From contig OY970350.1 of NCBI GenBank assembly GCA_963718045.1, forward strand, positions 30,001 through 62,000: 32,000 nucleotides of DNA, in the 5' to 3' direction. How positions within the stretch are numbered: position 1 is the first letter of the stretch; each line of letters opens with the position of its first letter. The position numbers and the translations under genes are program-made. Source of the DNA: Candidatus Saccharimonadota bacterium. GTDB lineage: Bacteria; Patescibacteriota; Saccharimonadia; Saccharimonadales; UBA4665. Positions 1-32,000 of this stretch are shown piece by piece. Below the pieces are notes generated by a model that made no database searches, was not told the origin of the DNA, and saw only the letters and a program-made list of their open reading frames with translations.

Positions 1-1
1 T

Positions 2-232
2 GTCGAGATTAAATCTTTAGCCTCACAACTAGGTGAAAATGATGCCAAAGCGGCTGCTAAGGTAACTGGTGCCGGCAGCATAACCTTAAACTCCAGATTT
101 TTAATTGACGGCATAAACGCCTTTAATGGTGAAAGTATTGTTTTCTCGTTTAATGGCAAGATAGAACCCGTGCTTCTAAAAGATCCAAGATCTAAAGATT
201 ATGTTCATGTCATAATGCCTCTGAAGTCCTAA
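2..232 (+). CDS. dnaN: DNA polymerase III beta sliding clamp, C-terminal fragment (5' end outside window)
   Basis: The frame is open from the window edge (phase starts at nt 2) to TAA 230-232. The translation ...SRFLIDGINAFNGESIVFSFNGKIEPVLLKDPRSKDYVHVIMPLKS looks like the conserved C-terminal end of beta-clamp domain III. recF follows, as in the canonical dnaN-recF arrangement. Confidence 0.88.
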   Translation, partial: VEIKSLASQLGENDAKAAAKVTGAGSITLNSRFLIDGINAFNGESIVFSFNGKIEPVLLKDPRSKDYVHVIMPLKS

Positions 233-249
233 AGTTCCCAAAAACAAAA

Positions 250-1299
250 ATGATCACTAGCCTAAAGGTTCAAAACTTCCGCTCCTATCTGAACAGCTTG
301 TTTAACTTCAGCCCATCAGCCAATATTATTGTTGGGCCAAATACTGCCGGGAAAACTAATATTTTAGAAGCCATACTTTTCTCACGAACCGGCTCGTCTT
401 ACCGGGCTAAAGATTTGGAGCTAATACGCTTTAAAAAGAGCTGGTTAAGGATTGAATGCGAAGATGATGGCAGTAAAAGGATAATTAAGGTCAGGAATGA
501 CCAAAAACCCAACAAAACATATGAGATTAATGGCAAGCAATATAATAGACTGCCCATTAGTTTAAAACTGCCGGTAGTAATATTTGAACCCAACCACTTA
601 CAGCTTCTTAGTGGCTCGCCTGAAAAGAGGCGCAACTACCTTGATTCTTTCCTGGCCCAGCTGGCAAGCGAATACCCTTCTCTTATTAGAAAGTATGCCC
701 GCGCTCTCGCTCAGCGAAACTCCTTACTTAAAAGGCCGGTTGGTATAACAAATTCCCAATTATTCCCCTGGAATATTCGTTTGAGCCAATTGGCCGGGCA
801 GGTAGTCCAGGCAAGAAACAACCTTATTGTTGAGATAAACAAGACCCTGCCGGATATATATATGGGTCTTTCTAAAGATAAGGTTAGACTTTTAATGACA
901 TATAAAACACAGTTTGACCCTAGAATGTACGAGACTTCTTATTTGAAACAGCTGGAGAGTGATTTAGAGGACGACTTAAGAACCGGCTTTACGCTTCACG
1001 GCCCGCATCGTGATGATTTCACTGTTCTATATAATAATCATCCATCCACGAGCTATGCTTCGAGGGGTGAGCTTAGGACTGCTGTTTTGGCCCTAAAAAT
1101 AACTGAACTTAATAAGCTAGATAATATTAAAGGCACTAAACCAGTGATACTGCTAGATGATGTATATAGTGAACTCGATAGTGTTAGGAGAAAGTCGTTA
1201 ACCGGCTATTTGAAAGACAATCAATCCTTTATTACTACGACAGACGCTGACGTGGTCTTAAAAAATCTGGATATTAAAAGTAAAGTTATTGAACTGTAG
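250..1299 (+). CDS. recF: DNA replication/repair protein RecF
   Basis: 349 aa. It has Walker A GPNTAGKTN near the N-terminus, an SMC/ABC-like signature SRGELRT and Walker B VILLDDVYSELD. It lies immediately downstream of dnaN. Confidence 0.9.
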   Translation: MITSLKVQNFRSYLNSLFNFSPSANIIVGPNTAGKTNILEAILFSRTGSSYRAKDLELIRFKKSWLRIECEDDGSKRIIKVRNDQKPNKTYEINGKQYNRLPISLKLPVVIFEPNHLQLLSGSPEKRRNYLDSFLAQLASEYPSLIRKYARALAQRNSLLKRPVGITNSQLFPWNIRLSQLAGQVVQARNNLIVEINKTLPDIYMGLSKDKVRLLMTYKTQFDPRMYETSYLKQLESDLEDDLRTGFTLHGPHRDDFTVLYNNHPSTSYASRGELRTAVLALKITELNKLDNIKGTKPVILLDDVYSELDSVRRKSLTGYLKDNQSFITTTDADVVLKNLDIKSKVIEL

Positions 1300-3268
1300 G
1301 CTGAGACGGCGGAGTACCAGCGGGGTTGATGTCTACTGTTTGTTCTACAGGCGACGCAGGACCAGCAGGTGTTACTGCTGGTCTTTCCCTGTCATAAAGG
1401 GATACTGGCGCTACATTCTGGCTGTTATCAACACCCGGGGTAGTAGTTATGAGGCTTGTTTCTGTCGGGCTGGCAACAACTTGGATATGGACATGGTTTT
1501 GGCCAGCAAAGAATAATCCCTGGCCGACCGGGAACTGGCTTAATCTCTTTTTCTCTTCGCTGGTTAACTTAAAAACATCAGACAGTACATCTACCGCTGA
1601 AGTAGACTGTTTAAGCAGAAACTGCATCGAAGCGTTAGCCACGACTGCCCTGCCCATTCTGGAACCCATAAAGTCTTCAACATCCTGGGTAACGGTCGTA
1701 ACTCCTAAATTATATTTTCTGGCTCTTTTAGCCAGACTATATAAGAAATTGGCTGAGTCCTCATACTTCATTAACTGCCAAGCTTCATCAATAATTAAGA
1801 TCCGGCGTTTTTGGTCTATCTTTGTCTTGTTCCAAATGTAATTTAAGACGATGTACATAGCGACAGGCCTTAGCTCATCTTCAAGATCGCGAATATTAAA
1901 TACTGCCATGGGGTTATTAATGTTTATATTTGACTGCTGGGAGAAAATACCGGAGAAGGTGCCGGTTGTATACTTTCTTAACCTTTGGGCTAACTGCGGA
2001 CCGTTACCGCCCATATGCAGCAGTGTGTCATAAAGGTCATTTATAGTTGGCGGCTGTGAACGGTGAGTCAGCGGGTCATTAGTAATGCCAGCCCTCGCAT
2101 AGGCCTCAATTAGAGCAGCATCCAGGTCCGCCTCTTCACTGGGAGCCAGTACTGGTACGGCTGTTGCCGCACCACCTAACATCTGAGTCTGGGCACCACC
2201 CATCATCAGTCTGAGCAGTCCATGAAGTGTAATAAGGTTACTGCGGAGGGCATTGTCCGCCTCTTCAGTATCGACTACTTCCGGTAGGTCGAAAGGATTA
2301 ATTCTGGTCGCCGAGCTGAGGCTTAACCGGACATAAGCTCCGCCAACGGCATCACACATTTTCTGGTATTCATTTTCCGGGTCAATAATGAATATTTCAG
2401 TACCGAACATCATACTTCTTAAAGCTTCTAGTTTTACAAGGAAAGATTTCCCGGCTCCAGACTTTGCAAATACAACTGAGTTGCCATTTTCCAGAGAGAA
2501 CCTATCAAATATTACCAGGCCTGAATTATGCATATTAATGCCGTATAAAATACCGCTGTCCTGGCTTAAGTCAGCGCTGGTGAATGGGAAACTAGTGCTT
2601 AGTGCTCCAGTGCTCATGTTCCTTCTAATTTGCAGCAGGTCAGTCATTTGGGGGACTGTACTGTTAAAAGCTTGTTCTTGCTGAGAAGTGGCCGGTTTTG
2701 AATAAACAAGCTGTTGGCCAAGTAGTGACTCAACTTTATGGCTAACAAATTCCAGTTCTTCCATGTCGCCGGCGTAAATTGTGAAATAAAAGCCAAAGCG
2801 GAAGAACCTTTCCTCTCCCACCTGCAGTTTATCCCGCATCTCTTCGGCATCTAATATGGCCGCCTGTTTTTCCGGGTCCCTGACCCTGCCCTTGTCGGTG
2901 TCTATTTGAATACCGGCTTCAAGTCTGGTAACTTTCTTTTTTAAATTCTCAAGTACTACCCTGCTTTCTACCGGGTAGATATACAAACTAAGATCCATAA
3001 CTTCATCCAGGTTGACCATCCCAGACAGCCAACCGGTGTATAGATTTCGCGGGTACCCATATACGTAGTAAGTGCGGGCGTATCTTGTACCCAGCAAGAA
3101 GTATGTTGAACTATATTCAAGTGAGCTGGGGGCAATAAAATCCCGAAGTGCGGTGATACCCTTTTGGTAAGCTGTCTCAACCTCATGCTCTTCTTGTTGC
3201 TGATGCTGTTGGGCAATGGTTACCGGATCAACGCTTGAAGTTGCACTTTTATTCTTAAAAATAGCCAT
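1286..3268 (-). CDS. virB4: Type IV secretion system ATPase, VirB4/TrbE/PrgJ family
   Basis: 660 aa. It has Walker A FAKSGAGKSFLV and Walker B RILIIDEAWQLM. Its length and the long N-terminal domain before the P-loop are typical of VirB4-type ATPases. An SD-like AAGGGAG lies upstream of the ATG at 3268. The C-terminal tail is proline-rich. The gene overlaps the recF 3' end by 14 nt (convergent). Confidence 0.88.
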   Translation of the reverse strand: MAIFKNKSATSSVDPVTIAQQHQQQEEHEVETAYQKGITALRDFIAPSSLEYSSTYFLLGTRYARTYYVYGYPRNLYTGWLSGMVNLDEVMDLSLYIYPVESRVVLENLKKKVTRLEAGIQIDTDKGRVRDPEKQAAILDAEEMRDKLQVGEERFFRFGFYFTIYAGDMEELEFVSHKVESLLGQQLVYSKPATSQQEQAFNSTVPQMTDLLQIRRNMSTGALSTSFPFTSADLSQDSGILYGINMHNSGLVIFDRFSLENGNSVVFAKSGAGKSFLVKLEALRSMMFGTEIFIIDPENEYQKMCDAVGGAYVRLSLSSATRINPFDLPEVVDTEEADNALRSNLITLHGLLRLMMGGAQTQMLGGAATAVPVLAPSEEADLDAALIEAYARAGITNDPLTHRSQPPTINDLYDTLLHMGGNGPQLAQRLRKYTTGTFSGIFSQQSNININNPMAVFNIRDLEDELRPVAMYIVLNYIWNKTKIDQKRRILIIDEAWQLMKYEDSANFLYSLAKRARKYNLGVTTVTQDVEDFMGSRMGRAVVANASMQFLLKQSTSAVDVLSDVFKLTSEEKKRLSQFPVGQGLFFAGQNHVHIQVVASPTETSLITTTPGVDNSQNVAPVSLYDRERPAVTPAGPASPVEQTVDINPAGTPPSQPTVQ

Positions 3269-3269
3269 C

Positions 3270-4142
3270 TTACTCTAGCTCCCTTTGCAAGTGGCTTTGA
3301 GGGGCAGTGCCCTCACCCTTAGTTATTACGTCAGCTGAAAGATCGTCAAAGTTTTTAAGCTGCTGGCGAGTAGCAGTATCTGGGTTATATGTGTCGTAGT
3401 AAAGCTCAATTAATTCCTGTGTATCTAGAGGCAGGCCCTGAATATTACATTGGGCTAAGGCTGCTAGGATTGCCTGTACTCTGTTTCTAAGCTCTGTTTT
3501 AGCTTGTTCAAGATCTTCTTCGTTTATAACAACGTGCTGTTCCTTGGTATTGAATAGGCCGACTAAACCAGTTAGAAAATTCTTACTTTCGGTTAGTGCC
3601 TTTTGGATATCTTCATGCGGGAAGAACGGGATGACTACATAGAACTTCTTATCCATAATGTTTGTCTGCTGGCTTAAAGAATCCATATAATTGATGTAAT
3701 CTTCCATTAATAGGGCAAGCAGCATATTGTCGTGTTCAGTCCGAATTTTGTCCAGTCTTTCTATATAAGGCTGTAGATCAACTTTTTGAGTCCTGACAAA
3801 TATTTGAATGGTAAAGTAAAGAGAATTCAAAAATCCCTGGTATGAATATTCAACAGCTTCCTGTTCTTGGGTGCTCATCAGATCAAAGTTAATACTTTTT
3901 ACCATGATGACAGACCTAAAAGAGCCGTCGTTCATTATTACTATGCCGTCTCTTATCTCAGCGATTTGGAGTGTATTTTGAGTGCTATTAGGGTTGGTTT
4001 TAGGTTTTGGCTGGGCAGGAAGCTGCCCCGCTACTGGCTGATAACTAGGTGTGTAGCTAGGCGGTACAGGCGGTAAATTAGCACTACCCGGTAAGCCGGT
4101 TACGGCTGGTGTTGCTTGATTTATATTGTTTGTTGGATCCAT
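3270..4142 (-). CDS. Hypothetical T4SS-associated protein (Pro-rich N-terminal tail; body reminiscent of a VirB4 N-terminal domain)
   Basis: 290-aa ORF packed between the PrgI-like gene and virB4 (1 nt from the virB4 start). An SD-like AGGTGGG lies before the ATG at 4142. The first ~60 aa are P/Q/T-rich and low complexity. The function is inferred only from position and pattern resemblance. Confidence 0.7.
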   Translation of the reverse strand: MDPTNNINQATPAVTGLPGSANLPPVPPSYTPSYQPVAGQLPAQPKPKTNPNSTQNTLQIAEIRDGIVIMNDGSFRSVIMVKSINFDLMSTQEQEAVEYSYQGFLNSLYFTIQIFVRTQKVDLQPYIERLDKIRTEHDNMLLALLMEDYINYMDSLSQQTNIMDKKFYVVIPFFPHEDIQKALTESKNFLTGLVGLFNTKEQHVVINEEDLEQAKTELRNRVQAILAALAQCNIQGLPLDTQELIELYYDTYNPDTATRQQLKNFDDLSADVITKGEGTAPQSHLQRELE

Positions 4143-4159
4143 AGCCCACCTATATCTAA

Positions 4160-5164
4160 TTAATGAGGTATTAAGACTTCAACCATGCCGGTGTTATCTG
4201 GTTTGGCCCTGTCGGCTTCTTTAGAAATAACACTGACGTTTAAGTCGTTTCTTTTCGATAAGTTCATTATAACAGGATCAGGCTGAGGAGCGGCTAGCGG
4301 TGGTTCCGGAGCTATTACGGCAGCTGGTTTACTACGAGTCTTGGCTACTTTGCTTCTTAAAGCGTGCATATTGCTTAAAGGTGCACGGCTTGACTGGTAG
4401 GCATCCTTAAGTTCGGCGTCTATTTCACGTTCAAAAGAAGGTGACACGGCAGCTGTAGGTTGCTTAGGGGTACCTATGACTAGTGGTTCTTTATGCCTTT
4501 TTGCTACTTCAGCCCTAGTTTCATTCAGATTATCTATTAACTCCCGGTGTCTTAAGCTGGTGTCAGCTGACAGCATTCTATTAAACTGCTGGGCAATTGG
4601 ATTAGCTAAATCATTAAATAGGTCTTCTGAGTCGGGGACATCATATTCTGGCACTGCCTGAGGTAAAGTAGCCGGGCTAATTAACCTGTCTGAATCTTCA
4701 TCGTCATTAACAAGTGGCGACTGATAGGCGACATTTACGTTCTTAATAGCCCACCCGCGGCTATCTATAGTAGAAGCCAGAGCCTGAAGTCTTGATTTTA
4801 CTTCATTTTGCGATAGGCCATTAGTTTTTTGCATTTCAATTTTCTTCGGAACTGTTATGGTAACTAGTTCTTTAACACCGCTTTGGGCCCAGATACGGTG
4901 CCTTGGTTTTAAGAAAAACCTTAGTTTAGAAAGAGCCCATAATTCGGTCGGCTGGTCTTTACCAAAAGGATAAGCTAAGAACCCGGCAAACAAAGCTATT
5001 GGCATGGTGACAATGTCTAAAATCCCAGCGTGATGTGCAAAAAGGACATAACTAATATAAAGCATGAATAAGGCTGCCAAGGCATAGACAAATTGTTTGA
5101 AACTTAAAGGACCTAGAAGTTTGTCATCAGCTTCAACATCTTGGATAAGCTTATATGTTGCCAT
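4160..5164 (-). CDS. PrgI/VirB3-like T4SS membrane protein with long C-terminal extension
   Basis: I start it at ATG 5164 (MATYKLIQDVEADDKLLGPLSFKQFVYALAALFMLYISYVL...), not at the ORF-track start of 5419. The N-terminus has the PrgI-family pattern: an acidic stretch, K-L-L-G-P-L-S-F-K-Q-F, then two TM helices. The 85-codon upstream extension overlaps the divergent pilin gene and its promoter. A TATACT box lies 9 nt upstream of the ATG. Confidence 0.72.
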   Translation of the reverse strand: MATYKLIQDVEADDKLLGPLSFKQFVYALAALFMLYISYVLFAHHAGILDIVTMPIALFAGFLAYPFGKDQPTELWALSKLRFFLKPRHRIWAQSGVKELVTITVPKKIEMQKTNGLSQNEVKSRLQALASTIDSRGWAIKNVNVAYQSPLVNDDEDSDRLISPATLPQAVPEYDVPDSEDLFNDLANPIAQQFNRMLSADTSLRHRELIDNLNETRAEVAKRHKEPLVIGTPKQPTAAVSPSFEREIDAELKDAYQSSRAPLSNMHALRSKVAKTRSKPAAVIAPEPPLAAPQPDPVIMNLSKRNDLNVSVISKEADRAKPDNTGMVEVLIPH

Positions 5165-5222
5165 ATAACAATAAGTATAACACCTTGTATGAGAGCAAAT
5201 ATAAGGATATAATTTGATCAAA

Positions 5223-5753
5223 ATGGCAGCCAAAAAACTAAAACATTTTAAAACGCGTAAACTTTTACTCCTACCCTTTTTAGTTATAAGTCTGTTTTTC
5301 GTTATTGGCAGTTTCAGTTTGGCAAAGACAAACTCTCTATTAAACGAAAGTTGTCCCAGGGGAGCTAGCTGCCAGATATCCAATATTCGTTTAGCAAATG
5401 GGTGTGGTGCTGGCAGCACCTATGTGAAGACTAGTATTAATTTTGGTTGTTATGGCAACGGCTGTGGTAGTTCAACTACTGGCTATGCATCGACTAGTTA
5501 CTGTTCCAATCCTCACAATGGTATTGTTGATCTCTTGTTTGCCATCATCAGATTTTTATCCGATGGTGTTGGTCTAGTAGTAATAGTGTCAGTAATTATT
5601 GGCGGGATACAATACATCACATCACGAGGTGACCCTAATGCCACAGGAGCGGCCATAAAGAGACTTACCTCAGCCCTGACTGCATTACTTATCTTTATAT
5701 TTGCTTACGCAATACTTAATTATGTAATACCAGTAGGATTCTTTAAGCAATGA
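5223..5753 (+). CDS. VirB2/TrbC-like T4SS pilin paralog 1 (enlarged Gly/Cys-rich head, 6 Cys)
   Basis: ATG 5223 is preferred over the TTG at 5214. It has a signal-like N-terminus (KLLLLPFLVISLFFVIGSFSLA) and a Cys/Gly-rich segment. This is followed by TM1, the loop GGIQYITSRGDPNATGAAIKR and TM2, the hairpin typical of VirB2/TrbC pilins. Confidence 0.72.
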   Translation: MAAKKLKHFKTRKLLLLPFLVISLFFVIGSFSLAKTNSLLNESCPRGASCQISNIRLANGCGAGSTYVKTSINFGCYGNGCGSSTTGYASTSYCSNPHNGIVDLLFAIIRFLSDGVGLVVIVSVIIGGIQYITSRGDPNATGAAIKRLTSALTALLIFIFAYAILNYVIPVGFFKQ

Positions 5754-6112
5754 ATTTAGGACAAATATTACTCAACCAGCATTTTGCAGCAGCTTGCGTG
5801 CAAAATAAATTTTTAAACTTTCCAACCTGGTATGAATATTTATCCTGCACAGGTTCACCGAAATCCCCGGAGTTAACCAGTCTTTCAGACATCTGGCTTA
5901 TTGTTGCCGCTATAGTAGAAATACTGCTTCGGGTAGCCGCCCTAGCTGCTATTGGCATCATAATTTATGCCGGTATTCAGTACTCAACCAGCCAAGGCAA
6001 ACCGCAGGAAACTTCTAAAGCCCTAAGCACAATAATAAATGCGGCTATTGGTCTTACTGTATGTATTTTGTCGGCCGTAATTGTAACCTTCATTGCCGGG
6101 AGCTTTAAATGA
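5750..6112 (+). CDS. VirB2/TrbC-like T4SS pilin paralog 2
   Basis: 120 aa. Its start overlaps the upstream stop (ATGA). The core is AAIGIIIYAGIQYSTSQGKPQETSKALSTIINAAIGL, flanked by two hydrophobic helices. The N-terminal part carries a Cys pair. Confidence 0.7.
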   Translation: MNLGQILLNQHFAAACVQNKFLNFPTWYEYLSCTGSPKSPELTSLSDIWLIVAAIVEILLRVAALAAIGIIIYAGIQYSTSQGKPQETSKALSTIINAAIGLTVCILSAVIVTFIAGSFK

Positions 6113-6429
6113 TCCCATCAATTTTTCTAAGATTACTTGCATCATCTACAGTTTCTGTTAACTGTCCTGGCGACGGGACCTGTGATACTGGTTTGCCGAA
6201 AGTTACCGCTGATTCAAGTGCGCTCCATACGGCTCTTGAGATATTCTTCGGTATAGCCGCTGTCATATCTGTATTAATGATCGTTATTGGCGGCTTGAGT
6301 TTTGTAACTTCAGGCGGCAAACCGGAAGAAGCTGCAAAAGCCAGAGAGACTATCATCTATGCCGCTATTGGCCTGCTTGTTTCTTTAAGTGCCGAAGCGG
6401 TTGTAGCATTTGTGTTAGGGAAGTTATGA
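6109..6429 (+). CDS. VirB2/TrbC-like T4SS pilin paralog 3
   Basis: 106 aa, with an ATGA start/stop overlap and SD-like GGGAG upstream. The core is VLMIVIGGLSFVTSGGKPEEAAKARETIIYAAIGL. The Cys pair is in NCPGDGTC. Confidence 0.7.
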   Translation: MIPSIFLRLLASSTVSVNCPGDGTCDTGLPKVTADSSALHTALEIFFGIAAVISVLMIVIGGLSFVTSGGKPEEAAKARETIIYAAIGLLVSLSAEAVVAFVLGKL

Positions 6430-6821
6430 AAAAAGTAATATTATCCATCATTTTATTAATGTTAACTACCCTGTCTTTTAGCCAGCCAGCTTTTGCCGTT
6501 AACATTTTCCAAAGCTGTACTAATGGCGTACTAGCCGGTAAGCATACCGATGTCTGTAGTGCTGTAGCAACACAGCAAAAAAATGGTAATCCAGATCCAA
6601 TTCTGGTGGCCCTAAAGACCACTATTGATGTCATATCATACATTATCGGTGTTGCTGCCGTTATTGTTTTAATTATTGCCAGTATTGAGATGATTATTGG
6701 CGGGGGTGATGCTCAAGCTATAGCTACCGCCAGAAACTCAATTATATACGCCCTTGTAGGTATTGTTGTTGCTGTACTAGCCCAGTCAATCGTAGTTTTC
6801 GTATTAAAGAACGTAGCGTAA
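6426..6821 (+). CDS. VirB2/TrbC-like T4SS pilin paralog 4
   Basis: 131 aa, with an ATGA overlap. It has a clear signal peptide MKKVILSIILLMLTTLSFSQPAFA and a Cys pair (SCTNG...DVCS). The core is LIIASIEMIIGGGDAQAIATARNSIIYALVGI. Confidence 0.75.
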   Translation: MKKVILSIILLMLTTLSFSQPAFAVNIFQSCTNGVLAGKHTDVCSAVATQQKNGNPDPILVALKTTIDVISYIIGVAAVIVLIIASIEMIIGGGDAQAIATARNSIIYALVGIVVAVLAQSIVVFVLKNVA

Positions 6822-6822
6822 A

Positions 6823-7260
6823 ATGTTTAAGGTGAAATATTTCAAAATAATTGTGGCTGTAATCACTATTGTGACCATGTTTTCTGCTACCCTTAACTAT
6901 GCCTCTGCCGATTCTTTTGTTGGTGAGGCCTGTAATGGCATAAAAAGCATATCGACTACGGCCAGCTGTACTAAATCCAACGTATTACAAAGCACTGCCC
7001 ATAAAGTGGTCAATATTATGTCCATAGTTGTAGGACTTATTTCAGTAATAATGTTACTGGTAGCTGGTATAAAGTTTGTTACGGCCGGAGGTGATTCGAA
7101 CTCTGTTCAATCAGCCAGGAATACTCTCATATATGCGCTAATAGGTGTATTTATTGCTGTACTTGCTCAGGTGCTTGTTCGCACGGTATTAAATACGGCC
7201 ACTTCAATCCAGAATAATAGTTACCTTAACACATCCTCAGTTATTAAAAATGATGTTTAA
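6823..7260 (+). CDS. VirB2/TrbC-like T4SS pilin paralog 5 (S/T/N-rich C-terminal tail)
   Basis: 145 aa, starting 1 nt after the paralog 4 stop. The signal peptide ends in ...NYASA and the Cys pair is EACNG...ASCTK. The core is KVVNIMSIVVGLISVIMLLVAGIKFVTAGGDSNSVQSARNTLIYALIGV. Confidence 0.75.
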   Translation: MFKVKYFKIIVAVITIVTMFSATLNYASADSFVGEACNGIKSISTTASCTKSNVLQSTAHKVVNIMSIVVGLISVIMLLVAGIKFVTAGGDSNSVQSARNTLIYALIGVFIAVLAQVLVRTVLNTATSIQNNSYLNTSSVIKNDV

Positions 7261-7343
7261 AAACACTATTAATTTATTGTAGAATTATGTACTATTGGAA
7301 ATATGGATAAAAAACCTAAAATAACTAACCTGGGGGGTTAATA

Positions 7344-7787
7344 ATGTTAGATATATTAAAAAGTAAACTTTTAATCATCGTGGCTGCACTTATGATGAGT
7401 ATTCCGGTGATAGTTCCAATTCAGGTGTCAGCTAGTGTCAAATGTGATAATATAGGCGGCCAGATAAACAACGGCATTAACTCTGCTGTTAGTAGTAATG
7501 TTGCCTGTGGTACTGGTGGGAGTATCGATACTGGCGTAGAATCACTGGCTAAAAAAGTAGTCAATATCTTTTCCTTAGTTGTAGGTGTTATCTCAGTAAT
7601 AATGATCATTTACGCTGGACTGAGATACATAACTTCTGGCGGAGAGAGTGGTGGAGTATCAGGAGCAAAAAATACTCTTCTCTATGCGGTTATTGGTTTG
7701 ATTATAGTTATCCTAGCTCAAGTTATAGTTAGAATCGTTCTTAACCAAGGCACCAGTATTAGCAACACTGTAACTTCTGGCACTTAA
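7344..7787 (+). CDS. VirB2/TrbC-like T4SS pilin paralog 6 (S/T-rich C-terminal tail)
   Basis: 147 aa, with its own SD (GGGGGG, 7333-7338) after an 83-nt gap. It has a signal-like N-terminus and a Cys pair (VKCDN...VACGT). The core KVVNIFSLVVGVISVIMIIYAGLRYITSGGESGGVSGAKNTLLYAVIGL is nearly identical to that of paralog 5. Confidence 0.75.
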   Translation: MLDILKSKLLIIVAALMMSIPVIVPIQVSASVKCDNIGGQINNGINSAVSSNVACGTGGSIDTGVESLAKKVVNIFSLVVGVISVIMIIYAGLRYITSGGESGGVSGAKNTLLYAVIGLIIVILAQVIVRIVLNQGTSISNTVTSGT

Positions 7788-9031
7788 CTCTGGACGTAAG
7801 TAGTTAATAAGTAGAAGTTTGTAACACCTGATCCTAGTAGAAGTATTTTCATGCCTGTAGAGAGATTACCGGTATTCTTACGGTAAATCATCATTAGCGC
7901 CAGGAAGAGGGTTGGCATGAAGTCGAGAGTATAGCGGTAGCCAAGCTGGTCTGCCCCATCGCCGAAATAGCAGAGTACTATCAAAAGACCGACTAATGAA
8001 GAAATAACTAAGTATTTAGCCTCTTTGGGATATTTTGACCATCTTTTGGTAAAGAAATATAAAAGCCACGGTGAAGTAATAAAGATACTTACACCCAACA
8101 TGTTATTTTCTACCCACGGGAATTTCAGGCTCCATGAACTGCTTGAGGCTAGTTCCTGTGACGGTGCCCTAAAGAGTAAGGTATATAAGTTAGTTGGGAT
8201 GTGATCCAATGAGAAAACACCCATTGATCTTGCTTCAGAAGAGCCCTGAGATAACAGCTGATATTGGTTGCCGTTATCTAGAGGGCTGCCAAATCTTTGC
8301 AGGTTATATACTCCCATAAGCAAGACGGCTAAGACTACGAATACTCCCAACTGGAACAACTCTTTAAACTTGACTCTCCATTCTTTCTTAGCCATGGCTA
8401 TAGCAATAACGTAAAATACTAAAATACTAGCTGCCGGTATTCTGGTTAGCAGTAAACAGGCAGACAATAGTCCTATTAACCACCACCTTTTCCTGTTCAT
8501 ATATTCATATAACGACCACAAGGCCAATAGTGTGGCAACAATCTGGGCATATAGCCAGCCGCTTGAAACACTACCGACGCCCATAAAGACTGAACCTAAG
8601 GTAAAACCAAACATCCAAATCAGACTATCTGTGGCCGAAAAGCCAAGCTTTCGGGCCATTTTATATACCAAGTAGCTAATACTTAAAATTATCAGCCACT
8701 TTATATATCCCTGATAGAAAAATATGTGCCAGATATTAAAGAAGGCTACAAAAGGCATTAATATAACAGCCGGGAATGGGCCTTCATCCCAGTAAACCTT
8801 GCCATTGTAAAGAACGGGGTCTTGCCCTACCCCGCCGATAGATTGAAGGAAATAAGTGTGCCCGTGATCAAACGAATTAGCAAGAAGTGAAAACTGCTGG
8901 CTGCCTTCAGCAGCAAAGCCAACACATATGAGGGTAATATATAAGATAATTGGTACGCAAAAAATCAGAATCTTTTTAGTCGTGCTTTTATCTACTACGA
9001 AAGTTTTTTTCTGGAATAGTTTTTCTTTCAA
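7784..9031 (-). CDS. Polytopic membrane protein, GT-C-fold glycosyltransferase-like (ArnT/PMT-type)
   Basis: 415 aa with roughly 10 or more hydrophobic helices. The first extracytoplasmic loop has the pattern DPVLYNGKVYWDEGPFPAVILMP seen in ArnT/PMT-like GT-C enzymes. It uses a TTG start at 9031 preceded by SD GAGGTGG. Family assignment is by pattern recognition only. Confidence 0.55.
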   Translation of the reverse strand: MKEKLFQKKTFVVDKSTTKKILIFCVPIILYITLICVGFAAEGSQQFSLLANSFDHGHTYFLQSIGGVGQDPVLYNGKVYWDEGPFPAVILMPFVAFFNIWHIFFYQGYIKWLIILSISYLVYKMARKLGFSATDSLIWMFGFTLGSVFMGVGSVSSGWLYAQIVATLLALWSLYEYMNRKRWWLIGLLSACLLLTRIPAASILVFYVIAIAMAKKEWRVKFKELFQLGVFVVLAVLLMGVYNLQRFGSPLDNGNQYQLLSQGSSEARSMGVFSLDHIPTNLYTLLFRAPSQELASSSSWSLKFPWVENNMLGVSIFITSPWLLYFFTKRWSKYPKEAKYLVISSLVGLLIVLCYFGDGADQLGYRYTLDFMPTLFLALMMIYRKNTGNLSTGMKILLLGSGVTNFYLLTTYVQS

Positions 9032-9049
9032 GGATCCACCTCTTAGAGG

Positions 9050-9068
9050 CAGGACAGGATTTGTCCTG
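9050..9068 (-). terminator. Intercistronic hairpin between hsp20 and the GT-C gene (weak or partial terminator candidate)
   Basis: A 7-bp stem CAGGACA/TGTCCTG with a 5-nt loop begins 2 nt after the hsp20 stop. No U-tract follows, and the SD of the next gene sits directly downstream. Confidence 0.3.
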
Positions 9069-9070
9069 GC

Positions 9071-9553
9071 TTAAAGAACTTCAATTTTCTTAACCGTATC
9101 TTGTTTAACTTTACCGAAACTAATGGTTAGGACGCCGTCCTTTAAAACTGCTTCAATCTCTTCTTCCTTAACAGGTACAGGCAGGGCTATGGTTCGTGAG
9201 AATTCGCCCCAGTAACATTCTTGAAGGAAATAGTTCTCAACGCCCTCTTCGTTACCGGCGTTAAGAGTACCCCTGACTGTCAGCTGATTGTCTGAGATGC
9301 TGACATCCAGCTCATTCTTGTTGACTCCTGCAGTCCTGGCTTTAACAATAAGCTTCTCTTTTGTTTCATAAACATCGACAGCCAATTGTCCCGGGACACT
9401 GTCTTCTTCGTCCCACTCCTCAGCAGTTGGCCCTTCAGGGGCAGGCTGAGTATCGTTATTAGTGTTAGTTGCAATGTCTTCTTCACCAAGAAAGGCAGCA
9501 GCTAGTTCATCATCTTCTTCTAAGAGAAGATCGTCATCGCGGTGTCGCGCCAT
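9071..9553 (-). CDS. Small heat-shock protein, Hsp20/alpha-crystallin family
   Basis: I start it at ATG 9553 (MARHRDDDLLLEEDD...), which is preceded by SD GGAGGG 9 nt upstream. It has an acidic N-terminal region followed by an alpha-crystallin domain: GQLAVDVYETKEKLIVKARTAGVNKNELDVSISDNQLTVRG...LPVPVKEEEIEAVLKDGVLTISF. Confidence 0.9.
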   Translation of the reverse strand: MARHRDDDLLLEEDDELAAAFLGEEDIATNTNNDTQPAPEGPTAEEWDEEDSVPGQLAVDVYETKEKLIVKARTAGVNKNELDVSISDNQLTVRGTLNAGNEEGVENYFLQECYWGEFSRTIALPVPVKEEEIEAVLKDGVLTISFGKVKQDTVKKIEVL

Positions 9554-9556
9554 AAT

Positions 9557-9599
9557 AGTTACCCTCCAAAATTTATATACCTTACTTTTTAGGGTTACT
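9557..9599 (-). promoter_or_regulatory. Candidate SD-sequestering hairpin (RNA-thermometer-like) in the hsp20 5' UTR
   Basis: On the mRNA strand, AGUAACCCU (9599-9591) can pair with AGGGUAACU (9565-9557), giving 8 of 9 bp with one A-A mismatch. This covers 4 of the 6 SD nucleotides. An A5/U4 pair of runs inside the loop could extend an imperfect stem. Confidence 0.35.
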
Positions 9600-9619
9600 T
9601 GCCTTTTTGTATTTCCTGT

Positions 9620-9649
9620 AGTATAGCTTAGCCTTTCAAGCAAAAGCAA
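9620..9649 (-). promoter_or_regulatory. Predicted hsp20 promoter (TTGCTT-18-TATACT)
   Basis: On the minus strand, the -35 TTGCTT (9649-9644) is separated by an 18-nt spacer from the -10 TATACT (9625-9620). This predicts a leader of about 60 nt that contains the hairpin. Confidence 0.4.
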
Positions 9650-9739
9650 CCGATCTAAAGCTATTTACAACATAATTAATACAACACCCTTCTTATGACT
9701 AACTTTATGTAGCTTGAGTTTATGGGTTAGAATGTACCT

Positions 9740-10297
9740 ATGGCCATATCAAAGAGTGAGGATAAGGGTTTTAGCTTTAACGCAAATAAAGACAAAGAAG
9801 ATAAAGAGAATGCTTTTCAGCCTGATGGCAAAAACGAAGAGCCGTTATTTAACTGGTCTTCACCAAATGGCTTTTCTAACAGCAAGAACATTATCTGGTA
9901 CCTTGTGTTAATAATCGTTACCTTAGGTCTTTCCGCTTTGATATATTTTTCCACTAAAGATAAGATAACCACGGCTGTCATTATTGTCAGCGGCATACTT
10001 ATCGGTATTTATGCTTCAAAGAAACCTCGTGTTGTTAATTACCAATTAACTCCAAACGGCTTTACAGTAAACGGCCGTTACTATAACTTCAGTAGTTACC
10101 GCTCATTTTCAGTAGTCCATCACGGTGGCTCAAGCAGTGTTGTGCTTACGCCGCTTAAAAGATTTATGCCATATATGTACATTTATTTCTCTGATGACAT
10201 GGCAGAGAAAATAGAAGCTGTTCTCACAGGGGTATTACCCAAGGAAACATCGCGCCAAGATTTCATAGATAACTTACTCAGGAAGATTGGCTTTTAG
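9740..10297 (+). CDS. Hypothetical membrane protein (two TM helices plus C-terminal soluble domain, possibly bacterial PH-like)
   Basis: 185 aa. It has a charged N-terminus, two TM helices (IIWYLVLIIVTLGLSALIYF and TTAVIIVSGILIGIYA) and then a domain of about 90 aa. TAGAAT (9728-9733) lies 6 nt upstream of the ATG and there is no SD. Confidence 0.65.
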   Translation: MAISKSEDKGFSFNANKDKEDKENAFQPDGKNEEPLFNWSSPNGFSNSKNIIWYLVLIIVTLGLSALIYFSTKDKITTAVIIVSGILIGIYASKKPRVVNYQLTPNGFTVNGRYYNFSSYRSFSVVHHGGSSSVVLTPLKRFMPYMYIYFSDDMAEKIEAVLTGVLPKETSRQDFIDNLLRKIGF

Positions 10298-10347
10298 ATA
10301 AAAATCAGGAATAATATATTAATCTTGGGAATCCTAGGTTAATTCCT

Positions 10348-10437
10348 GGAGAGGTGACCGAGTGGTTGAAGGTAGCACTCTTGAAAAGTGCCATATCGGC
10401 AACGGTATCGTGGGTTCGAATCCCACCCTCTCCGCCA
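10348..10437 (+). tRNA. tRNA-Ser (anticodon UGA), CCA encoded
   Basis: It folds by hand. The acceptor is GGAGAGG/CCTCTCC, the anticodon arm is GCACT-CTTGAAA-AGTGC (anticodon TGA), and there is a long variable arm. The T-arm is GTGGG-TTCGAAT-CCCAC, with discriminator G and a terminal CCA. Confidence 0.93.
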
Positions 10438-10453
10438 TATTTACTAATTGTAG

Positions 10454-10531
10454 GCGCCCGTAGCTCAGCTGGATTAGAGCGCATCCTTGCGGAGGATGAG
10501 GTCGTAGGTTCGAATCCTATCGGGCGTACCA
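10454..10531 (+). tRNA. tRNA-Arg (anticodon GCG), CCA encoded
   Basis: It folds by hand. The acceptor is GCGCCCG/CGGGCGT (G1-U72), the D-arm is GCTC-AGCTGGATTA-GAGC, and the anticodon arm is CATCC-TTGCGGA-GGATG (anticodon GCG). The T-arm is GTAGG-TTCGAAT-CCTAT, with discriminator A and a terminal CCA. Confidence 0.88.
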
Positions 10532-10601
10532 TTTGTAGATAAAGGCACATAAAATGTAAAATCGTTAATTTCCCTCTATTTCTATAATTATTAACGGAAT
10601 A

Positions 10602-10630
10602 TTGACATTAATACGTTAATTTAGTATACT
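10602..10630 (+). promoter_or_regulatory. Predicted Fic promoter, TTGACA-17-TATACT, leaderless geometry
   Basis: TTGACA (10602-10607) is separated by a 17-nt spacer from TATACT (10625-10630), which is followed by 6 nt and then ATG 10637. There is no SD. Confidence 0.6.
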
Positions 10631-10636
10631 CTAAAT

Positions 10637-11506
10637 ATGATTAGTACATATAATCGAAACAGAATTGCTAGGCTCAAAAAAGAATTCGAGCAACTTAGAA
10701 TTGGCAAAGATTCGCTGCTCATTTTATTAGAGGAAGCCGAGCTACCAGAATTAGTATATAACTCTAACGCTATTGAAAACTCTACCCTAACACTTAAAGA
10801 GACAGAGCGAATATTACTTGAACTTGAAGTTGCTAGGAATGTAAGCGTACGGGAATTATTTGAGGCCAGAAACCTAGCTAGAGTTATTGAATATTTGCAA
10901 AATCATCAAAACCTCGAGATCAACAAAGAAAATATCCTTTTGTTACACCGAATGCTTATAGGTGGCATTAAGGATGAGATCGCCGGAAGATTTAGGAGAA
11001 ATGACGAATATGTGCGCGTTGGAACGCATATAGCTCCTGCCCCGGAACATATTGAGCAATTGCTTGATAATCTTTTGGTTGAATATAGGAGCGCGGATAA
11101 TAGTTATTTTATAGACCGTATTACATACTTCCACTTGGAATTCGAACGCATTCATCCATTTGTCGATGGTAATGGACGGATTGGGAGAGTACTGCTAAAT
11201 TTACAGCTCAAACAACTTGGTTATCCACCAGTTATTATCCGAAGTAAGGGCAAGATCGATTATTATTATCCGGCATTTATTGAATATCAGGAGCTCAAAC
11301 ATACTAGTCGGATGGAGCATTTGGTTATGTTAGCAACTATCGAATCCTTGAATAAACGTTTAACATATTTACGCGGGCAAAACGCAGTAAAACTTGCTGA
11401 CTATGCTAAGACAAAAAAACAATCCATAAATACCCTTATCAATGCTGCTCGGAGGCAAACAATTCCTGCCTTTCGAGAAAAGGGTGTTTGGAAAATTGGA
11501 ATATAA
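10637..11506 (+). CDS. Fic family protein (class II, intramolecular inhibitory motif), with C-terminal excisionase-like HTH
   Basis: 289 aa. It has the Fic active-site motif HPFVDGNGRIGR and an N-terminal inhibitory-helix motif SNAIEN, which matches (S/T)xxxE(G/N). The C-terminus KLADYAKTKKQSINTLINAARRQTIPAFREKGVWKI resembles an excisionase/MerR-type HTH. Confidence 0.88.
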   Translation: MISTYNRNRIARLKKEFEQLRIGKDSLLILLEEAELPELVYNSNAIENSTLTLKETERILLELEVARNVSVRELFEARNLARVIEYLQNHQNLEINKENILLLHRMLIGGIKDEIAGRFRRNDEYVRVGTHIAPAPEHIEQLLDNLLVEYRSADNSYFIDRITYFHLEFERIHPFVDGNGRIGRVLLNLQLKQLGYPPVIIRSKGKIDYYYPAFIEYQELKHTSRMEHLVMLATIESLNKRLTYLRGQNAVKLADYAKTKKQSINTLINAARRQTIPAFREKGVWKIGI

Positions 11507-11673
11507 CTGCATTTTCATAAACTTGTGGCCCTACCCAAATCTCCGGTAATAGCAGTTCTGACTTCTCGGACTACGGTGTACCATCAAGCATTTTGATCCC
11601 TGTTAATCATTTTATTTACTAGTTACATCAACCTAAACTCTTATGCTTCAGAAAGAGAAAATTGTCAGTTGTC

Positions 11674-13446
11674 TTAGAGATTGGCGTTGTTAGGGATAAT
11701 GGGTTGATTGGCAGTACAAGCCCTGGGGTCCCAGGCAGACAAGGGCTGGTTAGCTGGGCTAATTGTACCCAGAGACGTCGTAGTAGACGAGGTACTGTTA
11801 GCGGCGTTAGTTAGAGTTGCACTCGATGTGCTCGAACCAGTGCTTGAGCCTGTTGAATTACTGACGCCATTAACTGTTGTACCGCTACCTGTTTGGACAG
11901 TTACTTCAGCACCAGAACTAACCATACTGGCATTCTGGGAGAGAACGACATAGCCGCTTAACTTTGAGGCAACTTTCAGGGCATCTGCCTCAGTTGCTGA
12001 ACCGGCATAATAAACGATTGTTTCCTGAGCCTGGTCACTGACAGGTGTAACAGTTGTTGGCGTGCCGGTTATAACAAAGCCTAATTTTTGCAGATCATCT
12101 GAAGTAACTAACGCTTGGCCGGTTACACCGCTGCCATTAACGACGTTAACCAATATTGTTTGAGGTTCAGGCAGCGGTTTGCCGTTCATAGTGTCAGTAC
12201 TACTTGAAGCACCTAAAAACTTATCTATAATCTGCTGATCCGTCTGTTCTACGGGGAACACAATGTCGCCCATATCTACCCCACCGTAATAGTAAGTACC
12301 AAAACCGGGGCTAGCTACCGGCAGTGTGTACTGGGGGATAGTGTTAATATTGGCACTATGAAAATCATCCATGAGTTCTAACATGGTTGAAGTAGACAGG
12401 CCATTATCTACTTCTATCTGCGGGGCAATGGCATCGATTAATTTCTGGTCGGTTATTGGGTTACCAACACCTTTTTGGCTAACATCTGAAGCTAGAACTC
12501 TTAAGAATTCGTGGGTTCGGGCTATCCGGGCAATATCACTTTGTGCCTCCTGGGGCCAATAATTGACGTCACTGGTTGTAATATCGGCAGGCTTGTACTG
12601 CAAGTGCCTAGATCTAACTACTTGCAGGGCCTCTACACCATTTAACTCATGACAGCCTGGCTGCTGGACGTTCAGGTACGACTCTGAATCATAGACTGGC
12701 ATCGGGAAGTCCATCTTAATCCCGCCAACAGCATTGACAATGTTTACAAAGCCGTCAAAACCAACTTCAGCATAGTGTTGTATTGGTATGCCGAAATCTT
12801 CTTCGACTGCATTCACAAGCTGGGTTGGCCCCTGGTAAAGAGCGGCGTCTATTTTAAATGCCTCGTTGCCAGACCGGGCATTAGGCACAAAAGTGTCCCT
12901 TGGGATGGACAGGAGAGAAACAGTATGCGTCGAAGGCACTAAATGAACAATGAAGATAATGTCACTGTTTACACCTGTTACACGTTCTGAGCAGAAACCC
13001 CACTCGGCATTCTGGACCTTCAGATTACAGCGGTTAGTTGAACCAGCTACTAAGATGTTTTCCGCCCCGCCAACTGATGCCGTTAGGTTACCGACGTCTA
13101 ACTTATGCAGTTTATGGTACAGCTGCCAAGCGTCCCACGCTCCAGTTCCGGCGGCAATTAAAACGATAGCCAGTACTACTAAGGCAATTATCTTCTTAAT
13201 GCTTCGCTTTTTCTTTACTGGCTCTGTTTCAGCTGGTCTGGGAGAACTTAATGGTTCACTGGGCTTAATCTGGGCTGGGATTGTGGTATTAAGCAATGAC
13301 CCGCTACTGGCCATTTTAGCTATTGAACGGGCTTCTGGGGTTTTTAAATTATCTTTGGTACCGGCAATCGGTTCAGGTTTTTTATTCTCCCTGACTATAA
13401 AGCCATCGATGCTATTAGGTCTTCGCCGTGGTTTGTTATTTTCCAT
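11674..13446 (-). CDS. LytR-CpsA-Psr (LCP) family cell-wall glycopolymer ligase with LytR_C domain and S/T-rich tail
   Basis: 590 aa. It has an N-terminal TM anchor (IIALVVLAIVLIAAGTGAW) and the LCP core with LLSIPRDTFV. A LytR_C-like segment follows (ILVNVVNGSGVTGQALVTSDDLQKLGFVI). The C-terminus is S/T-rich and low complexity. An extended -10 TGaTAAAAT (13467-13459) lies 12 nt upstream of the ATG. Confidence 0.85.
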   Translation of the reverse strand: MENNKPRRRPNSIDGFIVRENKKPEPIAGTKDNLKTPEARSIAKMASSGSLLNTTIPAQIKPSEPLSSPRPAETEPVKKKRSIKKIIALVVLAIVLIAAGTGAWDAWQLYHKLHKLDVGNLTASVGGAENILVAGSTNRCNLKVQNAEWGFCSERVTGVNSDIIFIVHLVPSTHTVSLLSIPRDTFVPNARSGNEAFKIDAALYQGPTQLVNAVEEDFGIPIQHYAEVGFDGFVNIVNAVGGIKMDFPMPVYDSESYLNVQQPGCHELNGVEALQVVRSRHLQYKPADITTSDVNYWPQEAQSDIARIARTHEFLRVLASDVSQKGVGNPITDQKLIDAIAPQIEVDNGLSTSTMLELMDDFHSANINTIPQYTLPVASPGFGTYYYGGVDMGDIVFPVEQTDQQIIDKFLGASSSTDTMNGKPLPEPQTILVNVVNGSGVTGQALVTSDDLQKLGFVITGTPTTVTPVSDQAQETIVYYAGSATEADALKVASKLSGYVVLSQNASMVSSGAEVTVQTGSGTTVNGVSNSTGSSTGSSTSSATLTNAANSTSSTTTSLGTISPANQPLSAWDPRACTANQPIIPNNANL

Positions 13447-13685
13447 AAACGTTAATAGATTTTATCATGCCCCTTAACTTTTCATCTTGTTAAATATTAG
13501 GTTAGAACTCGGTAGTTATGGACGATCTGTAGCTGCTAATAAAGTAATTTAAGTATATCACCATAAGCTCTTTTAACCGGGGCAAACATCTCAGGCTATT
13601 TAAGGCCTTTAGAGGGGTGGGATATGTATGAACATTGATTTCCACTTAAGCTTATTTAACGTGGCTAGGAGGGCCTAATATTTGC

Positions 13686-14411
13686 TTAAACGTCAAGATC
13701 TATGCGGATAAAGCCTTCACCAAGCTCATAGCCTTGCTTGCCGCCAACTTGCTTGGCCATTTCCCTCATCCAGCCCTCTACCCTGCCTATGTCCTTTATT
13801 TGGCTTCCGTGGGCTTCAAGAGCGGCTATTTTGTTATCGAAGGTGCTAGAAATATCGACTATAAAGTTATGCTTCTCAAAGTTAGTTAGAAGAATAGTCC
13901 TTGTTTTATGCGGCATAAAGCCTTGCGCGTAGAGTTCCGGAAAAGACAGATGGTCCCGGGCTAAGGGAAATATTGCGTCAAGCGTGGCCTGGCCAGCTGC
14001 CCGGTGGTCGGGGTGGTTAATAATGCCCCTTTCAGCAGAATAGATAACTGTTGGGTCCATCGTTATGACTAGGTCAGGTTTAAGCTTGCGAATAACCTGG
14101 ACAATATCCTTCTTAAGTTCCATTGTTATTTCCAGGCAGCCATCTGGGTAGTCTAAGAATTCAACACCACGACCATTGATTGCTTTAACTGCTGCCCGCT
14201 GTTCATCTTTCCGTATCTTGTTTAGCTGCCTGGGAGTTAATGTTTTATCTCTAGTTCCCTTACTGCCATCAGTTAAAATTAGGTAGTAGACATCGGCTCC
14301 GTTCTTAGCAAATGCTGCCAATGTGCCTGAGGCTCCAAAATCTAAATCATCCGGGTGAGCGGCGACCCCTAAAACAACCTTAGGATTTAGTTCATCAGTT
14401 TTCATTTTCAT
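13686..14411 (-). CDS. PIG-L/LmbE family N-acetylglucosaminyl deacetylase
   Basis: 241 aa. It has the motifs VAAHPDDLDFGASGT and HPDH characteristic of PIG-L/LmbE zinc deacetylases. An extended -10 TGtTAAAAT (14426-14418) lies 6 nt upstream of the ATG. Confidence 0.82.
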   Translation of the reverse strand: MKMKTDELNPKVVLGVAAHPDDLDFGASGTLAAFAKNGADVYYLILTDGSKGTRDKTLTPRQLNKIRKDEQRAAVKAINGRGVEFLDYPDGCLEITMELKKDIVQVIRKLKPDLVITMDPTVIYSAERGIINHPDHRAAGQATLDAIFPLARDHLSFPELYAQGFMPHKTRTILLTNFEKHNFIVDISSTFDNKIAALEAHGSQIKDIGRVEGWMREMAKQVGGKQGYELGEGFIRIDLDV

Positions 14412-14495
14412 TTGACTATTTTAACAGATCTTCTTATCTGTTTCTGTTAGCTTGCTACTAACCAGCTTTTATATAACTAGTTAAACTAGTATTAT

Positions 14496-15359
14496 ATGGC
14501 TATGAGTATTGGCGGTGGGATAAGCGACATTGAGAAGTTATTGGGTAAGCGTATTAAGTCCTTTAGACTATCTGCCGGACTGACCCAGCAGCAGCTTTGC
14601 AATAAAGCCAGTATCAGCTATTCAACGTTAACCAAAATCGAGCGCGGAGCAATTAAATCCCCATCTATCTTTACCGTCGATGCAATTGCTTCGGCTATTG
14701 GTATCAGCCTCGATAAATTAATTGGCAGCCGAGGAGTAGAGGAAAGACAGCTTAAGAAAAGTCCGAGCGGTATCAGCTTTGTATATTTTGACATTAATGG
14801 CTGTTTAGTTCGCTTTTTCCAAAGAGCATTTATACGTATTGCCGAAGATTATGGTGTATCGCCTGATTTGGTTGAAACGGCCTTCTGGCATCTGAATGAC
14901 GACGCCTGCCGGGGTATTTTAAGCTCTCAAGAATTAAACGCTAAGATGGCAGAGAAGATTGGTATTAGTGATGTCGACTGGAATAAATATTATCTTGAAG
15001 TAGCCGAACCTGTTCCCGGGATGGAGAAGCTGATTAAAAGTTTGAGCCTGTCATACAAGGTAGGACTTTTAACAAACATTATGCCGGGCTTAGTATCTAG
15101 CCTCAGACGGGCCCATAAAATCCCAGATATTAGCTATGATGCGGTTATAGACTCCTCTGAAGTTGGTCATATTAAGCCGGAGCCTGAGATATATATGTTA
15201 GCCCAAGAAAAAGCTGGAGTGTCCGGCCAGGAGATTCTATTTGTAGATGACACCAAGGCAAATCTAATGGCCGCTGAAGAATTCGGCTGGCATGTCCTTT
15301 GGTTTGATTATGCCCTGCCCGATGAGTCCCAGGATAGCATCAGGCAAAGTTTAAAGTGA
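14496..15359 (+). CDS. XRE-family HTH domain fused to HAD-superfamily (subfamily IA-like) hydrolase domain
   Basis: 287 aa. The N-terminus LGKRIKSFRLSAGLTQQQLCNKASISYSTLTKIERG is an XRE/Cro-type HTH. The C-terminal part has HAD motifs I (FDINGCL), II (LLTN), III (GHIKPEPEIY) and IV (LFVDDTKANLMAA). The start could instead be ATG 14502. Confidence 0.8.
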   Translation: MAMSIGGGISDIEKLLGKRIKSFRLSAGLTQQQLCNKASISYSTLTKIERGAIKSPSIFTVDAIASAIGISLDKLIGSRGVEERQLKKSPSGISFVYFDINGCLVRFFQRAFIRIAEDYGVSPDLVETAFWHLNDDACRGILSSQELNAKMAEKIGISDVDWNKYYLEVAEPVPGMEKLIKSLSLSYKVGLLTNIMPGLVSSLRRAHKIPDISYDAVIDSSEVGHIKPEPEIYMLAQEKAGVSGQEILFVDDTKANLMAAEEFGWHVLWFDYALPDESQDSIRQSLK

Positions 15360-17975
15360 GCCAAACAGTTTAATTTCTGAAGCAATCTCAGATAAGAGAC
15401 TCTTGTATTCTTCAATCTGCATTTTAGTATCTAATATAACTTCTTCCGGCGCTTTAGAAACGTAGTCTTCCTTCTCTAGCCTGCCCTGCAGCACCGTTAA
15501 GTGATCCATATAACCTTTTTGTTTCACTTCCAGTTTAACTAAGTGTCTTTCAGCTTTAGACTTGTCTATATTTAGCCGGACATTAAATTTTATCCCTGTC
15601 AGCTTTAAGCCTTTTCCCTGCTTAGTTTCTTCAACACTAGCTGCACCTGACAATTTTTTAATTAATGTTCGGTTTTTGTCTAGTAGGCTAGAGTCCGTAT
15701 ATGTCACTTTAGTATCTTTATCGCCGACATCATGAAGGATTTGCCTGGCGCCTGAGATTACAAGCTTTATATTTTCAAAGTCTAAAGCTAATTCTTCGTT
15801 ATGCGGCATTATCTTTTTATATGTCTCGGCGGCTAATATTGACCCTTTATTTGCTTCAATGCTCTGCCAGATAGCTTCAGTAACATATGGTGCCAGCGGA
15901 TGAGCGATAACCAGGAAGTTATTTAAGACATAGTTAAGTAACTCTACGTTCGGATCAATCTTGCTGGCTTCTATATACCAGTCAGCAAGACCATCCCATA
16001 AGAAGTGGTAGAGTTTGTTATAAGCATCACTGAATCGGAAGTTGTCTATATCGCTGCTAATCTGTTCTTTAGTTAAGATTAACTGCTTGAGAATCCAGTG
16101 ATCGGCTATAGATTTTGGTTCTGGTTCACCAGTAGTTTTATCATTAACACCAGCAACATATCTGGCCACATTCCAGAGCTTGTTACAGAAGTTACGATTG
16201 GTAATAACCTTGCTGTTAACTAATTTCTGGCTATTGCCGGCACTCATTCCCTGGATTAAGGCTAGTCTTAGTGAATCTGTACCGTAGTTTTCAATTACGT
16301 CCATCGGGTCAATAATAGTATCTGGACGGGACTTACTCATCTTACCGCCGCTAGGCGTTAAAACCAGACCGTGAAGATAGACTGTTTTAAAAGGTATTTG
16401 GCCGGTTATATAGGTGGTAGCAAGAATCATCCGGGCAACCCAGAAGAATAAGATATCCCAAGCCGTATCAAGAACTGTTGTCGGATGGTAAGTCTGAAAA
16501 TCCAGACTGTTTTTAAGTAGATCGTTTAAGCTAAGGTCATAATTTTTAGCCAGTTCCGGATCTATTAAAGTGCTCCAGGTCCATAGAGCTGAGCTAAACC
16601 AAGTATCCAGCGTATCTTCATCTCTTGACCACTGCCCTTTTATGTCGTCTTTTGGCGGCGATACGCCGACGTATGTTTCTTCCTTACCGTCTTCCATTCT
16701 GTACCAGACTGGTATCTGGTGGCCCCACCAAATCTGCCGGCTTATACACCAATCTCTTAAGTTATCTATCCAGTGAAAATATACCTTGTCAAAGCGCGAC
16801 GGTATTATTTCAATCTCATTATCTCTAATGACTGCCTGCATTACCTCTTTAAAGCTCAGTTTTTTGCCCTGCCAGTTAACTGCCGGCTTATTAACATCTA
16901 TAAACCACTGCAGTCTAATTTGCGGTTCAATAACGCCCTTGCCCCGGCTGTTAAGGGCAACATTATGGACATAGTTATCCTTAACTTCGACTAAAAGCCC
17001 CTTTTGTTCTAGTTTCTCAACTATTTTAGGTCTGGCTTCTTCTATTGAAAGACCGCTGAACTCCCCGGCAATTGGCAGCAGCTTGCCGTTAAGACCAATT
17101 ATCTGTTCCCTGTCCAGCTTATGTCTTTCGGCAATTTCAAAATCTACCAGGCTATGCCAAGGTGTGATGGTCATTACACCGGTACCAAATTCAGGGTCTA
17201 TAGCTTCATCTTTAATAACGGTAGCGGTAACCTTGCCGTTTATCCACTCTGCTTCAAACTGGTCGCCTTCCCTATACTTTAAGTACCTCTTATCTTCAGG
17301 GTGCATAACGACATATTTATCGCCGAACTTTGTTTCCGGCCTGGCAGTTGTTATTTCAAAAGGACCGTATTTTAAGGTGTAAAGCTTAGTCTTTTCCGGC
17401 CGGTATTCGACTTCGTCATCCGATACATTAGTTTCTAATACCGGGTCCCAGTTAACTATCCTATGACCCCTGTAAATAAGACCGTCGTTATACATTCTGA
17501 CAAATACTTCATTAACACAGCGGCTGAGCGTGTCTGACAGTGTGTATCTAGCTCTGGTCCAGTCGACACTGGCTCCCATGGCTCTTGTCTGGCTGTTTAT
17601 AGTCGACCGGCTGTTTTCCACGAATTCGACGGTTCTTCGGAGGAATTCCTCCCGCCCAATTTCATGTTTATTAGTTCCCTCCTGCCTTAGTTGTTCCTCA
17701 ATAATAGCGTTGGTCCCCAGGGCTGAATGATCTGTTCCGGGCAGCCAGAGGACATCCTTGCCTTTTGCTCTGGCATGACGGGCTAAGATATCTTGAATAG
17801 TAAAGCCAAGCGCATGACCGATGTGCAATGTGCCTGTTTCATTAGACGGCGGCATAGCAATCGAGAAGTGTTCTTTGGGACTTTTTGGATTAGCTACAAA
17901 GATCTTACTGTCTTCCCAAAGGCGGTAAATAACTGGTTCATGCTTTTTTGCATTGTATGTCGGCTCTAGTTTCAT
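15351..17975 (-). CDS. valS: Valine--tRNA ligase
   Basis: 874 aa. It has the class I HIGH motif (TLHIGHALG), PGTDH, KMSKS (GGKMSKSRPD) and a C-terminal coiled-coil typical of ValRS. Confidence 0.96.
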   Translation of the reverse strand: MKLEPTYNAKKHEPVIYRLWEDSKIFVANPKSPKEHFSIAMPPSNETGTLHIGHALGFTIQDILARHARAKGKDVLWLPGTDHSALGTNAIIEEQLRQEGTNKHEIGREEFLRRTVEFVENSRSTINSQTRAMGASVDWTRARYTLSDTLSRCVNEVFVRMYNDGLIYRGHRIVNWDPVLETNVSDDEVEYRPEKTKLYTLKYGPFEITTARPETKFGDKYVVMHPEDKRYLKYREGDQFEAEWINGKVTATVIKDEAIDPEFGTGVMTITPWHSLVDFEIAERHKLDREQIIGLNGKLLPIAGEFSGLSIEEARPKIVEKLEQKGLLVEVKDNYVHNVALNSRGKGVIEPQIRLQWFIDVNKPAVNWQGKKLSFKEVMQAVIRDNEIEIIPSRFDKVYFHWIDNLRDWCISRQIWWGHQIPVWYRMEDGKEETYVGVSPPKDDIKGQWSRDEDTLDTWFSSALWTWSTLIDPELAKNYDLSLNDLLKNSLDFQTYHPTTVLDTAWDILFFWVARMILATTYITGQIPFKTVYLHGLVLTPSGGKMSKSRPDTIIDPMDVIENYGTDSLRLALIQGMSAGNSQKLVNSKVITNRNFCNKLWNVARYVAGVNDKTTGEPEPKSIADHWILKQLILTKEQISSDIDNFRFSDAYNKLYHFLWDGLADWYIEASKIDPNVELLNYVLNNFLVIAHPLAPYVTEAIWQSIEANKGSILAAETYKKIMPHNEELALDFENIKLVISGARQILHDVGDKDTKVTYTDSSLLDKNRTLIKKLSGAASVEETKQGKGLKLTGIKFNVRLNIDKSKAERHLVKLEVKQKGYMDHLTVLQGRLEKEDYVSKAPEEVILDTKMQIEEYKSLLSEIASEIKLFGSL

Positions 17976-18029
17976 TAGCTTTAGTTTACCAGTTTCATCT
18001 GAAAGATACAGTTCATATAAACAGAAACT

Positions 18030-19085
18030 TTAAATTGTCAAATTTGGAGCAATGTCTAAAGAGTACGGATCAGCTTGCTTTTCTTTAAACTCGGACATAA
18101 AACAGCCGAGGGTAGCAATCATGGCGCCGTTATCTGTACAAAGTTTAATATCCGGCATCATAAGGGGTGATTTAATACATTCCGTGAGCTGTCTTCTAAG
18201 TTCTTTATTAGCGGCTACGCCGCCAGCTATGACAACAGATGAAGGTGAGTATTCGTTAACAGCCTTTTTAGCCTTTTCAACAATTGTTTTACAGGCAACA
18301 TACTCAAAGCTGGCTGCTAAATCGGCTTTTTGAGCTTCATTTAGCCTATTTGCGAGCTTTATAGAGGGAAATGTGTAATCTTCACCAATAAGCTCCTGGC
18401 AGCGCCTTAAAACCGCTGTTTTAAGTCCTGAGAAGCTGAAGTTATATCCCGGCATCTTAGCGATAGGGAAGTTAAAGCTGTCTGGGGTACCATCCTTGGC
18501 TTTAGCCGATACGGCTGATCCGCCGGGGTAGCCTAGGCCTAACATTTTAGACACTTTGTCGAAAGCTTCACCGATGGCATCGTCCTGGGTCTGCCCTAGC
18601 AGGATGTAGTCAAAGTGGTTCTTAAATAGAACTAGCTGGCTATGCCCGCCAGAGACAATAATGGCTAGCATAGGGAATTTTGGGCCGCTTGTAACAGTGT
18701 AGCCGGGTAGGGCAGTAGTCGTTAAGAAATTGGCATAGACGTGACCAAGAACATGGTTGACTGCGAACAGAGGCAGCTTTTTTGTAATAGCTATTGTTCT
18801 GGCGGCCATTACGCCTATTAATAAACTGCCGCCAAGGCCTGCACCGTAGGTTACAGCTATAGAGTCTATATCTTGCCAATCACATTTAGCTTCTTTAAGG
18901 GACTGCTCAATAACACCGTTAATTACTTCGATGTGACTCCGGGCAGCAATCTCCGGAACAACACCGCCGTATATGCGGTGGAGATCCATGCTGCTCGATA
19001 CGACATTAGATAAAAGCTTACATCCATCTTCTACAATGCCGGCCGCTGTCTCATCACAGCTGGTTTCGATCCCTATAATTTTCAT
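18030..19085 (-). CDS. tsaD: tRNA N6-adenosine threonylcarbamoyltransferase (Kae1/Gcp/TsaD family)
   Basis: 351 aa. The N-terminus is MKIIGIETSCDETAAGIV, it has the metal-binding HVLGH, and its length is typical of TsaD. Confidence 0.93.
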   Translation of the reverse strand: MKIIGIETSCDETAAGIVEDGCKLLSNVVSSSMDLHRIYGGVVPEIAARSHIEVINGVIEQSLKEAKCDWQDIDSIAVTYGAGLGGSLLIGVMAARTIAITKKLPLFAVNHVLGHVYANFLTTTALPGYTVTSGPKFPMLAIIVSGGHSQLVLFKNHFDYILLGQTQDDAIGEAFDKVSKMLGLGYPGGSAVSAKAKDGTPDSFNFPIAKMPGYNFSFSGLKTAVLRRCQELIGEDYTFPSIKLANRLNEAQKADLAASFEYVACKTIVEKAKKAVNEYSPSSVVIAGGVAANKELRRQLTECIKSPLMMPDIKLCTDNGAMIATLGCFMSEFKEKQADPYSLDIAPNLTI

Positions 19086-19092
19086 TACGTTT

Positions 19093-19100
19093 AGTATACT
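19093..19100. promoter_or_regulatory. Palindromic AGTATACT supplying a TATACT -10 box to both divergent genes (tsaD and murE-like)
   Basis: The whole intergenic region is 23 bp. On the plus strand, TATACT (19095-19100) is 8 nt from ATG 19109. On the minus strand, TATACT (19098-19093) is 7 nt from ATG 19085. Confidence 0.45.
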
Positions 19101-19108
19101 AGAAGAAT

Positions 19109-20473
19109 ATGGGTCTTCGCTCTACTGTTAAGAAAGTCATACCAGCAAAAGTATTTAGTGCCGTTGAACCTTACGGCCACTGGCTGGAAGCAATACTTGA
19201 AAATATATTATTCGGCTTCCCAATGCGGGGGCTTAAAGTTATAGGTGTAACAGGTACGGCAGGGAAGACTACAACCTGTACTTTAGTCAGCCACATAATG
19301 AAAGAATCCGGCTTAAAAGTTGCCACGATGACTACTGTTTCTATAGATTACGGTGACGGCAAAGGACCACGACACAATACTACCAGGATGACATCTTTAG
19401 GATCGTACCAGCTTCTAAAAGCTGCTAAGAGGATCAAATCTAATGGTGTAGAGTGGTTAGTTCTGGAAACTACTTCCCAGGCTACGGCCCAGCACCGTGT
19501 CTTCGCAGTTCCTTTTACCATCGTCGGCTATACCAATCTTGGCCACGATAATTTCCATTACCACATTACTTTTGAGAAATACAGGGCAGCTAAGCTGATG
19601 CTCTTTAAGCAAGCCAACAGGCACTTGAACGGCTTAAGAGTCGGTGTCGTTAACATCGATGATGAGAACGGCAAGTATTTTGTTAAAGCAATAAAACATC
19701 CCCTGACTTACGGACTAAAAAAGGGTGACCTAACAGCAACAGACCTAGAGCTAACAGCCAGCGGCAGTAAATTCAAGGCCGTTATAGGTGATGACGTATA
19801 CGATATTAAATCTAATCTGCCAGGGGAATTTAACGTCTATAACTGCTTAGCGGCAATTGGCATTACAAGAAGTGTTGGTCTAAGCAAAGAACAGATAGAG
19901 AGCGGGATTACTAGTTTAAAAAGCGTTGAAGGACGGATGAATAGCATCGAAGAAGGTCAAGACTTTGGTGTTATTGTCGATTACGCTGCTACGCCGGTGA
20001 GCTTTAATCAAGTGTTTGCCACTGTTAAACCCCTCGTTAAAGGGCGAATAATTACCATTTTTGGCTCAGCCGGGAGAAGAGATGAACTTAAAAGGTCCAT
20101 TCAAGGTGAAATTGCCGGTAAGCATTCAGATATTGTTATCCTGACCGAAGAGGATGATAGAGATCAGGAAGGACTGAAAATTTTGGAAGAGATAGCTATC
20201 GGGGCAGAGAAGTCAGGTAAGAAAAAGGGCAGGGATCTATTTCTAATCCACGACCGCAAAGAAGCTGTCGAAAAGGCAATTGGAATGGCAAAAACAGATG
20301 ATCTGGTCCTTCTTTTAGGCAAGGGAGAAGAAACAGTCATTATTACTAATAAGCCTGGTTTTAAACCATCTCCCGGGCATATTTTTAACGAGGGCACGGA
20401 TACCATAACGGTGCCATACAACGAAACGGCTACGGCCAGAGCAGCTCTTAAGAAGATCAATCCTAAAAACTAA
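19109..20473 (+). CDS. Mur ligase family protein, MurE-like (short N-terminal region)
   Basis: 454 aa. It has the P-loop GVTGTAGKTTT at residues ~47-56, NLGHDNFHYHITFEKYRAAK (compare MurE DHLDYH..Y..AK), GSAGRRDELKR and LLLGKGEE (compare GKGHE). Only about 45 aa precede the P-loop. Confidence 0.72.
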   Translation: MGLRSTVKKVIPAKVFSAVEPYGHWLEAILENILFGFPMRGLKVIGVTGTAGKTTTCTLVSHIMKESGLKVATMTTVSIDYGDGKGPRHNTTRMTSLGSYQLLKAAKRIKSNGVEWLVLETTSQATAQHRVFAVPFTIVGYTNLGHDNFHYHITFEKYRAAKLMLFKQANRHLNGLRVGVVNIDDENGKYFVKAIKHPLTYGLKKGDLTATDLELTASGSKFKAVIGDDVYDIKSNLPGEFNVYNCLAAIGITRSVGLSKEQIESGITSLKSVEGRMNSIEEGQDFGVIVDYAATPVSFNQVFATVKPLVKGRIITIFGSAGRRDELKRSIQGEIAGKHSDIVILTEEDDRDQEGLKILEEIAIGAEKSGKKKGRDLFLIHDRKEAVEKAIGMAKTDDLVLLLGKGEETVIITNKPGFKPSPGHIFNEGTDTITVPYNETATARAALKKINPKN

Positions 20474-21357
20474 TCTAAAGTTAGACTAGAACAGCGGATA
20501 GAACCGCCACCTTTTTTAAGTTCCGGCAGATCTAGCTCGATAACTTTTAGGCCGTGTTTAACAAGATTAGCTTTAAATTTTGGTGCGCCGCTATTCATGA
20601 TAACTATTTCACCGGTCGAAACTAGGTTGGGGGCATAAGCTTTAAGTGCTTCATCCTTAGAAATAATTATCTTATTAAAGCCTTTTAAATCTTTCAGGAT
20701 CTTACGGCTTGGCCACTTAAAGAGCTTAGGACAGTAAGCGATTAGGGGAGGGGAATTATCGATTCCCGACTTAATAACAGCTAGGGCAAGATCAAGGTCG
20801 AATGTTGGGCTATCTGGCCAACCAGTTATTTTATTATTCTTAGCTGGACCAAATTTAAACCATCGCTGCGGCTTGGTATTAAGCGAGTAGACTTTTTTAA
20901 AACCCAGCAAATTTTTAACTATCGGGTGGGCAGCCCTAGATGTCCGATAAGGCGATTGGACAAACAATACATCATCACAAACTAAACTGTCTCCTTGACC
21001 GCTATAGGCCTGGATGCTCTCTGGCAGTTCGTGAAGTTCGAGCCCTAAATCTGACAAATGCTGCTTGGCTATCGGTTCCTCCGGTTTTCTTTTATTAGGA
21101 AGTCTTGCCAGCACCGCCTCACCAGCTCTAACAAGGGCCCAATTGGCTGTATAAACGCCGTCCTGCATTCCTTTAGGAGCGCCAACTTCAATAACTTTAA
21201 TGCCAGCTTTTTTAAAGGCTTTTACAATTGACTGGTGTTCTTTTATGGCTTGATCTACATCAACAGATAAGGAAGAGTCCATTAAGGCATTAATGGCATC
21301 TTTATCTGTAAAATAGTTTGCACCAGATACTAAAACAGTCTTATTTATTAATGGCAT
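20470..21357 (-). CDS. Amidinotransferase-fold enzyme (DDAH / arginine-deiminase-related)
   Basis: 295 aa. The C-terminal catalytic-Cys motif KKGGGSIRCSSLTL is typical of the guanidino-group-modifying enzyme superfamily. It is too short for a canonical ArcA. Confidence 0.62.
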   Translation of the reverse strand: MPLINKTVLVSGANYFTDKDAINALMDSSLSVDVDQAIKEHQSIVKAFKKAGIKVIEVGAPKGMQDGVYTANWALVRAGEAVLARLPNKRKPEEPIAKQHLSDLGLELHELPESIQAYSGQGDSLVCDDVLFVQSPYRTSRAAHPIVKNLLGFKKVYSLNTKPQRWFKFGPAKNNKITGWPDSPTFDLDLALAVIKSGIDNSPPLIAYCPKLFKWPSRKILKDLKGFNKIIISKDEALKAYAPNLVSTGEIVIMNSGAPKFKANLVKHGLKVIELDLPELKKGGGSIRCSSLTLD

Positions 21358-21383
21358 GTTATAAAATTATAACCTCAAAAATA

Positions 21384-21413
21384 TTGACAGCTAAATTAGC
21401 AGTCGTTTATAGT
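21384..21413 (+). promoter_or_regulatory. Predicted groESL promoter TTGACA-18-TATAGT
   Basis: TTGACA (21384-21389) is separated by an 18-nt spacer from TATAGT (21408-21413). The promoter overlaps CIRCE copy 1. A strong SD AGGAGG (21466-21471) lies before ATG 21477. Confidence 0.6.
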
Positions 21414-21422
21414 GAGTGCTGA
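21396..21422. promoter_or_regulatory. CIRCE operator copy 1 (HrcA binding site)
   Basis: TTAGCAGTC-N9-GAGTGCTGA compared with the consensus TTAGCACTC-N9-GAGTGCTAA gives 2 mismatches. Confidence 0.8.
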
Positions 21423-21425
21423 ACA

Positions 21426-21452
21426 TTAGCACTCACATAGTGATAGTGCTAA
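21426..21452. promoter_or_regulatory. CIRCE operator copy 2 (HrcA binding site)
   Basis: TTAGCACTC-N9-TAGTGCTAA has 1 mismatch to the consensus. It lies 3 nt after copy 1. Confidence 0.85.
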
Positions 21453-21476
21453 TAACAATCATAATAGGAGGATTAG

Positions 21477-21743
21477 ATGAGCACACCACTTCAACCCTTA
21501 GCTGACTATGTCGTAACAGTAGCTGAGGACCCCAAGACCAAAACATCCAGTGGTCTATATTTACCGGACAATGCGGCTGAAAAGCCAAAGACAGCCAAAG
21601 TTGTAGCTGTCGGTAAGGATGTTAAGCAGGTTAAGAATGGTGACCGGGTAGTATATAAGAGCTATTCAACTACTGAAGTAAAAGTCGACAACCTGGAATA
21701 TATTCTGGTTAAAGAAGAAGATATTCTAGCGGTTGTTAAATAA
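21477..21743 (+). CDS. groES: Co-chaperonin GroES
   Basis: 88 aa. It begins LQPLADYVVTVAEDPKTKTSSGLYLPDNAAEKP (mobile loop) and lies immediately upstream of groEL. Confidence 0.96.
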   Translation: MSTPLQPLADYVVTVAEDPKTKTSSGLYLPDNAAEKPKTAKVVAVGKDVKQVKNGDRVVYKSYSTTEVKVDNLEYILVKEEDILAVVK

Positions 21744-21756
21744 GGAGATAATTTAA

Positions 21757-23388
21757 ATGGCTAAGAAAGTATTTTATGACGAAGACGCAAGAAAAAGAGT
21801 CTTAGGCGGAGCTGAGATTCTATATAACGCCGTAAAGACAACGATGGGGCCTAAAGGCCGGAATATCGTTATTTCCAAAAGCTACGGCAACCCAACAGTT
21901 TCCCACGACGGTGTAACCGTTGCTAAAGGTGTTGAACTAGCCGATGTCGATGATGAAACACTGGGATATAAAGTTGGCGCTGAGCTAATTAAGCAAGCTG
22001 CTTCAAAGATGAACGATGTGGCCGGTGATGGTACGACTACAGTTACAATTCTTACCTACCATCTGTTAAACGAGGCTAACAAACTAATTGCCGCTGGACA
22101 TAACCCGATGCTGCTTAGAAAAGGCTTAGAGACAGCAGCTCAAGAGGCTATATCTAGGCTGCAGTCCTTTAGTGAAGATATTGTCGGTAACTCTAAAAGG
22201 GTAGCGGAAGTTGCTACTATTTCGGCCGGAGACAGCGAAATCGGCAACCTAATCGCTGATGTTATTTCTAAGATCGGCAAAGACGGTGTCGTAACCGTCG
22301 AGGAAGGGCAGGGACTATCGCTGGAAAGCGAAGTCGTTGAAGGCTTCACCTTTGATAGAGGATTTGTCAGTGCCTATATGGTAACAGATGCTGCCCGGAT
22401 GGAAGCTGTTTACGACAGGCCGGCAATTGTTATTACCGACAAAAAGGTCACCTCTATCCAGGAATTCTTACCGTTGCTAGAGCAACTAGCCCAAGCTGGC
22501 AAAAAAGACTTAGTCTTAATTGCCGATGACGTTGAAGGCGAAGCTCTAGCCACCCTAGTTCTGAATAGACTAAAGGGTGTATTTAACACAGTTGCTGTAA
22601 AAGCACCTAAGTTTGGCGACCAGCGGAAAGACGTCTTAAATGACATCGCCATATTAACCGGTGCTCAGGTAATTACTGAAGAGCAGGGGATGACCTTTGA
22701 AAATGTCGACATGAGCGTTGTTGGTTCAGCTCGACGGATAATTGTTACTAAGGATGAAACAACTATCATTGAAGGCGGCGGTAAAGCCAGTGAAGTTAAA
22801 ACTCGCATTGATTTAATTAACTCTCAGATTGCTAAAGCCACCAGTGAATATGACAAAGAAAATCTAGAGAAAAGACGGGCTGCACTTTCCGGTAAAGTTG
22901 CGGTTATTAAAGTCGGTGGCGCAACCGAGACAGAAATTGAAGAAAAGAAGTTCAGAGTCGATGATGCTGTAGCTGCCGTGAAGGCAGCACTGGAAGACGG
23001 AATTGTACCTGGCGGTGGTGTAACGCTGATTAACCTGGCCGCTACCATTGATGCCAGCGGTACAGACTCTGATGCAGCTGGGGCCTTGATTCTGAAAAGA
23101 GCACTTGAAGAGCCGTTTAGAATACTTTTGACTAACTCGGGGCTAAATGCTGATGAATGGCTGCCGCAGGTTCGGACCGCCAAGCCCGGCTTTGGTATCG
23201 ATGTCATCAAGCCAGGTAAATTGGTTGATCTGAAAGTCAGTGGCATTATTGATCCAACCAGAGTTACTAAGGAAGCTTTGCAAAACGCTGTTTCTATTGC
23301 CGCTACAGCTTCAACCATGGGTGCTTTAATTGTTGATGTACCAAAAGAAGACAAGGGTTCAGTTCCGGACATGGGCGGTATGATGTAG
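21757..23388 (+). CDS. groEL: Chaperonin GroEL
   Basis: 543 aa. It contains AKKVFYDEDARKRVLGGAEILYNAVKTTMGPKGRN and GDGTTT, and ends in a GGMM tail. Confidence 0.98.
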   Translation: MAKKVFYDEDARKRVLGGAEILYNAVKTTMGPKGRNIVISKSYGNPTVSHDGVTVAKGVELADVDDETLGYKVGAELIKQAASKMNDVAGDGTTTVTILTYHLLNEANKLIAAGHNPMLLRKGLETAAQEAISRLQSFSEDIVGNSKRVAEVATISAGDSEIGNLIADVISKIGKDGVVTVEEGQGLSLESEVVEGFTFDRGFVSAYMVTDAARMEAVYDRPAIVITDKKVTSIQEFLPLLEQLAQAGKKDLVLIADDVEGEALATLVLNRLKGVFNTVAVKAPKFGDQRKDVLNDIAILTGAQVITEEQGMTFENVDMSVVGSARRIIVTKDETTIIEGGGKASEVKTRIDLINSQIAKATSEYDKENLEKRRAALSGKVAVIKVGGATETEIEEKKFRVDDAVAAVKAALEDGIVPGGGVTLINLAATIDASGTDSDAAGALILKRALEEPFRILLTNSGLNADEWLPQVRTAKPGFGIDVIKPGKLVDLKVSGIIDPTRVTKEALQNAVSIAATASTMGALIVDVPKEDKGSVPDMGGMM

Positions 23389-23436
23389 TCATATTTTCAG
23401 ACTACATAACTTTTAATGCTAGAATAAAGACAGTTT

Positions 23437-24486
23437 ATGACTAGCATGTTAGATGATCTCAAGTTAATCCATGAGAGAGATGTATCGGATACTTTAGGTA
23501 TTGCTGAAAGACAGTGGCAGCAACTTAATGAAGTCTTTGACATTGGCGATATACCCTCAGATTTTGAGAATATTGTTTATAGCGGCATGGGAGGATCTGC
23601 CCTCGCGGCCCTAATTAGTGTTAGCTGGCCCGGATACCATATTCCATTTCAAATAGTTAGAGGCTATGACATCCCAGCTTATGTGTCAGACAAGACGCTT
23701 TTTATAGCCTCCAGTTATTCTGGTAATACTGAAGAAACTGTCAATGCTTTAAACGAGGCTAGTAAAAAGCAGGCTAAAATTGTTGTTATTGGCGGTGGGG
23801 GCAAGCTAGAAGAGATAGCCAGAAGCAATAACTACCCGTTTGTCCGAATACCTAAAGCCGAACAGCCCCGATATGCCGTGCTATATAACCTTAAAGCACT
23901 AGCAGATATCTTAGTTAAAACTGGTCAGCTAGACGTACAAAAGGTAAGTGGCGAACTTAAGCAGGCGGCTGAGTTTTTAGAAGGCATATCTAAACGCTGG
24001 CAGGCCACTGTTCCAACTACAGACAATCTGGCCAAGCAGATAGCCCTTGAAGCAGCCGGTAAATCAGTTGTTATTTACGCCGGTCCGCTGCTCGCTCCGG
24101 CAGCCTATAAATGGAAGATAGGCTTTAATGAGAATGCTAAACAAATTGCCTGGTGGAATCAGTATCCCGAATTTAATCACAATGAATTTATTGGCTGGAG
24201 TGAACAGCCGCCAATTAAACCCTATCTTGTAGTTGATCTGAGAAGTAATTTAGAGCATCCTAGAATTCAAAAGAGATTTGAGCTATCTGCTAAGCTTCTT
24301 TCCGGGAAGCGGCCAGAGCCGGTAGTTATTAACGCTGAAGGCAGTAATATTTTAGAGCAGCTGCTGTTTGCCTCAACACTTGGTGACTTCACGTCTCTCT
24401 ATTCGGGGATCCTGGCTGGTTTAAATCCAGCACCAGTTGACTTAGTTGAGAAGTTTAAAAAAGAGTTAGCCGATAATGCCGGATAA
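23437..24486 (+). CDS. Bifunctional phosphoglucose/phosphomannose isomerase (SIS-domain, archaeal-type PGI/PMI)
   Basis: 349 aa. It has the SIS-domain motifs GMGGSALAA and SSYSGNTEET, and its size and C-terminal half are typical of the PGI/PMI family. Confidence 0.78.
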   Translation: MTSMLDDLKLIHERDVSDTLGIAERQWQQLNEVFDIGDIPSDFENIVYSGMGGSALAALISVSWPGYHIPFQIVRGYDIPAYVSDKTLFIASSYSGNTEETVNALNEASKKQAKIVVIGGGGKLEEIARSNNYPFVRIPKAEQPRYAVLYNLKALADILVKTGQLDVQKVSGELKQAAEFLEGISKRWQATVPTTDNLAKQIALEAAGKSVVIYAGPLLAPAAYKWKIGFNENAKQIAWWNQYPEFNHNEFIGWSEQPPIKPYLVVDLRSNLEHPRIQKRFELSAKLLSGKRPEPVVINAEGSNILEQLLFASTLGDFTSLYSGILAGLNPAPVDLVEKFKKELADNAG

Positions 24487-24538
24487 GGCTTAATCCCTTA
24501 TCTAAACTGTTGTTGTTGATATAATACTGCTTATAACT

Positions 24539-25213
24539 ATGTTGAAAGACTATCAAGTTAAATGGCAGTTGTTATTTGCCCTAATTGTTTCATCACTGAT
24601 CGGGGCTATTCTTTTTGCTTTTTGCGCTATTGCTGATCATTCACTGGAATTTGCTTACCTTTTAACCAATTTACTGCTGGCCTGGGTATCCTTACTCATA
24701 GCTGCCAGATTAGTTGTTGTCTTACGAAATAAACTATGGTCATCCTGGGAGGCACTGGGCTTAACTTTTCTGTGGCTGCTGTTTTTACCAAATAGCTTTT
24801 ACATGATTTCAGACTTTATCCATCTAGAGAGCGCACCGACCAACAACATTGTCTATTATGCCGTTGCCTTTACCTCAATCATCTTTACTGCTGTTGCCAT
24901 CGGCTTTATCAGCTTATTCATGGTTCACCTGGAACTTAAAAAAAGATTCTCTAACCTTGCGGCCAGATTAATGGTTGCCCTAATAATTGGGGCTAGCTCA
25001 GTCGCTATATATATCGGCCGTGACCTTAGATGGAACAGCTGGAGCATCTTAACCAACCCTGGGGGTATCATTTTTGATATCTCAGACCGTTTAATTCACT
25101 TTAGTGACTACCCGACAGTTTTTGCTACCACTGGCGTATTCTTTATGCTGCTGATGAGCATGTACTATTTAGCCTGGAGCGCTGTCAAAGTTATTAAAAA
25201 TCAGCGAGTATAA
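24539..25213 (+). CDS. DUF1361-like integral membrane protein
   Basis: 224 aa with about 6 TM helices. The motifs NLLLAWVSLLIA and LPNSFYMISDFIHL resemble the DUF1361 signature. An extended -10 TGaTATAAT (24518-24525) lies upstream. Confidence 0.65.
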   Translation: MLKDYQVKWQLLFALIVSSLIGAILFAFCAIADHSLEFAYLLTNLLLAWVSLLIAARLVVVLRNKLWSSWEALGLTFLWLLFLPNSFYMISDFIHLESAPTNNIVYYAVAFTSIIFTAVAIGFISLFMVHLELKKRFSNLAARLMVALIIGASSVAIYIGRDLRWNSWSILTNPGGIIFDISDRLIHFSDYPTVFATTGVFFMLLMSMYYLAWSAVKVIKNQRV

Positions 25214-25222
25214 TTTAAACCA

Positions 25223-26890
25223 ATGGAAGCCAAAATTAAGGAGTTAATAGCCCAAGTTATTAAAGACCTATATGGTCGTGAACCGGAGATCATACTAGAT
25301 AGACCCGAAGAGTCATATGGTGACTATATGACCAATATTGCTCTTCAGTTATCTAAAGACTTATCGCGGTCGCCTAAAGAAATAGCTGACGCGCTTGTTT
25401 TAAAACTAAAAGGCAGTGATCTATATAGCGACGTAAGTGCTGCCGGTCCCGGTTTTATTAACATTAGGCTTAGCAGTAAGGCACTAATTGAGCTTGCTGA
25501 GACTACGCCTGAAGAAACGTACAGCGGCAAGCAAGTTGTTGTTGAATATTCGGATCCAAATCCATTTAAAATACTCCACGCCGGGCACCTATACACCTCA
25601 GTCATTGGTGATGCCATAGCTAACCTACTAGTTAAAGCTGGGGGCGAAGTTCACCGCGTTAACTTCGGCGGAGATATTGGTCTTCACGTCGCTAAAACTA
25701 TGTGGGCCATATTAAAAGACTTTGGCGGTGAAAACTCTTCTAAGCTTAGTGACATAAAAGAAGAAGATAGGTCAGAGTGGTTGGGCAGGTGCTATGTAAC
25801 TGGTAATGAAGCCTATGAGACGGATGAAAAGACCAAAGAAGAAGTTAAGGATCTTAACAAACGAATCTATGACATCTCACTAAAAAAAGAAAATAGCTCA
25901 GACTTAGGTAAAATATACTGGACCACGAGGCAGTGGAGCTACGAATATTTTGCCAGCTTTTACAGCCGAATCGGCATAAAGTTTGAGAAGTACTATCCGG
26001 AAAGTGAGGTTGCTGATTTAGGCCTCCAAACTGTCAGAGAACATGTTCCAGAGGTTTACGAAGAGAGCCAGGGAGCAGTTATTTTTAACGGTGAAAAATA
26101 TGGCCTATTCCCAAACGTCTTTATTAACAGCTACGGCATACCAACTTACTCGGCTAAAGACGTTGGTTTAATCATCCAAAAATGGCAGGATTATCATTAC
26201 GATCTATCGGTCATTATTACCGCCAACGAACAGGCCGACTATATGCGCGTAGTTCTTGCAAGCGTTAAGCAATTTGCTCCTGAACTGGTTGAAAAAACAG
26301 ACCATTTAACCCACGGTGTAGTTAAACTGGCCGGCGGGCAAAAGATGAGCAGCCGAAAAGGCAATATCCTAAAAGCAGTAGATATTTTAGATCTGGCAGA
26401 TAAGTCCTCAAAAGATAAGGGTCTTAAAACTGATCCAAAGATAACAATCGGGGCAGTTAAGTACGCCTTTGTTAAACAAAGAATCGGAGCAGATATTATT
26501 TATGACCCCGATGAATCAGTCAGTCTTGACGGTAATAGCGGGCCATACCTTCAATATGCTTACGCCAGAGCGATGAGTATTCTAAGGAAAGTGGAAGCGG
26601 CCTCATTTAATCTTAATGATGTTGAAGATCTGACAGACTATGAAAGGTCCCTTGTCAGAAAGATCGGTGAATATAGAGATGCCTTAAGTGAAGCAACAAA
26701 GAAATTAAGACCGCATCACATTGCCAATTATCTTTACGATCTCGCCCAGAATTTTAATCGGTTCTATGAAAACAGCCGGGTCGTTGGCGATGACCGGCAG
26801 GATTTAAGATTAGCCTTAGTTAAACTTTATACAAGTATTCTTGCTGATGGGCTTAAGCTTCTTGGCATTGAACCTATCGAAACAATGTAG
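25223..26890 (+). CDS. argS: Arginine--tRNA ligase
   Basis: 555 aa. It has an N-terminal Add-1-like domain, a HIGH-type motif (PFKILHAGHLYTSVIGDA), a degenerate KMSKS (MSSRKG) and a C-terminal DALR-type anticodon-binding domain. Confidence 0.94.
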   Translation: MEAKIKELIAQVIKDLYGREPEIILDRPEESYGDYMTNIALQLSKDLSRSPKEIADALVLKLKGSDLYSDVSAAGPGFINIRLSSKALIELAETTPEETYSGKQVVVEYSDPNPFKILHAGHLYTSVIGDAIANLLVKAGGEVHRVNFGGDIGLHVAKTMWAILKDFGGENSSKLSDIKEEDRSEWLGRCYVTGNEAYETDEKTKEEVKDLNKRIYDISLKKENSSDLGKIYWTTRQWSYEYFASFYSRIGIKFEKYYPESEVADLGLQTVREHVPEVYEESQGAVIFNGEKYGLFPNVFINSYGIPTYSAKDVGLIIQKWQDYHYDLSVIITANEQADYMRVVLASVKQFAPELVEKTDHLTHGVVKLAGGQKMSSRKGNILKAVDILDLADKSSKDKGLKTDPKITIGAVKYAFVKQRIGADIIYDPDESVSLDGNSGPYLQYAYARAMSILRKVEAASFNLNDVEDLTDYERSLVRKIGEYRDALSEATKKLRPHHIANYLYDLAQNFNRFYENSRVVGDDRQDLRLALVKLYTSILADGLKLLGIEPIETM

Positions 26891-26935
26891 GAATGCTTAC
26901 TTTTTGATATATGCATCTTATTCTAAAATGTATAT

Positions 26936-27319
26936 ATGGCAGATGATCCTTGGAAAGATAAACTAACAAGCGAACAATACAGACTTCTTAGGCAGAACGG
27001 AACTGAACCACCCTATTCCGGTAAGCTGCTGCATAACGAAAAAACAGGTGATTATACCTGTGGTGCGTGCAGCCAGGTAATATTTAACAGCTCTACTAAG
27101 TTTGACAGCGGCAGTGGCTGGCCAAGCTTTAACTCACCAGTTAATAATAAGGCCGTAAAACTAATTGATGATGATTCACTGGGCATGGATAGGATTGAAG
27201 TGGTCTGCGCAAATTGCGGCAGCCATTTAGGACACGTATTTAATGATGCGCCTGACCAGCCAACCGGTATGCGTTACTGTATAAACTCTGGTGCTCTTGG
27301 CTTCAAGGAAAAGACATAA
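26936..27319 (+). CDS. msrB: Peptide-methionine (R)-S-oxide reductase
   Basis: 127 aa. It has two CxxC pairs (CGACSQ, CANCGSHLGHVF) plus GWPSF and the catalytic RYCINS. Confidence 0.94.
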   Translation: MADDPWKDKLTSEQYRLLRQNGTEPPYSGKLLHNEKTGDYTCGACSQVIFNSSTKFDSGSGWPSFNSPVNNKAVKLIDDDSLGMDRIEVVCANCGSHLGHVFNDAPDQPTGMRYCINSGALGFKEKT

Positions 27320-27393
27320 AAGGACTAATCAACTAGATGTAATAAATGTTAGTTATATAATATGTATAGGCGCATAAAAACAGGAGGATACTA

Positions 27394-27975
27394 ATGAAAC
27401 TAGGCATTGTGATTGGTTCCGTCCGTGAAGGCCGGGTAACCGATCGATTAGCAAAGTGGGTAGAAAACGAAGCTAAGTCTACTCACGGAGTAGAACCAAA
27501 GATTATTGACCTTAAAGACATACCTTTGCCGCTATTTGATGAAGCTATGTCGCCTCAATCTAGCCCAAACCGCCAACCAAATAGTAATGTAAAAGTTTGG
27601 CTGGATGCTGTTAATGATTGTGACGCTTTAGCACTCGTTACACCTGAATATAACCGGTCAGTTTCGGCCGCTTTAAAGAATGCCATAGACTATCTCGACT
27701 ACCAGCTAAAACGAAAACCAGTTTTACTGGTTGCCCATGGTAATACCGGTGGTGCCCAGGCAGTTAGTCATCTTAGGGGGATACTGCCGGGAGTCTTAGC
27801 TGTTACTGTTCCGCCGGCTGTCATGGTAGTCGGTCAGGTAGGCTCTATGTTTGACGAGCAAGGTAAAATTAGTGATGAACTTAAGGCCAAACCTTATGGT
27901 CCACAGGCTTCCCTAACTAACGCTCTCGGTGAGCTTAAGTGGTACTCCGATACATTGGCGGCAGGTCGGCAATAA
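27394..27975 (+). CDS. NAD(P)H-dependent FMN reductase family oxidoreductase
   Basis: 193 aa. It begins MKLGIVIGSVREGR and contains VTPEYNRSVSAALKNAIDYL, typical of the FMN_red family. A canonical SD AGGAGG (27382-27387) lies upstream. Confidence 0.8.
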   Translation: MKLGIVIGSVREGRVTDRLAKWVENEAKSTHGVEPKIIDLKDIPLPLFDEAMSPQSSPNRQPNSNVKVWLDAVNDCDALALVTPEYNRSVSAALKNAIDYLDYQLKRKPVLLVAHGNTGGAQAVSHLRGILPGVLAVTVPPAVMVVGQVGSMFDEQGKISDELKAKPYGPQASLTNALGELKWYSDTLAAGRQ

Positions 27976-28011
27976 TTTTTAAACCTCGATAACTCGGCTT
28001 ATACTGGCAAC

Positions 28012-28575
28012 ATGAACGTCGATAAACAGCAAATGCCAACTAGGTTACTTTGGGTGGATCTTGAGATGACTGGCTTAGATCCAGAAAATGATCTAATTAT
28101 TGAAGTAGCCCTCGAAATTACTGACTTTAATTTTAAAACCCTGGCTAGTTATGAATCAGTTGTAAAACAGCCTCACGACAAAGTAGTTAAGCGGATGGCA
28201 AGTGGCGGCTGGTGGCGCAATTTCCCTGACAGCCGCGATGACATAATAAATAAGCTTAGTGACGGGAAAGAGCCAAAGCTTATTGAACAGGAGATAATCG
28301 AATTATTAAATGAGCATTTTCCTCATGAGCCGGCAATCTTGGCGGGCAATAGTATCCATAATGACCGCCGCTTTATTGCTAAAGCCTGGCCCGAACTAGA
28401 CCTTAAACTTCATTACCGAATACTTGATGTTAGTTCGTTTAAGGTTTTAATGCAGGGTAAATACGGCCTTAATTTTGAAAAACAGGAAATACACCGGGCG
28501 GCCGACGATATCCAGGCTTCAATTGCTGAGCTGCAGTATTATCTCGAATGGTTTAGCCAAAATCTTAGCCAATGA
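28012..28575 (+). CDS. orn: Oligoribonuclease
   Basis: 187 aa. It has the DEDDh exonuclease motifs WVDLEMTGLDPENDLIIEVA, NSIHNDRRF and HRAADDI. TATACT (28000-28005) lies 6 nt upstream of the ATG. Confidence 0.9.
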   Translation: MNVDKQQMPTRLLWVDLEMTGLDPENDLIIEVALEITDFNFKTLASYESVVKQPHDKVVKRMASGGWWRNFPDSRDDIINKLSDGKEPKLIEQEIIELLNEHFPHEPAILAGNSIHNDRRFIAKAWPELDLKLHYRILDVSSFKVLMQGKYGLNFEKQEIHRAADDIQASIAELQYYLEWFSQNLSQ

Positions 28576-28892
28576 ACCAGAAAACTGTCGAACGCTACAT
28601 ATTAGAACTGCCGGGCACTAAAAAAGTCTTCTCAGAAGATAAAAAGCTGGCTGTTTATGAGTATAAAGATGAAATGTTTGCTTTAGTTGAGCAAGGTAAG
28701 CTTCCCTTAAGAATAAGTCTGCGCTGCGACAAAGTCTTAGCTAATCTTTTAAAAGAAGAATATGACGAGGTTATGGCCGGACACAAACTAAACAAAAACA
28801 AATGGATAACAGTTGTTGTTAGCGGCCAGCTAAGTGATCAGGAAATAAAAGACCTAATAAATCATAGCTATATGCAGGTTAAAGCAGCTTAA
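28572..28892 (+). CDS. MmcQ/YjbR-family protein
   Basis: 106 aa. Its start overlaps the orn stop (ATGA). Its size and the C-terminal pattern HKLNKNKWITVV...DLINHSY resemble YjbR-like proteins. Confidence 0.6.
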   Translation: MNQKTVERYILELPGTKKVFSEDKKLAVYEYKDEMFALVEQGKLPLRISLRCDKVLANLLKEEYDEVMAGHKLNKNKWITVVVSGQLSDQEIKDLINHSYMQVKAA

Positions 28893-28895
28893 GTT

Positions 28896-29558
28896 TTAAG
28901 AAGTCTGGGAGTTGAGGGACTTTATGAGAAGCTGGCCTGTTTTATATTCACTTTGAAGCAGGCTCTTGCCGCTAGCAACTTTAGTAGAGCTATATGCCGT
29001 ATTAAGGTTAGTAAGATAGTTATTTAATTGTGCCTGCATGACGGTCTGAAACTCGGCTGGCAGGGTATTGGTATTAATAGAACTACTAAGATCACTGTCT
29101 ACAGCTTTTGAATAGACGTTAGACAACGATGATTGGTTAATTTTATCGCCGTTTTTAGCCATAAAGTTAAAAGTATTTGTCTGAGCATTAGCTAAAGTTA
29201 AGCTGGCTGTGGCTACAAAATTCTGTTCCGCTGGCGTCAGGACGCCGACATTACTACTAGTTATATCGACAGTCAAGATATGGATCATTTCCTGCTGGCG
29301 TTCAGTAACTACCAGATAGTCCGATTTATTTATAACCGGGTTTGCCAGCAGTGCTTTAATTATCAAATAAAGGATAATAAGTAAGACAAAACCGGCTGCA
29401 ACAACCACAATTCTACCTTTCATTGAACTAGTTGAAATAGGCAGATTTAATCTTCTTCGATGTTTCTCATTTAGAAAGCTATAGTCTGGCTGGGGAGACG
29501 GGACTGAGGGGGTGTTTGGCTGGGGTAGCGGCCCATAACTTGGTGTTTGTGGAGGCAT
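28896..29558 (-). CDS. Hypothetical single-pass membrane protein with Pro-rich cytoplasmic N-terminus
   Basis: 220 aa. It begins MPPQTPSYGPLPQPNTPSVPSPQP, has one TM helix (IVVVAAGFVLLIILYLIIKALLA) and then an N/S/T-rich extracytoplasmic domain. I recognise no family. Confidence 0.6.
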   Translation of the reverse strand: MPPQTPSYGPLPQPNTPSVPSPQPDYSFLNEKHRRRLNLPISTSSMKGRIVVVAAGFVLLIILYLIIKALLANPVINKSDYLVVTERQQEMIHILTVDITSSNVGVLTPAEQNFVATASLTLANAQTNTFNFMAKNGDKINQSSLSNVYSKAVDSDLSSSINTNTLPAEFQTVMQAQLNNYLTNLNTAYSSTKVASGKSLLQSEYKTGQLLIKSLNSQTS

Positions 29559-29565
29559 ATAAGGT

Positions 29566-29627
29566 ATTTAAGCATAAGCTTCCTGGGGTTGCCAACTATT
29601 GGCAAATATATTGATCTGCTCAATACT
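29566..29627. promoter_or_regulatory. Back-to-back divergent promoters whose -35 boxes form a 7-bp inverted repeat
   Basis: The repeat is TTGCCAA (29589-29595), cta, TTGGCAA (29599-29605). On the plus strand the layout is TTGGCA-17-AATACT (29622-29627)-7 nt-ATG 29635. On the minus strand it is TTGGCA-18-TTAAAT (29571-29566)-7 nt-ATG 29558. Confidence 0.5.
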
Positions 29628-29634
29628 TGATGGT

Positions 29635-31392
29635 ATGGATGCAAGAGACGAGGTAAAAAACCGGCTTAGTATTGAAGATGTTATTGGCCGTTATCTGGAA
29701 CTTAAAAAATCCGGCCGTAACTTTAAGGCTCTAAGTCCTTTTACTAAAGAAAAGACACCAAGCTTTATAGTTAGTCCCGAAAAACAAATCTGGCATGATT
29801 TTAGTTCAGGCAAAGGCGGAGATGTTTTTAGCTTTGTCATGGAAGTTGAAGGACTGGATTTTAGGGGTGCCCTGGAACTACTGGCTAGACAAGCCGGTAT
29901 TGACCTTGAAGATTATGAAAAGCCGGGTAGGCCAGGTGTTTCAAAATCCAGGCTTTATGAGCTTTATGAACTGGCTACTAAGTTTTACCAGGTCCAATTT
30001 AAAGCTAGTAACGTGGCTACCGACTATGTCTTTAAAAAGAGACAGTTTAGCAAAGAAACAGCCCTAACTTGGAAGCTAGGCTACTCACCAAATACCGGCG
30101 ATGCCTTAACCTTATTTTTAAAAAGCAAAGGCTTCAGCGAAAAAGAAATGAAATTAGCCGGTGTTGTTACTATGAGTTATAGGCTAAGTGACATGTTCAG
30201 GGGCCGGCTAATGATACCTTTAGCCGACAATCAGGGGAGAGTAATCGGCTTCACCGCCCGGACACTAGAAGAAGAGATTAACCCCAAGTATATAAACACA
30301 CCGCAGACTGTTTTATATGATAAAAGCCGTCATGTTTATGGCCTGCATCTGGCAAAAGAAGCAATCAGAGTCAAAGGTTACGTTGTTATTGTCGAAGGCA
30401 ATCTTGATGTAATTAGCTCGCACCAAGCTGGTGTTTGCCAAGTGGTAGCTACTGCCGGAACAGCTTTAACTGACCAGCATTTAAAAGCTCTTGGTCTGTT
30501 AACTAAAGACATTAGGCTATGTTTTGATGCTGATAAAGCCGGCCTGGCGGCAACTGAAAGATCTATTCCGTTAGCTTCTAAGCAAAACTTAAATATCTCA
30601 GTTATTAATCTGCCGACAGGCAAAGATCCGGACGAGCTTATTAACAAAGATAAGAATTTATGGCCTAAAGTAGTCGAAAAGTCGGAGTACGCTGTTGATT
30701 GGTTAATTAATTACTATAAATCTAACGTCGATCTTGAAAGTGCTCCGGGCAAAAGACGCTTCACGGACTTAATCCTGCCAGTAATATTATCTCTTAGCGA
30801 TCCGGTTGAACGCGACCATTACATTAACCAACTTGCTAGTTTACTTAAAGTTAGCCCAAGTGCCTTAACTCAGAAGCTGTCAACCGTTAAAGGCGATAAG
30901 CCAAAAGCTAAAATACCGCTCAATATTACCAGTGAACCGGTAGACGTTCATACAGTCGAAAAGATTAAAGTCCTAGATAACTTTTTAAGCTTGATGCTTG
31001 TCAAAAAGTCATTAAGAAACCGTTTAGATGTTTTGAGGAAAGAAATGTTCGGAACCGAAACAAGCCGGCAGCTGTTTGAAATGCTCGTTAGTAAGCCGGA
31101 TTTAGACGTTCGGAAAGACTTAAATACCTTTAAGGATCTTATAGATTATGTTAAAATAGAAGTATTACTCTTTGAAGAGATTTATAGCGGCTTAAATAAA
31201 GCAGAGCTGAATTACGAAGCCAGCCGTCTAAAAGCTAAATTAGTTGAAAATTATATAAAAACCCAAAAAGCTATTTTAACCAATGAACTTAAATCAGCCG
31301 ACACTGCGTCAACCAGAAAGCTATTAGAAGAAGCAAAGAAATTAGATAATTTATTAAACCAAGTTTTGGTGGAAGGGGGTTTAAATGCCTAA
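29635..31392 (+). CDS. dnaG: DNA primase DnaG (zinc-ribbon scaffold without zinc ligands)
   Basis: ATG 29635 ([27 protein letters not shown]) is preferred over the ORF-track TTG at 29599. It contains [34 protein letters not shown] (compare CPFHxEKTPSFxV...HCFGCG). The TOPRIM motifs are VIVEGNLDV and CFDADKAG. rpoD follows, as in the conserved operon. Confidence 0.9.
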
Positions 31393-32000
31393 GAATAAGC
31401 AGCCTAAAGAAGAAGACAGCGAAGTAAGTATTGAAGAACTGCGCCAGCAGCTAGTAGACAAGGCCAAAAAAGAAGGTCATGTTGCCCAAAGAGATATCCT
31501 GACTCTATATCCAGATACGCCAGAAAATGCTGAAGCGCTGGATTCGCTCTATACCGATCTAGCCGACGCTAATATTGAGATTGTTACCGACGTAGGCGAT
31601 GATGTTGCTTTTAATGATGAGTGGGTCAGTGAGGATGCTGAGGAAGAGATAGTAAATAACGCCGCCGTCTATTTAGATGATGACATTGCCGATGACTCAG
31701 TCAGGTTATATCTGAGAGAGATTGGCAAGATACCTCTTTTAACGGCTGATGAAGAACTTGAGCTGGCTAAAAAAGTGGTGGCTGGTGACAAAGACGCTAA
31801 AGAAAAAATGGCCGAAGCAAACATGCGTTTGGTTGTTTCTATTGCTAAAAGATATGTTGGCCGGGGTTTAGATCTGCTTGACCTTATCCAAGAAGGCAAT
31901 ACGGGACTGCTTCGAGCAGTTGAGAAATTTGATCCGGACAAAGGTTTTAAATTCTCAACATATGCCACCTGGTGGATTAGACAGGCAATTACCCGGGCAA
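31385..32000 (+). CDS. rpoD: RNA polymerase primary sigma factor RpoD, N-terminal part (3' end outside window)
   Basis: ATG 31385 overlaps the dnaG end by 8 nt and is preceded by SD GGAAGGGGG. The translation contains [64 protein letters not shown] and [18 protein letters not shown] (sigma70 regions 1.2 to 2.4). The frame is open to the window end. It is absent from the ORF track because no stop is reached. Confidence 0.95.

Follow-up and report, generated by a model that had tools for sequence, protein, structure and literature searches.

The 32-kb stretch of DNA analysed here (the window) carries a chromosomal, non-mobile, monoderm-type (MPF_FATA-like) type IV secretion system (T4SS) core with VirB2-like pilins from Saccharibacteria. 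A T4SS/pilus cluster has already been described in this group, and the present copy is an unusually compact version of it. We consider it likely (probability roughly 0.8) that this origin-proximal Saccharimonadales core supports epibiotic growth through macromolecule transfer, with its six pilins polymerising toward the host.

All nine open reading frames (ORFs) of the locus, three on the minus strand and six on the plus strand, are present where the first-pass annotation had placed them, and genes called independently on five public contigs with an identical VirB4 have the same models. The gap from which two operons had been said to diverge is real on these gene models, with 58 bp (5165..5222) separating prgI from the first pilin gene; most relatives have about 3-4 kb here, including a VirB6-like gene. 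The 58-bp region presumably carries the promoters of both operons. A sigma-70 consensus scan identified no site within 5165..5222, and the total number of sites overall was not above that in shuffled sequence. A GTG-started ORF at 4160-5419, which runs over the first pilin gene, was rejected as an open-frame artefact.

Within the minus-strand operon, the gene at 1286..3268 encodes a VirB4-type ATPase (660 aa) that scores 345 bits against NF045971 (conju_CD1110; cutoff 325), aligning to positions 172-734 of this 752-position Firmicutes VirB4 model, and that also matches PF19044 (E = 2.6e-28). The two ATPase motifs reported earlier were located intact in the translation: Walker A (GAGKSF) at aa 271-276 (2441-2458) and Walker B (IIDEAW) at aa 492-497 (1778-1795). 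A PDB search identified Thermoanaerobacter VirB4 (4AG5, E = 3.6e-46) as the best solved relative. Based on the conju_CD1110 and 4AG5 matches, VirB4 is of the monoderm (MPF_FATA-related) type, an assignment made from profiles and identity.

The 290-aa protein encoded at 3270..4142 (minus strand) had been listed as an unknown, a label that no longer applies. It matches the TrsD/TraD model NF041427 (E = 1.5e-8), the TraC-like family PF26593 and, in three VirB4 models, the N-terminal portion (VirB4_plasma, positions 98-252, E = 1e-6; CD1110, positions 2-120, E = 2.8e-6; TIGR00929, positions 19-167), with every NCBIfam score under its curated cutoff; there was no sequence match in the PDB. Judged from these profiles, the TrsD-like protein corresponds to the N-terminal domain of VirB4 encoded as a separate gene; together with the ATPase it makes up a split VirB4, as in pGO1. 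The third gene (4160..5164, minus strand) encodes an extended PrgI/VirB3-like membrane protein (334 aa), as previously proposed, with 31.6 bits against PF12666 (gathering score 27). Its PrgI domain spans aa 8-91, and hydropathy analysis places a hydrophobic stretch at approximately aa 24-67, followed by a hydrophilic tail of ~240 aa.

The six plus-strand ORFs had been described as VirB2/TrbC-like pilins, and this identification stands: five of the six exceed the gathering score of 26.6 for the Pfam T4SS_pilin family (PF18895; 36.8-47.3 bits), and the remaining one, paralogue 1, is assigned by hairpin alignment and position orthology. The five are paralogue 2 (120 aa; 5750..6112; 39.9 bits), paralogue 3 (106 aa; 6109..6429; 45.5 bits), paralogue 4 (131 aa; 6426..6821; 36.8 bits), paralogue 5 (145 aa; 6823..7260; 47.3 bits) and paralogue 6 (147 aa; 7344..7787; 41.7 bits), all on the plus strand. 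Against the TrbC family (PF04956), all six ORFs fall below the gathering score, the best being paralogue 6 (27.8 bits vs. 27.9), with paralogue 4 at 22.7 bits. Pairwise identity among the paralogues is 24-46%, the value for paralogues 5 and 6 being 46%. Based on alignment, hydropathy and AF2 modelling, all six end with two long hydrophobic helices and a short Gly-rich loop. A simple hydropathy window detected no clear N-terminal hydrophobic leader in paralogues 2 and 3. In the AF2 model of paralogue 6 (mean pLDDT 58.8), a helical hairpin at residues 61-97 and 102-145 has a pLDDT of 72-79; a Foldseek search of the PDB with this model returned only generic helical hairpins, none at E ≤ 0.001, and a pilin profile search of PDB sequences gave no match. 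Taken at the sequence level, the six small ORFs are predicted VirB2-like pilins that may assemble into a filament.

Paralogue 1 (176 aa; 5223..5753, plus strand) scores 23.9 bits against PF18895, below the gathering score. Based on alignment and on cysteine and hydropathy patterns, it has an N-terminus resembling a signal sequence and an extracellular segment with six cysteines, and it ends in a hydrophobic hairpin, over which it also aligns with the other paralogues; we regard it as a candidate for a specialised role, as a minor or tip subunit. Its position-1 orthologue occurs in 33 of 33 related arrays. The same holds for paralogues 2 and 6 at positions 2 and 6 (33/33 each), paralogue 3 has a position-3 orthologue in 31/33, and paralogue 4 is the best match at position 4 in 20/33. 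By alignment, the six paralogues correspond between species as positional orthologues, which is an addition of the present analysis. Exactly six pilin ORFs were counted in 38 of the 59 loci with sufficient upstream sequence and in 34 of the 39 complete JGI arrays delimited by hsp20 and the VirB6-like gene. Quinonero-Coronel 2025 (PMC12102498) suggests that such arrays make the system versatile across different strains of host; a fixed set of six, as seen here, speaks more for subunits that are not redundant with one another.

The small ORFs could instead encode Sec-secreted effector or toxin subunits that the T4SS exports, as in Bordetella ptx/ptl, and not structural pilins. McLean 2020, where the array was first described, presented its products as small hypothetical proteins bearing signal peptides at the N-terminus, later literature still speaks of effector clusters, no Patescibacteria T4SS pilus has ever been isolated, and our fold search gave no significant match to solved pilins. 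However, the paired hydrophobic helices and Gly-rich loop found in all six correspond to a VirB2 membrane hairpin, unlike soluble toxins; the Pfam T4SS_pilin threshold is passed by five of the six, with one reaching 27.8 of 27.9 bits on TrbC/VirB2; and the six-member set is fixed and positionally orthologous. We consider export of these proteins as effectors improbable.

If the ORFs are structural pilins, as we favour, the six VirB2-like proteins would enter the cytoplasmic membrane via Sec as two-helix hairpins, and the VirB4 ATPase would be anchored at the membrane by PrgI, the VirB3-like protein, together with TrsD, its separately encoded N-domain. Agrobacterium VirB4 is the model for the extraction step, and by analogy VirB4 may pull the pilins out of the membrane and polymerise them; the resulting heteromeric filament or tube would run through the wall toward the host bacterium. 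The apparatus would then aid epibiotic growth by passing putative macromolecular substrates between parasite and host, by import or effector export, and would not serve conjugation. Tubular structures described at the contact between a Patescibacteria member and its host may be T4SS pili (2026 preprint); no filament, substrate or transport direction has been shown in the literature for any Patescibacteria T4SS.

The proposed role in epibiotic growth draws on Southlakia epibionticum ML1, in which the window locus has a syntenic orthologue: SEML1_0008-0010 (VirB4, TrsD, PrgI) and SEML1_0014-0019 (six pilins). Tn-seq in ML1 found VirB4, TrsD, PrgI and all six pilins to be essential (Wang 2023, Cell, PMC10633639, Tables S1/S2), and the requirement for epibiotic growth is demonstrated for these ML1 orthologues only. 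The ML1 T4SS (SEML1_0006-0019) lies in the same frame as the window locus, with dnaA-dnaN-recF on one side and hsp20 followed by tRNA-Ser on the other; it likewise has VirB4, a ~290-aa TrsD-like protein and a ~300-aa PrgI in one operon, six divergent PF18895 pilins, and no relaxase or coupling protein within the cluster. However, in ML1 the region from prgI to the pilins also encodes two large VirB6-like/T4SS proteins and one NTF2-like protein (SEML1_0011-0013), and virB4 is followed by four more genes (SEML1_0004-0007), one of 3.3 kb, one for a lysozyme, one for a PEGA protein and a fourth; all of these are absent from the window. The nine genes that are kept in the window are exactly those flagged as “core family” and “Patescibacteria enriched” in Table S1 of Wang 2023 (PMC10633639).

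The locus is well conserved across Saccharimonadales. GTDB species genomes contain more than 551 relatives, and the best 80, all Saccharimonadales metagenome-assembled genomes, have a VirB4 that is 79-88% identical. Among these ~80 best-matching species genomes, most of those whose contigs extend far enough share the order recF, virB4-trsD-prgI, divergent pilins, hsp20. Relatives share a median of 79% identity with the window proteins in VirB4 and 66% in TrsD, compared with 48% in the adjacent recF; VirB4 is thus far more conserved than its neighbour, a contrast added by the present analysis. Within the compact clade described below, the nonsynonymous divergence of VirB4 and TrsD is about one-quarter of the recF value, with synonymous sites saturated, and the locus is under strong purifying selection.

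As for mobility, Pfam scans of all large ORFs of the 32-kb window identified no relaxase, VirD4, VirB11, VirB6, VirB8, hydrolase or integrase; the same ORFs yielded no Pfam or NCBIfam domain of a relaxase or a VirD4/TcpA coupling protein, and a repeat search found no direct repeats flanking the locus. These results agree with the first-pass annotation, which had reported none of these genes and no terminal repeats, and had read the locus as a domesticated, non-conjugative chromosomal apparatus. It had also named an adjacent relaxase, coupling protein and integrase with att repeats as the finding that would overturn that reading; none is in the window, and the same chromosomal site, between recF and hsp20, recurs among relatives. 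An identical VirB4 lies on an 832-kb contig beside recF-dnaN-dnaA, with rnpA and yidC further out; dnaA and dnaN are within about 3 kb of virB4, which makes the locus chromosomal and origin-proximal in this Saccharimonadales genome, and the 3' ends of the VirB4 gene and recF share 14 bp.

That the locus might be a remnant or part of an integrative conjugative element (ICE) is suggested by the nearest curated VirB4 families, which come from Firmicutes and Mycoplasma conjugative elements, and by a strain-variable site at a tRNA-Arg 2.7 kb from the locus. However, the variable segment begins past the tRNA-Arg and excludes the T4SS genes, composition is uniform (GC 0.38-0.46 inside the locus vs. 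0.37-0.46 outside, in line with the earlier judgement by eye), VirB4 is better conserved than recF, and the window lacks a relaxase, coupling protein, integrase and flanking repeat. Because the gene order recurs in most fetched Saccharimonadales genomes, ~3 kb from dnaA and next to recF/dnaN and hsp20, we conclude that the locus is not an ICE, and we assign that origin a negligible probability.

The novelty claimed for this architecture does not hold. PrgI, TrsD, VirB4 and a pilin array without a relaxase have been surveyed across Patescibacteria, and the architecture, including the six-gene divergent array, TrsD, PrgI, the missing relaxase and the location near the origin, is therefore already published (McLean 2020; Wang 2023, PMC10633639; Quinonero-Coronel 2025, PMC12102498; a 2025 T4SS review). 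The accessible portion of Quinonero-Coronel 2025 (Microb Genom, PMC12102498) describes Patescibacteria T4SS with an MPF_FATA-related VirB4, TrsD as the partner found most often, PrgI/VirB3, arrays of 2-11 VirB2-like genes (abundant in Saccharimonadia), no relaxase, and a location near dnaA/dnaN; that portion contains no description of a compact clade or of one-to-one positional orthology among six paralogues.

Outside Patescibacteria, the Trs system of the Staphylococcus plasmids pGO1/pSK41 (MPF_FATA subclass; TrsC, TrsD, TrsE) shares the split VirB4, as a TrsD N-domain protein and the TrsE ATPase, together with a small VirB3-like membrane protein and, as stated in Quinonero-Coronel 2025 (PMC12102498), the lack of a recognisable VirB6 homologue. 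Unlike the window locus, it is plasmid-borne and conjugative, has a relaxase, a coupling protein and the TrsG hydrolase, and lacks VirB2-like pilins. All six small ORFs weakly match the pilin-like family Mbov_0395 of the Mycoplasma ICE (E = 1e-6 to 5e-5), and VirB4 (252.7 bits) and TrsD (26.8 bits) match its VirB4 ATPase, Mbov_0397, each below curated cutoffs; Patescibacteria are therefore not the only group in which a monoderm T4SS comes with a pilin-like protein. The Mycoplasma transfer genes differ in lying on a mobile ICE and, judged from the family name, in including a single pilin-like gene, compared with six in the window.

In most relatives, a VirB6-like gene separates the pilins from prgI, and hydrolase genes follow virB4. 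In the window species and three relatives (L018, L054 and L012), no VirB6-like (TrbL_3), ~1000-aa hydrolase, BIG, lysozyme or PEGA gene was found in the window or within ±10 kb; these four make up a clade whose locus is compact, with nine genes, an addition of the present analysis. The description of the locus as pared-down thus fits this small clade but not most relatives, which have the VirB6-like and hydrolase genes. Split loci exist: L141 and L147, which are not closely related to the window species, have VirB6-like, BIG and lysozyme genes with the core not nearby. Most likely, the genes found beside the core in relatives (VirB6-like, hydrolase, lysozyme and PEGA) sit elsewhere in the genomes of the compact clade.

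Database searches identified no VirB6-like protein on contigs attributable to the window species among the best 120 matches listed, a weak indication of absence, and the VirB6-like and hydrolase genes are also essential in ML1 (Wang 2023, PMC10633639). The compact-clade system might be a non-functional or functionally reduced leftover that has lost its VirB6-like channel protein and wall hydrolases. However, none of the nine ORFs is disrupted in the window species, L018 or L054 (the L012 contig stops within the first pilin gene), the ATPase motifs are preserved, and within the clade VirB4 has a dN of 0.14, compared with 0.55 for recF, with synonymous sites saturated. Decay would have erased this VirB4/TrsD conservation, and a leftover is very improbable. 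A somewhat less remote but still doubtful alternative is that the VirB6-like and wall hydrolase genes were lost, not moved, and that the nine-gene core is a self-sufficient minimal pilus-building machine; if so, it would be the smallest working T4SS-derived apparatus known.

One further gene adjoins the core. A polytopic membrane protein (415 aa, DUF2079/putative glycosyltransferase-like) is encoded at 7784..9031 on the minus strand, running toward pilin 6 with a 4-bp overlap; its matches to PF09852 (E = 1.1e-5) and NF047440 (E = 5e-5) are both below cutoffs, and it probably lies outside the T4SS system. Only the window species, L018 and L054 have this gene placed between pilin 6 and hsp20; in four canonical JGI loci, similar genes occur beyond hsp20 as seen from the pilins.

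An ORF at 1286-3268 on the minus strand encodes a 660-aa protein that matched the Firmicutes CD1110 VirB4 family at 345 bits, passing the curated cutoff of 325, over model positions 172-734 of 752. Its Walker A (GAGKSF, aa 271-276) and Walker B (IIDEAW, aa 492-497) motifs are intact, and its nearest solved structure is 4AG5, the VirB4 C-terminal domain of the monoderm Thermoanaerobacter (E 3.6e-46). The next minus-strand ORF (3270-4142) encodes a 290-aa protein that the first-pass annotation had left as an unknown; it matched TrsD/TraD (E 1.5e-8) as well as the N-terminal parts of three VirB4 models, with every NCBIfam score on the TrsD side under its curated cutoff, and public gene calls assign it to PF26593 (TraC-like). 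Based on the family matches of the TrsD-like protein and the 660-aa VirB4, the two genes constitute a split VirB4, as is likewise found in pGO1. The third minus-strand gene (4160-5164) encodes a 334-aa PrgI-like protein (PrgI family, 31.6 bits; threshold 27), in which the PrgI domain occupies aa 8-91 and is followed by a long hydrophilic tail.

Six pilin-like ORFs lie on the plus strand at 5223-7787, and five of them pass the threshold of PF18895 (T4SS_pilin). Paralogue 1 scored 23.9 bits against the PF18895 threshold of 26.6, and paralogue 6 scored 27.8 bits against 27.9 for the TrbC/VirB2 profile. Based on alignment and hydropathy, all six share a C-terminal pair of hydrophobic helices separated by a short Gly-rich loop; ahead of the first helix there are six Cys residues in paralogue 1 and two in each of paralogues 2-6. 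All ORF positions placed by the first-pass annotation were confirmed, and its identification of PrgI, VirB4 and VirB2-like pilins was essentially correct. From an input alignment consisting of the six paralogues only, AF2 predicted the expected hairpin for pilin 6 with low confidence (mean pLDDT 58.8), and Foldseek aligned this model to generic helical hairpins only in the PDB. PDB sequence searches with the pilin profile and with the TrsD-like protein returned nothing useful. A promoter and terminator scan identified sites no more numerous than in shuffled sequence, and none inside the 58-bp divergent region.

All six pilin-like ORFs also weakly matched NF045849, the Mycoplasma ICE "Mbov_0395 pilin-like conjugal transfer protein," and VirB4 and the TrsD-like protein matched the Mbov_0397 ATPase of the same ICE, in each case under cutoff. 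Based on these matches, VirB2-like proteins in monoderm systems may extend beyond Patescibacteria, which we regard as a lead only. The generalization that monoderm systems lack such pilins may thus have an exception in this Mycoplasma family.

The rest of the window consists of housekeeping genes: recF, hsp20, two tRNAs, Fic, LytR, a class I (Ile/Leu/Met/Val-type) tRNA synthetase, TsaD, a Mur ligase, GroEL, PGI, ArgRS, MsrB and DnaG. Domain scans of the window found no relaxase, coupling protein, VirB6, VirB8, VirB11, hydrolase or integrase; no direct repeats flank the locus, and base composition is even across the window, all in agreement with the earlier statement that the window holds no mobility genes. 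An identical VirB4 is encoded on five public contigs, the longest of 832 kb; on the 832-kb contig the neighbors are recF-dnaN-dnaA and, farther out, rnpA and yidC, and the locus is therefore next to the replication origin. More than 551 relatives were identified in GTDB species genomes. The best 80 were 79-88% identical in VirB4, nearly all of them labelled as Saccharimonadales/Saccharibacteria MAGs and a few unlabelled or mis-binned. The gene order recF, virB4-trsD-prgI, pilins, hsp20 recurs across the relatives' genomes that we fetched, and this synteny bears out the earlier reading of the locus as a conserved chromosomal system and not a mobile element.

This system is not new, and experiments have been done on its orthologue. 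Homologues of VirB4, B6 and B2, together with an array of four to six small signal-peptide proteins, were described by McLean et al. 2020 in a region conserved in Saccharibacteria. In Southlakia epibionticum ML1, Wang et al. 2023 (PMC10633639) reported a cluster (SEML1_0006-0019) akin to Gram-positive conjugative T4SSs, with essential pilins and without coupling and relaxase proteins. Based on the tables accompanying that study, the ML1 gene order is dnaA, dnaN, recF, four genes, VirB4, an 882-bp gene, PrgI, three genes (TrbL/VirB6-like proteins among them), the six PF18895 pilins, hsp20, one gene and tRNA-Ser; an essentiality call, as shown in co-culture, is listed for VirB4, TrsD, PrgI and each of the six pilins. 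By synteny, the locus in the window is orthologous to SEML1_0008-0010 and SEML1_0014-0019. A Patescibacteria survey (Quinonero-Coronel et al. 2025, PMC12102498) describes a distinct VirB4 clade related to MPF_FATA, located near dnaA/dnaN, with TrsD as the most abundant partner, PrgI/VirB3 also present and few relaxases, together with 441 pilin arrays of 2-11 genes each. A 2025 review regards the Patescibacteria systems as unique among monoderms in their essentiality and pilus-building potential, and a 2026 preprint reports tubular structures, possibly T4SS pili, where a Patescibacteria cell meets its host. Given the SEML1 synteny and the published surveys, the architecture that the first-pass annotation put forward as the novelty is already in print (McLean 2020; Wang 2023; Quinonero-Coronel 2025; the 2025 review). 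Few machines have been demonstrated to be essential to the epibiotic lifestyle, and the Saccharibacteria T4SS is one of them; the window adds another orthologue, and the comparative results may help those who work on the system.

Pairwise identity among the six pilin paralogues is 24-46%, and their number is largely fixed: exactly six pilin ORFs were found in 38 of the 59 loci with sufficient upstream sequence. Of the 39 complete arrays in a second set, from JGI, 34 likewise have six and the remaining five have seven. The six are positional orthologues across species. Among 33 arrays, positions 1, 2 and 6 were recovered in all 33, position 3 in 31, and positions 4 and 5 in 20 each. Because of this positional orthology and the individual essentiality calls of the ML1 pilins, the fixed set points to non-redundant subunits within a single structure, as opposed to interchangeable antigenic variants.

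Constraint on VirB4 and TrsD is very strong. Across 33 related species, median identity was 79% for VirB4, 66% for TrsD, 64% for hsp20, 48% for the adjacent recF and 28-43% for the pilins; VirB4 (1286-3268) is thus far more conserved than recF (250-1299), and TrsD is comparable to hsp20. Within the clade formed by the window species and loci L018, L054 and L012 from other records, dN was 0.14 for VirB4, 0.14-0.19 for TrsD and 0.53-0.55 for recF; dN was used alone because synonymous sites were saturated, and dN/dS was not computable for most genes.

In most relatives, 3-4 kb separates the pilin 1 gene from prgI, and this space encodes an 800-1300-aa polytopic protein with a weak TrbL/VirB6 match (E 0.003-0.009), publicly annotated as PF19590 (TrbL_3). 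On the 3' side of virB4, these relatives also encode three more proteins: one of ~1000 aa that contains VanY, amidase or beta-lactamase-like domains, a Phage_lysozyme2/CHAP protein, and one that is PEGA or Ig-like. None of these four genes is present in the window, where 58 bp separate prgI from pilin 1 and virB4 overlaps recF by 14 bp. L018, L054 and L012 have the same compact layout and group with the window in a neighbor-joining VirB4 tree; L077, whose VirB6-like gene is 3' of virB4, falls outside this clade, near the midpoint root. We regard the compact clade as a minor variant; its core genes are intact and constrained. The nine genes kept in the window are exactly the ML1 families flagged as core and Patescibacteria-enriched in Table S1 of Wang et al. 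The natural compact variant sets the core apart from the VirB6/hydrolase module.

We searched protein databases for VirB6-like proteins with two profiles, one full-length and one of the core, and with the L077 protein, taking the best 120 matches per query. Among the matches listed, there was none on the contigs of the window species (832,233; 789,150; 241,316; and 119,477 bp) or on the L018 contig (267,953 bp). This negative is weak evidence, because it covers the best 120 matches only and those from the core profile were mostly fragments. Seven VirB6-like candidates examined in context all belonged to canonical loci of other species. In two genomes not closely related to the window species, an accessory locus (L141, 9164-17910; L147, 7420-15534) carries VirB6-like, ~270-aa, ~800-900-aa (BIG), lysozyme/CHAP and Ig-like genes; its neighbors in the JGI scan are a P-type ATPase and a triple-YbjQ gene, and prgI, trsD, virB4 and pilin genes are all absent from the surrounding 7-10 kb. 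In some Patescibacteria, the T4SS gene set can thus be divided between two chromosomal sites. We estimate a probability of roughly two in three that the accessory genes were relocated in the window species; their true loss or replacement is unlikely, and divergence past detection takes up the small probability left over.

Together, the fixed pilin set, the constraint on VirB4 and TrsD, and the compact variant speak for a heteromeric filament whose subunits are non-redundant, and they mark the genes that travel together. In the working that we propose, the pilins would enter the membrane via Sec; VirB4, docked by PrgI and TrsD, would pull them from the membrane and polymerize them; and the resulting filament or tube would serve exchange with the host.

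A minus-strand gene (7784-9031) that shares 4 bp with the end of the pilin 6 gene encodes a polytopic 415-aa DUF2079/putative glycosyltransferase-like membrane protein. Among GTDB loci, this gene lies beside pilin 6 in the compact clade only; in four canonical JGI loci, DUF2079-like genes are on the far side of hsp20. We rejected the protein as a VirB6 stand-in, as the profiles that it matches belong to a putative glycosyltransferase family and similar genes occur near hsp20 in canonical loci that have a VirB6-like gene. A PDB sequence search returned nothing useful, and a role in pilin or envelope glycosylation would be pure speculation. A 25-nt inverted repeat (8167-8191 and 9570-9594; 92% complementary, none expected by chance), found in this species' contigs only, has one arm in the hsp20 5' leader just upstream of the ribosome-binding site and the other inside the DUF2079-like gene, on the opposite strand. 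Conserved beside hsp20 in many related loci is mem185 (9740-10297, plus strand), a 185-aa protein with two adjacent hydrophobic helices and no family match.

The interval from tRNA-Arg to the Fic gene (10531-10637; comparison contigs L090, 6433-10001, and L093, 1-10000) is a strain-variable site. The window matched public contigs at 99.7-99.99% as far as the end of tRNA-Arg, after which it is without a ~3.4-kb segment that precedes Fic on ERZ25039519 (ApbE and a 510-aa NQR/flavin-reductase-like gene); on ERZ25039466, the immediate neighbor of Fic is instead a phage/defence-like block with a terminase, two DNA methyltransferases and SduA_C. The site looks like an integration hot spot beside tRNA genes, separate from the T4SS. 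Arginine catabolism is among other functions reported to be essential in Saccharibacteria, and a 295-aa protein encoded at 20470-21357 on the minus strand matched the DDAH/arginine-deiminase superfamily.

Follow-up and report, generated by a model that had tools for sequence, protein, structure and literature searches.

An ordered array of six VirB2-like pilin paralogs beside virB4 in a Saccharimonadales chromosome

The stretch of DNA analysed here (the window, 32,000 nucleotides) carries, at positions 5223-7787, an array of six co-oriented ORFs on the plus strand, encoding proteins of 176, 120, 106, 131, 145 and 147 amino acids that we call p1 to p6. The first, p1 (5223..5753, read from an ATG), has a leader, a long Cys-rich head with six cysteines and two hydrophobic segments around a loop (TM1-loop-TM2); an alternative upstream TTG start is possible at 5214. 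It is followed by p2 (5750..6112), whose head has a Cys pair, and p3 (6109..6429), with the shortest head of the six, neither of them with a convincing leader; by p4 (6426..6821), with a classical leader ending in AFA and a Cys pair; by p5 (6823..7260), with a leader ending in ASA, a Cys pair and a polar C-terminal tail; and by p6 (7344..7787), the most conserved of the six and the candidate major subunit. The layout that an earlier note on this DNA had described can be read directly from the sequence: ATGA stop/start overlaps join p1 to p2, p2 to p3 and p3 to p4 (at 5750, 6109 and 6426), a 1-nt spacer separates p4 from p5, and a gap of 83 nt, with a G-rich Shine–Dalgarno (SD) sequence, precedes p6. 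Antisense ORFs on the minus strand of the array (for example 5743-5961, 6105-6356 and 6365-6643) lie wholly inside conserved pilin genes and were rejected as spurious. No further pilin gene was found in the window at E ≤ 1e-3, and two tRNAs were the only Rfam families matched in it.

The array lies in a Saccharimonadales chromosome, adjoining recF-dnaN-dnaA, and is divergent from three genes on the minus strand. The nearest (4160..5164) encodes a PrgI/VirB3-like membrane protein (PF12666 PrgI, 31.6 bits) of 334 amino acids from an ATG at 5164, the length also called in the source contigs. Beyond it are a gene for a TraC-like/TrsD-like protein of 290 amino acids (3270..4142), with a weak match to PF11130 TraC_F_IV, a precomputed PF26593 TraC-like match on an identical gene and 68-83% identity in relatives, and one for a VirB4-type ATPase of 660 amino acids (1286..3268), which matches the PF19044 TraG P-loop family at 99 bits, AAA_10 and, weakly, CagE_TrbE_VirB, and is 80-88% identical to its counterparts in Saccharimonadales MAGs. 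The array begins 1.95 kb from the start of virB4, and in the source contigs dnaA-dnaN-recF abut virB4; on the far side, a DUF2079 gene follows p6. None of the window ORFs scanned matched a relaxase or T4CP domain. Genes for VirB6-like proteins and cell-wall hydrolases are present at the locus in most relatives and absent from it here: tblastn with the VirB6-like, M23-like and lysozyme/NlpC proteins of one locus (L001) gave no match in the window or in loci L013 and L049, and no VirB6-like protein on the contigs of this genome was among the best 120 of 167 matches. The window is a compact variant of the locus, without VirB6-like and hydrolase genes beside the array, and such genes may lie elsewhere in the genome.

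Five of the six proteins score above the curated cut-off (26.6 bits) of the T4SS_pilin family, PF18895, with 39.9 (p2), 45.5 (p3), 36.8 (p4), 47.3 (p5) and 41.7 bits (p6). The remaining one, p1, fell below it (23.9 bits, E 4.5e-5), but in a profile–profile comparison its orthogroup profile aligned with that of p6 at 99.1% probability (E 5e-19), and we therefore take p1 to be homologous to the family despite the missed cut-off. The TrbC/VirB2 family (PF04956, cut-off 27.9 bits) was approached by p6 (27.8 bits, E 3e-6), p4 (22.7 bits, E 1e-4) and p1 (14.7 bits), and not matched by p2, p3 or p5; among 111 aligned p6-type homologues, all match PF18895 and 87 match PF04956 at E ≤ 1e-3, the best at 4.3e-9. 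The PF18895 matches, the weak PF04956 matches and the VirB4 and PrgI/VirB3 neighbours bear out the earlier identification of the genes as VirB2-like pilin paralogs of a type IV secretion system (T4SS), which is supported by these sequence comparisons. That they should instead be unrelated small membrane proteins (holin-, bacteriocin- or transporter-accessory-like), resembling pilins by hydrophobic composition, is extremely improbable. Weak spurious matches to other membrane families do occur, and a PDB sequence search with profiles of six and of 111 sequences returned only chance-level, unrelated membrane proteins (E > 0.3), but the PF18895 scores of the five genes and of every p6-type homologue, and the strict linkage of PF18895 arrays to VirB4/PrgI in about 50 genomes, effectively refute this idea.

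Kyte–Doolittle hydropathy places two hydrophobic segments with a short polar loop between them in all six proteins, and an AlphaFold2 model of p6 (pLDDT 73.7) has helices at residues 61-97 and 102-143 joined by a four-residue turn. Profile and model agree on the two-helix hairpin proposed earlier, and a helix–loop–helix core is supported as a prediction. Each inter-helix loop contains a lysine or arginine, and in the alignment of the six proteins G136, A144 and A151, in the loop and at the start of TM2, are invariant; the loop consensus given in the earlier note fits p3-p6 well and p1 and p2 only roughly. The signal-like N-terminal segment ascribed to all six proteins is seen in p1, p4, p5 and p6, but by hydropathy a hydrophobic leader is unconvincing in p2 and p3, and its absence is kept in their orthologues, in which the median head maximum (KD15) is 1.27 and 1.0, respectively, compared with 2.3-2.5 for the others. 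Nor are the heads wholly unrelated in sequence, as had been thought: every head in the window has a Cys pair, retained in most orthologues of p2, p4, p5 and p6, and those of p4-p6 can be aligned in part.

The closest paralog of p6 in the window is p5, and this pair is the sole exception to the core identities of 21-36% found for the other pairs. The two cores had been described as near-identical even at the nucleotide level and the genes as recently duplicated. One patch of 51 nt (7003-7053 against 7554-7604) does reach 84% nucleotide identity, but over the 75-codon core the values are 57% for amino acids and 58% for nucleotides, and full-length identity is 46%. We rejected a recent duplication because of this low core identity and because p5 and p6 occupy separate positions that are conserved across species, with no change of order in any related array. 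Scores between p5 and p6 were 100 bits within genomes and 90 bits between them, a slight difference that allows a small amount of concerted evolution at most.

Comparison of the window with 50 relative loci gave 51 arrays, of which 31 have exactly six genes. The order p1 to p6 was the same in every complete array among the relatives and was kept in all 20 incomplete or odd ones. Cross-genome best matches fell at the same position in 918 of 930 cases for p1, 929 of 930 for p2, 856 of 930 for p3 and 918 of 930 for p6. In a tree, p1, p2 and p3 were each monophyletic (31/31 for both p1 and p3) and p4, p5 and p6 formed one clade (93/93), within which the three were not cleanly separated from each other on the 72-column core. 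On these comparisons, each of the six genes represents an ancient orthogroup tied to its position in the array.

Tandem paralogs of this kind might be interchangeable surface variants, major pilins that alternate or vary according to the host strain or so as to escape recognition, as proposed for the virB2 families of Anaplasma and Bartonella and suggested for Patescibacteria (PMC12102498). In favour of this, the heads evolve rapidly, being only 9-26% identical among orthologues, compared with 37-62% for the cores (62% for p6 and 37-50% for the others), and the pilins have diverged much further than VirB4, at about 42-48% identity against 80-88%. Copy number also varies, with seven genes in the array of L020 and nine in that of L060, every extra copy being of the p6 type. 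However, p1-p3 and p6 form stable orthogroups in a fixed order in 51/51 arrays, which is unexpected for antigenic cassettes; all six genes were scored essential in Southlakia epibionticum ML1; p2 and p3 systematically lack a leader; and in six species adjacent paralogs have been fused in frame into single 4-TM proteins, p2 with p3 in five and p1 with p2 in one. We consider interchangeable variants quite improbable, and the fixed positions, the p6-only extra copies and the fusions favour non-redundant subunits over antigenic variation. The earlier note had offered a heteropolymeric filament, alternative filaments and antigenic diversification together; the first, as a heteromeric, non-redundant set, is the one that the comparisons favour, and the other two would apply, if at all, to the p6-type copies.

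The spacing of the genes sets p6 apart. In the 31 six-gene arrays the median distance between p5 and p6 is 73 nt, and the junctions from p1 to p5 mostly overlap or are ≤ 10 nt. In relatives the p5-p6 spacer contains a −10-like TATAAn in 30/30 cases, TGnTATAA in 20/30 and a purine-rich SD in 29/30, giving a conserved pattern TTG..TGnTATAA..GAAAGG. The window's own spacer (7261..7343, plus strand) matches the pattern less well than those of relatives, with promoter-like hexamers TTTAAA-18-TAGAAT (7256-7285) and TTGGAA-16-TAAAAT (7295-7322) besides the SD. Promoter-like sites in the window are no more numerous than expected from shuffled sequence, and the case for a p6 promoter is made by conservation across loci rather than by that count. 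In these terms p6 is preceded by a conserved spacer of its own that resembles a promoter, and p6 is likely to encode the major subunit. At the other end of the array, the 58 nt that separate p1 from the divergent PrgI-like gene (5165..5222) contain TTGTAT (5185-5190) and, after 17 nt, TATAAT (5208-5213), ending 9 nt before the ATG of p1. We infer that this is a putative promoter for the p1 side; it was missed by the consensus scan because its −35 element matches at only 3/6 positions. No SD was seen before p1 in the 58-nt region, and no terminator was found after p5 or p6, the only site in the scan being inside p4.

Taken together, the locus is almost certainly the pilin operon of a chromosomal, origin-proximal T4SS of the Patescibacteria type in Saccharimonadales, orthologous to SEML1_0014-0019 of ML1. 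Each gene encodes a small VirB2-like protein with a variable, presumably extracytoplasmic head, usually bearing a Cys pair, two membrane helices and a short K/R loop. The explanation that we prefer as a whole, a T4SS pilin operon encoding non-redundant, heteromeric subunits, is in our judgement probable, and the mechanism that follows has, jointly, about an even chance of being correct. The six proteins would be non-redundant subunits rather than interchangeable variants. The genes p1-p5 would be expressed from one tightly packed transcript, probably with translational coupling and in low, fixed ratios, and p6 would in addition have a promoter to itself and a strong SD, making it the major building block. 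The pilins would insert in the membrane with their termini outside and the loop inside, p1, p4, p5 and p6 by way of a cleavable leader and p2 and p3 without one, to be extracted afterwards by the VirB4/PrgI machinery and built into a heteromeric surface tube or pilus contacting the host bacterium.

The same proteins could also be membrane-resident parts of a channel, with no pilus at all, the hairpins staying in the membrane or spanning the thin wall as a short hetero-oligomeric conduit or stalk. T4SSs of monoderms are generally without a pilus, our literature searches found neither a T4SS pilus of Saccharibacteria nor a report of a filament built from these proteins, and no solved VirB2/TraA pilin came up as a significant match in a structure search; the fixed, stoichiometric-looking operon and the tandem 4-TM fusions would also suit a channel. 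Homology to families that form pili (PF18895 and, for most p6-type homologues, PF04956) points the other way, as do the most conserved and probably separately promoted p6, which suggests a polymer-like subunit needed in excess, and the fast-evolving, Cys-containing heads, which suggest surface exposure. We regard a channel without a pilus as unlikely, although less so than interchangeable variants. Within the preferred heteromeric reading, a more specific model can be put forward tentatively, at somewhat below an even chance: an obligately heteromeric VirB2-type structure with six non-interchangeable classes, in which p6 is the separately promoted major subunit, p1-p5 are minor subunits in fixed ratio (serving in priming, at the base or at the tip), and p2 and p3 are direct neighbours, as their natural fusions suggest. 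The orthogroups, the p6 spacer, the p6-only copy changes and the fusions make this model, with a single major subunit and five minor ones, testable.

The array as such is already known, and the window is only another orthologous instance, so that the novelty implied for six tandem pilin genes does not stand. A six-pilin array in ML1 was described by Wang et al. (2023, Cell, PMC10633639), that array (SEML1_0014-0019) is reviewed in PMC12857230, and a 2025 FEMS review discusses such arrays. ML1 has the synteny recF ... VirB4-0009-PrgI ... six PF18895 genes-Hsp20 (PMC10633639). Like the window, it has six PF18895 genes in tandem on one strand, for proteins of about 100-185 amino acids, divergent from PrgI, a small protein and VirB4, with recF and Hsp20 at the two ends of the locus; even the gap ahead of the final gene is 83 nt in both (ML1 coordinates 23631 to 23715). 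In ML1 and most relatives, but not in the window, PrgI is separated from the pilins by an NTF2-like protein and two large VirB6-like membrane proteins, and VirB4 is followed by a lysozyme and a large protein. Essentiality is reported for the ML1 array only, where Tn-seq scored all six pilin genes essential ('GD ES ES'; PMC10633639); the scores of upstream genes could reflect polar effects on downstream genes. Among monoderm-type T4SSs, only that of Saccharibacteria has pilin genes; one species has been tested and requires the system to grow as an epibiont, and what the system does has been described as completely unknown.

Quinonero-Coronel et al. (2025, Microb Genom, PMC12102498) catalogued 441 such arrays. 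In the portions of that paper drawn on here, Patescibacteria VirB2 arrays have 2-11 pilin genes near virB4, are frequent in Saccharimonadia, have no nearby relaxase and lie close to dnaA, all of which the window fits, and their mean intra-array identity of about 25% compares with mostly 21-36% core identity here; the p5/p6 core (58%) is slightly above the stated maximum of 54%, and the full-length value (46%) is not. The same portions explain pilin diversity as potential versatility in host range or antigenicity, and are silent on positional orthology, the spacer before p6 and gene fusions; the comparative details found here make that idea of diverse pilins, perhaps for host range, specific. 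The paper also cites the tandem, divergent virB2 copies of Anaplasma and Bartonella, which belong to host-interaction T4SSs and are viewed as variable surface antigens; these resemble the present array in their number and divergence, but here the orthogroups are stable and ordered, and copy number varies only for the p6 type, at two loci.

The classical VirB2/TrbC/TraA pilins (Agrobacterium T-pilus, RP4, F) are likewise small proteins in which a leader precedes two hydrophobic helices linked by a short, basic loop, and are encoded with virB3/virB4 homologues, as here, where p6 comes close to their own family. They differ in having one major pilin gene rather than six conserved paralogs and in serving a diderm rather than a monoderm envelope, and their systems include VirB5, a relaxase and a coupling protein, which the window lacks. 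To our knowledge, known VirB2 pili are homopolymers with a VirB5 tip, and we know of none characterised with a six-class organisation; if the more specific model is correct, its organisation would have no counterpart among characterised VirB2 pili. Type IV pili and T2SS pseudopili, whose fold and assembly machine are unrelated to those of the pilins here, offer a purely functional analogy, with one abundant subunit and conserved low-abundance paralogs encoded together in a fixed order.

The six co-oriented pilin ORFs reported in the earlier note stand in tandem on the plus strand, at 5223-5753 (gene 1, p1; 176 aa), 5750-6112 (gene 2, p2; 120 aa), 6109-6429 (gene 3, p3; 106 aa), 6426-6821 (gene 4, p4; 131 aa), 6823-7260 (gene 5, p5; 145 aa) and 7344-7787 (gene 6, p6; 147 aa), and its account of the junctions was borne out: ATGA overlaps at 5750, 6109 and 6426, a 1-nt spacer before gene 5, and, between genes 5 and 6, 83 nt that include a G-rich SD. 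A C-terminal core of ~72 residues could be aligned across all six window proteins, with three invariant columns (the turn Gly and two Ala where helix 2 begins), and each protein shows the expected pair of hydrophobic stretches on either side of a short polar loop with K/R. The N-terminal signal-like segment attributed to all six was not found throughout; genes 2 and 3 lack a convincing hydrophobic leader, as do the p2 and p3 orthologues, making its absence a conserved trait. The description of the N-terminal heads as unrelated was too absolute, since every window head carries a Cys pair; the gene 1 head has six Cys, and the pair is retained in most p2, p4, p5 and p6 orthologues. The AlphaFold2 prediction for gene 6 (mean pLDDT 73.7) has one helix in the leader, a short one in the head and a long helix-turn-helix (61-97 and 102-143). 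Upstream of gene 1, a perfect TATAAT (5208-5213) lies 17 nt past TTGTAT, and the mRNA may be translated in leaderless or near-leaderless form, because this element ends 9 nt before the ATG with no SD between them (window 5185-5225).

Genes 2-6 scored 36.8-47.3 bits against PF18895 (T4SS_pilin; cut-off 26.6), and gene 1, at 23.9 bits, fell under the cut-off; the profile of the p1 orthogroup nevertheless aligned with that of gene 6 at 99.1% probability. Gene 6 scored 27.8 bits against PF04956 (TrbC/VirB2; cut-off 27.9), which was matched at E<=1e-3 by 87 of 111 gene-6-type homologues. Judged by sequence, the likeness of the six proteins is beyond chance, and their proposed VirB2-like identity is supported by the matches to both families together with the T4SS gene neighbours. 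The near-identity of genes 5 and 6 in nucleotides holds for one 51-nt patch (84%) and not elsewhere; their cores are 57% identical in amino acids and 58% in nucleotides, leaving a recent duplication unsupported.

The T4SS block begins 58 nt from gene 1 on the opposite strand, with a PrgI/VirB3-like gene (4160-5164), a TraC/TrsD-like gene (3270-4142) and a VirB4-type ATPase (1286-3268), after which come recF and, as the source contigs show, dnaN and dnaA. The remaining window genes are housekeeping (ValRS, TsaD, Mur ligase, GroEL, ArgRS, DnaG). The 80-88% identity of VirB4 to that of many Saccharimonadales metagenome-assembled genomes marks the window, on this comparison, as the chromosomal T4SS locus near the replication origin in a member of the Saccharibacteria (Patescibacteria/CPR). 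An Hsp20 gene (9071-9649, minus strand) adjoins the array in all relatives and in Southlakia epibionticum ML1, where it scored as essential, and a Fic/DOC-domain protein is encoded nearby (10637-11506, plus strand); we found no evidence linking either functionally to the array. The tRNA-Ser(tga) and tRNA-Arg(gcg) genes (10348-10531) occupy a strain-variable spot that looks like an integration hotspot: on comparison with L082 (12954-16522) and L083 (12954-20444), an insertion with ApbE and an NQR-like gene separates the 185-aa ORF from Fic in one near-identical strain contig, and another carries a serine recombinase and an Eco57I/ResIII-type restriction island. VirB4, PrgI and one pilin gene appear to be fragmented in some ENA contigs from other assemblies of the same strain (L081, L084) that carry an identical gene 6; the splits most probably reflect frameshift errors of long-read sequencing, not pseudogenes, as intact versions of the same sequence exist in other contigs.

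Eighty related loci were fetched via VirB4, and an HMM built from the six cores was run against their ORFs. Pilin genes were present in 50, with exactly six in 30 of these and in the window, and position labels follow gene order within each array. The best cross-genome match shared the query's position for p1 (918/930), p2 (929/930), p3 (856/930) and p6 (918/930), and often lay at p5 or p6 for p4 and p5; same-position scores between genomes exceeded cross-position scores within genomes. Neighbour joining on the core gave p1, p2 and p3 as monophyletic groups (31/31 each) and placed p4, p5 and p6 in a single clade (93/93). Heads evolve fast (9-26% identity between orthologues) and cores more slowly (37-62%), p6 being the most conserved position. 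The order p1 to p6 was kept in all 20 arrays with other counts, some cut by the locus end, others having fusions or extra p6-type copies. All the extras of a seven-gene array (L020 1476-2350, minus strand) and a nine-gene array (L060 602-2590, minus strand) are p6-type, those of L060 each with its own short spacer before the next, which suggests that duplication is limited to the candidate major pilin, p6.

In-frame fusions of p2 and p3 occur in five species (L015 1219-1899, minus strand; L024 535-1215; L030 1889-2695; L057 1858-2511; L067 2208-2900) and of p1 and p2 in one (L040 2529-3359), checked by translation for three species. Each ORF encodes two complete pilin domains, giving a four-helix tandem pilin, of which the available portions of the literature on these arrays make no mention. 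The fusions would fit both termini lying outside, and a leaderless p3. That the six pilins are interchangeable antigenic or host-range variants is disfavoured by the positional orthology, by these fusions and by per-gene essentiality, all six ML1 pilin genes having scored as essential at later Tn-seq time points (Wang et al. 2023, PMC10633639); the p6-type duplicates may be such variants.

Junctions from p1 to p5 mostly overlap or span <=10 nt, against a median of 73 nt for the p5-p6 spacer. A TATAAn-type -10 element was present in 30/30 such spacers (extended TGnTATAA in 20/30), a TTG motif at -35 distance in 26/30 and a purine-rich SD, typically GAAAGG, in 29/30; in the window spacer the candidates, TTTAAA-18-TAGAAT and TTGGAA-16-TAAAAT, are weaker. 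The six genes look, from sequence comparison, like non-redundant subunits of one machine, for which we infer a major/minor split and filament formation: p1-p5 would be produced from a coupled transcript at fixed low ratios, p6 would be the major subunit, transcribed additionally from its own promoter, and the VirB4/PrgI machinery would pull pilins out of the membrane into a surface tube or pilus touching the host bacterium. For essentiality, the model draws on the published ML1 work (PMC10633639). A membrane conduit without a filament, with which the lack of any pilus observed to date and of a structural match to solved pilins (structure and PDB sequence profile searches) would agree, seems to us less likely.

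The T4SS locus of the window is a compact variant. Most relatives and ML1 have a VirB6-like protein (about 950 aa) and one more gene between PrgI and p1 (~946 and 324 aa in L001), and a large M23-like protein (1097 aa) and a lysozyme/NlpC protein (397 aa) 3' of VirB4; comparison of window 1286-5222 with L001 3766-7832 and 11998-17694 places all four genes as absent at the locus in the window, as they are in L013 and L049. The VirB6-like gene of L072 is located downstream of VirB4. Only the three compact loci have, between p6 and Hsp20, a gene for a 415-aa polytopic membrane protein (7784-9031, minus strand; weak DUF2079 match, 25.2 bits, below cut-off), which in the window is convergent with gene 6, the two overlapping by 4 nt at their stop codons.

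Six-pilin arrays are already known, and the function of the Saccharibacteria T4SS has been called completely unknown in the literature. The available text of Quinonero-Coronel et al. 2025 (PMC12102498) describes 441 VirB2 arrays, each with 2-11 genes, from 383 Patescibacteria assemblies, especially frequent in Saccharimonadia and with a mean identity of 25%, and suggests that they help adapt to different hosts. What the present analysis adds is a sharper testable model and the compact locus. Wang et al. 2023 (PMC10633639) described six consecutive PF18895 genes in ML1, SEML1_0014-0019, which come after VirB6-like genes, PrgI, a small protein and VirB4 and before Hsp20. The ML1 array has the same synteny as ours, and in both the last gene is set off by 83 nt; the ML1 locus, unlike that of the window, contains the VirB6-like, M23-like and lysozyme/NlpC genes.
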